Shown: piece by piece, positions 1 through 64,000 of the stretch
How positions within the stretch are numbered: position 1 is the stretch's first letter
Layout: every line of letters begins with the position of its first letter
Assembly: GCA_963776275.1 (NCBI GenBank)
Contig: CAVZMI010000006.1
Location: 32,001-96,000 of the forward strand
Source of the DNA: Ignavibacteriota bacterium
GTDB taxonomy: Bacteria > Bacteroidota > Ignavibacteria > UBA10030 > CAVZMI01
Direction of reading: 5' to 3'
DNA: 64,000 bases
Made by a program: the position numbers and the translations under genes
Notes under the pieces: model-generated
Told to the model about the DNA's origin: nothing
Databases searched by the model: none
Seen by the model: the letters and a program-made list of their open reading frames with translations, nothing else

Positions 1-1199
1 GTAAAATTACCCATTAACGATTTGTCGCTCGTAAATTGAATAAGCGGTATAATGGCAAAAGGGAGCTGCAGGCTTAAAATAACCTGACTTAGTATAAGGA
101 GCCCGTATACCGAGCCCTCTCCTCTTAAAGAAATGATCAGTACCGCCGGAACTATTGCAATCATTCGCGTCACCAACCGTCTAATCGCGGGGCGCATTTT
201 GAACCGGAGAAATCCTTCCATTACGATCTGGCCGGCGTACGTCCCCGTCAGCGTTGAACTTTGCCCGGACGCGAGCAGTGCACAAGCAAACAATGTGCTT
301 GCAAGTGCTGTTCCGAGTAAAGGAGTAAGAAATTGATGCGCCTGCTGAATTTCTGTTACGATAATCCCGTTCTTCCAGAACGCTGAGGCTGAAAGGATCA
401 GTATTGCCGCATTGATAAGGAAAGCGGCATTCAATGCAATAATCGTGTCTATTAAATTGAACCTGCACGCCTGCTTTTTCCCCCCTACGGACTGTTCGAC
501 CGATCGCGTCTGAACCAACGCTGAATGGAGATACAGATTATGCGGCATAACGGTTGCACCGAGAATTCCGATGGCAACATAGAGGCTTTCTGATCTCAGG
601 CGCGGTATAAACCCTGTCACGACTTCACCGATAACGGGCTTCGCAAGAAAAATTTCGATGCCGAAACACGCACCCATAATAGTAATGAGCATCACGATAA
701 AAAATTCCATCTTCCGGATGCCGAAATTCTGGATCAGCAGGAAAATCATCGTATCGAATCCTGTGATGATCACGCCGATGACAAGCGGGAGGTTGAACAA
801 TAAATTTAAACCGATGGCCGTCCCGAGAACTTCTGCAAGGTCGCATGCGGCAATCGCGACCTCGCACAAAATCCAGAGAACGAAAGCTACGGGCTTCGGA
901 TAATTATCACGGCAGGCCTGAGCTAGGTCCCGCCCCGATGCGATTCCCAGCCGGGCGGCGAGCGTTTGCAGCAGCACGGCCATCAGGTTCGACATTAAAA
1001 CGACCCAGAGCAATTGATAACCGAACCTCGAACCCCCTTCGATATCGGTCGCCCAATTGCCCGGATCCATATAGCCGACACTTACCAGATATGCAGGCAC
1101 CGCAAACGCAAAAAATCGTTTGATGATCCCATAGTGTCGTGGAATGTGCACGCTGTCATGCACTTCCGATAGCGATACGATCGATTTTTCTGTCGCCAC
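1..1199 (-). CDS. mntH: NRAMP-family divalent metal (Mn2+/Fe2+) transporter, 3' end runs off the window
   Basis: Manual translation from GTG at 1199: MATEKSIVSLSEVH...SVGYMDPGNWATD...GATVMPHNLYLHS...SGQSSTLTGTYAGQIVMEGF. DPGN and MPH metal-binding motifs present. Missing from the ORF track because the stop lies outside the window. Confidence 0.93.
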   Translation of the reverse strand, partial: MATEKSIVSLSEVHDSVHIPRHYGIIKRFFAFAVPAYLVSVGYMDPGNWATDIEGGSRFGYQLLWVVLMSNLMAVLLQTLAARLGIASGRDLAQACRDNYPKPVAFVLWILCEVAIAACDLAEVLGTAIGLNLLFNLPLVIGVIITGFDTMIFLLIQNFGIRKMEFFIVMLITIMGACFGIEIFLAKPVIGEVVTGFIPRLRSESLYVAIGILGATVMPHNLYLHSALVQTRSVEQSVGGKKQACRFNLIDTIIALNAAFLINAAILILSASAFWKNGIIVTEIQQAHQFLTPLLGTALASTLFACALLASGQSSTLTGTYAGQIVMEGFLRFKMRPAIRRLVTRMIAIVPAVLIISLRGEGSVYGLLILSQVILSLQLPFAIIPLIQFTSDKSLMGNF

Positions 1200-1346
1200 G
1201 AACCTAAAAGTACCTTGAAGGTGCGTTTATCGAAATTAGAAATAAATTATCATACACGAGTGCTTCTATCAGATATCCAGTGCTATCATCAATACCACAA
1301 CGTACAACATTAAAAAATGGTTCGCGTTACACTGCAATTTCTACTC

Positions 1347-2339
1347 TTACCCCTTTATCCATTCCTCGGCGATTTGTACGGCATTGGTCGCCGCGCCTTT
1401 CCGGAGATTATCCGACACGATCCAGAGATCCAATCCGTTCGGAAGCGACGGATCGCGACGCAACCGTCCTACATATACTTCGTCACTATCCCACGCATTG
1501 ATCGGCAGAGGATAGAGGTTTTTCTGCGGATCATCCTGCACAATGACGCCGGGAGCTTTGCGTAGCATTTCACGTACTTCGTCCAGTTCATATGGCAGAT
1601 CAAATTCCACATTAACCGATTCGCTGTGCCCACCCACAACGGGAACACGAACGCAGGTCGCAGTTACCTTTATCGACTGGTCTCCCATGATCTTCCGCGT
1701 CTCGTCCATCATCTTGCGTTCCTCCCTTGAATATCCATCCTCCAAAAAAATATCGATATGCGGAAGGACATTATAAGCGATGGGATGCGGAAATTTCGGA
1801 TTTGCCACCGTCTCTTTAGCTATTTCTTTTTCAAGCTGATCAATCCCCCGCTTTCCAGCACCTGTCACCGACTGATACGTGCTCACGACAATACGACGGA
1901 TTTTGTACCGGTCATGGAGCGGTTTCAATGCCACGACCATCTGGATTGTCGAGCAATTCGGATTTGCTATTATTCCTTTATGTTTAAAAATTTCCTGACG
2001 ATTAACTTCGGGAACAACCAGCGGCACATTTGCATCCATCCGGAATGCACTGCTGTTATCGATCACCAGTGTTCCATGCTTCACTGCGTGTGGAGCAAAC
2101 TCCTTGCTCACGCCGGCACCGGCGGAGAAGAGAGCAATCTCAACGCCGCGAAACGAATCGGGCTGTAACGCCTCTACCTTCCATGATTTTCCGTTGAATT
2201 GTACTTCTTTTCCGGCCGAACGCTCCGACGCCAGCGGAACAAATCGTTCCACGGGAAAGCGATGTTCTTCAAGAACCTGCGTCATTTTCCGGCCGACGAG
2301 TCCGGTCGCGCCAACCACTGCAACAGTGTACTTTCTCAT
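1347..2339 (-). CDS. asd: Aspartate-semialdehyde dehydrogenase
   Basis: VAVVGATGLVG Rossmann motif, IIANPNCSTIQ catalytic Cys, DNLRKGAATNAVQIAE C-terminus. Confidence 0.97.
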   Translation of the reverse strand: MRKYTVAVVGATGLVGRKMTQVLEEHRFPVERFVPLASERSAGKEVQFNGKSWKVEALQPDSFRGVEIALFSAGAGVSKEFAPHAVKHGTLVIDNSSAFRMDANVPLVVPEVNRQEIFKHKGIIANPNCSTIQMVVALKPLHDRYKIRRIVVSTYQSVTGAGKRGIDQLEKEIAKETVANPKFPHPIAYNVLPHIDIFLEDGYSREERKMMDETRKIMGDQSIKVTATCVRVPVVGGHSESVNVEFDLPYELDEVREMLRKAPGVIVQDDPQKNLYPLPINAWDSDEVYVGRLRRDPSLPNGLDLWIVSDNLRKGAATNAVQIAEEWIKG

Positions 2340-2360
2340 ACGATTTCTTGTGTTTCCTTT

Positions 2361-2500
2361 CTACCAAGATGTCGCTCCTACGGAGCTCTGGATGATTATA
2401 ATTCTGTTTTCTTAAAAAATGTTTCTACCAATATTTCGCTCCTGACGGAGCTTTAGAAAAATAGTCCTCTGCATTTCTACAAATATGCCGTCCCGACATA
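2361..2500. repeat. Cluster of three REP-like imperfect palindromes
   Basis: CTACCAAGATGTCGCTCCTACGGAGCT (2361), CTACCAATATTTCGCTCCTGACGGAGCT (2425), CTACAAATATGCCGTCCCGAC (2477): a CTAC/GTAG end plus a short hairpin. Confidence 0.7.
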
Positions 2501-2534
2501 GTTGAGACTAAAATATTTCATACATCTCTTGCTT

Positions 2535-3812
2535 CTATAGCTTTATAATATCCTCGTAATTTTCACGGCGACGAATTACACGGGCAGTCGAATCTTCGAC
2601 AAGTATCTCTGCAGGACGAAGCCGTGCATTATAATTCGAAGCCAGTACATAGCCGTATGCTCCTGCAGTCAATACGGCCAAAAACTCACGCCGGCGGACG
2701 GATTTCATCAGCCGGTCTTTAGCCAGAAAGTCGGTACTCTCGCAGACCGGTCCCACCACATCGACAATCTCCGAAGGCCTGTCGGTGAGCATCAATGGTA
2801 CAAGCTGATGATATGCGTGATAGAGACTGGGCCGGATGAGCTCCGTCATTGCTGCATCTACAATTACGAATTTCTTCGAGCCGGTTTCTTTTATGTACAG
2901 GACCTGTGTCACCAGAATTCCCGATTCAGCGACAAGATATCGTCCCGGTTCGATGATGATCGTGCATTCGGACGATGCGAGTGCGGGTTTGATTGCATTG
3001 ATTATTTCTGATGCCGACTCGATCGATTTTCCCTCCCCCTCCTCGACCGGAAGAGCAGGATGACTTATAGCATTAACATACTGTACGCCGAAACCGCCGC
3101 CGATGTCGATATATTTCAGATTAATCCCATTGTTGCGGAGATCCTTAACAAGCCGGACAAGCGCCTGAGCTCCGCTGATGTATGGTTCACTCGTTGTAAT
3201 TTGTGAACCAAGATGCATATGGACGCCAAGAACTTCGATTGCAGGAAGCGAAACCGCATAGGAAAACACTTTCACCGCCTGATCAATCGGGATCCCAAAT
3301 TTATTGAGCTTAAGCCCTGTCGAAATAAACGGATGCGTCCGGGCGTCGACATCGGGGTTGACCCTGAGAAATATCCGCGCTATCGTACCGCACCGCTGTG
3401 CAATCGATGAAATTGAATCTAATTCCTGAACCGATTCCACAACAAGAGAGAAAATATCTTCCTCAAGTGCACGCTCGATTTCATCGTCCCGTTTTCCCAC
3501 ACCCGCGAACGTAATGGAAGAAGGTGGAAATCCGGCGCGCAATGCAAGCAGCAGCTCCCCGACTGAAACAACGTCGGCCCGCGATCCCTGACGGACGAGA
3601 ATCTTCAGGAGAGCATCATTTGCATTTGCCTTCAATGCATATGCGATATGATACGGTATCCCATCGATTGCCGCTTTAATTTTCGTGCAGCAATCCACAA
3701 TTTCCTGACCACTATACACGTAGAGAGGCGTCCCGTATAGTTCAACAAGTTCTTCTACCGGTATACCTTCACACATTAAAGTGTTCGTATCGTCATAATA
3801 AAAATTATTCAC
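2535..3812 (-). CDS. lysA: Diaminopimelate decarboxylase
   Basis: YALKAN PLP lysine, HMHLGSQ, DIGGGFG, EPGRYLVA, GPVCESTD, GAYG motifs. Confidence 0.96.
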   Translation of the reverse strand: MNNFYYDDTNTLMCEGIPVEELVELYGTPLYVYSGQEIVDCCTKIKAAIDGIPYHIAYALKANANDALLKILVRQGSRADVVSVGELLLALRAGFPPSSITFAGVGKRDDEIERALEEDIFSLVVESVQELDSISSIAQRCGTIARIFLRVNPDVDARTHPFISTGLKLNKFGIPIDQAVKVFSYAVSLPAIEVLGVHMHLGSQITTSEPYISGAQALVRLVKDLRNNGINLKYIDIGGGFGVQYVNAISHPALPVEEGEGKSIESASEIINAIKPALASSECTIIIEPGRYLVAESGILVTQVLYIKETGSKKFVIVDAAMTELIRPSLYHAYHQLVPLMLTDRPSEIVDVVGPVCESTDFLAKDRLMKSVRRREFLAVLTAGAYGYVLASNYNARLRPAEILVEDSTARVIRRRENYEDIIKL

Positions 3813-3845
3813 TTCGCTGTCTCTATTGTTTTTCTAATTAGAATT

Positions 3846-4529
3846 CTATGTCAATATTTGAAGCACAAGCGCGTACGGATATACCAGGGTATTGATCACA
3901 AGCGTAAAAATGTGATCAAACACCGGGACACGCATCAAGAAAATCACAACGAATACACCTATAAAACCGATTCTCCGATAACGCTCACCAATCCCCGGCG
4001 GCAATAGTGATGCGACAATATGAGAACCGTCGAGAGGAGGAACAGGTATTATATTAAAGACTGCCAGGACCACATTCAAGTAAATTCCAACATAAAATGT
4101 GTTAATTAAAAATTGCAGGAACACCTTTGCAGCATCCGGGAAACTCTCGCCCAGTAAAGTGTGGAACCCGATTATGGCAGCTACGGTTAATGTACAAATT
4201 CCCGCCATGAATAAGTTCGACAGCGGTCCTGCAATCGATACAAGAATATCATCCCTGCGATAATTACGGAAATTCAACGGATTCACAGGAACAGGCTTTG
4301 CCCAGGCAATAAATATCCGTCCGGCGGCAAGCAACGAAAATAGCGGAACAAGAATCGTTCCCACCAGATCGATATGGGGAATAGGATTCAGAGTAATACG
4401 CCCCATTTGTTTCGCCGTCGGATCACCGCACCAGAGTGCTATGAGGCCATGAGCATTCTCATGGACGACAACCGAAAGGAAAAGAATCGGCAACACATAG
4501 AGTTGATCAACAATCGATGTTAGTGACAC
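3846..4529 (-). CDS. Site-2 protease family (M50) membrane metalloprotease
   Basis: HENAH (HExxH), GDPTA..GRITLNP, FNIIPVPPLDGSH motif, hydrophobic segments. Confidence 0.92.
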   Translation of the reverse strand: MSLTSIVDQLYVLPILFLSVVVHENAHGLIALWCGDPTAKQMGRITLNPIPHIDLVGTILVPLFSLLAAGRIFIAWAKPVPVNPLNFRNYRRDDILVSIAGPLSNLFMAGICTLTVAAIIGFHTLLGESFPDAAKVFLQFLINTFYVGIYLNVVLAVFNIIPVPPLDGSHIVASLLPPGIGERYRRIGFIGVFVVIFLMRVPVFDHIFTLVINTLVYPYALVLQILT

Positions 4530-4547
4530 TGCGTCTCCAGTCTCTGT

Positions 4548-5459
4548 TTATCCTCGCGGATGAAACGTCTTGTGAACCTCTTTCAAATATTCCCGATCTA
4601 TATGCGTGTATATTTGTGTCGTCCCGATATCGGCGTGGCCGAGCATTTCCTGTACCGCCCGCAGATCGGCACCTCCTTCGAGGAGATGCGTGGCGAAAGA
4701 ATGGCGGAACGTATGCGGATGCACTTCCTTCCGGATCCCCGCCGCCCGGGTATACCGATAGACGATATTCCAGACCGACATTCGCGAAATCGGACCGCCG
4801 CGGGCATTCAAGAAAAGAATGTCCTTACTTTTATGCGATTTAGCCAGATAGCTGCGCGTCCTTCTTTGATACTGGCGAATCCAGTGTAATGCCGATTTCC
4901 CGATCGGCACAATCCGTTCCTTCGATCCTTTTCCCATCACCCTCACAATGCCCTGGTTGAACAGCACGTCATGCTGGGCAAGTCGTGCCAGTTCCGATGC
5001 ACGTAATCCGCATGCATACAGCACCTCAAGCATTGCCCGGTCACGAACCAATAGCCGTTGCTGAAGCGTCGAATTCGACTTCTCCTTTGACGGTTGTTCG
5101 AGTATTGCAAAGACTTCGTTCTGGTTCAGCACCTCCGGCAGGCGCTTTTGCATCCTTGGTGCATCAAGGTGCTGAATCGGATCGTTCGAGGTAATTTCTT
5201 CATTGACGAGGTAGCGGTGCAGTCCTTTTACTGCCGAGAAATTCCGCGCCGTACTTGTTATAGCGAGATCGATTTCTTTCAATAGGGCGAAATAGGCCCG
5301 GCAATCTTCTTCTGTAACACCGTTCCAGAGCTTTGTACCGCGCATTTCAAGAAATTCTACGTACCGTCTGAGATCAAACATATATGCTTTGATTGTCTCT
5401 GCGGCAAGGCTCTTCTCCAATCGCAGAAAGCGCAAGTATGCAACAACGTGCTGATTCAT
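4548..5459 (-). CDS. xerD: Site-specific tyrosine recombinase XerD
   Basis: LYACGLRASEL, GKGSKERIVP, HPHTFRHSFATHLLEGGADLRAVQEMLGHADIGTTQIYTH. Confidence 0.93.
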   Translation of the reverse strand: MNQHVVAYLRFLRLEKSLAAETIKAYMFDLRRYVEFLEMRGTKLWNGVTEEDCRAYFALLKEIDLAITSTARNFSAVKGLHRYLVNEEITSNDPIQHLDAPRMQKRLPEVLNQNEVFAILEQPSKEKSNSTLQQRLLVRDRAMLEVLYACGLRASELARLAQHDVLFNQGIVRVMGKGSKERIVPIGKSALHWIRQYQRRTRSYLAKSHKSKDILFLNARGGPISRMSVWNIVYRYTRAAGIRKEVHPHTFRHSFATHLLEGGADLRAVQEMLGHADIGTTQIYTHIDREYLKEVHKTFHPRG

Positions 5460-5468
5460 ATCTTTACC

Positions 5469-7844
5469 TCAGATGGGGCGATCCAAACGCTCCTCTGGAG
5501 AAGATTGATCTCCTTCCTCCGGAGTCTGGGTATCCTTGACATTGTCCGCACTTTCCTCCGATGGTGCAGGAGGTTCCTGAACTGGTTCTTCCTGTTGAAC
5601 TTCCGGCTCATTAGGAAGAGCATCTTCAGCAGAAGGATAATTAATTCTTGCGTGATGGATACCGATCAGGGCGCGGAGAAACGCCTCTTTGATCTTAGTT
5701 AAATCATTGAATGTCAGATCACATTCATCTAACTGACCGTCGTTGAACCGAGCCTTAATGATCGAATCGATCTGATCTTCAATTCTGGGCGGCGTCGGCT
5801 CATCCAGGGCTCGAACGGACGCTTCGATGCCATCTGCCAGCATCACGATAGCCGCCTCTTTTGTCTGCGGTTTCGGACCGGGATACCGGTAGTCATTCTC
5901 ATTCACCTCTTCCTTACTCGTCCGCCGCCGCTGTGCTTTATGATAGAAGTAGGAAATTAAAGTCGTTCCGTGATGCTGCGGAATGATGTCGATAACCTGT
6001 TCCGGGAGACCATGCTTACGGGCAAGTTCTGTTCCTTCTTTTACATGGCTGGTCACGATAAGTGCGCTCATACTCGGCTTCAGTCGATCGTGTTTGCTTT
6101 TATGCGATTCCTGATTCTCCACAAAATATTCAGGCATCTCCATTTTACCGATATCGTGGTAGTAGGCTCCGACACGGGCCAGAAGTGCGTGTGCACCAAT
6201 TGCCTCCGCCGCTGTCTCGGCGAGTATTCCCATTGCCATGCTGTGGTGGTATGTTCCGGGTGCTTTTTTCGCAAGCTCCTGGAGCAGCGGGTGGCTGTCA
6301 TCCGCAAGATCGAGCAGCCGTAATTCTGTCGTAATCTTGAAGACTCTTTCAAACACGAAGAGCAGTCCAAATGTGAGAACAGGCGAAAACACCGCATTTG
6401 CCGCCGCCATTGTAGATTCAGAAAGAACGGTCGTAAACGTATCGGCCCGTTCAAGCGCAAGAGCAATAATCGTGATCTCGTACCCGAGGAATATATAGCC
6501 GATTGAACGGAAGATTTGAGTCCTGTGCGTGATATTACGGACTGTGTACACGCTAAGTCCTCCGGCAGCGATTGATGCAAGGACAAGCGCATAATCATTC
6601 CCTCTAATTCCCCCGATAATCATCCCGATGGCCACCGTTCCATAAAAACCTACCCGTGAATCGAATGCTATTGTCAATACCATCGACGCTGCAGGAAGAA
6701 AAATTAAATATTCCAGCGGTGCCTCTACCTTAATGTGTAGAGAAAGTAATGCCATCACGCCTTCAATCAATACAAGGATCGCGATCAAGAGGATCATGGC
6801 GCTGTCGTTGATGATACGCTGGCGGAACAGACTCAGATACAGAACAAAGAGAATGAAAATGATCGCGGAATGGACTACTTTCCCGAGATATTGTGTCAGA
6901 CTCTGCTCAGCGCCTCCACGCTCCATTGAAAATCTCTTGAATGAATCAAGTTTCAATTTCACATCTTCGGTCACTTGTTGGCCGCGGGCGATAATCATTT
7001 CGCCCTCCTGAACAATACCAACGGTTCGCGGCACATGGTCGCGCGCAACTGTCACGGTTTTTTCCGTCTGCTCGTGATCAAAGATTATATTTGGTTTGAG
7101 AAAACTCAAACCGATTTTATATGCTATCATCAACGTATCATTATCATTCTGCATTACGGTCGCGAGTCCCTGCTGCAGCCGGGCAGCGGCTTCATTGACA
7201 TCAAACACTTTCGTTTGAGGCAGTAGCTGCTCTTCGTTGTTCTTCCGGAGCGCGATCGCTGTCGTCGTCATATGTTCTTTTCGCTGGTCAATGACTCCCC
7301 TCGCATAAATCTCATCAAGAGTCTTCGTCAGTGTTTTTTGAAACAGCTCAAGTGATAAACCGGATGGGCGGAGCGATCTGAGAATCTCCAATTCACGATC
7401 CGTCAGGCGCAGTCCGACATCCTTCATCATGGCCACCATGTGTAATGACTCGCTTGCTGCTGTCGACGGTGCTGTTGTTCGTTGTTCCTTTATAACCGTA
7501 GTAAGGAGATTAAGAAAATGATGAAGACTGTCGTGCTGGCTTTGGACAATCTGGTCATTACGCTCGAACACTGGCAAGACTTCCTGCGATGCCGCGCGGA
7601 GTTCTGATTGATACTTGTATTCGTCTTTATAGACCGGAAATGAAAATGGCGCAGTCAGGTCCCGCTCAGTCCAGATTGATCCGACTTTATATTGGATATC
7701 AAACGACGCGCCTCCGGGGTAGAGCAGTGCGATAAGGAGCACGAAAATAATGCCGATGAGAAGCCTCACACCGATGTGATGCCTCCAATCGATCATTTTC
7801 CCGATATCACGGAAAAGATCCCCTATTTTTGTTTGTTGTGTCAT
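5469..7844 (-). CDS. 7TM-HD family phosphohydrolase (PgpH/YqfF-like, possible cyclic dinucleotide phosphodiesterase)
   Basis: Large extracytoplasmic domain, about 7 TM helices, APGTYHHS, YYHDIGK, QHHGT, YRYPGPKPQTKEAAIVMLAD. Confidence 0.88.
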   Translation of the reverse strand: MTQQTKIGDLFRDIGKMIDWRHHIGVRLLIGIIFVLLIALLYPGGASFDIQYKVGSIWTERDLTAPFSFPVYKDEYKYQSELRAASQEVLPVFERNDQIVQSQHDSLHHFLNLLTTVIKEQRTTAPSTAASESLHMVAMMKDVGLRLTDRELEILRSLRPSGLSLELFQKTLTKTLDEIYARGVIDQRKEHMTTTAIALRKNNEEQLLPQTKVFDVNEAAARLQQGLATVMQNDNDTLMIAYKIGLSFLKPNIIFDHEQTEKTVTVARDHVPRTVGIVQEGEMIIARGQQVTEDVKLKLDSFKRFSMERGGAEQSLTQYLGKVVHSAIIFILFVLYLSLFRQRIINDSAMILLIAILVLIEGVMALLSLHIKVEAPLEYLIFLPAASMVLTIAFDSRVGFYGTVAIGMIIGGIRGNDYALVLASIAAGGLSVYTVRNITHRTQIFRSIGYIFLGYEITIIALALERADTFTTVLSESTMAAANAVFSPVLTFGLLFVFERVFKITTELRLLDLADDSHPLLQELAKKAPGTYHHSMAMGILAETAAEAIGAHALLARVGAYYHDIGKMEMPEYFVENQESHKSKHDRLKPSMSALIVTSHVKEGTELARKHGLPEQVIDIIPQHHGTTLISYFYHKAQRRRTSKEEVNENDYRYPGPKPQTKEAAIVMLADGIEASVRALDEPTPPRIEDQIDSIIKARFNDGQLDECDLTFNDLTKIKEAFLRALIGIHHARINYPSAEDALPNEPEVQQEEPVQEPPAPSEESADNVKDTQTPEEGDQSSPEERLDRPI

Positions 7845-7959
7845 AAACAGAAAAAGCGAACCGCGTTTGTGTCCGCTTTCGTTCTATTATTATATAACTT
7901 TTCAACAGAGATGCAAGGAGAAGGTATCAAGATAAAAGATGAATGAAAAGATGGCTGGA

Positions 7960-8943
7960 TCAACCCTTGTGTTTCAATTCTTGCAGGAGTCTCTGCATAT
8001 CTTCCGGTAATTCGGAATCGAATTGAAGGAAGGTTCCCGTGGAGGGATGAATAAATCCTAGTGTTTTGGCATGCAGCGCCTGACGCGGTATCAATTCCAA
8101 TAAATTACGCATATGAGCCTGCCGGTGTCGGTCGGAACCCGCCCAGCTTGCATTCCGCCCCCCGTACGTCGGATCACCGAAGACGGGATGATGTATATGA
8201 GCAAGATGAACACGAATTTGATGTGTGCGGCCGGTTTTTAATTTTAGTCGTACGAGCGCGAGTGAATCAAATTCTTCCATCACTTCGTATTCCGTCACTG
8301 CGCTTTTTCCGCCTGTTACGACCGTCACTTTTTTCCGGTCTGATTTACTCCGACCCAGGCTGGCCTCTACCATTCCACGCTTTTGTTTAAACAAACCCCA
8401 CACGACGGCCCAGTATTCCCGCTCCACCGTTTTCCTTGCAAACTGTTTTGCCAGTCCTGCATGTGTTGCATCGTCTTTCGCCACAACAAGGAGCCCCGAC
8501 GTATCTTTATCTAAACGATGAACGATTCCCGGCCGTTCAACGGTATTCGCCGTTGAAAGTTTTTTCGAATAATACAGAAGAGCATTGACCAATGTTCCAG
8601 TGTAGTTTCCATAAGCGGGATGGACTACCATTCCTGCCGGTTTATTAATCACCAGAAGATATTCGTCTTCATATAATATTGAAAGGGGAATTTTTTCCGG
8701 CCGGGCTTCTGAAGGCGGCGGTTTGGGAATTACGACATGAATTTCATCGCCTGGCGTAACCAGATAACTTGGTTTGACAGGCTTACCATTGACTGTAACG
8801 AAGCCGGCTTTAATTCCCTGATGAACTTTCGAGCGGGTTGCTTTTTGTATATGACAGGCAAGATATTTATCGATCCGCTCTTTTGTTTTCCCCGGCGGGA
8901 TAGTGAAATGGAGTTGTCGATGTTGTGGAGCGTTGTCCGTCAT
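7960..8943 (-). CDS. rluD: RluA/RluD-family 23S rRNA pseudouridine synthase
   Basis: N-terminal S4 domain, NKPAGMVVHP, HRLDKDTSG, TGRTHQIRVH, RQALHA. Confidence 0.9.
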   Translation of the reverse strand: MTDNAPQHRQLHFTIPPGKTKERIDKYLACHIQKATRSKVHQGIKAGFVTVNGKPVKPSYLVTPGDEIHVVIPKPPPSEARPEKIPLSILYEDEYLLVINKPAGMVVHPAYGNYTGTLVNALLYYSKKLSTANTVERPGIVHRLDKDTSGLLVVAKDDATHAGLAKQFARKTVEREYWAVVWGLFKQKRGMVEASLGRSKSDRKKVTVVTGGKSAVTEYEVMEEFDSLALVRLKLKTGRTHQIRVHLAHIHHPVFGDPTYGGRNASWAGSDRHRQAHMRNLLELIPRQALHAKTLGFIHPSTGTFLQFDSELPEDMQRLLQELKHKG

Positions 8944-9600
8944 TTTTGTACGTGCTGGTCGGGATTGCGGTGTTCCTGGGCTGTTACCATGTCGCCCGAC
9001 GACGGTGTGAATTGAATTGGCTCGTTATGCGGTGAATCAGACAAGGCAAGCGGCTCTTTATCCCGCATCACTTTATGCGAAAATAGCAGAAGGAGTATGA
9101 CTCCGATGGTTACCGATGCGTCGGCGATGTTAAACACCGGCCATCGGCTGATGTGGATCCCGAGAAAATTTATATTAAAAAAATCAACGTCGATAAAATC
9201 CACCACACGGCCAGTAAAGAGACTTCCGCCATCGAAGAAAAGTCCATAGAACATACGATCGATGAAATTTCCAACGGCGCCACCCAGAATCATGGCAAGG
9301 GGAAGGCGCAGTATAAGGCTTTCGTTTCGTGCTTTGTATAGATAAATGAGAATTGCGATGCTGGCGATAATTGAAAAAATCGAGAAGAAGAATTTCCCAC
9401 CCCCGGGATCGATGCCGAATGCCATCCCGGAATTTTCAATATAGGTCCGATCGGAGAAAGTCGCCCAGCACCGGAATGCTCGAGCCATACCGCATCCCTT
9501 CCCAATGGATTCCGAGCGAGGGAATGGCGAGACCCTTCACAACAAGTTTTGTTACCTGATCGGCAATGATAATACTTAACGTCACAAACAGAACGCGCAC
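8940..9600 (-). CDS. lspA: Lipoprotein signal peptidase II, one apparent frameshift near 9449
   Basis: GTG at 9600 gives MRVLFVTLSIIIADQVTKL...GDFLR, then a frame change to TYIENSGMAFG...GAVGNFIDR...VVDFI...WPVFNIADA. The indel abuts GGTCC (9444-9448), so probably a read error. Confidence 0.9.
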
Positions 9601-9649
9601 GGATTCTCCTGATTTCGTCTCAATTGGTTTTATAATAGTATACGCAAAA

Positions 9650-10180
9650 TTACCGGCCGCGTTTCAATTTGCACCGCAGACAGAGCTGAGCATGCGGAAC
9701 CGCTTCAAGCCGCTCTTTTTCGATAAGCTTACCACAGTCGTTACATCGTCCGTATTCGCCCCGTTCGATCCTTTGCAGGGCATCATCGAGGTAATTGAGA
9801 AATTTGCTTTCCCGTGATGCAAAGAGAAATGTTTTTTCACGCTCCATTGCATCGGTACCCTGTTCCATATGAAGGGAGTAGGTCGAGTTTTCGCTGATGT
9901 ATTCTCCCGTTGTAGTATCCATCATGCTTTCCTTCAGGGTATCGAGCTCCTCGAGAATCTCTTTACGTTTATCCATGATGATCTTTTTAAAATATTCGAG
10001 ATCCGCCTTACCATATCCTGCAAATTTTACTTTTTTCGTCGGTTCAGGCTTTGCTACAACTTTGGGTAGAACCGGCGTTCGTTTCTTAGCTGCTTGAACT
10101 TTCTTCTTGGACGTGGCAACCCCCCTTTTTTCAGGTTTTCGACTTGCGGTTCCTGATTTTGTTCCTTTTTTTGCTGGCAT
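9650..10180 (-). CDS. TraR/DksA C4 zinc-finger protein with Lys-rich N-terminus
   Basis: ALQRIERGEYGRCNDCG...ERLEAVPHAQLCLRC. Confidence 0.9.
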   Translation of the reverse strand: MPAKKGTKSGTASRKPEKRGVATSKKKVQAAKKRTPVLPKVVAKPEPTKKVKFAGYGKADLEYFKKIIMDKRKEILEELDTLKESMMDTTTGEYISENSTYSLHMEQGTDAMEREKTFLFASRESKFLNYLDDALQRIERGEYGRCNDCGKLIEKERLEAVPHAQLCLRCKLKRGR

Positions 10181-10222
10181 TCGAATTTTTCTCCTTCTGC
10201 TCTTGGAAAAACACTGATGGTA

Positions 10223-13200
10223 TTACACGCGTTGAATCCCAATTTCACATTCTTCGCCGTTGACATCCCACGATGCGGAATATTCACCCGGTGCATACGC
10301 GGTGGAAAGTATTTCAGCCAGTGTTTCTGATTTTATATACGCCCCCATCTCTTCTATTGCCACCTGAAGAGACGACGTGGTGTGATAGTAAATGATGATA
10401 CGTTCGGTGACATCAAATCCTGCATCTTTTCGCATCGTCTGGATTTTATTTACAAATTCGCGGGCGTTTCCTTCGCGTATTAACTCTTCATTCAGTTCTG
10501 TATCAAGCGCCACTGTCACTTCATTATCGGATTCCACGACCCATCCTTTAATCTCTTCATGCAGAATATCGAAATCTTCCCGGTCAATTACAACTCTCTG
10601 GCCGTTAACATCGAATTCTTCCTGTCCTTTCCGTTCAATGTTGTTGATTTCCCTGGCTGTAAATTCTTTCACCCGTGCTGCAATTTGTTGAACATGCTTC
10701 CCGTGCTTCGGTCCAAGAACCTTGAAATTCGGTTTTGCACGTTTTTTAATTACACCGCCTTCATCGGTAACATATTCGATGGTTTTTACATTAATTTCTT
10801 CAAGAATAACATCCTCCATGCTTTGAATCCTCGACCGATCCTGGTCACCGGCTACCGGCACGATAATTCTGCGCAGCGGCTGACGCACCTTGAGGTTCGA
10901 TTTGCTGCGAATCGAACGTACAAGATATACAATTCTCTGAGCACGATCCATTCTGTGTTCCAACTCGCTATCAATCGCCGCTGCATTACACTCGGGAAGT
11001 AACGATAGGTGAACCGAATCGTACGGTTCTTTCCCTGTTACCGAATTGAGATTTCGATAAATTTCTTCGGCCAGAAAGGGTGCAAACGGAGCCATGAGCT
11101 TGGTCACGGTTGTCAGACATTCGTAGAGCGTCTGATATGCCGCGTTTTTATCTTTGCCCTGCTCGCTTTTCCAAAACCGTCGCCGGTTACGTCGGACATA
11201 CCAGTTCGAAAGCTGATCTATAGTGAAATCGGACACAAGCCGTGCTGCACGCGTCGGGTCATAACTGTCCATATACTCGGTATATTTCTGCACCATTGTA
11301 TTCATAACCGAGAGTATCCACCGATCGATCTCGGCACGTTCGGCCGGCGTGATTCGTTCTTCCTTAAATTGCCATAAGTCGACGTTTGCATAGAGAGCAA
11401 AGAACGAATAAGTATTGATAAGTGTACCAAAAAACTTACGCTGGACTTCGGTAAGCAACTCGACATCGAAAAGTTTCGGCCTCCATGGAACACTGTTTGT
11501 CACGAGGAACCAACGGACCGTGTCCGCACCGTATGTCGCAATTGTCTCCAACGGATCGACAGCGTTTCCCCGAGACTTCGACATCTTCTGCCCATCCTTA
11601 TCAAGAATCAATTCGTTCACCATCACATTGCTGTAGGCCGGCTTCCCGAAAATGAATGTTCCGATCGCATGCAGAGTATAGAACCAACCGCGTGTCTGAT
11701 CGATTCCTTCGCATATAAAATCGGCCGGATAATTTTCTTCAAAATAATCGCTGTTCTCGAAAGGGTAATGGTACTGTGCAAATGGCATCGCCCCGGAATC
11801 GAACCAGCAATCGATCACTTCCGGAACACGCCGGTACACCGTTCCATTCTTCATGAAAATGATGCGATCCACAAAAGGCTTGTGTAAATCAAGACCTTTA
11901 CCCCCGACGGGCGATCGATTCCCTTTTTCGTCTTCCACCATTCCCTTAAACAACTCATCTACCGAACCGACACAGAACATGTCGCTTCCATCCTCGGCGA
12001 TCCAGATCGGAAGAGGAGTACCCCAATACCGGTCACGTGACAGTGCCCAATCTTTGTTCTCATCCAGCCAGTTGCCAAAACGTCCGGTGCCAACTTCGGG
12101 TGGTATCCAGTTAATCTCATTATTCAACGACTTCATCCGTTCGGCGTATTTTGTCGTTGTGATGTACCACGATGTTCTTGCGTAGTAGAGCAAGGGCGAT
12201 TTACATCGCCAACAATGCGGATAACTGTGGACGATGGTCTCTTTCTTATATAAAAGATGCCGGGACTTCAAATTCTGGATAATCATCGGATCGGCGTCCT
12301 TAACAAACTGACCGGCAAAATCTGTGATCTCCTGCGTAAATGCACCGCTCTTATCCACGGGATTGACTGTAGGAAGATCGTACTCACGTCCTACCTGATA
12401 ATCGTCTTCACCGAAAGCAGGTGCAATATGGACAATCCCCGAACCGTCTGTCGTCGTCACAAAATCAGCTTCAATGACATAGAAGCCCTTACGATCAACC
12501 GGAACATAATCGAACAACCGCTCATACTCTTTTCCGGCAAGTGCCGATCCCTTATAACGGTCGATGATTTTAAATTCACCGTCAAGCGCCGAAAGCCGCT
12601 CTTCGGCCAGAATCAGTTCCTCTCCTTTATGAGAGATTTTTACATAATCGATATTGGGATGGACGGCAAGAGCGACGTTTGAAATGAGAGTCCATGGTGT
12701 TGTCGTCCATACAAGGATCGAGGCATCCTCATTCTTCAATTTCATTTTAACATAGACCGAAGGATCCTTGACATCTTCGTATCCCTGTGATACTTCATGA
12801 GAAGACAGCGGGGTTTCGCATCGTGGACAGTACGGCTGGATTTTAAAGCCCTTCGTAATCATTCCTTCGTCAAAAAATCGTTTGATCGCCCACCAGACCG
12901 ACTCGATATACTCATTTTTATATGTGACATAGGCGTCTTTAAGATCAACCCAGTAACCCATCCGCTCGGTCATTATTTCCCAATCCCTGGTATACTCGAA
13001 GACCGATGCCCGGCAATCATCGTTAAATTTTTCTACGCCGTATGCTTCGATTTGTTCTTTGTGTTTGAACCCGTGTTCTTTTTCAACTTCAATCTCTACA
13101 GGAAGTCCATGCGTATCCCATCCAGCTTTGCGATGGACCTGATACCCGCGCATTGTCTTGTAACGACACACAAGGTCTTTGAGCGTTCGGGCCATTACGT

Positions 13201-13372
13201 GATGGATGCCCGGTTTCCCGTTGGCAGTCGGGGGGCCTTCATAGAACGTAAATCCCGGTTTGCCATCGCGTTCTATCAGGCTCCGGTGGAAAATATCATG
13301 TGCATTCCAGAACGACAGGATCTGTTGTTCGATATCAGGATATGAAATTTTATCGGTAAGTTCTTTGAACAT
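10223..13372 (-). CDS. ileS: Isoleucyl-tRNA synthetase (type 2)
   Basis: FYEGPPTANGKPGIHH, GWDTHGLPVE, WTTTPWTL, EGIDQTRGWF, KMSKS. Confidence 0.97.
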   Translation of the reverse strand: MFKELTDKISYPDIEQQILSFWNAHDIFHRSLIERDGKPGFTFYEGPPTANGKPGIHHVMARTLKDLVCRYKTMRGYQVHRKAGWDTHGLPVEIEVEKEHGFKHKEQIEAYGVEKFNDDCRASVFEYTRDWEIMTERMGYWVDLKDAYVTYKNEYIESVWWAIKRFFDEGMITKGFKIQPYCPRCETPLSSHEVSQGYEDVKDPSVYVKMKLKNEDASILVWTTTPWTLISNVALAVHPNIDYVKISHKGEELILAEERLSALDGEFKIIDRYKGSALAGKEYERLFDYVPVDRKGFYVIEADFVTTTDGSGIVHIAPAFGEDDYQVGREYDLPTVNPVDKSGAFTQEITDFAGQFVKDADPMIIQNLKSRHLLYKKETIVHSYPHCWRCKSPLLYYARTSWYITTTKYAERMKSLNNEINWIPPEVGTGRFGNWLDENKDWALSRDRYWGTPLPIWIAEDGSDMFCVGSVDELFKGMVEDEKGNRSPVGGKGLDLHKPFVDRIIFMKNGTVYRRVPEVIDCWFDSGAMPFAQYHYPFENSDYFEENYPADFICEGIDQTRGWFYTLHAIGTFIFGKPAYSNVMVNELILDKDGQKMSKSRGNAVDPLETIATYGADTVRWFLVTNSVPWRPKLFDVELLTEVQRKFFGTLINTYSFFALYANVDLWQFKEERITPAERAEIDRWILSVMNTMVQKYTEYMDSYDPTRAARLVSDFTIDQLSNWYVRRNRRRFWKSEQGKDKNAAYQTLYECLTTVTKLMAPFAPFLAEEIYRNLNSVTGKEPYDSVHLSLLPECNAAAIDSELEHRMDRAQRIVYLVRSIRSKSNLKVRQPLRRIIVPVAGDQDRSRIQSMEDVILEEINVKTIEYVTDEGGVIKKRAKPNFKVLGPKHGKHVQQIAARVKEFTAREINNIERKGQEEFDVNGQRVVIDREDFDILHEEIKGWVVESDNEVTVALDTELNEELIREGNAREFVNKIQTMRKDAGFDVTERIIIYYHTTSSLQVAIEEMGAYIKSETLAEILSTAYAPGEYSASWDVNGEECEIGIQRV

Positions 13373-13399
13373 GCTTCAGCAAATAATGATAGATAATGA

Positions 13400-14248
13400 T
13401 CACGCAATCTCAAGCGATCGCACAATTTCTTTCATAAGCTTTGTCAGTTTCGGTTCGGCTTTTGTCGCAACAACGATAATTTCTTCAAGCGATGCCGGCT
13501 TGAGAGAATCCGGAAAACATTCGTCGGTAATGACTGAAATTCCCAGAATATCCATTCCCATGTGGACAGCGACGATGCTTTCCGGTACCGTGGACATGCC
13601 GACAACATCAGCTCCTGTCCAACGCAGGAAACGGTATTCGGCCCGGGTCTCGAGATTCGGACCCTTCACCGAGATAAGAACTCCTTTTTGAACAGGAATT
13701 TTATTATCAAGTGCAAGCTGTTCGGTCAGCGCTATCAATTTCTTGCTGTACGGTTCAGACATATCGGGAAACCGCGGACCGAGTGAATCATCATTCTCTC
13801 CGATCAGCGGATTATCTCCGGTAAAATTAATATGATCTGTGATGATCATCAGATCGCCTGCTCGAAAAAGCGGATTCAATCCCCCGGAGGCATTCGACAT
13901 CAGGAGCGTTTTGACTCCTAATCCGGCTTTCTGAGACATCACACGGACAGGGAAAGTGATCTGCTGCATAGTGTAGCCCTCATAATAATGAAAGCGCCCC
14001 TGCATTACAACGACTTTTTTCCCTGCCAACGTTCCGAAGATCAGCTTTCCCTGGTGAGTCTCAACCGTTGCTATCGGAAAGTGCGGAATGTTTCCATATT
14101 CCAATACCGTTTCTATTTCGATTTCCTTGATCAGACCTCCCAATCCTGTCCCGAGAATAATACCGATAGCTGGCTGCATCGATGTATTGGATCGAATATA
14201 GGTTAGTGTCTCGTTGATCTGCTGCCGCAGCGGCGGTATGGTAGTCAT
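13400..14248 (-). CDS. punA: Purine nucleoside phosphorylase (trimeric type)
   Basis: [45 protein letters not shown]. Confidence 0.93.
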
Positions 14249-14278
14249 TGCTGTTTCCTTTTAAAAACCCTCGATAGC

Positions 14279-14815
14279 CTATGTATCAAGCGTTCTGACA
14301 ATCTCGTCAATATCGAAGTTCGCTTTCCCGGTTCCTTTCGACATTGAGCGCTGTAGTTGCTCGTCATCATCAAGTTCAAGAGCTTTGAGAAGGTCGACTT
14401 CACTATGGAGAAGTACTTTCAGCCGGCTGAGCATTGCTTCCTTTTTGGCCTTCAGAGTCGAGACTTCTTCTTTCACTTTTGACAGATCGACCCTGGCCCG
14501 ATCGACAATCTGATTTGCCTTCAGCTCCGCTTCCTGAACGATGAGTTGAGCTTCTTTCCGTGAATTCTCAAGTGATTTTTCGGCTGTTTCCTGTGCCTGA
14601 GTGAGCGTCTGGCGCAATGTCGTTTCAAGCTGCTTATAGTCCTTCATCTGGGTATCAAGTTCCAGGACCTTATCCTTCAGCTCCTTGTTGTGTTTCAGCA
14701 GGTCTTCAAATTCTTTTGAGACCATGTCGAGAAACGTTTCCACCTCGATAGGATCGAACCCCCGCATCCCCTTCTTGAATTCCTGCTTTTTAATGTCAAT
14801 CGGTGTCAGTTTCAT
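14279..14815 (-). CDS. DivIVA-domain coiled-coil protein
   Basis: MKLTPIDIKKQEFKKGMRGFDPIEVETFL DivIVA signature followed by a coiled coil. Confidence 0.9.
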   Translation of the reverse strand: MKLTPIDIKKQEFKKGMRGFDPIEVETFLDMVSKEFEDLLKHNKELKDKVLELDTQMKDYKQLETTLRQTLTQAQETAEKSLENSRKEAQLIVQEAELKANQIVDRARVDLSKVKEEVSTLKAKKEAMLSRLKVLLHSEVDLLKALELDDDEQLQRSMSKGTGKANFDIDEIVRTLDT

Positions 14816-14863
14816 ACTTATTCTCCTTACAGGTCGCAGACCACAATGTACTGTAGCCTACGG

Positions 14864-15547
14864 TTATCGTTGACCGAAGATTGCCGTTCCAATACGAAGC
14901 AATGTCGCCCCCTCTTCAATTGCTACTTCAAAATCATTCGTCATACCCATCGAGAGATGGCGAAGATGAACACCGGGGAACCGCCGTATCTCTATCTTCT
15001 CTTTCAGCTGTCGTAATTGGCGAAAACAAGGACGTGCCGTTTCGGGATCAGGAAGAAACGGACCGATGGTCATCAATCCAGTTATGTGAACATGATACAA
15101 TGACGAAATTTGCTCGACCAGAGTAAAAACCCCATCGGGAGTAACTCCAGTTTTTGTCGCTTCGTCTGTTGTATGTACTTCGATAAGGATATCGACATGC
15201 CGGTTTCGCTTTATTGCCTGTTGCTCTATCTCTTCAGCAAGGTGAAAACTATCGACTGAGTGGATAAGAGAGACAGAATCGATAAGGGTCTTCACCTTAT
15301 TAGTTTGAAGATGCCCTATAAAATGCCAGCGAATATCGGCAGGGGTAATTTTTTCCTGTTTCTGTCGTAATTCCTTAACGTAGTTCTCGCCAAAATCCCG
15401 TTGTCCGGCGTTGTATGCTTCGAGGATCTTGTCGATCTCAACCGTTTTGGTAACAGCAATGATGTCAATCTCTTCCGGGTTTCGCCCCACCCGGTTACAA
15501 ACGGAACGTATCTGCGAGCGAATATTTCTTAGGTTTTCCGCTATCAT
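14864..15547 (-). CDS. yggS: PLP homeostasis protein YggS/PROSC
   Basis: [55 protein letters not shown]. Confidence 0.95.
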
Positions 15548-15658
15548 TTTCTATCGTAATTTATAAATATAACCGAAACACCCCGCAAAAGCAATTTTCC
15601 TGGCGTAAATAAAAATATGCTTGCTTTTTTCTATCGAGAATGATACTTTGACCCTACT

Positions 15659-17077
15659 ATGAACCTGTACGATTTCGAAAATTACGAGGATGATGAAGAA
15701 GCAACTCGTCGAGAGAAGCGGATGGATGAGGAGATTAAGAAATTCGAGGAATTGCTGAAGAACGGGAATATTGGCATCACCAATATCGACGCTCTAGAAG
15801 AAATTATTACCTTTTTCTTCGAGCACGACAGGTTCGAGGAAGCGCTCCATTTCATCAACGCCCTTCTCGAAATCACATCATATAGTGCCGATGCCTGGCT
15901 GAAAAAGGGGATGGCGTTGAACAACCTGCAGCGATATCCTGAAGCCCTGGAATGTTATGACCGGGCGATTTTACTCAATCCGATCGACCCTGATATTCAT
16001 CTGAATCGAGGTATTACCCTCGATAATCTTAATAGAATTGATGAGGCAATGCAGGCCTTTAACGAGGCAATCCGGATCGATCCAAATAACGAAGAAGCTC
16101 TTTTTAATAAGGCTATCACGCTCGAGAAGCTGGAACGTTATACTGAAGCCGAGAAGATATTCCGCTATATCGTCGAAAACTCTCCAGACCATCACGATGC
16201 CTGGTATGAGTTGGGATATTGTTATGATTACCTCGACCGGCTAGATGATTCACTTAAATGCTATGAGGAACACCTCAATCGCGATCCATATAACTACAAC
16301 GGATGGTATAATAAGGGAATTGTGCTAAACAGGCTTGGACAGTACAGTAAGGCTATAGAGAGCTATAATATCGCTCTGGCAATAAAAGAAGACTTACCGG
16401 CTGCTTGGTATAATAAAGGAAATGCTTTTGCCAACATGGGACGCCTTTATGAGGCCATCCAGTGCTATAAGGAGACAATTATACTGGAGGAACAGGATGT
16501 TCCGGCATGGCATAATATGGGAAATGCCTACGAAGAGCTGGGAGACTATCACGAGGCCATCCGCTGTTTTACACAGGCAATCAAAGAAGATGAAAAGCAC
16601 TACGAGTCGTATTTTGGGAGAGGGAGCTGCTATGATTGCCTCGAAGAATACCAAAAAGCTTTAGCCGATTATACAAAAGCTCTCTCGATCCACCATGATT
16701 ATCAGGAACTCTGGTATGCGAAAGCTGACGTGGAATATAATCTGGGGATGTTGAAAGAGTCGCTGGCCAGCTACAGAATGGTCATCCGCATTGATTCGTC
16801 GAATCTTGAGGCGTGGTTTGATTACGGCGATACGCTTGCCGAATGCGGGGATTTCGTCGAATCGCTTGAGGCGTTGAATACCGTCATTCAGCGGAATGAT
16901 CGGTGGGCTGCCCCGTATTACTGTCGGGCAAAAGTATATTTTGCTCTCCAACGACCACAGGATGCCCTTGAATCCCTCAGAATATGTTTCCGGCTTGATC
17001 CCTCAAAGAAACGGTCATTCGAGGATGAATTCCCGGGGGCATTACTCCTTCCGGAATTTGCCGAGTTCAGAAACTAG
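15659..17077 (+). CDS. Multi-TPR protein
   Basis: About 11 tandem 34-aa TPR units (W..KG..L..L..Y.EA..CY..A). Confidence 0.9.
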   Translation: MNLYDFENYEDDEEATRREKRMDEEIKKFEELLKNGNIGITNIDALEEIITFFFEHDRFEEALHFINALLEITSYSADAWLKKGMALNNLQRYPEALECYDRAILLNPIDPDIHLNRGITLDNLNRIDEAMQAFNEAIRIDPNNEEALFNKAITLEKLERYTEAEKIFRYIVENSPDHHDAWYELGYCYDYLDRLDDSLKCYEEHLNRDPYNYNGWYNKGIVLNRLGQYSKAIESYNIALAIKEDLPAAWYNKGNAFANMGRLYEAIQCYKETIILEEQDVPAWHNMGNAYEELGDYHEAIRCFTQAIKEDEKHYESYFGRGSCYDCLEEYQKALADYTKALSIHHDYQELWYAKADVEYNLGMLKESLASYRMVIRIDSSNLEAWFDYGDTLAECGDFVESLEALNTVIQRNDRWAAPYYCRAKVYFALQRPQDALESLRICFRLDPSKKRSFEDEFPGALLLPEFAEFRN

Positions 17078-17201
17078 TGTCGAACGTCTCGATTCAAAAA
17101 TAACTTGAATAAGTCGGAGCGCCATATAATGCTATTCCATCCGATTCCCGTTAGTTTTAATCCTATAAATTCTTCAAGTTATTTTTGGTACTCGACACTA
17201 G
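17074..17201. mobile_element. MITE-like element with terminal inverted repeats and CTAG at both ends
   Basis: CTAGTGTCGA...AAAAATAACTTGAA at left versus TTCAAGTTATTTTT..TCGACACTAG at right; no coding capacity. Confidence 0.65.
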
Positions 17202-17346
17202 CTTCACAGATTCCACGATGAAATCATGATCCAGAATCGGCCGTCCAAGCCTTATCAACATGATGTAAGATTTATGTTTTAAAAATCTTAGGTCGAGACA
17301 TCGAGTCCTCAAAAAACAACGATATATAAACGAAACAGCATCAATA

Positions 17347-18225
17347 ATGGTAATACAACCTTCTTCAACAACACGGGTTGTCGGGATATTCGGTCATCCG
17401 ATTTCCCACACCTACTCCCCTCTGATTCACAACAGCGCGTTCAGCGAGCTCGGGTTGGATTTCCTTTATCTTCCATTTGACGTTCATCCGCAGAACCTGA
17501 AGTCTGCGCTGCGTGGACTCACTGCCCTGGGTATTGTCGGGGTCAATATCACAATTCCTCATAAAGAGAATGTCATTCCACTTCTCGATGATGTTGTCAA
17601 CGAAGCCCGTGCAATTGGCGCGGTCAATACTATTGTCAATGACGGAGAAAAACTTCGTGGATATAATACCGATATCATCGGCGTCTTCGAAACACTCCGC
17701 CCGTATGCGGAAGAGATAGAAGGACGTGAAGTGGCAATCATCGGTTCCGGTGGTGGTGCGCGTGCTGTCATGTATGTACTGGTGCATCAGCTTAAACCTC
17801 GATACATCCATATTGTTCACCCGGATATTGAATACGCAATCACTCTTCGAAAATTTTTCCTAGACAATTTCGGATTCAAGAATATCGCGGCGGTCGACCT
17901 CTATATGCCGGCAACAGTCTCAAAGTTTAACGGTTCGGCACTCATAGTAAACGCTACACCGGTCGGAATGTTCCCAAAAATTGATGAGTCACTTCTCGAA
18001 ATACCCGAGGCGTTTCACTCACAGCAAATTGTATTCGACTTGATATATAATCCAATAAAAACAAAATTTCTCCGTTTCGCTGAATCGAAGGGAGCCCGCG
18101 TGATCGGAGGACTTGACATGCTTTTACATCAGGCTGCAAAGTCGTTCGAACTCTGGACGTTGCAACCCATGCCGCTCGAAAAAGTCCGATCAGTGCTCCA
18201 TAATGCCATAGCGAATGCGGAATAA
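17347..18225 (+). CDS. aroE: Shikimate dehydrogenase
   Basis: GHPISHTYSP, NITIPHKE, GAVNT, NTD, GSGGGARA, NATPVGM, DLIYNP, GLDMLLHQA. Confidence 0.95.
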   Translation: MVIQPSSTTRVVGIFGHPISHTYSPLIHNSAFSELGLDFLYLPFDVHPQNLKSALRGLTALGIVGVNITIPHKENVIPLLDDVVNEARAIGAVNTIVNDGEKLRGYNTDIIGVFETLRPYAEEIEGREVAIIGSGGGARAVMYVLVHQLKPRYIHIVHPDIEYAITLRKFFLDNFGFKNIAAVDLYMPATVSKFNGSALIVNATPVGMFPKIDESLLEIPEAFHSQQIVFDLIYNPIKTKFLRFAESKGARVIGGLDMLLHQAAKSFELWTLQPMPLEKVRSVLHNAIANAE

Positions 18226-18243
18226 AGGGATGGATAGTGGCGT

Positions 18244-19089
18244 ATGGAACTGGAACCTACACTTCATGAAAAATACACAAATCTGCAATCTCTTCTACAG
18301 CGTCTGGGAAGCATTGTTATCGGGTTTTCGGGTGGAGTCGACAGCACCCTCCTACTGAAAGTCGCTGTCGATGTCCTTGGGACAAAGGCTCTTGCCGTAA
18401 TCGGAAAATCCGAGATATATCCAACGCGTGAATTCGAAGAAGCTCTTCAACTTGCAGACAGGATCGGCGCACGGAAAATCGTCGTTCAAACGGGAGAAAC
18501 CGATCAAATAAAATTTCAGGAGAATCCGCCTGATAGATGTTACTTTTGCAAATCCGAGCTCTACTCGAAGCTCCATGAAATCGCGCAGCAGGAAGGCATT
18601 CCCTGGATTGCCGATGGAACAATCGTCGACGATATCGACGACTTCAGGCCGGGAATGAAAGCACAGAAAGAACAGGATGTCGTATCACCACTCCTCGAAG
18701 CCGGCATGACTAAACAGGATGTACGCGTTCTTTCACAACACCTGGATCTACCGACATGGAACAAGCAGTCGTTCGCATGCCTTTCATCCCGTTTCCCGTA
18801 CGGAACAGCAATTTCAAAAGAGAATCTGAATAAAGTCGACGGTGCCGAGATGGTGCTGCACGATCTTGGATTTATATCATATCGCGTCCGCTTCCACGAT
18901 GAACGAACAGCCCGCATTGAAATCGGACAATCAGAATTTCAGCGCTTCCTCGATCCATCATGCCGCAGCACGATTGTTTCAGAATTCAAGAAGCTGGGAT
19001 TCCTATACATAACGCTTGATCTTCAGGGATATCGGACAGGATCGATGAATGAGGTGCTTTCAATAGCTGAGAAAGAACGGTATCTGTAG
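18244..19089 (+). CDS. larE: ATP-dependent sacrificial sulfur transferase LarE
   Basis: PP-loop SGGVDS, NPPDRCYFCK, DFRPG, ACLSSRFPYG, LDLQGYRTGSMN. Confidence 0.9.
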   Translation: MELEPTLHEKYTNLQSLLQRLGSIVIGFSGGVDSTLLLKVAVDVLGTKALAVIGKSEIYPTREFEEALQLADRIGARKIVVQTGETDQIKFQENPPDRCYFCKSELYSKLHEIAQQEGIPWIADGTIVDDIDDFRPGMKAQKEQDVVSPLLEAGMTKQDVRVLSQHLDLPTWNKQSFACLSSRFPYGTAISKENLNKVDGAEMVLHDLGFISYRVRFHDERTARIEIGQSEFQRFLDPSCRSTIVSEFKKLGFLYITLDLQGYRTGSMNEVLSIAEKERYL

Positions 19090-19107
19090 GTGATTACTTT
19101 TTCAAGG

Positions 19108-19400
19108 TTCCCCCCTAATGGGGTTCGAGAGTCCCGGAGGGACGGGATCTGGGTAGAAAATGCAAAACAAAAATCCATCGAGCTCCGTTAGGAGCGGAAT
19201 CTTGAAATATATGTCATGCATAAAAAGATGTCACCCCTGATGGGGTTCATAATTTGTTTGATGTGCGAATAATACCAAGATAACACCCCTAACGGGGTTT
19301 GAAGTCTCGGAAGGACGGAATCTTGGTAGAAAAAGCAAAACAAAATTTATCGGGCTCCGTTAGGTCAATGTGCACTCCGAGGGAGTCGGAGTGAGCGGGA
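19108..19400. repeat. Cluster of REP-like palindromes, partly a tandem duplication
   Basis: CCCCTAATGGGG / CCCCTGATGGGG / CCCCTAACGGGG hairpins; two copies of GTAGAAAA.GCAAAACAAAA...G.GCTCCGTTAGG; same GCTCC-n-GGAGC hairpin family as at 2361. Confidence 0.7.
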
Positions 19401-19479
19401 TATAAAAATTAATATTCCACCCGATTACTCTGAGAAAAAAATTAAAAGCCTGGATGCCGAGTTAAACAGCTTCATCTTT

Positions 19480-19521
19480 TGCCATATCTAAGCCAAGGGC
19501 TTATGAGCCTCTGGCTCAGAG
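19480..19521. repeat. 42-bp dispersed palindromic repeat, copy 1
   Basis: TGCCATATCTAAGCCAAGGGCTTATGAGCCTCTGGCTCAGAG; 41 of 42 bases identical to 26274-26315. Confidence 0.85.
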
Positions 19522-19606
19522 ATAATCGGATAGATACAGTCGGATTATAAAATCGCAATACGCTTAATGTAAATGATAAAAATCGAGAAATCCGTTGGAG
19601 GCATCG

Positions 19607-21097
19607 GTGGCCCAGCGTTTCCCGAAATCGTTTTACAACACCATCACGCTTGTCGGAGTCGGACTTGCCCTTCTGAGTCTCGGAACTATCGCCATCATGT
19701 TTTTGATGGATGTTTTCGGAATATTCAAATCTCCATATATCGGTATATACACATATCTGGTTCTTCCATTTTTCCTTGTGATCGGATTGATCCTTATTCC
19801 AATCGGAATCACTCGCCAGCGACGACAACTCAAGAAACGCTTTTTAGAGGAACGCAAATCATTAATTATTGATCTAAACATCCCGGCTCATCGGTCGGCG
19901 GTAATGTTCGGTATCGTGGGATTTATTCTTTTCATGTTTCTCAGCGCGGGCGGTAGTTACGAAGCCTACAATTATACTGAATCTGTCGAATTCTGCGGGA
20001 AAGTCTGCCACAGCGTGATGCGTCCGGAATACACGGCATACCAGCATTCGCCCCATGCCAGGGTCACATGTGTGCAGTGCCATATCGGTGAAGGGGCTGA
20101 CTGGTTCGTCCGGTCAAAAATTACCGGCTCATACCAGGTTTACGCAACTCTCGTTAACGTCTTCCCACGACCTATTCCAACGCCAATCAGAAACCTCCGC
20201 CCTGCACGTGAAACTTGCGAGCAATGCCATTGGCCTCAGAAGTTTCATGGTAACAAGGAAATGGTAAAGACATATTTCCCATTCGATCAGACAATTCCGG
20301 TCTCCAAAATCATCATGCAGATTAAAACCGGCGGCGGAATGAGCGAACTGGGTCCTACCGAAGGTATCCACTGGTATATGAATACCGCTTATACTGTCAG
20401 CTATACCACTACCGATGAAAAGAGACAGGTCATACCATGGATTAAGGCTGTGAGTCTTGATGGAAAGACAAAAATTTTCAAATCAATCGATGCTGATGTA
20501 AGCGACACGGCATTGGCTAAAGGCGAGTACCGGAAATTCGACTGCCTCGACTGCCATAACCGTCCTTCACATATTTACTATCCGCCCTTCCGGTCTTTAA
20601 ACGATGCGATGTCGTTGAATAAAATCGATACAACGCTTCCGGGCATTCGCACCATTGCATCGGACGCGCTTATCAGACCTTATTCAACATGGATTAACGC
20701 GCTGGATTCTATCAAACTTATCATTGAAAACGCATATAGAGAGAAATCGCCTGAAATTGTAGCAAGTAAGGCAAAAGAACTCGAAAATTCTGCACACGAA
20801 GTACAGGCAATCTACTTAAGGAATTTCTTCCCTGAAATGAAAGTGAACTGGAAAGCGTACCCCAACAATATCGGGCACCTGTACGACCAGGGCTGCTTCC
20901 GTTGTCATGATAACAAGCATATATCGGACGACGGTGCAGTACTTACAAATAATTGTCAGTCATGCCACATTATCGTCTCTCAGGGACCGCTGAAAAAACT
21001 CGATTCATCTCTATCTGGATTACAATTTAAACATCCCGCAGATATCGGGGATGCATGGAAAGAGATGCGATGCAGCGAATGCCATACAGGAGAATAG
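19607..21097 (+). CDS. Inner-membrane heptaheme cytochrome c with NapC/NirT domain (ImcH-like)
   Basis: Three N-terminal TM helices; heme motifs CGKVCH, CVQCH, CEQCH, CLDCH, CFRCH, CQSCH, CSECH; PRPIPTP..LRPARETCEQCHWP. GTG at 19607 follows GGAGG (ORF track starts at 19595). Confidence 0.85.
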   Translation: MAQRFPKSFYNTITLVGVGLALLSLGTIAIMFLMDVFGIFKSPYIGIYTYLVLPFFLVIGLILIPIGITRQRRQLKKRFLEERKSLIIDLNIPAHRSAVMFGIVGFILFMFLSAGGSYEAYNYTESVEFCGKVCHSVMRPEYTAYQHSPHARVTCVQCHIGEGADWFVRSKITGSYQVYATLVNVFPRPIPTPIRNLRPARETCEQCHWPQKFHGNKEMVKTYFPFDQTIPVSKIIMQIKTGGGMSELGPTEGIHWYMNTAYTVSYTTTDEKRQVIPWIKAVSLDGKTKIFKSIDADVSDTALAKGEYRKFDCLDCHNRPSHIYYPPFRSLNDAMSLNKIDTTLPGIRTIASDALIRPYSTWINALDSIKLIIENAYREKSPEIVASKAKELENSAHEVQAIYLRNFFPEMKVNWKAYPNNIGHLYDQGCFRCHDNKHISDDGAVLTNNCQSCHIIVSQGPLKKLDSSLSGLQFKHPADIGDAWKEMRCSECHTGE

Positions 21098-21112
21098 GTA
21101 GGAGAGTAGCAA

Positions 21113-21200
21113 TGTAGGACGGGCAGTCTGCCCGTCCTACAAGATTCTTCTGGGCAACTTGGCCCGTGGTGAGTCAGATCGAACCACAAGTCGTCCTACA
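21113..21200. repeat. REP-like palindrome with a nested second element
   Basis: TGTAGGACGGGCAG-T-CTGCCCGTCCTACA perfect hairpin, followed by CCGTGGTGAGTCAGATCGAACCAC and a second GTCCTACA end. Confidence 0.7.
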
Positions 21201-21215
21201 CTTTTTCCTCCCCTT

Positions 21216-22478
21216 CTATTTCTGATCCGTTATGATCCGATGTTCCAGCATGTCAATCAGTTTCCTTGTGAAGGGCAGGTTCTGTATTCGAGTCCGTACT
21301 GCCTCGGGAATTGCCCACCAAATTCTGACAGTTAAACGATTTTTTTCCCCACCACCATTTTTTACAAATGGAACAATCGAATACCTTGTGGAAACATACA
21401 AGTGCTCTTTTGCCGCAGGATCAATCTTGGCGATTGGACACAAAATCCATCTCTGAACGGGCTTCAACGCTGCCCAAAATCTTGCGCGTTCCCAATAATC
21501 AAACTTGAAAAGTGACGCCCGTGTGCCTATTGTCGATCCGTTCGACTGTAGACATCGATATTCGTTTATTATCGAATCATAGACTGAAAGCAGATTGATA
21601 ACCGCGTCCTCAAGGTTAGCCTTTTTTCGAACCAGATTGCGAACCTTGATTGCATCTTCCGGATCATATCGGGCAATCTCAGGGAGGATATTCCGGGCTT
21701 CAAGCGGCTTCGTCAGGGCTTGAAATCCGAAATTCATCAGACGCAGCGTATCGAATTCCTCCGAAGTCACCATCGGGCCGATGCCGCTAAAATCACAGAG
21801 AATTACAGCAGCTCCTGTTGCCATCGATTCGATCGCCGCTTTGGCTTTGGCAAAAACGATGTCGTACTTCCCTAGAATCTTTTCCGGGTTTTGAACATAA
21901 TTCGTTTGCATACCGACCACATCGAGATCAATCCCGGCTTGAAGGCATGCTTCGCGAACAGCAGGCACGTGAGTGCGATCATTTGCGTAGTTGCTAAAAA
22001 CGAGAGCCTTTAAGGGTTTTTTAGGAAGAGGCGCACGAGGCATGAAGCGATGCGTATCAACAAAATTCGCTAGAAACGCTATTGTATTTTCCGGAACCCC
22101 GTCTTCCTTCATCCTTGCCATACATTCGAGACTTACTCCCATATATAGAAGGATATGCGGATGAAATGGAGCTCTGTCTCCCCAGAAGGTGTGATTATGA
22201 CAGACAAAGAGTGCAGGAGTTGTTCGAAACTGTTTCATCGCAATCAAGGTGGAAACGCGATGCTGTCCATGAATAATATCCGGTTGGAATTCTATTTGTG
22301 CAGGATTATCCGTAACGGGAATACCTGCTGCAACGAGTCCCTGTGCAATTTTCCCTTTCCTGATAGTGTAGATCTCGGGAGTGTAACCCCGCCGTTTCAA
22401 CTCGAGTACTACATCTCGTGTATAAAGGGGCACCCCGCTGTATGTTTCCAACTCAAGCGTCGTTAAGAGTATCTTCAT
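21216..22478 (-). CDS. Glycosyltransferase, GT-B fold (GT4-like)
   Basis: MKILLT...SGVPLYTRD, PDIIHGQH, NFVDTHRF, AAIESMATGAAVI. Confidence 0.75.
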   Translation of the reverse strand: MKILLTTLELETYSGVPLYTRDVVLELKRRGYTPEIYTIRKGKIAQGLVAAGIPVTDNPAQIEFQPDIIHGQHRVSTLIAMKQFRTTPALFVCHNHTFWGDRAPFHPHILLYMGVSLECMARMKEDGVPENTIAFLANFVDTHRFMPRAPLPKKPLKALVFSNYANDRTHVPAVREACLQAGIDLDVVGMQTNYVQNPEKILGKYDIVFAKAKAAIESMATGAAVILCDFSGIGPMVTSEEFDTLRLMNFGFQALTKPLEARNILPEIARYDPEDAIKVRNLVRKKANLEDAVINLLSVYDSIINEYRCLQSNGSTIGTRASLFKFDYWERARFWAALKPVQRWILCPIAKIDPAAKEHLYVSTRYSIVPFVKNGGGEKNRLTVRIWWAIPEAVRTRIQNLPFTRKLIDMLEHRIITDQK

Positions 22479-22939
22479 GGTATTGGATATTTTTCCGACA
22501 AACTATTAATGAGTCTTCTGCCTTCAGATGATTTCCTCGGGTTGAAATAGGTTTTCCCACACTCCGATCTTTGATATTTCGTGCAGGCGTATTGAGAGGA
22601 TGTTCCGTGATCGACCAACCCTTCTTCTTTTCTGGCAACTCAACGATTTTGTAACATGTCAGTATTTGATCTGGTATCGCGTAGCGATGCTATGCCCTGT
22701 AATTTTATTAGGAACTAAAAGTTCTCGGGGCACTCGTGTGTGAAATTTACAGTGACAGATTCATAAATGCAAGTGTCATGGATTTTATTGCGATACAAAT
22801 ATACACTTTTCAGAAATGCCAGCAAATTCCATTATCGATACTTCAAGAACAAGAAGTGAAGTTATTCATAGGAACTTTTTCTCCCGCCGAGCGTCCACAA
22901 AGTAGAAGGATGATGACAACAACTTTTTCGGTGTCTGGT

Positions 22940-23435
22940 GTAGGATACGAGAACCGTCTTCTGAATCCTGAAGATTTTAAGGATGATAAAAAGGATGCGG
23001 GCGAAATGGGAGCCGGTCACACCGTAACCGTATTGTAAGAAATCATACCGGTCGGAGTTGAAAGTCCTTTCGTGAAAAAAGTGGACTCTCTTAAATATCA
23101 ACAGCAAAAGCTCGTATCGTCCGGTGACGAGATCGCAACAATAAAATCTCGTTACAAGAAACCCGACGGAGAAAAAAGCATCGAGATGATCCAGCCGATC
23201 CCGAACCGGGAAAAAGAGTTTCAGGCTGTCTCTTCAAAATACCCGGTTCGCCGCGGCCGTTGCGATGTTCGGAATGGTCTTACGGGACTCGAAATTCAAG
23301 GGAATAAGCTCGTTTGATGACGTTATTACTATCGCAAAGGGTGCTCGTGGTGAAGATCCGGAAGAATATCGCGCTGAATTTATTCGTCTTGTAAAAACTG
23401 TCAAGGATCTTCCTCTGGCGAAGGAAAAGGATTGA
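22940..23435 (+). pseudogene. C-terminal relic of a YfbK-type vWA/DUF3520 protein
   Basis: [34 protein letters not shown]...RYKKPDG...RFAAAVAMFGMVLRDS...YRAEFIRLV; in-frame TAA at 23036, frameshift near 23238, no N-terminal vWA domain. Confidence 0.8.
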
Positions 23436-23489
23436 AACAGCTGTTTCGTGAAAAGACCCGGATTTTTCAATTCCATAGAAGTGGTATTA

Positions 23490-23528
23490 CCGTCCCGCCC
23501 TGCGTCTCTTGGCGGGGCGGTTTTTTTT
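23490..23528 (+). terminator. Intrinsic terminator
   Basis: CCGTCCCGCC / GGCGGGGCGG stem followed by T8. Confidence 0.75.
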
Positions 23529-23574
23529 ATGAGTTCCTTGCATTCCTTCGATTGATAGTATATCTTTTATTACT

Positions 23575-26173
23575 ATGTCGACTCCATTAATGAAACAATA
23601 CGCCCAGGTGAAGGCAAAGTATCCGGATACGATACTACTCTTCCGTATGGGCGATTTTTTCGAGACATTCGATGAGGATGCCAAGACAACATCGAAAGGT
23701 CCTGGGAATAACCCTGACTCGCCGGGGCAACGGCGCCGCCGGCGAAGTTCCCCTGGCCGGATTTCCCCATCATGCCCTCGAAACATATCTGCCTAAACTG
23801 CTTAAAGCCGGATACCGTGTGGCTGTTTGCGAACAGCTCGAAGACCCGAAATTCGCCAAAGGGATCGTCAAACGGGATGTCATCGAGGTCGTGACTCCCG
23901 GTGTGGCTTTTTCAGATAAGGTACTCGATCAGAAGCAGAATAATTATCTTGCGGCCATAGCCCTTCCTTCTCCCCTGGCAACGGGAAATGATATTGTCGG
24001 ATTTGCTTTCACCGATGTATCGACAGGAGAATTCGGCGTAATGGAATTCCCGCTTCACCAGCTCAAGGAACAGCTTTCAACAATTTCACCGGCTGAGCTG
24101 CTTGTCCAGAAACGCGACATTGACGCAGTCAGGCAACTTACCGGTTCCATATTTCAAGGCCTCTTTTCTAAAGTCGACGACTGGATTTATACATTCGATT
24201 ATGCTTACGAGCTGCTGATTACACATTTTAAAACCCATTCGCTTAAAGGTTTTGGATGCGAGGTATTTCATACAGGAATCATTGCTGCCGGCGCAATCAT
24301 GAATTACCTGCAGGAGACACAGAAGGCAAACCTCCTGCATATTAAAAAACTTACCCCGCATGACATCAGCGATTATATTGTCCTCGATGCATCCACAAAA
24401 CGGAATCTCGAAATTACTTCTTCCATTGCCGGGACAAACGACGGCACCCTCTTCAGCGTCATCGATCGAACTCAAACTCCGATGGGAAGCCGGATGCTGA
24501 AACAATGGATCAACCGGCCGTTAAAAAAGCTTGGGCCGTTGCGCGAACGGCTCGCTGCCGTTGACGAGCTCGTTCATCATAACGATATCCGGAAATTGCT
24601 GGCCGAAATTCTTGCGCCAATCGGTGATCTGGAACGGCTCATAGCCCGTATCTGTACAAATCGTGCCACTCCACGCGAGATGAACGCCCTTAAAGCTATT
24701 CTTGCAACCATCCATGAACTTAAGAGCGCGATGACGAAGGTGGCATCTCCCACACTTGCGGCTATTCGTGACGGACTTCAGGAGCTCAACGATATTGTCG
24801 ATCTTATAAGCCGCGCAATCAGCAATGATCCACCGGCTGTACTTGCCGATGGAGGCGTCATCCGATCCGGATACAACGCCGAACTTGACGATCTGCGTAC
24901 ACTTACGCACAGCGGGAAAGAATGGATCGCAAACCTACAGCGCCAGGAGAAAGAGCGTACCGGAATATCATCGTTAAAAGTGGGATTCAATAATGTATTC
25001 GGCTACTACATAGAGATTACCAATGCACATAAGGATAAAGTACCGGCGGAATATATTCGCAAGCAGACCCTTACGAATGCCGAACGGTACATCACTCCGG
25101 ACTTGAAGGAATATGAAGAAAAAATTCTTCATGCTGAAGAAAAAACAGTTACTCTCGAAACCGAATTATTCAATCAGGTCCGCTCGACTGTTGCTGAGCA
25201 AGCAGGATTCATCCAGGAAGATGCGCGTTTTATTGCTGCCCTCGATTGTTATATTTCGATTGCGACGACAGCTGTTGAATATCGATACGTCATGCCCGAG
25301 CTTGACGAAGGATCGAGAATAGAAATCACCGAAGGCCGCCACCCTGTCATCGAACAGCTGCTTCCACCCGGTGAACGATATATTCCAAACGATACCCTGC
25401 TCGACACAGGCGATCAGCAGATCCTCATTATTACCGAACCGAACATGAGCGGGAAATCGAGTTACCTCCGCCAGGTCGGACTCATCTGCCTCCTCGCGCA
25501 GATTGGAAGCTTTGTCCCTGCGACAAAAGCACACCTTGGTATAGTCGACAAGATATTTACGCGTGTGGGTGCTTCGGATAACATTGCATCGGGTGAATCG
25601 ACGTTTTTGGTCGAGATGCACGAGGCAGCAAATATTGTAAACACTGCAACACCAAAAAGTCTGATACTTCTAGACGAAATCGGACGCGGGACAAGCACTT
25701 TCGACGGAATCAGCATTGCCTGGGCTCTCACAGAATATCTGCACCAGCATATCGGGGCAAAGACTCTTTTTGCTACACATTACCACGAGTTAAATGAATT
25801 GGCCGATCTTTTCCCGAGAATAAAAAATTATAAAGTCGAGGTACGGGAATACGGCGACAAAGTGGTGTTTCTACACAAAGTCACACCCGGTTTCGCCGAC
25901 CATTCGTACGGAATTCAGGTAGCACAGATGGCAGGACTTCCAGACGAAGTCACCGAACGCGCCAAGAAAATCCTGCGCAATCTTGAAGGCTCGGAGCTTA
26001 CGGCGCACGATAGCGCTAAAAAGCCGGGCCGTGTTCAACCGGAAGTGCAGATGACATTGTTCGAGATGAAGGACGACGCGTTACGAACGGAATTACAGGA
26101 CCTCGATCTTAATTCGCTTACACCACTCGAAGCGCTGCAGAAACTCGCCGAGTTGAAAAAGAAGTGCTCTTGA
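23575..26173 (+). CDS. mutS: DNA mismatch repair protein MutS, one apparent frameshift near 23696
   Basis: [19 protein letters not shown] in one frame continues as [16 protein letters not shown] in another; [28 protein letters not shown]. The P-loop reads TEPNMSGKS (canonical TGPNM). Confidence 0.96.
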
Positions 26174-26273
26174 ATTATCAAACTTGACAAGGGGACATCT
26201 TGATAGTTATGTACCATCGATATAACCAGTCTTACCATACAGCTGGGTCACCGAGTTAATCCGCACTTTCATA

Positions 26274-26465
26274 TGCCATATCTAAGCCAAGGGCTTATGA
26301 GCCTATGGCTCAGAGGTGACCTCATAGAAATAATTGACTTGAAGCGGTGGTCTCGATACTTGCCCTGAGTCCGCCGGAGGCGGATCGAAGGGTGGCTGGT
26401 AAGAATGGTTCGACTCGTCCCGACAAAGTCGGGACTCGCTCACCACAAGCTCGGCCACCTGGCTA
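26274..26465. repeat. 42-bp repeat copy 2 plus nested palindrome cluster
   Basis: 26274-26315 matches 19480-19521; then CTTGCCCTGAG[TCCGCCGGAGGCGGA]TCGAAGGG and GGTTCGACTCG[TCCCGACAAAGTCGGGA]CTCGCTCACCAC. Confidence 0.75.
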
Positions 26466-26506
26466 TGACGAATTGTGATGTGTAAACTACCAGGGGAGCA
26501 TGACAA

Positions 26507-26929
26507 ATGAATACATTCCACATCCGAGAAATGACCATCGCCGATTTCGACTCGATGATCGAGCTTTGGAAACGAACGCCTGGGATCGGACTGAGCGACG
26601 CGGATTCAAAGGAGAATATCAATACATTCCTCGAAAGAAATACGAAGTTGAGTCTTGTTTGCGAAATCAATCAAAAAATCATCGGAACAGTGCTATGCGG
26701 CCACGACGGCCGCCGCGGATACATCTATCATTTAGCCGTGGACGATGCATTCCGGAAAAAAGGAATCGGGAAAGAACTTGTTGAGCAATCACTTGTGAAA
26801 TTACGGCAACAGGGTATTTCGAAGTGCCATTTATTTCTATACAACGACAATGAAGATGCAATGCAGTTTTATGAAAAAACCGGATGGAAAAGACGTTATG
26901 ATCTTTTGATCTATTCGAAAGATACATAA
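26507..26929 (+). CDS. GNAT acetyltransferase (YpeA-like)
   Basis: GHDGRRGYIYHLAVDDAFRKKGIGKEL, N..AMQFYEKTGW; GGAG RBS. Confidence 0.9.
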   Translation: MNTFHIREMTIADFDSMIELWKRTPGIGLSDADSKENINTFLERNTKLSLVCEINQKIIGTVLCGHDGRRGYIYHLAVDDAFRKKGIGKELVEQSLVKLRQQGISKCHLFLYNDNEDAMQFYEKTGWKRRYDLLIYSKDT

Positions 26930-27141
26930 CCAACGGTTGGACAATATATTATTGAGAAGAAGAATCCACAACTCTTCTTCTTTTCAGATTACTTCGATAG
27001 ACTTCACTTCTCTCGTTGGCTGTTGTGGAAAACACAAAGTGCACAAAGTACCGTTGATAAAGCAATTAATGAGGACACAAAGAAGAATTTCAGTCTTCTT
27101 CTTCATTGAGTATAATTCAGATATCCGACTCTATCATCATA

Positions 27142-28083
27142 ATGAATATCTCTGACAATATTCTTTCCTGGCTTCTCTCCGGCGATCCCGCAATACGCTG
27201 GCAGACACTACGGGATCTCATTCATGCCAAACCATCGATAACAGAGCGAGAAAGACAGAAGACAATGACCGAAGGATGGGGCGCGCGGCTTCTGGCACAC
27301 CATCAGGCATCGGGAATGTGGGCCGGGGGACTCTATACGCCGAAATGGATATCCACAACTTATACCCTTCTCCTCTTACGCTCGATCGGTCTCCCCGCCG
27401 GCGATCCGCGGATTATAAAATCCTGTATATTACTCCTGGATAACGGGTTGTATAAAGACGGCGGAATTAATTTTCACTTCTCGATGAAATGCAGTGAAAC
27501 ATGCGCCACAGGGATGACTCTTGCAATTCTCTCGCATTTTCAAATCGATGATGAGCGGCTTGAAACCCTCGTCCGGTATTTATTCAGAGAACAAATGCCC
27601 GACGGCGGCTGGAACTGTAAGGCATATAGAGGAGCCACTCATAGCTCATTTCATACAACGATATCTGTGCTCGAAGGATTACACGACTACGAGAAACTGC
27701 AACGGCCGCTCTCGCATCAGGCAAAGAAATATCAGAAGCGGGCAATAGAATTTCTCCTGCGGCATCGGCTCTACAGGTCTCACAGGACAGGTGAGATCGC
27801 CGATCCGAAAATACTTCGGTTCTCCTTCCCTGCCCGGTGGCATTATGATGTGCTCCGGAGTCTCGATTTCTTCCAGGAAAGTAAAGTCAAGCATGACAAC
27901 CGGTTACACGATGCAATAGAACTAGTAAAAAAGAAAAGAACCGACGATGGACGATGGCTGCTTCAAGGTAAACATGCAGGTAAGACATTTTTTGAAATGG
28001 AAAAGGCAGGACAGCCAAGCCGGTGGAATACATTGCGGGCGTTACGGGTTCTACAGTGGTACAAGGGTGAAAATAATGATTAA
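27142..28083 (+). CDS. Prenyltransferase/squalene-cyclase-repeat (alpha-alpha toroid) family protein
   Basis: WLLSGDPAIRWQ, GLYTPKWISTTYTL, EQMPDGGWNC, HSSFHTT, WHYDVLR, PSRWNTLRALRVL; start placed at ATG 27142. Confidence 0.7.
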   Translation: MNISDNILSWLLSGDPAIRWQTLRDLIHAKPSITERERQKTMTEGWGARLLAHHQASGMWAGGLYTPKWISTTYTLLLLRSIGLPAGDPRIIKSCILLLDNGLYKDGGINFHFSMKCSETCATGMTLAILSHFQIDDERLETLVRYLFREQMPDGGWNCKAYRGATHSSFHTTISVLEGLHDYEKLQRPLSHQAKKYQKRAIEFLLRHRLYRSHRTGEIADPKILRFSFPARWHYDVLRSLDFFQESKVKHDNRLHDAIELVKKKRTDDGRWLLQGKHAGKTFFEMEKAGQPSRWNTLRALRVLQWYKGENND

Positions 28084-28118
28084 ACCACTCCAAGATAGAA
28101 AAGGCTGCCTCTTTATAT

Positions 28119-29036
28119 TTACAAAATCTTCAGTCTCTTCAATTCTTCCTTCAGAGTAGCAATAATATGACGTGTCAGTTCAACATTATCCGTCCTGACA
28201 TGTCTTGATCTTAACCACACAATATTTTTCGGCTCACGGGCAGCATTAAAGAAAAGTTCCGTGTTGTACCGGGGGATCTGTTCATCGTTTTCTCCATTTA
28301 TCATCACCAGAGGGATCGGGGAAATTTTATCTGCATAGCGCATCGGTTCCAGCGGACGGAGAAGAAGTGCTCCGGCCGATCCTACAAATTCACTCATAGC
28401 CGGACCCTTATATCGTGCCACGTTGTGCCTGATCATTGTATGGAGTTCTCCCCCGCCATACACCATCGCAGCCACTGCCGCCCGGCGATCATGTGCTACA
28501 ATCGCCGGAACGAACGGGGCACCGAAACTGTACCCGAGAATCACAAGCTTTGAAGTATCTACATCCTTACGTTGAAATAGATAATCTGTTGCCAGCATAG
28601 CCGACGGAACCATGTCGAATAATGCCTGCCGCACGGCGGGAAGATCCCACAAGACCCTCCAGAATGTGTACGTTTCGCGCGGCTCGTACGGATAATCGAG
28701 AGCGAGGATTATAACGCTGTCGATATCCATCGCGTAATCAATAGCATATTTGCCGGTAGCTTTGCCCCCTAAAAGGAGAATAACCGGATACCGTTTCGTC
28801 GTATCGCGAGGAACCAGCAATCCGCATTCCACCTTGAAGCCATCTACGTTGCGAAGGGTGATCCAATACTTTCCAGCGACGGAATCGCTGCACTCGACAA
28901 CTTCTGCCAGCATGCCACGACGCGACTGAAAATATTCAGAGTAGTCCCTGAACGATAGATAAGCTACGAGAGTAAAGAGAATCAGGAGGAGAACAAGGAT
29001 TATTCCAACAATCAGCTTGAATGATAGTCGTTTCAT
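28119..29036 (-). CDS. Membrane-anchored alpha/beta hydrolase
   Basis: N-terminal TM helix, GYSFG nucleophile elbow, NGENDEQIP acid, C-terminal His. Confidence 0.8.
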   Translation of the reverse strand: MKRLSFKLIVGIILVLLLILFTLVAYLSFRDYSEYFQSRRGMLAEVVECSDSVAGKYWITLRNVDGFKVECGLLVPRDTTKRYPVILLLGGKATGKYAIDYAMDIDSVIILALDYPYEPRETYTFWRVLWDLPAVRQALFDMVPSAMLATDYLFQRKDVDTSKLVILGYSFGAPFVPAIVAHDRRAAVAAMVYGGGELHTMIRHNVARYKGPAMSEFVGSAGALLLRPLEPMRYADKISPIPLVMINGENDEQIPRYNTELFFNAAREPKNIVWLRSRHVRTDNVELTRHIIATLKEELKRLKIL

Positions 29037-29234
29037 TGCAATGTGATAGGATGTCAACGGAAAGATACAACTAACATTGGAAAGGTACAAATTTGGAGAT
29101 AAACCATATTCTTAATTTAAAACAATTGCAGTGATTGCAATGAATGAACTATGATCAATAAAATTCGACTCTTGACATGAGATTATGTATATTTTAATAA
29201 ATAAACTTCGATAATCCCAAACATCAAAATTCTT

Positions 29235-29801
29235 ATGAACAGGGGCATTCTTTTCCTTATCATCTCGATCATCTGGGTAGCATCCGAAATCATTCTGGCA
29301 CGGCTGAAAAGGTCCGGCTCGTCCGATCCGGCACAGGATAAACATTCCTTGAGAATTCTCTGGATAACGATAGCTGTTTGTGTCAATATCGGGATCTTTT
29401 TGGGATTTTGGGGTAAAGGTTTTATCCGGGAGGGGAGTTTCACTATTTCGGTCACAGGGCTAGCTTTCATCATCATCGGATTGATCGTTCGATGGATTTC
29501 GATAATCTCGCTACGGAGGTTTTTTACCGTCGATATCAATATTGCACATGATCATCGACTGGTGACGAAAGGTATTTACCGGATCATCCGCCATCCGGCA
29601 TATTCCGGCAGTTTACTTTCTTTTCTAGGGTTAGGAATGGTCTTCTCGAGCTGGATTTCGGTTGCGGTGATTTTTATCCCTATTCTTCTAGCATTCCTTT
29701 ACAGGATCCGGGTTGAAGAGAAAGCACTCATCGCCCATTTTGGTGATGAGTACGTTCGGTATTCCATCTCAACCAAACGGTTGATCCCGAGAATCTATTG
29801 A
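29235..29801 (+). CDS. Isoprenylcysteine carboxyl methyltransferase (ICMT/Ste14) family membrane protein
   Basis: HRLVTKGIYRIIRHPAYSG, RIRVEEKAL..FGDEY..Y. Confidence 0.88.
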   Translation: MNRGILFLIISIIWVASEIILARLKRSGSSDPAQDKHSLRILWITIAVCVNIGIFLGFWGKGFIREGSFTISVTGLAFIIIGLIVRWISIISLRRFFTVDINIAHDHRLVTKGIYRIIRHPAYSGSLLSFLGLGMVFSSWISVAVIFIPILLAFLYRIRVEEKALIAHFGDEYVRYSISTKRLIPRIY

Positions 29802-29812
29802 CAGATCTTTCT

Positions 29813-29965
29813 ATGGCTATTAAATATAATTCTATTGTTCCGTGGGGGCGGTCATTTGAAGAATACCGGCTGATGTTTCATCTGACTGCTGATGACCTCG
29901 ACCTCACGATCCTCGGTTGTGCCGATGGTCTTGCCAGTTTCAATGCCGAAATGTATAAAAGGAGA
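29813..29965 (+). pseudogene. N-terminal fragment of a SAM-dependent methyltransferase
   Basis: IVPWGRSFEEYRLMF.L...ILGCADGLASFNAE; similarity ends abruptly at the RBS of the next gene. Confidence 0.6.
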
Positions 29966-29975
29966 TTCGAACATA

Positions 29976-30312
29976 ATGGGAAAAAATCTAAAATTAGATA
30001 TACCACTGAACCTCGAAAACTTCACGACCGACGACTACCATGAGCTCTGGAATCATCTCGGTCCGATTGAAATCCGTATGATCGAAAAATGCGGAAAATG
30101 TAAACACGCTTTAGATGATGTATTTGTCTATCAGCATCCGTACGATAAACCGGCCGGAGTGTGTAACGCATTGCTCCACGTGCTCGATCTGTATACATGG
30201 AGAGTTGCGCTCGGATTTCCGTCATGGGAATCCGATAACAGAAAGCTGCCATCGCATCCACTGCCCGGCTAAAAAAGGAACAATCTGGGAAATGAAGAAA
30301 TTGGAGAGATAG
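29976..30312 (+). CDS. Small Cys-containing protein (TIGR04076-like), apparent frameshift near 30247
   Basis: AAGGAG RBS; GKCKH..D.F, P.GVCNALL; C-terminal HRIHCPAKKGTIWEMKK lies in the adjacent frame. Confidence 0.55.
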
Positions 30313-30337
30313 AGATTACGATGCCAATATGAAATTT

Positions 30338-30462
30338 AAACTCTGTGTCCTCTGTGCTCGATAGAATTATAGATATCCTCTGTGGACTCCGTGGTTATAT
30401 TTTATCATTGATAAAAAGAAAAACACGGAGATCACAAAGGATCCACGGAGGACACAGAGTAT
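30338..30462. repeat. CTCTGTG/CACAGAG short-unit repeat cluster
   Basis: CTCTGTGTCCTCTGTG...CTCTGTGGACTCCGTGGTTATATTTTATC...CACGGAGGACACAGAG; related copies near 27030-27085, 32565-32600 and 34965-35135. Confidence 0.65.
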
Positions 30463-30544
30463 ATATTCCTTATGTTTTTTCAAAGAAAACGATTAGTAAT
30501 GGAACAGATTCTATATTATTATTGTTTTTAATAATAATAAGGAT

Positions 30545-30573
30545 TTGCAAAATTGAATTCTTTATTGTATATT
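30545..30573 (+). promoter_or_regulatory. Sigma70-type promoter of the cys leader and cysE-cysK
   Basis: TTGCAA-17 nt-TATATT; predicted +1 near 30579-30580, at the leader ATG. Confidence 0.65.
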
Positions 30574-30578
30574 TTATT

Positions 30579-30674
30579 ATGGTAATTTACAATCATAGTA
30601 TCTCTGCTCTTTCAATCGGATCTTTTCCGATATCCAATTCGTGTATCTTCTGCACCTGTAGCTGCTGTTGTTGA
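30579..30674 (+). CDS. Putative Cys-rich leader (attenuator) peptide, 31 aa
   Basis: MVIYNHSISALSIGSFPISNSCIFCTCSCCC*; 6 Cys in the last 10 codons; lies directly upstream of cysE-cysK. Confidence 0.75.
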   Translation: MVIYNHSISALSIGSFPISNSCIFCTCSCCC

Positions 30675-30704
30675 TCATGTAATCAACACAGCCCTTTTCT
30701 TTTT
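30664..30704 (+). terminator. Attenuator terminator overlapping the leader's last Cys codons and stop
   Basis: GCTG(T)TGTTGAT / ATCAACACAGC 11-bp stem, CATGTA loop, then CCTTTTCTTTTT. Confidence 0.65.
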
Positions 30705-30764
30705 ACACTCTAATAGATTTTCACTATAGTTTATTCATATAAATTATTCTTAGGAATCAACGTC

Positions 30765-31574
30765 ATGGTCAACCATCATTTTCTCGAGACACTCGATGCC
30801 AATAATGGCAAGTTTTCAATTTACCTTCCTTCCAAACCGAAGGCCCAGCAATTCGTCGATCAACTGATTCATTTTCTTTTCCCGATTACTGCCGGAGTGA
30901 GTTTATCTATCCAGCAGCTTGAATTACGACTGATGCATCTCCGACTGGAATATGAAGAATTACTCGAACCCCTCGCCTGCTATTTCAAACATCCGCTGAC
31001 AGAGCTCACGGATAGTTATTTCAACAATCTGCCCGTCGCTTATGAACTCCTGTTGAAAGATGCGAAGGCAATCGAAGAATTCGATCCGGCTGCCTACTCA
31101 ATCGAAGAGATCATCATTTCATATCCCGGATTCTATGCCATCGCCGTACACAGATTGGCGCATCATATGTACACGCTGGAGATCCCCATTCTCCCACGCG
31201 TGATCTCGGAATATGCCCACAGCCTAACGGGTATCGACATCCATCCGGGAGCAAGAATTGGCGAGTCGTTTTTTATCGATCACGGAACAGGCATCGTCAT
31301 CGGTGAAACGACAGATATTGGGGCCAATGTGAAGATGTACCAGGGTGTGACGCTGGGGGCACTCAGCGTGAAGAAATTGCTTGCTAATAAGAAACGTCAT
31401 CCCACAATCGAGGATAATGTTATTATTTATTCTGGAAGCACAATCCTCGGAGGCGACACGGTCATCGGGCATGATTCGATCATCGGCGGGAACGTATGGC
31501 TCACGGAAAGCGTTGAACCATATACAGTTGTTTACAACAAGCATGAAGTCAGCGTACGAAATACAAAAGGTTGA
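30765..31574 (+). CDS. cysE: Serine O-acetyltransferase (EpsC-type)
   Basis: [53 protein letters not shown]. Confidence 0.95.
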
Positions 31575-31618
31575 TATCCGAATATTATAACCAGTTGTCA
31601 AGAATATGAAGGTGCAGC

Positions 31619-32533
31619 ATGAAAGCGAACAATATACTGGAAATCATAGGCCGGACACCTCACGTGAAGATCAACAGGCTTTTCCCTGCCGGTGTCGAAG
31701 TATGGATGAAACTTGAGCGGGCCAATCCCGGGGGAAGCATCAAAGACCGCATAGGTTTGTCGCTAATCGAGGATGCAGAGAAGAAGGGCTATCTGAATAA
31801 AGACAGCGTGATCATCGAGCCGACTTCCGGAAATACCGGTATCGGTCTGGCCATGGTCGCAGCCGTCAAGGGCTATAAAATAATTCTCGTGATGCCCGAG
31901 TCGATGTCGGTTGAACGTCGCAAGTTGATGTCTCTTTATGGAGCTAAATTTGAGCTCACTCCGCGCGAAAAAGGAATGAAAGGAGCCATCGAGCGGGCAT
32001 ATGAGCTGGTAAAGACAACACCCAATGCATGGATGCCGCAGCAATTTGAAAATGAGGCGAATACCGAAATCCACCGCCGGACCACCGCACAGGAAATTTT
32101 ACAGGATTTCCCCGACGGACTCGATTACCTGATCACCGGCGTGGGAACGGGCGGACACATCACCGGCTGCGCTGAGGTACTCAAAAAGAAGTTCCCTGAA
32201 TTGAAAGTCTTCGCCGTCGAACCCGATCTATCACCGGTCATTGGCGGCGGGAAACCGGGACCGCATGCATTACAGGGACTCGGAGCCGGGTTCATTCCGA
32301 AAATCCTCAACACCGGAATACTGGATGGCACCATACAGGTCAGTAAAGAAGAAGCCTTCGAATACGCAAGACGATCGGCAAAGGAGGAAGGTATATTTGT
32401 AGGAATTTCATCCGGCGCGGCCCTTGCAGCAGTTGCAAAAAAGCTCACTGAGATACCGAAGGGAAGCCGCGTGCTGACATTCTGTTACGATACCGGCGAA
32501 CGGTATCTGTCGATCGAGGGATTATTTGAATAA
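31619..32533 (+). CDS. cysK: Cysteine synthase A
   Basis: [42 protein letters not shown]. Confidence 0.96.
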
Positions 32534-32681
32534 TTCTCATTGATAAAAAATAAATAGCTACTGCCACTCTGTGTCCTTTGTGGTTATATTTTATCAATTG
32601 TGAATTTAGAATATTTACCTCCGTAACTATTCGCATCGTCCCTTCGTCGCTATTATGATTCCACATTCACAGGGGGGAAAA

Positions 32682-33113
32682 ATGAGAACAACCGCCGTCG
32701 TTTTAGTTTTCGGATTCATTCTCTTCTTACTTCCGGGCTGTAAAGACCCCGGCTCCGGGCCATCCGCTTCCCCTCCTTCAGGGATGTACGAATATAACGG
32801 CTACGATTCAACCGGTACACCGATCGTCCAGGGATGGTTTACAATCGACCTCAAGGATCAAAATATACTGGATGGCGACTGGCAGTTCATTGCAGTGGGT
32901 GAAACTAAAAATATTGGCCCTCAAATCGGGAAGGGGCACCTCGCCGGCGAGTTTCACAACGACACAATGTCGATCGAGCTTCAGCCCCTTTACCGCGATA
33001 ATAATGTGGGATTGTTCGGCACTCTCCACGGCAATGAATACAGCGGAAAGTGGGTGTATAGTTCTTTTATCGGTATAACCAACAGCGGAACATTTATTGC
33101 GATAAGGAAATAG
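32682..33113 (+). CDS. Lipoprotein of unknown function
   Basis: MRTTAVVLVFGFILFLLPGC lipobox; beta-rich body; purine-rich RBS before ATG 32682. Confidence 0.7.
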   Translation: MRTTAVVLVFGFILFLLPGCKDPGSGPSASPPSGMYEYNGYDSTGTPIVQGWFTIDLKDQNILDGDWQFIAVGETKNIGPQIGKGHLAGEFHNDTMSIELQPLYRDNNVGLFGTLHGNEYSGKWVYSSFIGITNSGTFIAIRK

Positions 33114-33145
33114 ACTTTGTATATCCAATCAAATGAGAAATATCT

Positions 33146-33652
33146 TTGTGCGTTCTCTGGCTGGATGAGATCGAGAAAGGAATCGCTCTCGAGACGAACG
33201 ACGGCGGCGTCTCGCGCCGGATTTTAAGCACACTCCTGACATGGATGGCGGAACGGAAATCATCGGTCTTCCTGGTGGCAACCGCAAACGACATCCAATC
33301 ACTTCCGCCCGAATTGATGCGAAAGGGACGGTTCGACGAAATATTTTTTGTCGACCTCCCTGATGCGGAAACGCGGAAAGAAATTTTTACCATCCATCTG
33401 AAGAAACGCAGCTTGAAACCTGAAGACTTCGATCTTGAAGCATTGGTCAATGCGAGCGTGGGATTTTCGGGATCGGAGATCGAACAGGCTGTGGTATCCG
33501 GATTGTATTCACTGGTAGGTGGTTCAGGCGTGTTGACAAGCGACGCTCTTCTCTATGAATTGCGGGTAACGCGTCCTCTCTCTGTCGTCATGGACGAAAA
33601 GATCGAAGCCCTCCGCGAATGGGCGAGGGATAGAACCGTCTTTGCAAATTAA
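33146..33652 (+). pseudogene. C-terminal fragment of a Ycf46-like AAA+ ATPase
   Basis: Starts at Walker B (CVLWLDEIEKG), has ATAND, PPELMRKGRFDEIFFVDLP, GFSGSEIEQ; Walker A and the N-terminus are absent. Confidence 0.8.
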
Positions 33653-33965
33653 GAAATAATAGGTTAAAATCCCAAGATCTACGCTCAAGGAGTCTGACAA
33701 ATCCGGTTTTCTCCAAATCATTGCAGTATTTTTTACGAGTTGTTCGAAATCACAACACGAAATGCAAGTAAGGCGAAGAGAAAAGCCGAACGAATTGATG
33801 CCTACGACCCGCTGGGATTTCTGATTTCCGATTGATGATTTATGAATAGATATACAGCCTGCTCTTTTATCTACCCTCGACCTTGATCTCAACCTCAAAA
33901 ACATCTTTTTCTTTCATTTTTTCACTTTTTTCTTTATCTTCACCCAATAATTTGAGGCTCTCTAA

Positions 33966-34934
33966 ATGCAATATCGCACACTCGGAAAGACAGGGATTTC
34001 CGTCTCCGAAATCGGTTACGGAGCGTGGGGCATCGGCCAATCGATGTGGATCGGAGCGGATGATAAAGAATCGCTGCGCGCGCTGCACACCGCGATCGAT
34101 AAAGGACTCAACTTCATCGACACCGCAATGGCGTACGGTCGCGGCCACAGCGAACAACTGATTGGTCAGGCTCTTAAAGAACGTACAGAGAGAGTCTTTG
34201 TAGCCACAAAAATTTCACCCAAAAACCAGCGTTGGCCGGCACAGGAAGGGACATCCCTCCGGGATGCTTTTCCCGTTGAACATATCATCGAATGCACTGA
34301 AAAAAGTTTGAAAAATTTGCAGCTCGACTGCATCGATCTCCAGCAGTTCCATGTCTGGCTCGATGAGTGGTCGCTGCAGGATGAATGGTGGGAAGCGGTG
34401 GTGAAATTGAAAGAGCAGGGGAAAATCCGCTTCGTCGGTATTTCGGTCAACGATCATCAGCCGCATTCGGTCATCAAAGCTGCGAAGAGCGGACGAATCG
34501 ATGCATTCCAGGTTATCTATAACATCTTCGATCAATCGCCCGAGGATGAACTTTTACCCTTATGTCAGAAAGAGAATATCGGTATTCTGGCACGCGTCCC
34601 ATTTGACGAAGGAAGTCTTGCAGGTCAGATTAAACCCGACACGGTATTCCCCGAAGGGGACTGGCGCCATGGCTATTTCAGGGGTGACCGGAAACAGCAG
34701 GTATGGGAACGAGTCCAGAAAATCGAAAAAGAGATGAAAGGTGAAGCGGCTGATATTGCGGAATTTGCACTGCGATATATATTGAGCAACCCGGTGGTCT
34801 CGACCGTCATTCCCGGTATGCGGTCGGTCCGTAACGTCGAAAGAAACTGCGCGGTCTCTGACGGACGCCTCCTGACTGCGCAAACGCTTCAACGCATGAA
34901 GGCGCATCGCTGGGTAAGGAACTTCTATTCTTAG
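33966..34934 (+). CDS. Aldo/keto reductase
   Basis: YRTLGKTGISVSEIGYG, FIDTAMAYGRGHSE, VATK, SLKNLQLDCIDL. Confidence 0.93.
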   Translation: MQYRTLGKTGISVSEIGYGAWGIGQSMWIGADDKESLRALHTAIDKGLNFIDTAMAYGRGHSEQLIGQALKERTERVFVATKISPKNQRWPAQEGTSLRDAFPVEHIIECTEKSLKNLQLDCIDLQQFHVWLDEWSLQDEWWEAVVKLKEQGKIRFVGISVNDHQPHSVIKAAKSGRIDAFQVIYNIFDQSPEDELLPLCQKENIGILARVPFDEGSLAGQIKPDTVFPEGDWRHGYFRGDRKQQVWERVQKIEKEMKGEAADIAEFALRYILSNPVVSTVIPGMRSVRNVERNCAVSDGRLLTAQTLQRMKAHRWVRNFYS

Positions 34935-35179
34935 TACCAATTAGAGAAATTGAGAAGTTTTTTATACTCCGTGTTCTCTGTGGCAGTGCCCCTAATATTT
35001 ACTCTGATTTTGAAGACGGGGGCACAGCACCACCACTGTTCTTTCTTAATAGCCTGGTGTTATATTTTATAAAACATAACCACAGAGTACACAAAGTTAT
35101 CAAATAACTAATAAATGAGGACACAGAGTTTAAAATTCTATATTTTATCAACCATTGAAGCTGTAATCATGAGGCCCCT

Positions 35180-35527
35180 ATGCCACTCCATTTGATTCAT
35201 ATGGCGGAATACGATATCACGATCATCGAACCCGACACCGATCTCCTCGGCGGGCCCGAAACCGAGGAGCTCCGAACGACGATCTCGAAACTGAATGAAA
35301 AAGGGAATCTGAAGCTCGTCGTCGATCTCAGCAAGGTTTCATACCTGAATAGCTTTGCACTCGGCGTCCTGACGACAGCCTGCGTAAAATACAATCAACG
35401 CGGTGGATCGATAGTCCTGTGCGGCCTTAATCCCAATGTGATGAATGTATTTCACGCGACACGTCTGACAATGGTATTTAAGATCTACACCGATCAGGAC
35501 GAAGCGATCGATCATCTTATTAACTAA
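35180..35527 (+). CDS. STAS-domain anti-sigma-factor antagonist
   Basis: LVVDLSKVSYLNSFALGVL, GGSIVLCGL, VF..TRLTMVF. Confidence 0.85.
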   Translation: MPLHLIHMAEYDITIIEPDTDLLGGPETEELRTTISKLNEKGNLKLVVDLSKVSYLNSFALGVLTTACVKYNQRGGSIVLCGLNPNVMNVFHATRLTMVFKIYTDQDEAIDHLIN

Positions 35528-35554
35528 TGTTACGTATATTTTAATTAAAGCTTG

Positions 35555-35920
35555 TGCATATGGCATTTTGCACATGCCACCCCTTCGGGGTTTATAATCG
35601 AAACCTGATTTATTTTCTACAAACATACCGTCCCTTCGGGACTCAATCGTCTTATAGGTAGAGAGCACCCACTCCGCCAAGCGTAACGAGGCGAACGGAA
35701 GGTGTGCAAAATATATTAAAACAAAAATCACGAACGGAGAGCACCGGCCTGTCCGCCAACCTGTCCGATGTAGTGGAACGAAGGCGGAAGCGTAACATAG
35801 GCGGAAGGTGCGTAAAATATAATGCCATTGAACTCATAGGTGGAGAGCACCGTAGGTGCGGTATGTTTATAGATCGACGAATGATTTAATTCATTTGAGC
35901 CCTGAAAGGGCGGCATGTGG
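35555..35920. repeat. Composite REP-like cluster with nested insertions
   Basis: ACCCCTTCGGGGT, GTCCCTTCGGGAC and AGCACC..GGTGCG hairpin units; the 49-bp unit at 35804-35852 nearly matches 37622-37670 and 37699-37747. Confidence 0.8.
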
Positions 35921-35935
35921 AGAGAGCGTTTGACA

Positions 35936-36828
35936 ATGGCCACATATAAACTGACAATCGAATACGATGGAACCCGGTTCCGCGGCTGGCAGACCCACCT
36001 GCCTGCCTGCGTGCCTCCGGCAGGTAGGCGCCCCGATTTTAATCGAGGCTCCGGTGACCAGTCCACCGAAGTTCCGACGTTAGTCGGAACGCAGGTGGAC
36101 GCGGCATACAGGGAGAATTAGTCAAAGCGGCAACGGACCTTCTCGGTTCACCCGTCGATATCCAGGGCTCGAGCCGCACCGATGCCGGCGTTCATGCGCT
36201 GGCACAGGTGGCACATCTCATTTCTAAAAAATCTCTCCCCCGTCTCGATATCCAAAATGGGTTGAACGACAGACTCCCTCTCGACATCAACATTTTGAGA
36301 GTCGAGTCCGCACCGAAAAATTTTCATGCCCGACACGATGCGATCGGTCGAAGTTATCTCTATCAAATCTCGAAACGGCGGACCGCCCTCGGTAAACGAT
36401 TCGTCTGGTGGATCGAAGACACGCTCGATACGGCATCGATGGCCAAGGGAATCCGGCTATGTAATGGAATGCACGACTTTAACTCGTTTTGTGATACGGA
36501 CGATGAACAGAAATCGACGAAGGCCCTCGTCGAACAGACGGAACTCCGCGAACTCCCCGAGATGATCCTAATCCGTATTCGTGCTTCGCATTTCCTCTGG
36601 AAAATGGTCCGACGCCTGGTCGGTACTCTCGTGGAAATCGGACGGCATACGATAACGATTCAAGATCTGGAACAATTCCTGACGACAACGTCGAAAAAGC
36701 CGGCAGAATGGACGGCACCGCCGACGGGGCTTTTCCTCGAACAGGTACGATACAAAGGGGAACACTGGTATGAACCGCTGGAACCCATCGTGCAAATTCC
36801 ATCAATCAGATCATTCACCGGTCATTGA
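35936..36828 (+). CDS. truA: tRNA pseudouridine(38-40) synthase with a ~100-bp palindromic insertion and apparent frameshift at 36100
   Basis: YKLTIEYDGTRFRGWQ, then an insertion, then RGIQGEL..GSSRTDAGVHALAQVAH, FHAR, FLWKMVRRLVG, TAPPTGLFL. Confidence 0.9.
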
Positions 36829-37221
36829 ATGGATAATTTGATATATACTCGTCTAAAAATGGATTCCCTTTTTGTCCCTTTCTTTCTGGAAAGAAAGCTT
36901 TACAAAATCGCAACCCGCGTGATATGGCTTCCATCGCGCGCTATTAAAATGGCAATCTTGAGTCCGTCGATCTCGGCCTTAGTATTCGAGGAAAATTCTA
37001 ATGAGTTCTTTCTATGTGCCTCGATCGAAACGCACGAAGTCGCGCCAACACACGGCCCCCCTTCTGGCCGCTGCTCGCCTGCGATTTTGTCGTCAAAGAA
37101 TTATTTACCATAAGAAAAGGCCTTTTTTATTCAACCCAATTTTAAAAGTCAAAATAGAAATACCTTCAAAAAAATTCATTTAAAGCGATTATAATCCAAC
37201 ACAAAAATATATAAGCCACGA

Positions 37222-37575
37222 ATGCTTCCTGAACAATTCGATATCGACCGGGAACTAGTTCGTGCGAGAGAAGCACAATCATCGGGAAATGCCGGAAAGG
37301 CACGGACAGCAGTGCGGCGAGCTGTCGGCTGTGCCTTGAGGTACTGGCTTAAAAAATACCCGCACCCCGATTATCCGGCAGATACAATGCAGCAAATTCG
37401 TCGATTCGTTTCTGAGAAACAGATTCCTCCCGATGTTCAGGAAGCGCTCCTCAGGCTTCAGGCACGAATCAGCGATATGTTTGAATCGTCTTCAATAGAT
37501 CCGATCGATGACGCGTTGATAATTATTACATATATAAGATCAGATTTAGGGATTTCCGATCCAAGCGAAGGTTAG
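37222..37575 (+). CDS. Hypothetical helical protein
   Basis: Clean 117-aa ORF, GNAGKARTAVRRAVG motif. Confidence 0.6.
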   Translation: MLPEQFDIDRELVRAREAQSSGNAGKARTAVRRAVGCALRYWLKKYPHPDYPADTMQQIRRFVSEKQIPPDVQEALLRLQARISDMFESSSIDPIDDALIIITYIRSDLGISDPSEG

Positions 37576-37611
37576 ATGTCGCTTATCAGCCTGAGAGTTT
37601 TCTCATTTGGA

Positions 37612-37920
37612 AGGGAGTACCGAAGGTGCGCAAAATATAATGCCATTGACATCATAGGTGGAAAGCACCGGCCTGTCCACCAAAGCGTAGCGTAGGCGGA
37701 AGGTGCGCAAAATATAATGCCATTGACATCATAGGTGGAAAGCACCGTAGGTGCGACATATTTGTAGACTGATGAAAAATTGAAACGTGTGAGCACTGAA
37801 AGTGCGGCATATGGCAATAGCCTATGGCTTATGTGGCATGCTGCACATGTCACCCTTTCAGGGTTTATATATAAATTAAAATACGTTTTCTATAAACATA
37901 CCGTCCCTATCGGGACTCAA
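37612..37920. repeat. Composite REP-like cluster with two exact 49-bp direct repeats
   Basis: GAAGGTGCGCAAAATATAATGCCATTGACATCATAGGTGGAAAGCACCG at 37622 and 37699, separated by a 28-bp palindromic insert; ends with CATACCGTCCCT.TCGGGACTCAA as near 35625. Confidence 0.85.
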
Positions 37921-37932
37921 TGGGAAATTAAC

Positions 37933-38673
37933 ATGATGAAAGCTGTGATTCTCGCCGCCGGAGCAGCGATGCGGTTACGTCCGATTACCGACGCGATTCC
38001 AAAATGCCTGCTCCCGGTGGGTGGCCGGCCTCTCTTACAGAGAACTATTGATGCACTTTGTGCCTATGGAATTCACGACATCATTATCGTCGTCGGATAT
38101 CAGGCTCAGTCGGTTATTTCGTTCTGCAACAACACATACCCAAGAAAGGGACTGACATGTGTAGAAAATCCCATCTATGATACAACGAACAATGCATATT
38201 CGCTTCTTCTGATACAGCAGTATGTTCTTGATGATGAGGTTATTCTTCTCGACGGCGATATCCTTTTCGATCCGCGGCTTATCGGGCATCTTCTTTCATC
38301 ACAACGACAGAATATACTTCTGCTTCGTCCGAGCCATTTACTCGGCGCAGAAGAAATCAAAGTCCTGACCCATAACGGCAATCGAATCCTCAGGATTTCA
38401 AAAGATCTAGATCCCAGCCATGCATCGGGTGAATCGATCGGTATTGAACGTTTTTCAAAGCAAGCGGTCCGGAAGCTTTTCAAAATTTTACAGCGACGAA
38501 TTCACGAAGAGCGAAGGGTCGATGAATGGTACGAAACAAGTTTTCAGGAGCTTATCGATAATGGCGAGGAAATATTTGCTGTAGATACGGCAGGACTTGC
38601 CTGCATCGAGATTGATACTGCGGCGGATATCGAAACCGCCGAACGTGATGTCCTTCCACTGATAGGAGTATAA
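37933..38673 (+). CDS. LicC/IPCT-like phosphocholine or sugar-phosphate cytidylyltransferase
   Basis: MKAVILAAG...RL.P.T..PKCLL, NP.Y.TTNN.YSL, LDGD, GESIG, EIDTAAD. Confidence 0.85.
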   Translation: MMKAVILAAGAAMRLRPITDAIPKCLLPVGGRPLLQRTIDALCAYGIHDIIIVVGYQAQSVISFCNNTYPRKGLTCVENPIYDTTNNAYSLLLIQQYVLDDEVILLDGDILFDPRLIGHLLSSQRQNILLLRPSHLLGAEEIKVLTHNGNRILRISKDLDPSHASGESIGIERFSKQAVRKLFKILQRRIHEERRVDEWYETSFQELIDNGEEIFAVDTAGLACIEIDTAADIETAERDVLPLIGV

Positions 38674-39546
38674 ATGGCCGGTCAAAATACTTATCAATAT
38701 GAGGCTTCGATCAAATCGCGCCGGTCGGATGAAATCATCAACACATATCTGATTCGTCCGATCGCTGGGAAGATCGTTCGATTGCTTTACACCACATTCG
38801 TGACTCCAAACCACTTGACGATTGCAGCGATTGTAGCAGGATTACTTGCAGCAGGGTGTTATGGATTCAGGACGTATACGGGTACAATCCTGGCCGCAAT
38901 CCTCATCGAAGCGAAGGACATTCTCGATTCAGCCGACGGTCAGCTGGCCCGTGCAAAACAGATGTACAGCCGCCGCGGGAGATTCCTCGATTCATTGGGA
39001 GATATGCTTGTTAATGCTGCCTTGTTTGCCGGTCTGATCATCAATCTGCACGGAGGATTCACCATAATCGTTTTAGCAATTACAGGATTTGTGGGAATGA
39101 CTCTCCGCGTTTCATATCACGTTTTTTATCATGTTAAGTATCTTCATCTCGAAGAACAATATCTTGTGAACCGTACAGACGAGACAATTTCCGAAGCCGA
39201 CCGAAGAGCGGATCCGGTCGCTCTCCTTCTGCAAAAAATGTATCTTGTCATTTACGGTTGGCAGGATCGTCTTATGGCGGGAATCGACCGGTGGTGTCTT
39301 GGACGGAAAAACATTGCGACGTTTTCTCCGCATCATGAGGTCATGATCCGGTGGTACAAAAATACCGTTGCGCTTCGACTTTCAGGATTTCTCGGATTAG
39401 GGACCGAGCTTGCTTTGCTTGCGTGCTGTTCAATTCTCGGCAACCTTCTGATCTATCTCCTGTTGAACATTTTCGTGATGAATATAATTTTTATCTTTAC
39501 TATTCTATACAGAAAATTCATTCTCTCCCGTCTGATTACGCAGTAA
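38674..39546 (+). CDS. CDP-alcohol phosphatidyltransferase family protein
   Basis: TPNHLT, DSADGQLARAKQMYSRRGRFLDSLGD signature; starts right after the NTP-transferase stop. Confidence 0.9.
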   Translation: MAGQNTYQYEASIKSRRSDEIINTYLIRPIAGKIVRLLYTTFVTPNHLTIAAIVAGLLAAGCYGFRTYTGTILAAILIEAKDILDSADGQLARAKQMYSRRGRFLDSLGDMLVNAALFAGLIINLHGGFTIIVLAITGFVGMTLRVSYHVFYHVKYLHLEEQYLVNRTDETISEADRRADPVALLLQKMYLVIYGWQDRLMAGIDRWCLGRKNIATFSPHHEVMIRWYKNTVALRLSGFLGLGTELALLACCSILGNLLIYLLLNIFVMNIIFIFTILYRKFILSRLITQ

Positions 39547-39570
39547 TCAAACGGGGTTACCGTGTTAAAT

Positions 39571-39598
39571 AAAAAGGCCCGGTAATCGAAGCCGGGCC
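39571..39598 (-). terminator. Intrinsic terminator between convergent genes
   Basis: GGCCCGG / CCGGGCC stem with A5 on the + side (U-tract on the - strand). Confidence 0.6.
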
Positions 39599-39627
39599 GG
39601 ATCATAGATAATCGTAATCGCCGAGAA

Positions 39628-40638
39628 TTAATGTTTTGCGTCTTTGAACGCCTGTCGTAATTCGCGGTATCGTCTGAGCTTTCCCTCGATTGAAGCGAGA
39701 AGTGCTTCCGGTTCGAGCGGCTTCACCAGATATTCATCGACACCCATTTTTCTTCCTGTCCGTACCACCATCTCATCATCCATACCGCTCAGGAAAAGAA
39801 ACGGGACATTCACAAACCGGTTATCCTTCCGGAGGCGTTCGTAGAACGTAAATCCTCCGATACCCGGTTTCGGGAAATTGATATCGGAAAGAATAAGGTC
39901 GGGGATACTCGAAGAAAGAATGTCCATCGCCTCTTCAACGCTCGTGGCTGTGACCACAAGATATCCTTCATCAGAGAGCGTATTTCGAATCAGCCAGAGA
40001 AGCTCTTTATCGTCATCCACAACGAGGATTTTTCCCTTCGATCGATCGGCTCGAAGCTCAAAAAGGATTCTTCCTTCAAGTCCGAGATGCTCTTCGACCG
40101 TGATAAGATATTTCTTTCTGAGATCATCCAAACCTGCTGCGGCCGTATCGATTGACTCGCCTTCATGCCATGCCGCTTTAATAGCATGCAGATAAGCATC
40201 GATCTGCGCTTTCTTTTCCATTCTCTGATGAACTTCCTCGGGAATTCCAAGCCGTACTCGCAGCTCAACAAGCATATTTTCTTCTTCAGACGATTTTTGT
40301 CCGTCTTCCCACACATTTTCTATCCGCAGCTGGTATTCACGGAGCGCTTCTTCTGAAACTGCCGGTGCTTCCTGGTAGGCTACCTGTTGCGCCTGAGCCT
40401 GTGCCTGTGCTTGAGCTTGTGCCTGTGCCTGTGCTTGTTCCTGTTGAGCCTGCAGGAGCGCGGTTCGTATACGATCAGCGTAAGCCTTGGCAAAAATATT
40501 CGTCGGATCAATTTCCACAGCTTTTTGAACCTCTTCCTCCGCTTCTGAAAATTGTCCGGCTTTCAATAAGCCATCCGCTGCTTTAAGGTGTTGACCAAGG
40601 AGTGCCCGTTTACTGGGTGTCAATTCTGCCGCTGCCAT
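39628..40638 (-). CDS. Response regulator with C-terminal receiver domain and helical N-terminal domains
   Basis: KILVVDDD, PDLILSD, FLFLSG, GVDEYLVKP; N-terminal TPR-like helix pair and (QA)n linker. Confidence 0.85.
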   Translation of the reverse strand: MAAAELTPSKRALLGQHLKAADGLLKAGQFSEAEEEVQKAVEIDPTNIFAKAYADRIRTALLQAQQEQAQAQAQAQAQAQAQAQQVAYQEAPAVSEEALREYQLRIENVWEDGQKSSEEENMLVELRVRLGIPEEVHQRMEKKAQIDAYLHAIKAAWHEGESIDTAAAGLDDLRKKYLITVEEHLGLEGRILFELRADRSKGKILVVDDDKELLWLIRNTLSDEGYLVVTATSVEEAMDILSSSIPDLILSDINFPKPGIGGFTFYERLRKDNRFVNVPFLFLSGMDDEMVVRTGRKMGVDEYLVKPLEPEALLASIEGKLRRYRELRQAFKDAKH

Positions 40639-40815
40639 GATGTTCCCAGGATGAAATGAGGGTCATTTAAATATTTGTTTTTAAATATAGAGAGAGAACC
40701 TTTGAAAGTCAATAGAATCTTCATAAAATGTAACAAATTCATGGATTTGCCGTATAGCGTAGAGAGGGTAGAGTTTCACCCTGGAAGGCGATTTTTTATC
40801 GTACGGGAGGGTTTT

Positions 40816-42654
40816 ATGAGTGGTCATAGGTCTCAGATGCATCGGAAAACCGGAAACATCTATATTCTTCTCGGAGTAGTACTCACCGTTTTCCTCCAGG
40901 CCAGTATTGCTGAAATACGCGCTGAAGAACGATCAATAGTCTCCTTAAAAGAATTCACATCCATGGAAATGCGGCAGCAGGGCTTCACTATACCGAACAA
41001 TATGCGTGTTCACATCTATGCGCGCGGGGGAGGTATTTCAGACAGGAATTCCTGGGATGAAACCGAAAGAATGTTCGCGTACGGTTGGATTATCGATGCT
41101 TCAACAAGAAATGTGGTCTGGGAAATGACATATGACAACAGCCATCGCGAAGGAAACTATCGCATTTCCGATCAATATATCGATCTCACCAAAGGATCGT
41201 ACGAGGCATATTTCTGCAATTACGGATATTATGTCGATGCAGCGCTATCGAAATCACTAATGAACATCGACAGGCGACAGCTCAATGATGAATACGGCCG
41301 GCAGCGTTCTCACAACCGATGGATGTGGTTCTTTCATTTGTTCGGCATTGGTGATCATTCGTGGAGAAAAGAATGGGAAGAACAGGCGCGCAACTATGGA
41401 ATGGAAATTTATGTACAATCCTCCGAAGTCAACAGTGTCCGCAATTTCATACCCCCGCAGCAACTTGACAATACAGTCATGGCCATTACCGGCATAGGCG
41501 ATGGAGCCCATGTTGAAAAAGGATTCCATCTCTCGAAAGCTGTTCGGTTTCGAATTTATGCGATCGGAGAAGGACGCGAACATGAAGAGATGTTCGATTA
41601 TGGTTGGATTATCGAAACAGAGTCGCGTAAGCGTGTGTGGGAGATGACATCCGATCGTTACGAGCACGCCGGCGGGGCAATAAAAAATATGAAAATTGAT
41701 GAAACCCTTACCCTTCCTTCAGGAGACTACGTAGCTACATTTGTTACTGATGATTCACATTCGCCGGCGGATTGGAACTCACCGCCTCCGAGCGATCCCT
41801 TAATGTACGGGATTACGTTGACAATCTTGAAAGACGCCGAAAAGAATGCTTTTTCACTTAAAGAAGTCAAGGAGAATCGAAATATAATTGCGCAGCTGAT
41901 TCATGTTAACGATGATCAGACTCTGAACGCCGGTTTTATCTTAAAATCCGAAGAACACATACGCATCTATGCCATCGGAGAACGGTCGAACTCGCCCGAA
42001 AAGATGGCCGATTACGCCTGGATCGTAAACGCCAAGGATCGCCAGCGAGTATGGACAATGGAATCGAAAAAAACATTGCATGCCGGCGGCGCGTCTAAAA
42101 ACAGGATGGTAGATGAAGTTATTACTCTTCCCCGGGGAAAATACATCCTCTATTACAAAACAGATGACTCGCACGCATACGGTGAATGGAATGACGATCC
42201 ACCCAGCGATGCCGAACATTACGGTGTGACAATCTATGGGAACGGTGAATGGTTCGATCCGTCAAAGGTGAGCGCGGTCGAGCCGACATCCCCCTTTCTC
42301 GCTCAACTCACACAGATGAGGGATGATGAACATCGGACGTCTTCCTTCACGCTGCAGAAACCAGCACGAATTCATATCTATGCACTCGGCGAAGGAAGCG
42401 ACCATGAATTATCCGACTATGGATGGATCGAGGATATCCGTAGCGGAAAAGTAGTGTGGGAAATGACCTACGCCAAGACCACACACGCCGGTGGTGCCCG
42501 AAAAAATCGGATGGTGAATACGACATTCCTTTTGGATAAAGGTGAGTATCAGGTTCACTATAAGACGGATGATTCGCACTTCTTCGAAGACTGGAATGAT
42601 GATCCTCCGGACGATCCCGAAGCATGGGGGATTACAATTACACGCGAGGAATAA
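40816..42654 (+). CDS. Exported protein with four tandem ~120-aa repeats of unknown function
   Basis: GGAGG RBS, signal-like segment; repeated IYA.GE...DYGWI...VWEMT...HAGGA.KN...TDDSH...WN..PP.D...GIT. Confidence 0.8.
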   Translation: MSGHRSQMHRKTGNIYILLGVVLTVFLQASIAEIRAEERSIVSLKEFTSMEMRQQGFTIPNNMRVHIYARGGGISDRNSWDETERMFAYGWIIDASTRNVVWEMTYDNSHREGNYRISDQYIDLTKGSYEAYFCNYGYYVDAALSKSLMNIDRRQLNDEYGRQRSHNRWMWFFHLFGIGDHSWRKEWEEQARNYGMEIYVQSSEVNSVRNFIPPQQLDNTVMAITGIGDGAHVEKGFHLSKAVRFRIYAIGEGREHEEMFDYGWIIETESRKRVWEMTSDRYEHAGGAIKNMKIDETLTLPSGDYVATFVTDDSHSPADWNSPPPSDPLMYGITLTILKDAEKNAFSLKEVKENRNIIAQLIHVNDDQTLNAGFILKSEEHIRIYAIGERSNSPEKMADYAWIVNAKDRQRVWTMESKKTLHAGGASKNRMVDEVITLPRGKYILYYKTDDSHAYGEWNDDPPSDAEHYGVTIYGNGEWFDPSKVSAVEPTSPFLAQLTQMRDDEHRTSSFTLQKPARIHIYALGEGSDHELSDYGWIEDIRSGKVVWEMTYAKTTHAGGARKNRMVNTTFLLDKGEYQVHYKTDDSHFFEDWNDDPPDDPEAWGITITREE

Positions 42655-42776
42655 AAAAAAAGTACCTAAAGGGAATCAAAATCTCAAATGTTAGGTTTGC
42701 CGAATCCCGATCCCGATGACCTGTCCTTACAGAGGCCCCACGGCCTACGGCTCGTAGAGGTCGTTGACCGCCGGAA

Positions 42777-43715
42777 TCAGCTAAGGGCGGATGAAGGCGG
42801 AGGTCGGGAGGAGGAGTCGAACCGTTCGTATGATAGCTGTCCGATTATCGCCCCAACGACAAAAATAATACTGGTGAGATAAATCCAGAACAGACCGACA
42901 GCAAAGAACGCATATGCACCATATACAGAGCGATACGATTGGAATGTCACTAAATAAAATGCGAAAAGCCGCCCCGCCACCTCCCAGAGAACCGCTGTTG
43001 TGAGCGATGAGACCCTCACGACTCTGCGGGGCGGTATTTCATACGGAATGAACCGATAGATGAAGTAAAAGGTGGAGAATGTGACGACAAAACTCACAAC
43101 ATATACAAGTGTTGTATTCAACACGAGGTATTCAAGAGTCCCCTTTTGAACCATAAAAAATCCCGACTTCATCGCAAACGATACCAGCCATGTAAATCCG
43201 TTCATCACCAAAAATAAAATCCCTATCATAAAAACCATTCCCCAATCGCGGAATTGGCCGATTATTAACCGCGGTTGTTTCGTGATGCCATAAATGTGAT
43301 GGAGAACCGTTCGAACAGACCCAAAAAGCGCAGCGACGGTTCCCAGCAATGCCACACTTCCCAGCAGCCCCATCGATTTACGATAAAAGATTACATCCCG
43401 AATAATTTCTGTGGCGATCTGCCGGAGCTTTGGCGAATAGAGCTGCGCAGGAAAGAGATTTGAGAGGACTTCATCCAGGCCGTTCAATGCCGACCTTGAA
43501 GAATTTAATACCGTTCCAAAGATAGACGTTGTTAGAAGAAGAAACGGAATGAGACACATCAACCCGTTGAACGCGATACCCGAGGCATAAAAAAGAATAT
43601 CATGCTGGAGGATTTTCCTGTACAGACCGGTTATATAATAGGTACTCCATTCCTTCAACGTTTGAAAAACCCGGTGTACGAACGATAAAAAAGATGCTGC
43701 AGGATGCAATGGCAT
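42777..43715 (-). CDS. YihY/BrkB-family inner membrane protein
   Basis: ASGIAFNGLMCLIPFLL, YRFIP, YRSVYGAYA..LFWIYL...GA; about 6 TM helices; start uncertain. Confidence 0.85.
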   Translation of the reverse strand: MPLHPAASFLSFVHRVFQTLKEWSTYYITGLYRKILQHDILFYASGIAFNGLMCLIPFLLLTTSIFGTVLNSSRSALNGLDEVLSNLFPAQLYSPKLRQIATEIIRDVIFYRKSMGLLGSVALLGTVAALFGSVRTVLHHIYGITKQPRLIIGQFRDWGMVFMIGILFLVMNGFTWLVSFAMKSGFFMVQKGTLEYLVLNTTLVYVVSFVVTFSTFYFIYRFIPYEIPPRRVVRVSSLTTAVLWEVAGRLFAFYLVTFQSYRSVYGAYAFFAVGLFWIYLTSIIFVVGAIIGQLSYERFDSSSRPPPSSALS

Positions 43716-43726
43716 GAACGTCCACC

Positions 43727-45345
43727 TTATGCCCGTTCCTGCCGCCACCACCGCTCGACGACATCGCTGACATTCGTTTCATACTCACAATGTTTCCAAC
43801 GTTCGTAAAACATGATATCAGAGCTGTTCGGAGCCGGAGATGGAAAATCGATCATTACACGAACAGGCAGCGGCGCCGCATCGCCGAGGAACAGTGCCTC
43901 CCCCTGCCGAAGCGATGGAAGAATATCAATAAGACTCGCAAGCGCATCCGGGACGAGCTTCTTGACATAATTCTGATCGTTCGGATTTGTCAGCCGCATT
44001 GTGACATAATTATTGCATTGGGCAAGAATCGTCTCGGAAACTTCGGCAGGACGCTGACTGATGATCATGCATCCGACTCCGTACTTTCGTCCTTCTTTTG
44101 CGATTCTCTCAACTGTTTTTTTCGCCGAACGATTACTCAACGTCGCAATACTCGGAAGGTAATTATGGGCTTCTTCAAAGACGATCATCACGGGGAAATC
44201 ACGCCGATGACGGTTCCAGACATTGAAATCGAAAATTGTGCGTCCGAGCAGAGATACAATGACATTCACTACGTCGAAAGGAGCGCCGCTGAGGTCGATC
44301 ACGGTAATTCTCTTTTTTGAATCCAATCCGAAAATACGTGTCAGCATTGTTTTCAATGTCTCGGATGTTCTAAACACCTTCGGTTTAAAAATAAATTCAT
44401 ACCTTTTATCGTTCAACCTGCTGTCGAGCCGGACAAGGAACCGTGTGAATTGACCGTAGAAGGGTCCTTCCTTCTCTTTCACGCCGCCTGTTCCTGCAAT
44501 CCGTTCTCGATCCAGGGCCTGCACACGTGCACGACCTCTACAAGATCGAAATACGCCGGCGTATCAACGGTCAGCGCATCGCGCAGAAGAGGATTGGCGC
44601 GTTTCTTTGCCTCGAGAATTGCATCTTTAAATACCATGATCTGGCTGTGCGCCGATTCTTCGGTTTCATCAATGAACGTCTCTTCCAATTCTTCAAAATT
44701 CATGAGCCAGAATGGAAGCTCAAGCTCGTTAATGCGGAGAGTATTTCCTACTCCCTCGAACGCCGCACTGTATTCATCATGGATATCCAGGATGATCACG
44801 TGTGTATCATTCAGGTTCTGGACCTTCTGAAAAATCGACGCGACCAGGCTGGACTTCCCGGCTCCCGTCGAACCGAGGACGGCAATATGTTTTCCAAAGA
44901 ACCGGTTCGGGTCGAGATACTGCCGTTCCTTTTCGAAGAGAGAAATAACGCCGACAGAAAAATCGTCCACCCGGTATTTTGAGAAGATCATTGCAAGGTC
45001 GTCCTGATCGGTCATATACACAGCACCGTCAACCATTGGAAAAACTGACAGGCCGCGTTCGAACTTTCCATCCGCGACGGTCCCAAGCAACTGGACATGC
45101 ATCAATTTACGTTTCGTAGTCGCCGTGTTTCCCGGGGTAATATAATCGATGATTTCGACATCAGTGATCATGCCTATGACAATGCGCTCTGATTCAGGCA
45201 TCATCACATACGAACCGACCTGGGCGATTTTATACGTTTCGCCGTCGATCGTTTTCGTAAGGCTATCACAATCCTCTCGAATCAGTGCGGTGACAATCGC
45301 ACTATTAACCGATTGAATTGAGCCGATGACTTTTTGTTGATTCAT
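43727..45345 (-). CDS. HerA/FtsK-like ATPase (HAS barrel plus DUF87), apparent frameshift near 44533
   Basis: QVGSYV, FERGLSVFP, HIAVLGSTGAGKS, DIHDEY, FEEAHNY, ERIAKEGRKYGV, SQRPAE, RLTNPNDQ; split over two ORFs. Confidence 0.88.
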
Positions 45346-45495
45346 AGAAAAAACCTTTCAATAGAATGCTCTTGAAGTTAAGATAGGAGAATTTGGAAAA
45401 GTTGCAAGATGCCGCATCGCACAATAAAAAAAAGATAGAACTATTGGAAAGAGTAATGTATATTTAATATAATGTAAAAAAAGAAAGGAAAAATT

Positions 45496-46769
45496 GTGTT
45501 CGGAAAACATCCAAAAGGACTTATGGCTCTTTTTTTACCGAAATGTGGGAACGCTTCGGATTTTATACGCTCATGGCAATTTTCGTCCTGTACATGGACC
45601 GGGAGTTTAAATGGGATGATTCCTTAAAAGGGAGTATTTACGGAATTTTTCTTCTTTTATGCTACCTGTTTCCTATTGTCGGGGGATGGCTTGGCGATCG
45701 TGTACTAGGACCGAAAAAAACGATTCTTATCGGCGCGACCATGATGGCCGTCGGATATGCTGCCTTCGCCGCATCATCAATCGAGAGAATTCCATTATTC
45801 TTTCTCGGTATTGCTCTTGTTTCGATTGGCACAGGGATTTTTAAAACCAACGTCTCCGTAACGGTCGGAAATCTGTATTCCCAAAATGACCCCCTGAAAG
45901 ACGCCGGATTTAACATTTACTACATGGGCGTCAATGTCGGAGCAACGCTTGCGCCTCTTGCCGCTACTGTTATCAGCATCGTGTATGATAGTTACAATTT
46001 CTCATTTGCCGCCGCCGGTATAGGGATGGTGCTGAGCATAGTCTTTTTTTTGATGGGACAAAAAAATATTAGCGAACACAGCTCTGTCGGTGCGGCCCGG
46101 GATTCTGAAATCGGTACCAAGCTGCCGTCAGAAATAACTGAAAACCGACAACGTGTTTTCACTCTAGCGATTCTTTTTTCCATCGTAATATTTTTCTGGG
46201 TGGCCTTTTATCAAAACGGATTTGCCTTGACACTTTTTGCCGAGCGTTCAACGGTTTCGTACGATTTCTTACGGCCCGAGACGTACCAATTTTTTAATCC
46301 TTTCTTTATTCTCCTTTTAACACCACTGATGATTTCATGGTTCACGCGACTCCGGGAAAAAGGGAAAGAACCTTCAAGCCCCACAAAGATTTTTTGGGGG
46401 ATGTTCATTTCGGGTTTTTCCATGGTTGTGATGATTTTCGCAGCATCGGCCGGCGGCGATCTCGATCAGAGGGTCATGTCCCCGTGGTGGTTGATCTCAT
46501 CATACTTTGTCGTGACGATTGCAGAAATTCTTGTTTCGCCCATGGGTTTATCGTTCGTTTCGAAAGTCGCGCCACGCAGATGGCAGGGACTGATGATGGG
46601 ATTCTGGTTTTTTGCCACATCGCTTGGATCGTACGGCTCCGGACTACTCGGAAGATTTTATAGTACATTAACACATCACGATTATTATATGATCCTTTCT
46701 GCTATGCTTTTCCTTTCATCGGTTCTTGTATTGGTATTTAAGAAAAAACTCAGTAGATTTGCTACCTGA
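45496..46769 (+). CDS. POT/PTR-family di/tripeptide MFS transporter, homopolymer frameshift near 45535
   Basis: GTG start gives MFGKHPKGL.ALF(F)TEMWERFGFY (ExxER motif); GFNIYYMGVNVG, AEILVSPMGLS. Confidence 0.9.
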
Positions 46770-46808
46770 GTACCCCGGCGAAATTTTTCAGACTCAATCG
46801 GCGCACAC

Positions 46809-47994
46809 ATGTTGATCAAAGAAAAAATAGCACAGGCAGTCGGAATCCTTCAGGAATACTCAATCGATTGCTGGATTACTTTCACCCGCGAGAGTCAAAT
46901 TAACGGCGATCCTATCCTTCCGTTTCTTGTTCCGGCACCTCTTACATGGCACAGTGCTTTAATCATCACCGCAGACGGTGACACACACGCTATAGTCGGC
47001 GCTTACGACAGGCAGACGCTGGAAGATATCGGGGCTTATAACGAAGTGGTGGGATACGTCGAGGGAATCAAGAAACCGCTTCTCGAATATCTTCAGAAAA
47101 AAAATCCACAGACCATCGCGATCAATTATTCGAAGGAAAGCGAAACCTGCGATGGATTGACACACGGGATGTACCTGACTCTTACGGAATATCTCGGTGA
47201 AATTGGATTTGAACAACGGCTTCTCTCGGCCGAAAATATAGTCTCAGCGCTGCGACAGCGGAAAACAAGTTTAGAACTCGAGTATATCCAGGAAGCTATC
47301 TGGTATACCGAACGTATTTTTAAGGGTGTATCACATTTTATCTCTCCGGGCCGGACAGAAGAGGAAATCGCTCAGTACATACGGAATGAAGTCGAGAGTG
47401 CAAAACTTGAGTTTGCCTGGGATCAGAAAACCTGTCCGTCAGTCTTCAGCCGGTCCCGATACTGCCGGCGCGCATTACAATCCAACCGCGCGAAAAGTCG
47501 AGCCGGGACATATTCTCAATATTGATCTTGGCCTGAAGGTGAATGGCTATTGCTCCGATTTGCAGAGAACTTTTTACGTCCTCAGAAAAGATGAAACTGC
47601 AGTTCCCCCCGAAGTCAAGAAGGGATTCGATACTATAGTTGAAACTATCGAGAAAGCCCGGCAGGCTATGAAACCGGGCATACAGGGAATTGAAATTGAC
47701 AGAATTGCCCGGGAGTATATCGTATCAAATGGATACAATGAATTTCCTCATGCACTTGGACATCAGGTCGGACGTTACGCGCATGATGGGACTGCACTGC
47801 TCGGTCCGCCCTGGGAAAAATATGCACATCGCCCATATCATCCGCTGGAAGAAGGAATGGTCTTTACGCTCGAACCGCGTCTCACCGTCGAAGGTTACGG
47901 CGTGGCAACGGTCGAGAATATGGTTGTCGTAACGGCAACCGGGGCCGAGTATATTTCAACACCGCAAACGCAATTGATATTAATTAAAAAATAA
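46809..47994 (+). CDS. M24 Xaa-Pro peptidase family protein, apparent frameshift near 47450
   Basis: N-terminal creatinase-like domain, then IDLG..GYCSDLQRT, HALGHQVG..HDG, TLEP, EN; split over two ORFs. Confidence 0.88.
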
Positions 47995-48015
47995 AAAATC
48001 ATTCCGGAACGGAAA

Positions 48016-48210
48016 ATGGTCGAATTTACCCTGTTGATGTGGTTTGTAGTAAGTGTCGCCATTGGTCTCTGGAATCACGATAGAGGAAATGGATTTCTTA
48101 CAGGGTTTCTTATCTCTTTACTTTTATCTCCTGTCGTCGGTTTTTTTATTACTATATTTACAAAACCGAGACGAAATGGGAAAAAACCTAGGAAAATCAG
48201 AAAGAGGTGA
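48016..48210 (+). CDS. Small membrane protein
   Basis: Two hydrophobic segments, RGNGF..GFLISLLLSPVVG, basic tail. Confidence 0.6.
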   Translation: MVEFTLLMWFVVSVAIGLWNHDRGNGFLTGFLISLLLSPVVGFFITIFTKPRRNGKKPRKIRKR

Positions 48211-48213
48211 GTA

Positions 48214-48333
48214 ATGTTTATCGGACATTTTGCAGTCGCCCTCGGAGCAAAAAAAGCAGCTCCCAAAGTTTCTCTCGGTACACTCGTAATCTCGGCACAA
48301 CTGGTTGATCGGCATCGGATTCTCCGGTCATAA
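48214..48333 (+). pseudogene. Internally deleted relic of a membrane-bound metal-dependent hydrolase-like gene
   Basis: MFIGHFAVALGAKKAAPKVSLGTLVISAQLVD joined directly to RHRILRS*; GAGGTGA RBS. Confidence 0.55.
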
Positions 48334-48406
48334 GTTGTTTCACTTGCTTGACATTCCTTTAAGACTTTACGAAATTAAATACATAGAACTATAGAGGAGA
48401 TACTAC

Positions 48407-49270
48407 TTGCCCGACAAGAATCTTACAGCAATATTATTATTATCATGCCCCGACAGAAGAGGGCTGGTTGCCCGTATTTCCCACTTCATTTTCGAACGGG
48501 GTGGGAATATCATCGATCTCGATGAACATGTAGATTCACAGGAAGGACAATTCTTCCTGAGAGTCGCATGGGATATGCAAGAATTCAGTGTCGCCCCCGA
48601 TGATCTGGAATATGCATTCCTCCCGATGGCGAAGGAATTTAATGCGGAATGGACAATCAGACTCGACCGTAACAAAAAGCGGCTGGCAATTTTTGTCTCG
48701 AAATATGATCATTGCCTTCAGGAGATTTTATGGCGCCACGGTCTCGGCGATTTCGATGCGGATCCGGTGCTTATTATATCAAATCATGATGACCTTAAAT
48801 ATCTGGCTGATCGTTATCACATTCCTTTTTATTTTTTTCCTATTACATCGGAGAATAAAGCCGCCCAAGAAGAGAAGGAATTGTCCTTACTGGAAAAAGA
48901 GAAGATAGACACTGTTATACTGGCCCGGTACATGCAGGTACTCTCGCCAATATTCGTTCAAAAATATCCCAACCGTATTCTGAATATTCACCACTCCTTT
49001 TTACCGGCATTCGCTGGCAGCAATCCGTACAAACAGGCGTATGAGAGAGGAGTCAAGATAGTCGGCGCCACAAGTCATTATGTCACAAGTATGCTTGACG
49101 AAGGTCCGATCATCGAGCAGGACATCATCCGTATATCGCATAAAGATTCTTTGCAGGATTTAATCCGTAAAGGGCGCGATCTTGAGCGGCTGGTCATTGC
49201 CCGGGCTCTGCGTTTGCACCTGCAGGATCGTGTTCTGGTACATGGAAATAAGACGATCGTTTTTGAATAA
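48407..49270 (+). CDS. purU: Formyltetrahydrofolate deformylase
   Basis: ACT domain CPDRRGLVA, LARYMQVLS, NIHHSFLPAF.G..PY.QA.ERGVK, LDEGPIIEQ. Confidence 0.96.
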   Translation: MPDKNLTAILLLSCPDRRGLVARISHFIFERGGNIIDLDEHVDSQEGQFFLRVAWDMQEFSVAPDDLEYAFLPMAKEFNAEWTIRLDRNKKRLAIFVSKYDHCLQEILWRHGLGDFDADPVLIISNHDDLKYLADRYHIPFYFFPITSENKAAQEEKELSLLEKEKIDTVILARYMQVLSPIFVQKYPNRILNIHHSFLPAFAGSNPYKQAYERGVKIVGATSHYVTSMLDEGPIIEQDIIRISHKDSLQDLIRKGRDLERLVIARALRLHLQDRVLVHGNKTIVFE

Positions 49271-49301
49271 CATGCCTATCTAAACATAATTTTCATGACT
49301 T

Positions 49302-49964
49302 ATGAATAGTTTTTGTAACAGGATATTGGTAATTTTTGCTGCATTTACTCTTCAAATCATTGTAGGCTGTACCGATTCCTCGCATGATTCAAATGCCATA
49401 TCCATTATCCAACTAAATAAACCGATTATCACAAGGGTTGATCCCGACTCAGTAATGACGGGCGACACGCTTACCATCACAGGTTCACGCTTTGGTGAAA
49501 ATCAGGGGGTGAGTGCCGTTACAATCGGAGGGAAAAGAGCATTGGTTATATTATTCTGGTCCGACACCCTGATACGCGCAGTCGTTCCCGATGCGGCTGT
49601 ATCCGGAGATGTAAGTGTCACGGTCGGAGGACGCACCAGCGATGCCATTCCAATAACTATTGTACCGCCTCCTGTGCAATTATCATTTCTGAATAATGTA
49701 AGGCCGATTCTCTTGCTTAATAATTGTATAAATTGTCATGGAGGAGGCGTTGGTTTATACGTGGGGACCGTTACTCAGCTTGTCCAGGGTGGTGAGCATG
49801 AACCGGCAATCATTCCCGGTAATGCCGACAGCAGCCTTCTCATTATGAAGCTCTCACCAAATCCGCCATTTGGCAATCGGATGCCTATATACGGACCATA
49901 TCTTTCGGACAGCCTGGAGCAAATCATCAAAACATGGATCAATCAGGGTGCTAAGGATAATTGA
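49302..49964 (+). CDS. Lipoprotein with IPT/TIG domain and monoheme cytochrome c domain
   Basis: IIVGC lipobox, TLTITGSRFG..WSDT.I...VP (IPT), VRPIL..NCINCHG, IPGNADSS.L, RMP, I.TWI.QGA. Confidence 0.8.
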   Translation: MNSFCNRILVIFAAFTLQIIVGCTDSSHDSNAISIIQLNKPIITRVDPDSVMTGDTLTITGSRFGENQGVSAVTIGGKRALVILFWSDTLIRAVVPDAAVSGDVSVTVGGRTSDAIPITIVPPPVQLSFLNNVRPILLLNNCINCHGGGVGLYVGTVTQLVQGGEHEPAIIPGNADSSLLIMKLSPNPPFGNRMPIYGPYLSDSLEQIIKTWINQGAKDN

Positions 49965-50014
49965 TTAAGGAAGGAGTAAAAGTAGAATGTTCGAACAGCA
50001 AAGAGTTTAAAAAC

Positions 50015-50066
50015 CCGCCGGAAATAAGCATTAGTCTATCTCGTTTCTAACACTTATTTCCGGCGG
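50015..50066. terminator. Long hairpin between convergent genes
   Basis: CCGCCGGAAATAAG / CTTATTTCCGGCGG perfect 14-bp stem. Confidence 0.6.
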
Positions 50067-50095
50067 AGGGTCCCTTGTTTAATATAGTCTTTTAT

Positions 50096-52192
50096 TTAGA
50101 AGCCGCTAATCTTTTTATTCTTCAGAAATAATGGTATAGTTGAATAAATCAACCGGTCTTGCGACTCCCTGATAAGCGATAGATCTCTCTTTTCAGCACT
50201 TTTTGCTGTTTCAACAATTGCTGATTTGTACTTACTAAACTCCTTTTGGGCCATGAGTTTCGACATTTCAGTCAATGTACCGCTTTCCAAATCAGCCAAT
50301 TTTTTCATCGAAACCGACAAACTCCGTAGATTAAGTTCTTTTTCCAGGTTCTTACCGGATAGCGTGATAATACTATCTGCACTTTTAATTTTAAACTCCT
50401 TCTTTAACATTCGGAAAAGGTTATTAATCCTTTTCATCGATTTATTTAAAACTAATTTCTGATCAGCACCTTGAGCATTGAAAATAATTCCTCCCATTTC
50501 TTTTTCATTCAAGTTCTCAGATAGTTTCACTGAAACCCGTTCTCTCTTCGCATTAATTTTGGGAGTGGTGATGACCATAAATGCCATTTTCTTTTCGCCT
50601 GGTTTTAACGGCACTTCCCGCACTACCGCTTTTTTCGCTTTATTTGTAATTTCAAGAATGGTGGTTGTCTGTGACTGTCGGACTTCTGCTCCTTCAACTT
50701 TTCCAAATTTTATATCCGGAGGTAATTCGATTCTTATTTTCGACGTAAGGGCCAGTTTATTTAATTTATCAATTATAATATCGACACTGGTCTCTTTATC
50801 AAGTCCATTTTCAATCAGGAATGGATATACAACGGTTCATCCCCATACATTATCTACAACGGTGACATTTATTTGGACTTTATTATTGTCCATATAGGCG
50901 TATCCACTGGCATTAGCCATGTCGCTTGCCACATTCAACACCGTATGCATACAATAATCGCCGGGAGCAGGGACACTGTTCCAGGGCGTGTAAATTACCC
51001 TCGATTCGTTGCTTAAAAGACCATTTACCATGACGGTACCGATTGAATTCCACGAAGCCATATTGGCCCATGCACTTGATAAACACCATGAGAAAGCAAC
51101 GCTCACACTATCGAGTGTGGTGCATCCTATATTATGGATTCTTCCGTACACATAATTAGTTTGTCCGAATTCCGGATCCAGATGCACTGTAATCCCGTCG
51201 GCTATCAACCGGTTCCATAAATCGGGACCATGGTACCATACATAATGTGAAATATCGCTGGGCACCACACCATTATCTTCCGTGTAATCACGGCTATAAA
51301 TTCCGCTGTTAATAACTCCCGAAGCAGGCAAAGCATTCACCGGTACGATCAGCGGTGAGATATTTCTGTAATCTCCTATTTGTGAAACGCTCAATACGGT
51401 ATTTGCATGGGTATATGTGTTGGCTTCTGCAATGGTTATTACACCATTTCCATCGGCATCCGATGCGACAGCGGCGCCTGTAGGAGTTTGCTGCCGAAGG
51501 GCACAGGCCGCAGCATAGCTCAACTCCCCATGAGGAACATCGTACATGGCCGAGTGTGCATCGACACAACATTCGGTGGCAGTATGAATCATTGTATGCA
51601 GACCCTCAAGATCGTCTATCAATCCCCCGCTGCGACAGGTCATGACATAATCTGTCTTAATAAGACACGCCGGTAGACGCTCGAAATAGGTCTTAAATTG
51701 GTCGTCGGTGACACTCTCGCCTGTTGTTGAAATGGAGGCATAATAATCTCCACAGGCACAACCGCCGCCATGTCCCATCCACCAGTAAAAAAGATAATCA
51801 CCACTCTGTAATTGCGGAATTCCATGAGCTACGTCGCCGGTCGACAGCCAGTTAAAGATATTATCTACGTTCGTAGCATTCACGGCAAAATCCGTTATAT
51901 GGGGTACTGCCGGATATACAGCGGCGGCATTGTAGAATGGATGAGCGCTATTGAAATCGGTTCCATTGCCGTACAGCACTATAATGTTGTCGTGTGAAAA
52001 CCCGAGATCAATTAACGTGCGATATAAAAAAAACATATCGTACCAAAATTCCGAATGATAAAACGTGTCGTCAAGTGTGGTCTCTCCTGCACTTATCAGC
52101 AGGGCATACTTTTGTTGAGCCTGTGTTGATGAAGCAACAACAAAAAGGCATAGAACAAAAGTAATAAGTGTAAGTATTATTATTTTTTTCAT
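50096..52192 (-). CDS. Secreted clan-CD (C13 legumain/caspase-fold) cysteine peptidase with C-terminal Ig-like domains; internal TGA at 50837-50839 probably a miscalled TGG
   Basis: Signal peptide, YALLISAG, MGHGG and MTCRSGG His/Cys dyad, DADGNGVITIAE EF-hand-like loop. The frame stays open after the TGA into ORF 50096-50623. Confidence 0.75.
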
Positions 52193-52226
52193 ATTAATTC
52201 CCTTCCTATCGTCAAATTGTTGAACT

Positions 52227-53015
52227 TTATGGTAATTCAATTTTTTGAATATTTTTTAATTCTTTGTCAAGGATCCATAGATTTTTCCCATCCATGGTAA
52301 TTCCCGAAGGCTCTTTTCCCGGAGTTTTGCATAACAATTTGTTCGAAAGGCTCATTTTTTTGGCATCATCAGAAATTGTCATCTTGTTTACGCTTCCCCG
52401 GAAAATCCCATTATTATATGCAAGGATGTATAAAGTCTTTCCGTCGGTGGCAAGTCCTCTCGGCAAGCACTCGGCAAACACCCACATGATGAGTTTACCT
52501 GTCGCGGCATCCATTTTTAAAATCTTGCTTGACCAGCCGGCGCTGAGTGCGACCCATAAAAAATTCCCCTTGCAGGCGATTGCACCGATTGTAGTATGCT
52601 CTTTATCGCCATCGATTGGTACCTCGAAAGATTTCAGTACCGCTCCCGATCCGGGATTTACCTGAATTACCTTTTTCCCGGTATTATCCGCAACCCACAT
52701 TGCCTTGCCATCCGCAGCTAATCCGGCCGGAGATTTGACAGCCAGCTGAACCGTTGCGGTAAGCTTTCCACTCTTAGCGTCATATTTCTTGATTGTAGCA
52801 GTTATTGAATCCACAACGACCAGCTGCCCTTCTTGCATCACCAAACCAATAGGCTTGATGTTTTTAACCTCTACGGAGGATAACACTTTAGGTTCGGGCA
52901 GTTGCGATTTGCTCTCGCCCCTTGTTCTCTGTTCAGAGAGGCAGGGTACACTGAGCAATAACAGGCCGCACACGATGAGTACAGCCAGCGTCTTACAACT
53001 GATACGGTTGTCCAT
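52227..53015 (-). CDS. Exported beta-propeller protein (NHL/glutaminyl-cyclase-like repeats)
   Basis: Signal peptide; repeated P.GLA.DG..LW.D units. Confidence 0.75.
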   Translation of the reverse strand: MDNRISCKTLAVLIVCGLLLLSVPCLSEQRTRGESKSQLPEPKVLSSVEVKNIKPIGLVMQEGQLVVVDSITATIKKYDAKSGKLTATVQLAVKSPAGLAADGKAMWVADNTGKKVIQVNPGSGAVLKSFEVPIDGDKEHTTIGAIACKGNFLWVALSAGWSSKILKMDAATGKLIMWVFAECLPRGLATDGKTLYILAYNNGIFRGSVNKMTISDDAKKMSLSNKLLCKTPGKEPSGITMDGKNLWILDKELKNIQKIELP

Positions 53016-53053
53016 GTTTTTGTCCGTTTCTAGTTTTAAGTATATTATGTGAA

Positions 53054-54964
53054 TTAAAAATAGACTGTGAATTGTCCCACGTTCTGATTTCCAATTTTTT
53101 GAATAACGACAATTGAACAGTTCTTCTTGATTAATTCTCGCGAAGGAATTTTTATCCTCAAACGACAATTTGTGGATCGGGCAGACGGGATCTGGATATT
53201 TTTAATTTCAGCCCTCTTGTCGATTTGTACCCGATATACTTTGTCGAATAAAAGCGTCCGCCGGAGTTTCATCTCCACAAGCGTATTTTTAGGCAGCAGA
53301 GGTGCTTCAAAAACTAAATTATACACTTCTGGTTTGCTTGAAAAACCTCGCATTACAAAGGGAATATCAAACCAGGTATCCGGTAACACGTCTTCAAATG
53401 TCACATTTCTATAAGCAATATTATTGCTGTTGCTGACAAATTTCATGTAATCCGACGCCGAATCGATCATTGATGTATCCGGTATGGGATCAATTGTATT
53501 GCCGCAGATTGCTATGATACAAAAATGACCCGCGGTGCCTGGATCAGGTACATGCGGCCATACTACAGCGTCGGTGACCTTAAAACCTCCGGCAGGAATA
53601 TCTATGACATCAATCTCGTCGATAAATTGCCACAGCGCCGGAGAACACGATGTAGTGAGTGGTGCAAAATAGACGCGAACCTTGGCACTAGTCTGCATCC
53701 CGCCATGATTATGAACCCGTACATAGATATAGTTGTCGTTCCCGATTTCAACTCTGTCCGACCCCGGATCGATTGTGATATCGCCAAATGCTGCGGCAGG
53801 ATCAGGAACAGCTGTTTTCCTGGTGATTATATCCGGACTCATACAAAGAATACCTTCCGAAGGTTCTTTACCGGTATCGCCCAGGTTATCGCGTATGAAT
53901 AATTCAGGTTCTGAAGCACACAGACAAAGCTCGGTCAACGCTGAGTCGATATCGTCCATGATATTAAGCATCTCGGAAGACGCCGGTTGAAATGCTGCTC
54001 CCCATTCAATACCGTATCCGAAAAGTTTTCTTTTGGATGTGTTAGAAAAATGCCGGCTAAAAAAGTAACAGGCTGAGCTTCCGGAATCGACGCCGACTTC
54101 ATTAAATATTTGTCCGACACTGTATGACATGCCTCTCACGGCAAATACGGCATTGTGCATTCTATCGGCTATACTGACAATCCTGTCTTGATCGACCTTG
54201 AAAACAAATTCACCGTACGCATCGCCTGATAAACCTCGCTGGCCGTTATAGACCGAATTCATAAAATTTTGCTCAACCGTATTTTCCTGGTTTTCATCAT
54301 CGCCCCACGTGTACATAATTTTCTGACCATATGAATGCAGGTCAACGGCGTATACGATATTAGGATAATTATCGAGCAACCATTTCACGTTCAGGGATTC
54401 GGCTTCGGAAAAAGCAGTCGGTCCGTGATAATTCGAGGATGCCGGAGCATATAAGTAGGAAAAATCCAGTGCCGCGTTGAAATATGTAGTGGCGTCCCAC
54501 AGAATGTCGTAGTTCCTGTTGATATCTATCCCGATATCGGCGCCGACAGGCCTGCGATTCTTACGCCAGTCATGCCCGCTTTGCGTATAGACTTTTCCAT
54601 CGGGGTTGACATTTGGAAATATGAAAACATCTATGTTTTCAATGATTCGTACTATTTCAGCGGATGTGAAGCTTTTTCCCTGAAACGTTGTACCGGTACC
54701 GGCATTATATGCAGCGATCATCTTTTCCGCTAATGCCACAAGGATATCCGAGCTTCCCCATTCTCTGGCATGAGTGCCACCCAGCAATAACACGCCTTTA
54801 CGACTTACGGCGGCACCTCCTGCAATTTTCAATGTATAACTTGTGCGGCCTTCGAATGAGAGGTTGGGTAATGTAACAAGAGTACACAACCCGGGATTAT
54901 CGGCTGCAAACTGTTGTAGTGCAGTGTTAATTTCGTCGGTATTAAGATAAGGAGTGAATGGCAT
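53054..54964 (-). CDS. M14 zinc carboxypeptidase with C-terminal Ig-like domain
   Basis: GTHAREW, NPDG, WRKNRR, GIDINRNY, FSEAE, DLHSYG, GIEW. Confidence 0.9.
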   Translation of the reverse strand: MPFTPYLNTDEINTALQQFAADNPGLCTLVTLPNLSFEGRTSYTLKIAGGAAVSRKGVLLLGGTHAREWGSSDILVALAEKMIAAYNAGTGTTFQGKSFTSAEIVRIIENIDVFIFPNVNPDGKVYTQSGHDWRKNRRPVGADIGIDINRNYDILWDATTYFNAALDFSYLYAPASSNYHGPTAFSEAESLNVKWLLDNYPNIVYAVDLHSYGQKIMYTWGDDENQENTVEQNFMNSVYNGQRGLSGDAYGEFVFKVDQDRIVSIADRMHNAVFAVRGMSYSVGQIFNEVGVDSGSSACYFFSRHFSNTSKRKLFGYGIEWGAAFQPASSEMLNIMDDIDSALTELCLCASEPELFIRDNLGDTGKEPSEGILCMSPDIITRKTAVPDPAAAFGDITIDPGSDRVEIGNDNYIYVRVHNHGGMQTSAKVRVYFAPLTTSCSPALWQFIDEIDVIDIPAGGFKVTDAVVWPHVPDPGTAGHFCIIAICGNTIDPIPDTSMIDSASDYMKFVSNSNNIAYRNVTFEDVLPDTWFDIPFVMRGFSSKPEVYNLVFEAPLLPKNTLVEMKLRRTLLFDKVYRVQIDKRAEIKNIQIPSARSTNCRLRIKIPSRELIKKNCSIVVIQKIGNQNVGQFTVYF

Positions 54965-54979
54965 ATCGGTAAACCGTTA

Positions 54980-55249
54980 TTATTTTTTAAATCTGTTTGT
55001 TTTCGAAACACTTTTACACGCTTCCGCAAGCATCTCATCGACATTTCCGAGAATCTGAAAATAATAGGCATTCCTTAATTCTTTCAGAAGACTTGCAGGA
55101 ATGTAGGCATCGATGATAATATTCTTATCGTCGATTTTCCGTAAACTCGAAGTAAACAATTCAATGGAGGTGTTCTTTTGAAGAGCCTGGATGTCAACCC
55201 TACTTTTCAAATGAAACCTTACATGATATTTGATTTCCGTTTTTCCCAT
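54980..55249 (-). CDS. Small hypothetical protein, possibly a stand-alone carboxypeptidase propeptide
   Basis: 89-aa alpha/beta ORF ending 15 nt before the M14 gene, which starts directly at its catalytic domain. Confidence 0.55.
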   Translation of the reverse strand: MGKTEIKYHVRFHLKSRVDIQALQKNTSIELFTSSLRKIDDKNIIIDAYIPASLLKELRNAYYFQILGNVDEMLAEACKSVSKTNRFKK

Positions 55250-55425
55250 AAGACGTAACTATGATTTGTTGAAATTATCAGTGCATTTATCTTTAGAGTA
55301 CCCAATAAACCTTTAGCGCCTACCTGCGTATCGGGAAATATTTTACAGATGAGTATCGCCGGTATCAGTGGTAAGGTTATGAACAATAAATACAGCAAAA
55401 ACGAGTATAAAATTTGTTAGTTCAT
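55250..55425 (-). pseudogene. Relic of a small membrane-protein gene
   Basis: GGAGG RBS, ATG AAC TAA, then in-frame QILYSFLLYLLFITLPLIPAILICKIFPDTQVGAKGLLGTLKINA. Confidence 0.5.
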
Positions 55426-55699
55426 TTCGCCTCCGTCTATTTGTCACATTAAAAATTCGGATGGTTACAAAAAAATTGCGTTTTCGCCTATTTCATTATA
55501 AAACAGAAAAAACAATCGAAATCACCTTTTAATGCAGGATTTTCTACTTTATGGGGGACAGCGAGCAGGCCTGCTATTTTTGTTTTTTGGGTCCTACCAT
55601 TTTCAGTGGCGCTGGCGGAGAATGCCATCAATAGAATAAAAAAAGAGCGACCAGAATATCCAATCGCTCTTCTTCAAGACCTCTTCCCTTTTTAATTTT

Positions 55700-55756
55700 T
55701 ACCCCTCGACTCATTCACTCCGTTCGCTCGCTCGGGGCAAGCCCCTCGACTCACTT
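55700..55756. repeat. CCCCTCGACTC...GCTCGGGGCAAG palindromic repeat
   Basis: Two CCCCTCGACTCA copies; same family as the CTTGCCCTGAG..TCGAAGGG element near 26360. Confidence 0.55.
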
Positions 55757-55808
55757 GTTTTAAAGTGCGGGATCGTTGGGATCCTTACATACATCGCATC
55801 CTAAAAAG

Positions 55809-58634
55809 CTATTTTTGTTCTTTCGGATATAGCACTACCCTGATATAATTTTTCATATTGAAATATTTCTTTACCGCATCCCGAATTTCCTGTCCGGAAA
55901 GATGTTCCACAAGATGAGAATAATCGAGTATTAACTCCGGGTTTTCTTGATTTGTATAATAGAATACCAGGTTTGCCAACCAAAAATTATTCTCCTTTAA
56001 ATTGATTTCGTATGTCCGTCTCTCCGTCTCTTTGACCTTAGTAATATATATCGAATCCGGTAATGCTAGTTTTAAGCTGTCAATCTGCAGCATTGCTACT
56101 TTTATTAAATCTTCAACATTGTCCGGGTTGCAACCCCACGAAAGTGTGAGGGTGTAATCTGGTACCGGAACATGCGAAGGCGATCCATAGATACTAACGC
56201 CGTATGTGCCGCCTTTATCTTCACGAAGTACTTCGCGCAGTTTTATGTTTAATACCATCTTCATCGCGTTGAAATCGTATCGGTTTTGACGCGACCATTC
56301 GAACGGACCTGTAAAGGTGAGATTGACTCTGCTCTTCGGCTCAATTCCTTTGAGTACTTTCTTGCCGATGACCCCTTTCGGCGGTCTAATGCCGACATCC
56401 TTCCACAATTCGTTTCGATGTAACGAAGGAAGCGAAGCAAGATACTGTTCAACATAAGGTTTAAGAGTATCCGGCTTAAAGCTCCCAACAAAGAAAAATG
56501 TAAAACCGCTGAAATCGGCAAAACGATTCTTATATACAGCCAGCGCCCTATCGAGATTCACCTCCTCCAATAATTTCAAGTTAAATGGACGACTGCGAAA
56601 ATGGTAATTTGTCAGCGTTACCATTAGCGTATCTCCGAAAGCACGTTCCGGACTTGCACCTTGATCCTGTAATGTTGCTCTCCATCGATCCATGAGCGAT
56701 GCATATGCTGCCGTGTCCCTCCGTACAGACGTGGCATACAAGTACAAGAGTTGAAAAAAGGTTTCAATGTCCTGGACACTTGTGCTGCCGCTAAATGCCT
56801 GATATGATTCCGTGAGTTGTGGTGAAACGTTCACTATTTTCCCGGCAAGTTTTTTCTGAAGTGTGGATAAATCAAAATTACCAAGACCCGATACCTGAAT
56901 TATAGCAATGGCAGAGATGGCAGATACATAATCTTGATCGGACACCAGCGATGACCCACCGTTACTTTGTGCTGAAAAGACGATCTCATCGTTCTTAAAA
57001 TCTGTCGGCTTTAGCACAACACGCGCGCCATTGGAGAGTTTCCATTCTGTCACACCGATTGATTCGATTTTCTTTTCCTCAACAACCTTTCCGGGAATCG
57101 GCAGCCGGGCAATCAACGGCTCGGTACTAATTTTGTCGATGTATGGATCGATCTTTTGCGTTTTGGATGCTTCAATTAGTGCGAGTAGTTCTTCTTTCGA
57201 AGGTATTTTGAGGTTTTCCTTTTGGGGAGCAGAGACCGTAACAACACAGTTCTTTGAAGTTATTCGCTCATCCGTTAGCTTATTGATTTCTTCGAGAGTT
57301 ATACCCGGCAGATATTGTTTATACAATTCCAGTTCGACTTCGATACCGGGAATAGTCTCATTATTAAGAAAATTGCGGAGGTATTCTTCAACGAGAGGCC
57401 GTGAATCATTTTTATCCCTCTCTCTATAATATTGTTCCATCCCCCTTAAAGATGAACTTTTTTCTCTTTCAAGTTCCGAAGGCGTAAACCCGTATTGTCG
57501 TACCCGTGCGGCCTCAGTCAAAAGTGTCTCGAGTCCGATAAGGATGGCAGTATCCTTAACCGTGGCACCGAGAAAATAAGCGTCTTTTTGTCCACATAAT
57601 CTGGATTTGCCGCCAAAGGGAAACACGAATGGAGGATTCGGTTTTTGAAGAAGTTCCTGAAGACGCCGGTTAAACATGCCGTCATAGAGTCGATTTATAA
57701 TCTCGTTGCGATAGTCGGCGGCAGTCAGTACATCATGAGAATCATGTTTAAAAAATAATCGCACCATTGAATACGTCAACTCCGGATCCGTCGCAATCGA
57801 GAACAATGTTTCATCATGGTCGGGAATCGGATAAGCGAGGCGAACGCGTTCGTGGTGAGGATTTGTAAGTTTTGAGAAATGTTCTTTTATAAGTTTTTCA
57901 ATCTCATTTTTATCGAAGTCGCCGACAGCGAGAACCGCCATCAAGTCGGGACGATACCAGTCGTAATAGAATCTGCGTATGACATCATGCGGTGCCGATT
58001 CAATTATTTCTTTTTTCCCGATTGGAATCCGATCGGCATAATGCGAACGATATAAAATCGTAGGTAGCTGTTTATGGCTGACCCGTTCGTCTGCTCCTCT
58101 GCCAAGGCGCCATTCTTCCACAATCACAGGCCGCTCTTTATCGATCTCTGCATCATCGAATGCAATCGCATCAGCCCATTCTTCCAGTATTTGAAATCCT
58201 TTTTTCATAACTGCAGGTGAGTCTGTCGGCACCTGAAGCATGTACACCGTTTCATCGAATGAAGTGTAGGCGTTTATTTCCGGACCACATCGCACTCCGG
58301 ATTTTTCCAGGAAGTTGATAAGTTCCAGTTTCGGGAAACTCTTTGTCCCGTTAAAAGCCATATGTTCGACAAAATGCGCCAGGCCTTGTTGGTCATTATC
58401 TTCGAGGATCGATCCTGCTTTCACGGCAAGTCGAAGTTCTGCGCGTTTCTCCGGCTTTCTGTTTTCGCGAATGTAGTAAGTGAGTCCGTTGTCAAGTTTT
58501 CCTATGACGATCTTCGGATCGGGTGTGAGGACCTGGTCGGGTTTAAATAAGTCTTGCGACTGCGTGTGTAAAAAGCAGGGAAAAAGCAAGACCGATGAAA
58601 AAACAGTCACTCGAAACAGGTTTTTCATTTGCAT
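55809..58634 (-). CDS. M16 zinc peptidase (PqqL-like), exported
   Basis: GLAHFVEHMAFNGT (HxxEH), NAYTSFDETVY, WYRPD, LREVLRE.KGGTY. Confidence 0.93.
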   Translation of the reverse strand: MQMKNLFRVTVFSSVLLFPCFLHTQSQDLFKPDQVLTPDPKIVIGKLDNGLTYYIRENRKPEKRAELRLAVKAGSILEDNDQQGLAHFVEHMAFNGTKSFPKLELINFLEKSGVRCGPEINAYTSFDETVYMLQVPTDSPAVMKKGFQILEEWADAIAFDDAEIDKERPVIVEEWRLGRGADERVSHKQLPTILYRSHYADRIPIGKKEIIESAPHDVIRRFYYDWYRPDLMAVLAVGDFDKNEIEKLIKEHFSKLTNPHHERVRLAYPIPDHDETLFSIATDPELTYSMVRLFFKHDSHDVLTAADYRNEIINRLYDGMFNRRLQELLQKPNPPFVFPFGGKSRLCGQKDAYFLGATVKDTAILIGLETLLTEAARVRQYGFTPSELEREKSSSLRGMEQYYRERDKNDSRPLVEEYLRNFLNNETIPGIEVELELYKQYLPGITLEEINKLTDERITSKNCVVTVSAPQKENLKIPSKEELLALIEASKTQKIDPYIDKISTEPLIARLPIPGKVVEEKKIESIGVTEWKLSNGARVVLKPTDFKNDEIVFSAQSNGGSSLVSDQDYVSAISAIAIIQVSGLGNFDLSTLQKKLAGKIVNVSPQLTESYQAFSGSTSVQDIETFFQLLYLYATSVRRDTAAYASLMDRWRATLQDQGASPERAFGDTLMVTLTNYHFRSRPFNLKLLEEVNLDRALAVYKNRFADFSGFTFFFVGSFKPDTLKPYVEQYLASLPSLHRNELWKDVGIRPPKGVIGKKVLKGIEPKSRVNLTFTGPFEWSRQNRYDFNAMKMVLNIKLREVLREDKGGTYGVSIYGSPSHVPVPDYTLTLSWGCNPDNVEDLIKVAMLQIDSLKLALPDSIYITKVKETERRTYEINLKENNFWLANLVFYYTNQENPELILDYSHLVEHLSGQEIRDAVKKYFNMKNYIRVVLYPKEQK

Positions 58635-58663
58635 AAAACATCTCCTTAATTAAGACTGGTATC

Positions 58664-59956
58664 TCATGATATCTTTTTGAAGTTGGGTATTTCTCTTTTT
58701 TGGCGTTTGCGTATTCTATAATCCCGCACAAATTCCATGAACATCTCGATATCCTGATTCCAATCTCTCGCTTTCCCGTCGAAATACAGAACCTTTATCG
58801 GGATTTTGTCGTGATCTCTACTTATTGCCGGATAGATAGCTTCAGCCACTATCGCGTTCATGCAGGTAAAAGGACTTATATCTATAATGCCGTCCACTCC
58901 TTTTTCATATAGGTACACCGCCCTTCCCGTGTTGATTACCATTTCGCCGATCGCTGCATACGAGGGTAGATATGGAAGAGATCTTTTGAAGATTTCGTTC
59001 ATTTCCGAAGGCTCTTCATAGCCCCGAAAATCTTCCCTAAATGGCCCCATAAGAGCGTGCTCGTCCATGCGTTGGATGAATCGGCGCACTTCAAATGCTG
59101 CCCGCGCCAAAGAAAAGGATCGACCGCTTAAACGGAGATTTTGCAGAACCTCATCAATCGTGTACTCAAGCCACTCGCCTATCCCCGAAAGCCATACTTC
59201 TCCTCCATAGTGTTCAACATAACGAATAATCTCATCATTCGATCCTTCGTCAAGTCTGCAATAGATTTCTCCTATCCCTCCGATAAGAGGTTTGCTCCCC
59301 GGTGCATAAACAGCAATATTGCGAAAAACGTCACGAACTTTTTTAAGTGCTTCGATGAGTCCATGCATGTAACTCCTGTGAGTTACGTCGAAACGAGCAA
59401 GGGCTCTTGAAATCCGATCAAGAGCATAGGCATAGATTTCATCTGTTTCTCCACGAGTGCATTCATACGGCCGGGTTTTCAACAGAAGCTTGCGGAGTAT
59501 ATCACCGACAACTATTGCACGCCATGCAGTTCGGACAAACTCTGTTTCGTCTATTCCGAACACACTGTACCCATCGCTTGTTGATGGTGAAAGAATCATG
59601 ATGTCGCCGTAACCCATTTTATTAAAAACCTTCCTGAAGAAGGGGGAATACTGTCCAAAGCGACATGGTTCATGAGTCGTGGGCATGAAAAACGCCGTTC
59701 TGGACGGATCGAATCCGGGTCGGTTCATGACCTTTAACATGCCGCCAAGTGTGATCCGCTGCGGTAGGCATTCATCGCCTGAAGTAAATTCACCCACCAT
59801 TCTCAGCGTATCCGGCGTGTTTTCAGGGAGTTCTGCGGCATCTATGTGGAAGGATCGAAACGCGGCTGCGAATATCCGTGCGGATCCGGAATGCATACGC
59901 GGGATGTACACTACCCGGTCTTTTAGCGGCCGGGTTGGAATCGATACATCGGTCAT
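58664..59956 (-). CDS. 2-hydroxyacyl-CoA dehydratase-like partner of the CoA activase
   Basis: SGDECLP, (G>E)PCRFGQY, GEIYCR, GE, PFTCM motifs. Confidence 0.8.
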   Translation of the reverse strand: MTDVSIPTRPLKDRVVYIPRMHSGSARIFAAAFRSFHIDAAELPENTPDTLRMVGEFTSGDECLPQRITLGGMLKVMNRPGFDPSRTAFFMPTTHEPCRFGQYSPFFRKVFNKMGYGDIMILSPSTSDGYSVFGIDETEFVRTAWRAIVVGDILRKLLLKTRPYECTRGETDEIYAYALDRISRALARFDVTHRSYMHGLIEALKKVRDVFRNIAVYAPGSKPLIGGIGEIYCRLDEGSNDEIIRYVEHYGGEVWLSGIGEWLEYTIDEVLQNLRLSGRSFSLARAAFEVRRFIQRMDEHALMGPFREDFRGYEEPSEMNEIFKRSLPYLPSYAAIGEMVINTGRAVYLYEKGVDGIIDISPFTCMNAIVAEAIYPAISRDHDKIPIKVLYFDGKARDWNQDIEMFMEFVRDYRIRKRQKREIPNFKKIS

Positions 59957-62900
59957 GAAAGAAATCCTTTTGAATGCAAATATGCTTCACAACGGGTGAC
60001 TATTCCAGCATCATTACTGTGTCCATCAAATTGGAGCGAGAGAAATGGTTTTCCAGATGCCTCCTCCACGTAATGCTTAGTATATGAATCCGGCCCGCAT
60101 TTGAAATTCGTGATGAAGATGATGTGAGCATCAGGCAACTGTTTGACCGCAAGCGCCGCCTGAAGAATCTGCTTACCGCATTGCCAATACATATTCTCGT
60201 TTACAGTGTGTATATGAAATTGATCAAGATCGAAAAAGTCGTACGGTATGACATTTATCCCGTAGTAATCGCGCAATTTTCCTGCAAGATTAAGGTTCAC
60301 TGTGGAATCATAGACATTGTATACACGACCAACAAGAACTATAGCAGCTTCGCCGTTTTCGCGAAGCGAATTCAACACTTCAGCACCTTTAGACCGGAGG
60401 ATCGATTCAAACCGATGCTGGGCCTCAAATGCACATTCCGTCGCATGATTACTTTCCATACCCGATACACCGAGAGGCCGGCTGAAAAAAGCGAGTTCCT
60501 TTTTTACTCTTTCCATTCCATAACTGAAATGAATCGTCGGTATAAGAAATCGTTCCCGCATTGATTCAAAGGCCGGCTGACAACGTGAAACGAACGGAAG
60601 CGTTATGGTCCAGGGACATGCGTATGGTACCATCGATGATCCGTTCCTTTCATAATCGATGACGTTCGGCACCATCACATACTCCACATTTTTACTAAAA
60701 AGATTCAGAATGTGTCCATTCGCAAGCTTGATAGGAAAACAGGGCTCGACCACCGTCGCCTCGACTCCTGCATCCACAACTTCACGATTCGATGGGTCGG
60801 AAATAACAACGTTAAAACCAAGCTCGGTGAAGTATGTATTGAAGAACGGAAACCGGCTGTAAAATATCAGGGAACGCGGGATGCCAATCCGCGGCTTTGA
60901 AGGGTTGCCATTTTGAATATAATTCTCAAGCAAGATTTTTTCACGGAAATCCGGAAGATTCGGGATACTGGCTTTTCGGACCAATTTTGTATTCTTGCGG
61001 AATTTGTCCGAACATTTGTCCCCCCAGTGAGTCTTCTCTTTTCCAATTTTCACCTGCTGGATCTCACAGAAATTTGAACATGCTTTGCATGTGAATTGAT
61101 GTGTGGAGTAACCTGTGAGATCCAGCCGAAAGTTCTGAAAAGAAGCCATACCATGTGCAACAGTCTGAGACTTTTTATCCGACTTCACTTTATCACGGGC
61201 AAGTATAGCTACTCCGATGGCCCCAAGGACACCATTGTGTGGCGGAACGATAATACGCTTCTTCAAAAGCATGGCGAATGCAGAAGCGACTGCGTCGTTG
61301 TACGCTGTTCCTCCCTGGAAGTAAATCACATCTCCGATCTTCCGGCCGCGAACAACACGATTGAGGTAATTTAGTGCGATCGAATACGCCAGTCCTGCAA
61401 TAATATCTTCCTTGTTGACGCTGTTGTGGATGTGTAAATTGATATCGCTTTCAATAAAAACCGTGCACCGTTCGCCAAATTGAACCGGTGCGGTCGATCG
61501 AAATGCCAGAGCAGAAAATTCTTTTACGATATTGATGCCGAGACGTTCTGCCTGTTCCTCGAGAAACGAACCCGTACCGGCTGCACACGCCTCGTTCATC
61601 GTAAAATCCACAACCACACCATCTTTGATGTTGATAAACTTTGAATCCTGCCCACCGATTTCGAAAATGGTATCGACCTTCTCCCCCTGCAAACGCTCAC
61701 TGATATAGAGTGCTCCGGTTTTGTGAGCGGAGATTTCGTCGTTGACGGCATCGGCGCCGACAAGTGCTCCGATCAATTCCCGCCCGGACCCGTCGTTCCC
61801 ACCGCACGTACTCGAATACGTGAGCCAAACTCAATCTCAATGTCCCGCAATCCTTTATTGACGACTTCGATCGGTCTTCCTTCGGTCCGAACGTAAATTT
61901 CTTTGATGAGATTGTCGTCGTCATCGATCAGGGCGAGGTTCGTGCTTACCGATCCTATATCGATTCCAAGGTAAACATCGATGGGCAAAGTTTTACCTTC
62001 AAAGGTATAGGGAACGACACGATCGCGAAGGAACAGGACATTCCCGGTCGAGAGAGGAGGAAGACGGCCATCACTTGTTCCATATGCCATATTTATTGAA
62101 CGCGGGCAATATCGCCCGGCAGTGGTTTGCGTCTTTATAGCGTTATTGGTAGCAGCAGTTGTTTGTCTCTGTCGTTCGATCAATGCGCACCCGATTGCAC
62201 CCATAGCCGAAGGGAATTGTGGAATGATGAGCCATTCGTTCTTCAATTGGAAGATATGTATGAGAGCTGCGACGATCCCTTTGTTCAATGCAAGGCCACC
62301 CGCGAAGAGCACCTTTACCGGGATTTCCTTCCCCTTGCAGACGGTGCTTTTAAAGTTGCGCACAACAGCTTCACATAGACCGCGAAGAATTGCCGGAGGA
62401 GTATAGCCCTTTTGCTGGGCATGTATCATATCGGTCTTGGCAAAGACTGAACACCTGCCTGCAATCAATGCCGCCTTCTCGGCCTTAAGCACTGCATCGC
62501 CAACTTCGTCAAGCGAGTACTTCAATCTTCCTGCCTGTTGCTCGATAAAGGCACCTGTCCCCGCGGCACAATCTCCGTTCTTCTCATAATCGACAATACG
62601 AACAACGTGATGATTACTTACATCGATTTTTATATATCTTGCCGTCTCACCGCCGAGCTCGAGAACCGTCCGCACATCGGGGTAGAGTAAACCGGCCGCC
62701 TGTGCAAGTGCCTTATAGTTATTCTCAAAGGTAATATTAGAGATAGCATCGAGGTTATTTCCACCGCTTCCTGTTGCACACATGCCGGTGATCTCGAGAT
62801 AGTCAAACACTTTACGAAATTCATCGAGAAGTGCACGCACAGTTTCAACAGGCTCGCCCCGTGTTGGTACGTCTTTCGAAAGTAAGAATGGCATTCCTAT

Positions 62901-63029
62901 GTCTGCAGCGAAGAAAAAATCAGACGTTCTGCGGGAGAGGAGATCGGCGGTCAATGGACTGTCCATAGTCCCGCAGACTGCAAGCTTGACTGCCGCCGAA
63001 CCGACATCAATGCCGACACATACTTTCAC
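59953..63029 (-). CDS. Acyl-CoA dehydratase activase (two BadF/BcrAD ATPase domains plus DUF2229), apparent frameshift near 61790
   Basis: GIDVGS, ELGGE, CAAGTGAFIEQQA, RCSVF; second domain GIDIGSVST, TG(SGRE), EIGGQDSK, CAAGTGSFLEEQA; C..CSNFC, PCFPIK, FKCGPDS. Start placed at GTG 63029. Confidence 0.9.
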
Positions 63030-63162
63030 AATTATCCCCGAAAAAAATCTGAAAATGTCAAGCCCCGAGCTAATACTATATGATAAAACATACAATTTGG
63101 GAGTCTATTATGCAATGTTTTTCTTTAAGACTGTGACTTCCCAGACTTTTCTATGCTAAATT

Positions 63163-63688
63163 AAGATCGAGACGCAGAGACAGTTAACGATGAATACACG
63201 GTACAAAACCCGATGGTGGTTGATCTCGCATGTTACGAGGGAGTTGCTGTCAAAGAGAGACGGCCTGAGGATATATGGAAAGGTGGAGTTGTGCTCCACA
63301 TATTTTTAGAACATACATAAGCAGTCTAAAGAGATCGGGAGTGAAACTCCCGCTTTCTATATGAGTTCGGGAGTCAGCTTTAGAAGTAGCAAGTAGAACT
63401 CCCTCACAGCAGGAAAAGCTTTTGACGAGCAATATTCGCCATGCAAAATGTACCTACGCCTGCCCGCCTTCCTCGTGTTTCGATCTTTTCCGTCCCACGC
63501 TCCTCAGTGGGATTTACGTCCTATGCTCTTTGTGGGGTTGGCGGGCTAAGTCGACCATAACCGTAAATGGTCGGGATATGGTTCGATCCGCCTTCCGCCT
63601 ATGTTCCATTTTTCGGGACGCCCGGCGAAGCGGGCACTTCAGCAGAGTTGTACTCATTGCCCAGTAGTGGAACCTTCAACCTTTTGAA
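63163..63688 (+). ncRNA. Candidate large structured non-coding RNA, class not recognised
   Basis: No credible ORF; more than a dozen mostly mutually compatible helices including nested long-range pairings; several need G-U pairs that work on the + strand; -10-like element just upstream. Confidence 0.6.
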
Positions 63689-63699
63689 AAAATAAAGGC

Positions 63700-63746
63700 T
63701 TGACAACTTAATTATTTTTCATTATCATATAAACGACTGTTTATAT
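63700..63746 (+). promoter_or_regulatory. Sigma70 promoter with overlapping palindromic operator
   Basis: TTGACA-17 nt-TATCAT (63700-63728); ATATAAAC-gact-GTTTATAT perfect inverted repeat at 63727-63746. Confidence 0.7.
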
Positions 63747-63871
63747 AAGCATTTATTGATATAGATGATGGAATAAATCTGAAGGCTCAAAAGACAGAGA
63801 AAGAGACTTGTTCCGCACAAAAGCCGGCTGACGAGTTGTCTGAATCAGAATGACAAAAAACTAAAAACACC

Positions 63872-64000
63872 ATGAATTTTATAAAAACACTCCGAATATC
63901 GATATTCCTCGGAATAATGTTGCCTGCGAGTATTTCTTTTGCCCAGATAAGCGATACGGCGTACAAGAGCATTATTTCCGGAAACGTGATTGACGAAACA
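63872..64000 (+). CDS. N-terminus of an exported protein, probably TonB-dependent receptor or carboxypeptidase-regulatory-like domain; truncated by the window
   Basis: MNFIKTLRISIFLGIMLPASISFAQ signal peptide followed by SIISGNVIDET. Confidence 0.55.
   Translation, partial: MNFIKTLRISIFLGIMLPASISFAQISDTAYKSIISGNVIDET

Follow-up and report, generated by a model that had tools for sequence, protein, structure and literature searches.

A compact poly-cysteine leader upstream of cysE-cysK in an Ignavibacteriota bacterium as a probable cysteine-sensing attenuator

Leader-peptide transcription attenuators are known from the trp, his, leu, thr, ilv and pheA operons of enterobacteria. These classical elements consist of a short ORF rich in codons for the end product and an intrinsic terminator situated before the first structural gene, with the position of the ribosome deciding the outcome. 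At pyrBI of E. coli, the ribosome translating the leader directly prevents formation of the terminator hairpin without an antiterminator, with UTP being sensed through pausing of the polymerase. Control of cysteine synthesis relies on CysB in proteobacteria, and on CymR, T-box and S-box systems in Firmicutes.

Among mycobacteria, poly-Cys leaderless small ORFs (sORFs), termed the ‘Cys ribulon’, have been described to act on translation (Canestrari et al. 2020, 10.1101/834739). In the available part of that article, stalling on Cys codons is said to relieve a repressive RNA structure, and cysteine uORF-mediated attenuation is stated to have been previously undescribed. For cysS of Rhodobacterales, a Cys-Cys uORF with a terminator (uORFC-8-2) has been predicted (Brewer et al. 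2021, PMC8632094). Predicted Cys leaders before cys and cbs genes of Actinobacteria carry no terminators according to the available text of Seliverstov et al. (2005, PMC1262725), while the ilvB leaders of that group overlap terminator hairpins. Leader-peptide attenuation has also been mentioned for amino-acid operons of Flavobacterium, with cysteine not being named in the available portion of the source (Guegan et al. 2021, PMC9723704), and the accessible text of Naville and Gautheret (2010, PMC2965389) makes no mention of cysE, cysK or Bacteroidetes. Our literature searches found no description of a cysteine leader for Bacteroidota or Ignavibacteria, upholding the remark in a preliminary description of this locus that none was known for the lineage; a search on the control of cysteine synthesis in Bacteroidota also returned nothing.

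The element described here was identified in a stretch of 64,000 nucleotides of contig CAVZMI010000006.1 from an Ignavibacteriota bacterium (referred to as the window), the genome of which comprises 38 contigs and 3.70 Mb. All features located below by coordinates lie on the + strand. The element precedes cysE (30765-31574), which encodes an EpsC-type serine O-acetyltransferase of 269 aa (NF041874, 156 bits with a cut-off of 150), and cysK (31619-32533), which encodes a cysteine synthase A of 304 aa (TIGR01139, 411 bits with a cut-off of 351). The start of cysK is 44 nt past the end of cysE, with no + strand terminator-like site being found between the two genes.

Between a candidate promoter and cysE, an ATG-started ORF of 31 codons followed by TGA was found (30579-30674), an arrangement of the attenuator type, with the predicted translation MVIYNHSISALSIGSFPISNSCIFCTCSCCC. 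Cys is encoded by codons 22, 25, 27, 29, 30 and 31, resulting in a C-terminal pattern of C-x-x-C-x-C-x-C-C-C-stop; the six Cys within the final ten codons and the seven Ser of the peptide are as given in the preliminary description. Six or more Cys in ten codons were found in just ten stop-to-stop segments across the six frames of the 3.70 Mb genome, the leader being among them. With CCC at codons 29-31, the leader also falls within the definition used for the mycobacterial polycysteine sORFs, namely at least two consecutive Cys codons before genes of the cysteine pathway. No Shine-Dalgarno motif of the GGAG/AGGA type was found within 16 nt 5’ of the ATG at 30579.

The end of this ORF overlaps an intrinsic-terminator-like element (30664-30704), consisting of the hairpin GCTGTTGTTGATCATGTAATCAACACAGC (30664-30692), with eleven base pairs and one bulged T, followed by CC and TTTTCTTTTT (30695-30704). 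The 5’ arm of the hairpin (30664-30675) contains Cys codons 30 and 31 in full, the greater part of Cys codon 29 and the stop codon TGA (30672-30674), with the loop situated at 30676-30681 and the 3’ arm at 30682-30692. The energy of this hairpin was -12.4 kcal/mol (z -3.7), with 0/200 shuffles being equally stable, and folding of the whole 186-nt leader gave a z of -3.3. In the minimum-energy fold of the full leader the terminator hairpin was retained, the Cys region being paired with 30682-30692. An 11-bp hairpin that includes TGC TGT TGT TGA, a U-rich tract and 60 nt to cysE, as first described, can all be read in the sequence. Terminator-like sites in the DNA of this genome numbered 35, compared to 19.5 ± 3.7 in shuffles, and by this count termination at a hairpin with a U tract is in use in the genome.

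Two smaller hairpins were identified within the leader ORF. Small hairpin 1 (30615-30631; ATCGGA, loop TCTTT, TCCGAT), the mid-leader hairpin noted previously, lies inside codons 13-18 and has an energy of -7.6 kcal/mol (z -2.8, with 0/200 shuffles equally stable); it is possibly a pause hairpin for RNA polymerase. Small hairpin 2 (30641-30655; GTGTA, loop TCTTC, TGCAC) holds Cys codons 22 and 25, its function being putative. The spacer from the terminator to cysE (30705-30764) comprises 60 nt and has an AGGA Shine-Dalgarno-like motif approximately 9 nt before the cysE ATG. In the minimum-energy fold this AGGA was found in a weak helix, with no pairing to the Cys region. A search of 29800-31300 against Rfam (evalue mode, E up to 10) identified no relevant family, the only matches being sub-threshold miRNA-like ones on a neighbouring repeat hairpin; as a positive control, a SAM riboswitch was detected upstream of metY in the same genome.

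A candidate sigma70-type promoter (30545-30573) was identified as TTGCAA (30545-30550), a 17-nt spacer and TATATT (30568-30573), the latter ending 5 nt before the leader ATG. The boxes, the spacing and the lack of a Shine-Dalgarno sequence are as originally reported, but the strength of the match (9/12) is no better than chance, with 39 matches of this quality in 20 kb compared to 31.9 ± 5.4 in shuffles. A start of transcription at the leader ATG is predicted from promoter geometry, and this geometry recurs in the closest relatives. These belong, together with the window genome (G000), to family f1, and are G001 of the same genus (99% CysE identity) and G002 of another genus (75% CysE identity). 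The geometry is TTGGAA-17-TATATT-5 nt-ATG in G001 and TTGACA-16-TAGATT-8 nt-ATG in G002. A further promoter-like match (TTTACA-17-TATAGT, 10/12) at 30702-30730, between the terminator and cysE, could provide a second, unregulated start for cysE.

The reading favoured here, with a probability of roughly 65% as judged from sequence, is that the element is a cysteine-sensing, ribosome-mediated transcription attenuator of cysE-cysK, which is compact, free of an antiterminator and probably leaderless. Transcription would start at, or within a few bases of, the ATG at 30579, a position from which the 31-codon leader would be translated without a Shine-Dalgarno sequence. With ample Cys-tRNA, the ribosome would pass the six Cys codons and be released at UGA, after which the hairpin would form with RNA polymerase positioned on the U tract, causing the transcript to stop before cysE. 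When Cys-tRNA is scarce, the ribosome would be held at codons 27-31 and would cover the 5’ arm, in which case no hairpin would form and the polymerase would continue into cysE-cysK. An antiterminator would play no part in this, while the two small hairpins may, speculatively, pause the polymerase and let the ribosome catch up.

The usual reach of a ribosome is approximately 12-13 nt beyond its P site. With this reach, only stalls at codons 27-31 would cover the stem, with stalls at Cys22 or Cys25 leaving the terminator free, and a ribosome waiting at UGA would also cover the stem. As these two Cys codons would be too far away and a ribosome at the stop codon would cover the stem, the switch would have to depend on timing, with the speed of release being set against the progress of the polymerase. 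The preliminary description had proposed control by a Cys leader through an overlapping terminator; comparison with relatives (below) strongly supports such control, but the block by a stalled ribosome has these geometric gaps.

The leader was searched for a segment that could act as an antiterminator. When the first 97 nt of the G000 leader were folded alone, a pairing between bases 12-29 and the Cys region was found (-19.9 kcal/mol, z -2.9). Such a pairing is what would be expected of a classical attenuator with an alternative structure, in which an upstream segment sequesters the 5’ arm, or the small hairpins switch, with the position of the ribosome selecting the structure. The fact that G000 and G001 share the stems of both small hairpins without change but differ in the loops would also fit such a design, as would the classical arrangement used by relatives in family f9 (described below). 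However, the alternative pairing was weak or missing in both relatives (G001, z -1.4; G002, z 0.4), no conserved antiterminator was found among the three, the small hairpins are absent in G002, and the terminator wins in the minimum-energy fold of the full leader. A classical attenuator is therefore considered rather unlikely for the window, and the pairing of bases 12-29 could be an antiterminator private to G000. With no conserved antiterminator, direct occlusion of the 5’ arm by the ribosome is the simplest model, and the earlier claim that no antiterminator is needed fits this outcome. A weak point of the occlusion model is the weak U tract in G002.

Set beside the classical attenuators, the element shares the short ORF rich in end-product codons, the intrinsic terminator before the first structural gene and, as proposed, the deciding role of ribosome position. 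It differs from them in the amino acid that would be sensed, cysteine, in having no conserved antiterminator, with the regulatory and stop codons themselves forming the 5’ arm of the terminator, and in being probably leaderless, without a Shine-Dalgarno sequence. The direct block of the hairpin by the ribosome, with no antiterminator, would be as at pyrBI, with the difference that an amino acid would be sensed through tRNA charging in place of UTP.

Similarity to the mycobacterial sORFs (10.1101/834739) lies in a poly-Cys short ORF at what is predicted to be the 5’ end of an mRNA for cysteine-pathway genes, and the logic proposed for the window element, that of stalling on Cys codons relieving a repressive structure, is the same as in the available account of those sORFs. 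The partner strand in the window, however, is part of a hairpin whose U tract ends 60 nt 5’ of cysE, which would imply transcriptional control, and in the fold of the whole leader the AGGA of cysE is not paired with the Cys region; furthermore, the two are from different phyla and have no sequence relationship. As far as the available text describes uORFC-8-2 (PMC8632094), that element likewise combines a stem containing tandem Cys codons with a U-run terminator and a proposed ribosome-mediated attenuation. It differs in controlling cysteinyl-tRNA synthetase rather than cysE-cysK, in belonging to Alphaproteobacteria, in being a prediction only, and in its pair of stems, the first of which holds two Cys codons (positions 14-15). 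The actinobacterial Cys leaders, in what is available of their description (PMC1262725), share the runs of Cys codons near the leader stop but have no terminator hairpin. The ilvB leaders of the same source share the compact geometry of regulatory codons overlapping a terminator hairpin; they differ in responding to branched-chain amino acids, and a codon substitution in S. coelicolor is reported there to have had no effect.

The poly-Cys leader element was found in 3/3 of the f1 genomes. The leader of G001 is MIIFDHTTLISSIGFSPISNSCILCTCSCCC, with the same terminator as G000, while that of G002 is MNNRRTIYYPAHLTCICTCCCC, a peptide that otherwise differs, the sole block common to both f1 genera being the Cys-codon core. 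The hairpin of G002 is different yet equivalent (-16.8 kcal/mol, z -3.7), with a 5’ arm that takes in the final four Cys codons plus the stop codon as far as its second base, and is followed by a poor U tract (TTTCATCATT). Comparison of G000 to G001 showed that 29-44 of 60 bases were identical per 60-base window across the intergenic region 30325-30584. From the terminator to cysE (30645-30764), 117/120 bases were identical (58/60 over 30645-30704 and 59/60 over 30705-30764), which is the level of coding sequence. All differences between the two within 30612-30674 fall in hairpin loops, including the single one of small hairpin 2. The loop-only differences and the 117/120 identity indicate that constraint acts on the RNA extending from small hairpin 1 as far as cysE, and not on the N-terminal half of the peptide.

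A pattern scan of metagenomes with the conserved Cys core gave 92 stretches, of which 80 were analysed. One of these (L231) precedes cysE and has the leader of G001, being a further copy from the G001 species. The remainder consisted of 28 short poly-Cys frames without a cysE match downstream, which are taken as chance occurrences, and 51 that failed the short-frame filter. Overall, the element is judged to be a real, conserved cis-regulatory one.

To place the element within its class, cysE loci were surveyed. A CysE query (E up to 1e-40) identified an orthologue in 76/277 genomes of the order and in 90 genomes of a 401-genome sample of the class; a CysE search of the genome contigs gave 2 loci. 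The loci analysed were 77 places of the order, one MAG and 64 of the 72 places outside the order, with seven f13 places and one f16 place left out. Two loci with less than 300 nt upstream (L098 and L128) were dropped, resulting in 140 loci.

Runs of three or more Cys codons, located within 300 nt 5’ of cysE, were found on the sense strand of 49/140 loci and the antisense strand of 0/140, with the loci, coming from related genomes, not being independent events. The figure of 49 is conservative, as several leaders with only two adjacent Cys are uncounted. In a control piece of the same size inside cysE, such a run was found in 2/140 loci. The 49 loci span 22/59 genera. By family, runs were found in f1 (3/3), f9 (18/32), f17 (6/20), f22 (16/24), f28 (3/6), f30 (1/1) and f7 (1/5), along with the MAG (1/1), while none was found in f8 (0/29), f2 (0/6), f13 (0/4), f5, f10 and f33 (0/2 each) or f23, f32 and f36 (0/1 each). 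An ATG-started ORF that ends 5’ of cysE occupies the Cys frame in 46/49 loci, compared to 4/49 for each of the other two frames, with leader lengths of 22-42 codons. Cys makes up 16.7% of the residues of these leaders, compared to 3.5% in nucleotide-shuffled versions and 0.4% in CysE itself. On these counts Cys leaders before cysE are not due to chance, and the Cys-rich uORFs that the preliminary description proposed looking for in related genomes do exist.

Two other readings of the coding content were considered and rejected. Sensing of serine is not supported, as the G002 leader contains no Ser and Ser makes up 9.6% of the 46 leaders compared to 10.1% in shuffles. Reading the TGT/TGC repeat as Leu or Val was rejected as each such frame is an ORF in 4/49 loci, with the Leu frame of G000 being closed by TAG and TAA.

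The survey also bears on whether the ORF has a regulatory role at all. The ORF might encode a real Cys-rich peptide, such as a metal-binding peptide or the precursor of a modified one, or be a chance frame over a TGT repeat, with the hairpin serving as an ordinary terminator or as a stabiliser of an upstream transcript. TGT/TGC repeats can also be read as runs of Val or Leu, chance poly-Cys frames are common in metagenomes, and the leader frame of the window stays open 5’ to a GTG at 30345, although relatives keep only the ATG at 30579. Such an absence of regulation is nevertheless very improbable, given that conservation is limited to the Cys run and its location 5’ of cysE and does not extend to the peptide sequence, that the Cys frame is the ORF in nearly all of the loci with a run and that no run occurs antisense in the 140 loci. 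Furthermore, the nearest upstream gene on the + strand ends approximately 300-400 nt before, with a repeat hairpin in between.

Class-wide, a sigma70-like promoter ending 5-9 nt before the ATG was identified for 16/46 leaders, compared to 1/140 cysE ATGs. In a second control, such a promoter was found at 31/756 ATG triplets of the same regions, a count that includes the leader ATGs themselves. The 16 promoter-bearing leaders fall into six groups (five numbered genera and one MAG), with -35 boxes of up to TTGACA quality. A Shine-Dalgarno-like motif was found 5’ of 1/46 leaders, compared to 59/140 cysE starts. Translation of the leader from a 5’-terminal or near-terminal AUG thus has good circumstantial support from sequence patterns, which is not proof.

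The leaders of the class were found to be of two architectures, with the Cys run at least four codons before the stop in 27 leaders and 0-1 codon before the stop in 19. The former is exemplified by genus g32 of family f9, which has a textbook layout with a leader of 32-42 codons, a Cys run in the middle of the peptide and a strong, separate U-tract terminator (-11 to -18 kcal/mol), beginning approximately 30 nt past the stop. An alignment of 11/16 g32 loci, these being the ones with a Cys run of at least three, showed two pairs with compensatory changes in the terminator stem, and a helix was found to link the Cys codons to a downstream GAGC strand. The compensatory stem and the Cys-codon helix tie Cys leaders to transcription termination. 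By eye, the GAGC strand was also seen to be complementary to the 5’ arm of the terminator.

The window element is of the compact kind, with its Cys run at the end of the leader. Among the 19 compact leaders, a hairpin covering the Cys and stop codons was more stable than every one of 30 shuffles in two f28 loci and all three f1 loci; it was marginal in two f22 loci and absent or at chance level in 12/19, and the two f28 hairpins have no U tract. The full design, in which the Cys codons and stop form an arm of a terminator followed by a U-rich tail, is established at the level of sequence for f1, in three genomes of two lineages. The same full design is suggested for f28, and it is not general across the class.

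The 12/19 end-positioned leaders without a significant hairpin, all from other families, imply that poly-Cys leaders may also act by another route. The Cys leader of the window might accordingly regulate cysE-cysK by means other than the terminator, such as Rho-dependent termination after release of the ribosome, mRNA stability or control of cysE translation. There is a precedent in mycobacteria, where the poly-Cys leaderless sORFs free a sequestered ribosome-binding site, as given in the available text (10.1101/834739); the f28 hairpins lacking a U tract, and the weak helix around the cysE AGGA, would also be in line with it. For the window such a route is judged unlikely, as the G000 hairpin has a good U tract and both are conserved, the cysE ribosome-binding site is 60 nt away and unpaired with the Cys region in the fold, and intrinsic terminators are in use in the genome.

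Somewhat short of even odds is given to a broader proposal, in which the element would be a minimal two-part sensor, leaderless, with its sensing codons being half of the terminator and occupancy alone deciding the outcome. It would then stand at one extreme of a large and so far undescribed family of attenuators with cysteine leaders in the class, which would also hold classical four-strand forms and forms free of a hairpin. If this is true, a family with compact, four-strand and hairpin-free members would allow the evolutionary steps between attenuator architectures to be read from living examples. Should the attenuator reading itself be true, a large part of one Bacteroidota class (22/59 of the sampled genera with this cysE) would regulate cysE through a poly-Cys mini-gene. 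The f1 form would then be close to the simplest attenuator possible, consisting of a promoter, an ORF and a hairpin, and on account of this simplicity would offer a convenient system for studying the timing of transcription and translation alone as a switch. These leaders would also provide annotators with a handle for recognising regulatory mini-ORFs that go unannotated.

Three screens for a second Cys leader in the G000 genome kept none. The most promising candidates, three copies of MVIPTATA...CCC, were rejected, as these were antisense frames over the starts of paralogous genes. At metY of G000, the SAM riboswitch lies at most 450 nt upstream of the gene. In G002, cysK follows metY and is not adjacent to cysE. 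Upstream of the metY-cysK operon of this genome lies a uORF of 40 codons, six of them for Met, that also contains a CCC run; a strong terminator comes next, and the fold of the leader gave a z of -3.95. This uORF indicates that the use of leader peptides in family f1 extends to another sulfur locus, at which G000 has a riboswitch instead. By eye, a hairpin and accompanying T run were also seen between the G000 riboswitch and metY.

Among the fetched loci, leaders with three to six terminal Cys codons were found at L145, L114, L118, L112, L121, L126, L132, L133, L131, L135 and L139, all from f22, another family of the same class, and also at locus L049. The distance from the leader stop codon to cysE was 53-66 nt in these f22 loci and 110 nt in L049. 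No hairpin better than those of shuffled sequences was found over the Cys and stop codons of any of these leaders, and they may act differently, for example through Rho or by coupling of translation.

On contig C6 of G002, a genome from another genus of the same family as that of the window, cysK is positioned behind an O-acetylhomoserine sulfhydrylase-like gene (metY). Upstream of metY-cysK, a uORF of 40 codons, MNNFMLERISMCGMGAMAFCCCRMRFFAASAGKSCSSNYF, was identified (locus L157, 672-794), containing six Met codons and one CCC run, with a terminator consisting of a strong hairpin and U tract located ahead of the genes (L157, about 868-915; leader fold z -3.95). The predicted promoter, TTGACA-17-TATACT, gives a 31-nt 5' UTR before the uORF, which is thus not leaderless. 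This uORF may be a dual methionine/cysteine leader. In the window's genome, metY is instead preceded by a SAM riboswitch (RF00162; contig C23, locus L160, 2974-3187, minus strand; 60.5 bits against a gathering threshold of 44.4), followed by a hairpin and T run as read by eye. On sequence similarity judged by eye, the metY of the same-genus genome G001 also appears to be preceded by a SAM riboswitch.

Within the window, a sigma70-like match (TTTACA-17-TATAGT, 10/12 matches) lies between the terminator and cysE at 30702-30730, and could be either a second, unattenuated cysE promoter or AT-rich chance.

On contig C32 of the window's genome, a short frame that ends in ILHFCCC-stop occurs twice (12754-12816 and 10053-10061, minus strand); the two copies share near-identical flanking sequence and probably belong to a repeat; no cysteine gene was seen downstream of them.

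Two overlapping plus-strand ORFs upstream of the leader (window 29798-30043 and 29892-30272) had no family match. The alignment of the window's genome with G001 is fragmented with many gaps at 29805-29974, and the 29798-30272 region is possibly a frameshifted or rearranged gene. An intergenic repeat family, whose members have a GTTATATTTTATCA core and ends resembling ACTCTGTGTCCTCTGTG, was identified at 30327-30473, 32566-32603, 34966-35139 and 27064-27082. One copy, with 30-nt inverted arms 87 nt apart, lies immediately 5' of the leader promoter and another follows the cysK stop codon. In appearance these repeats are elements of the REP or MITE type, and their presence accounts for weak miRNA-like Rfam hits near the leader.
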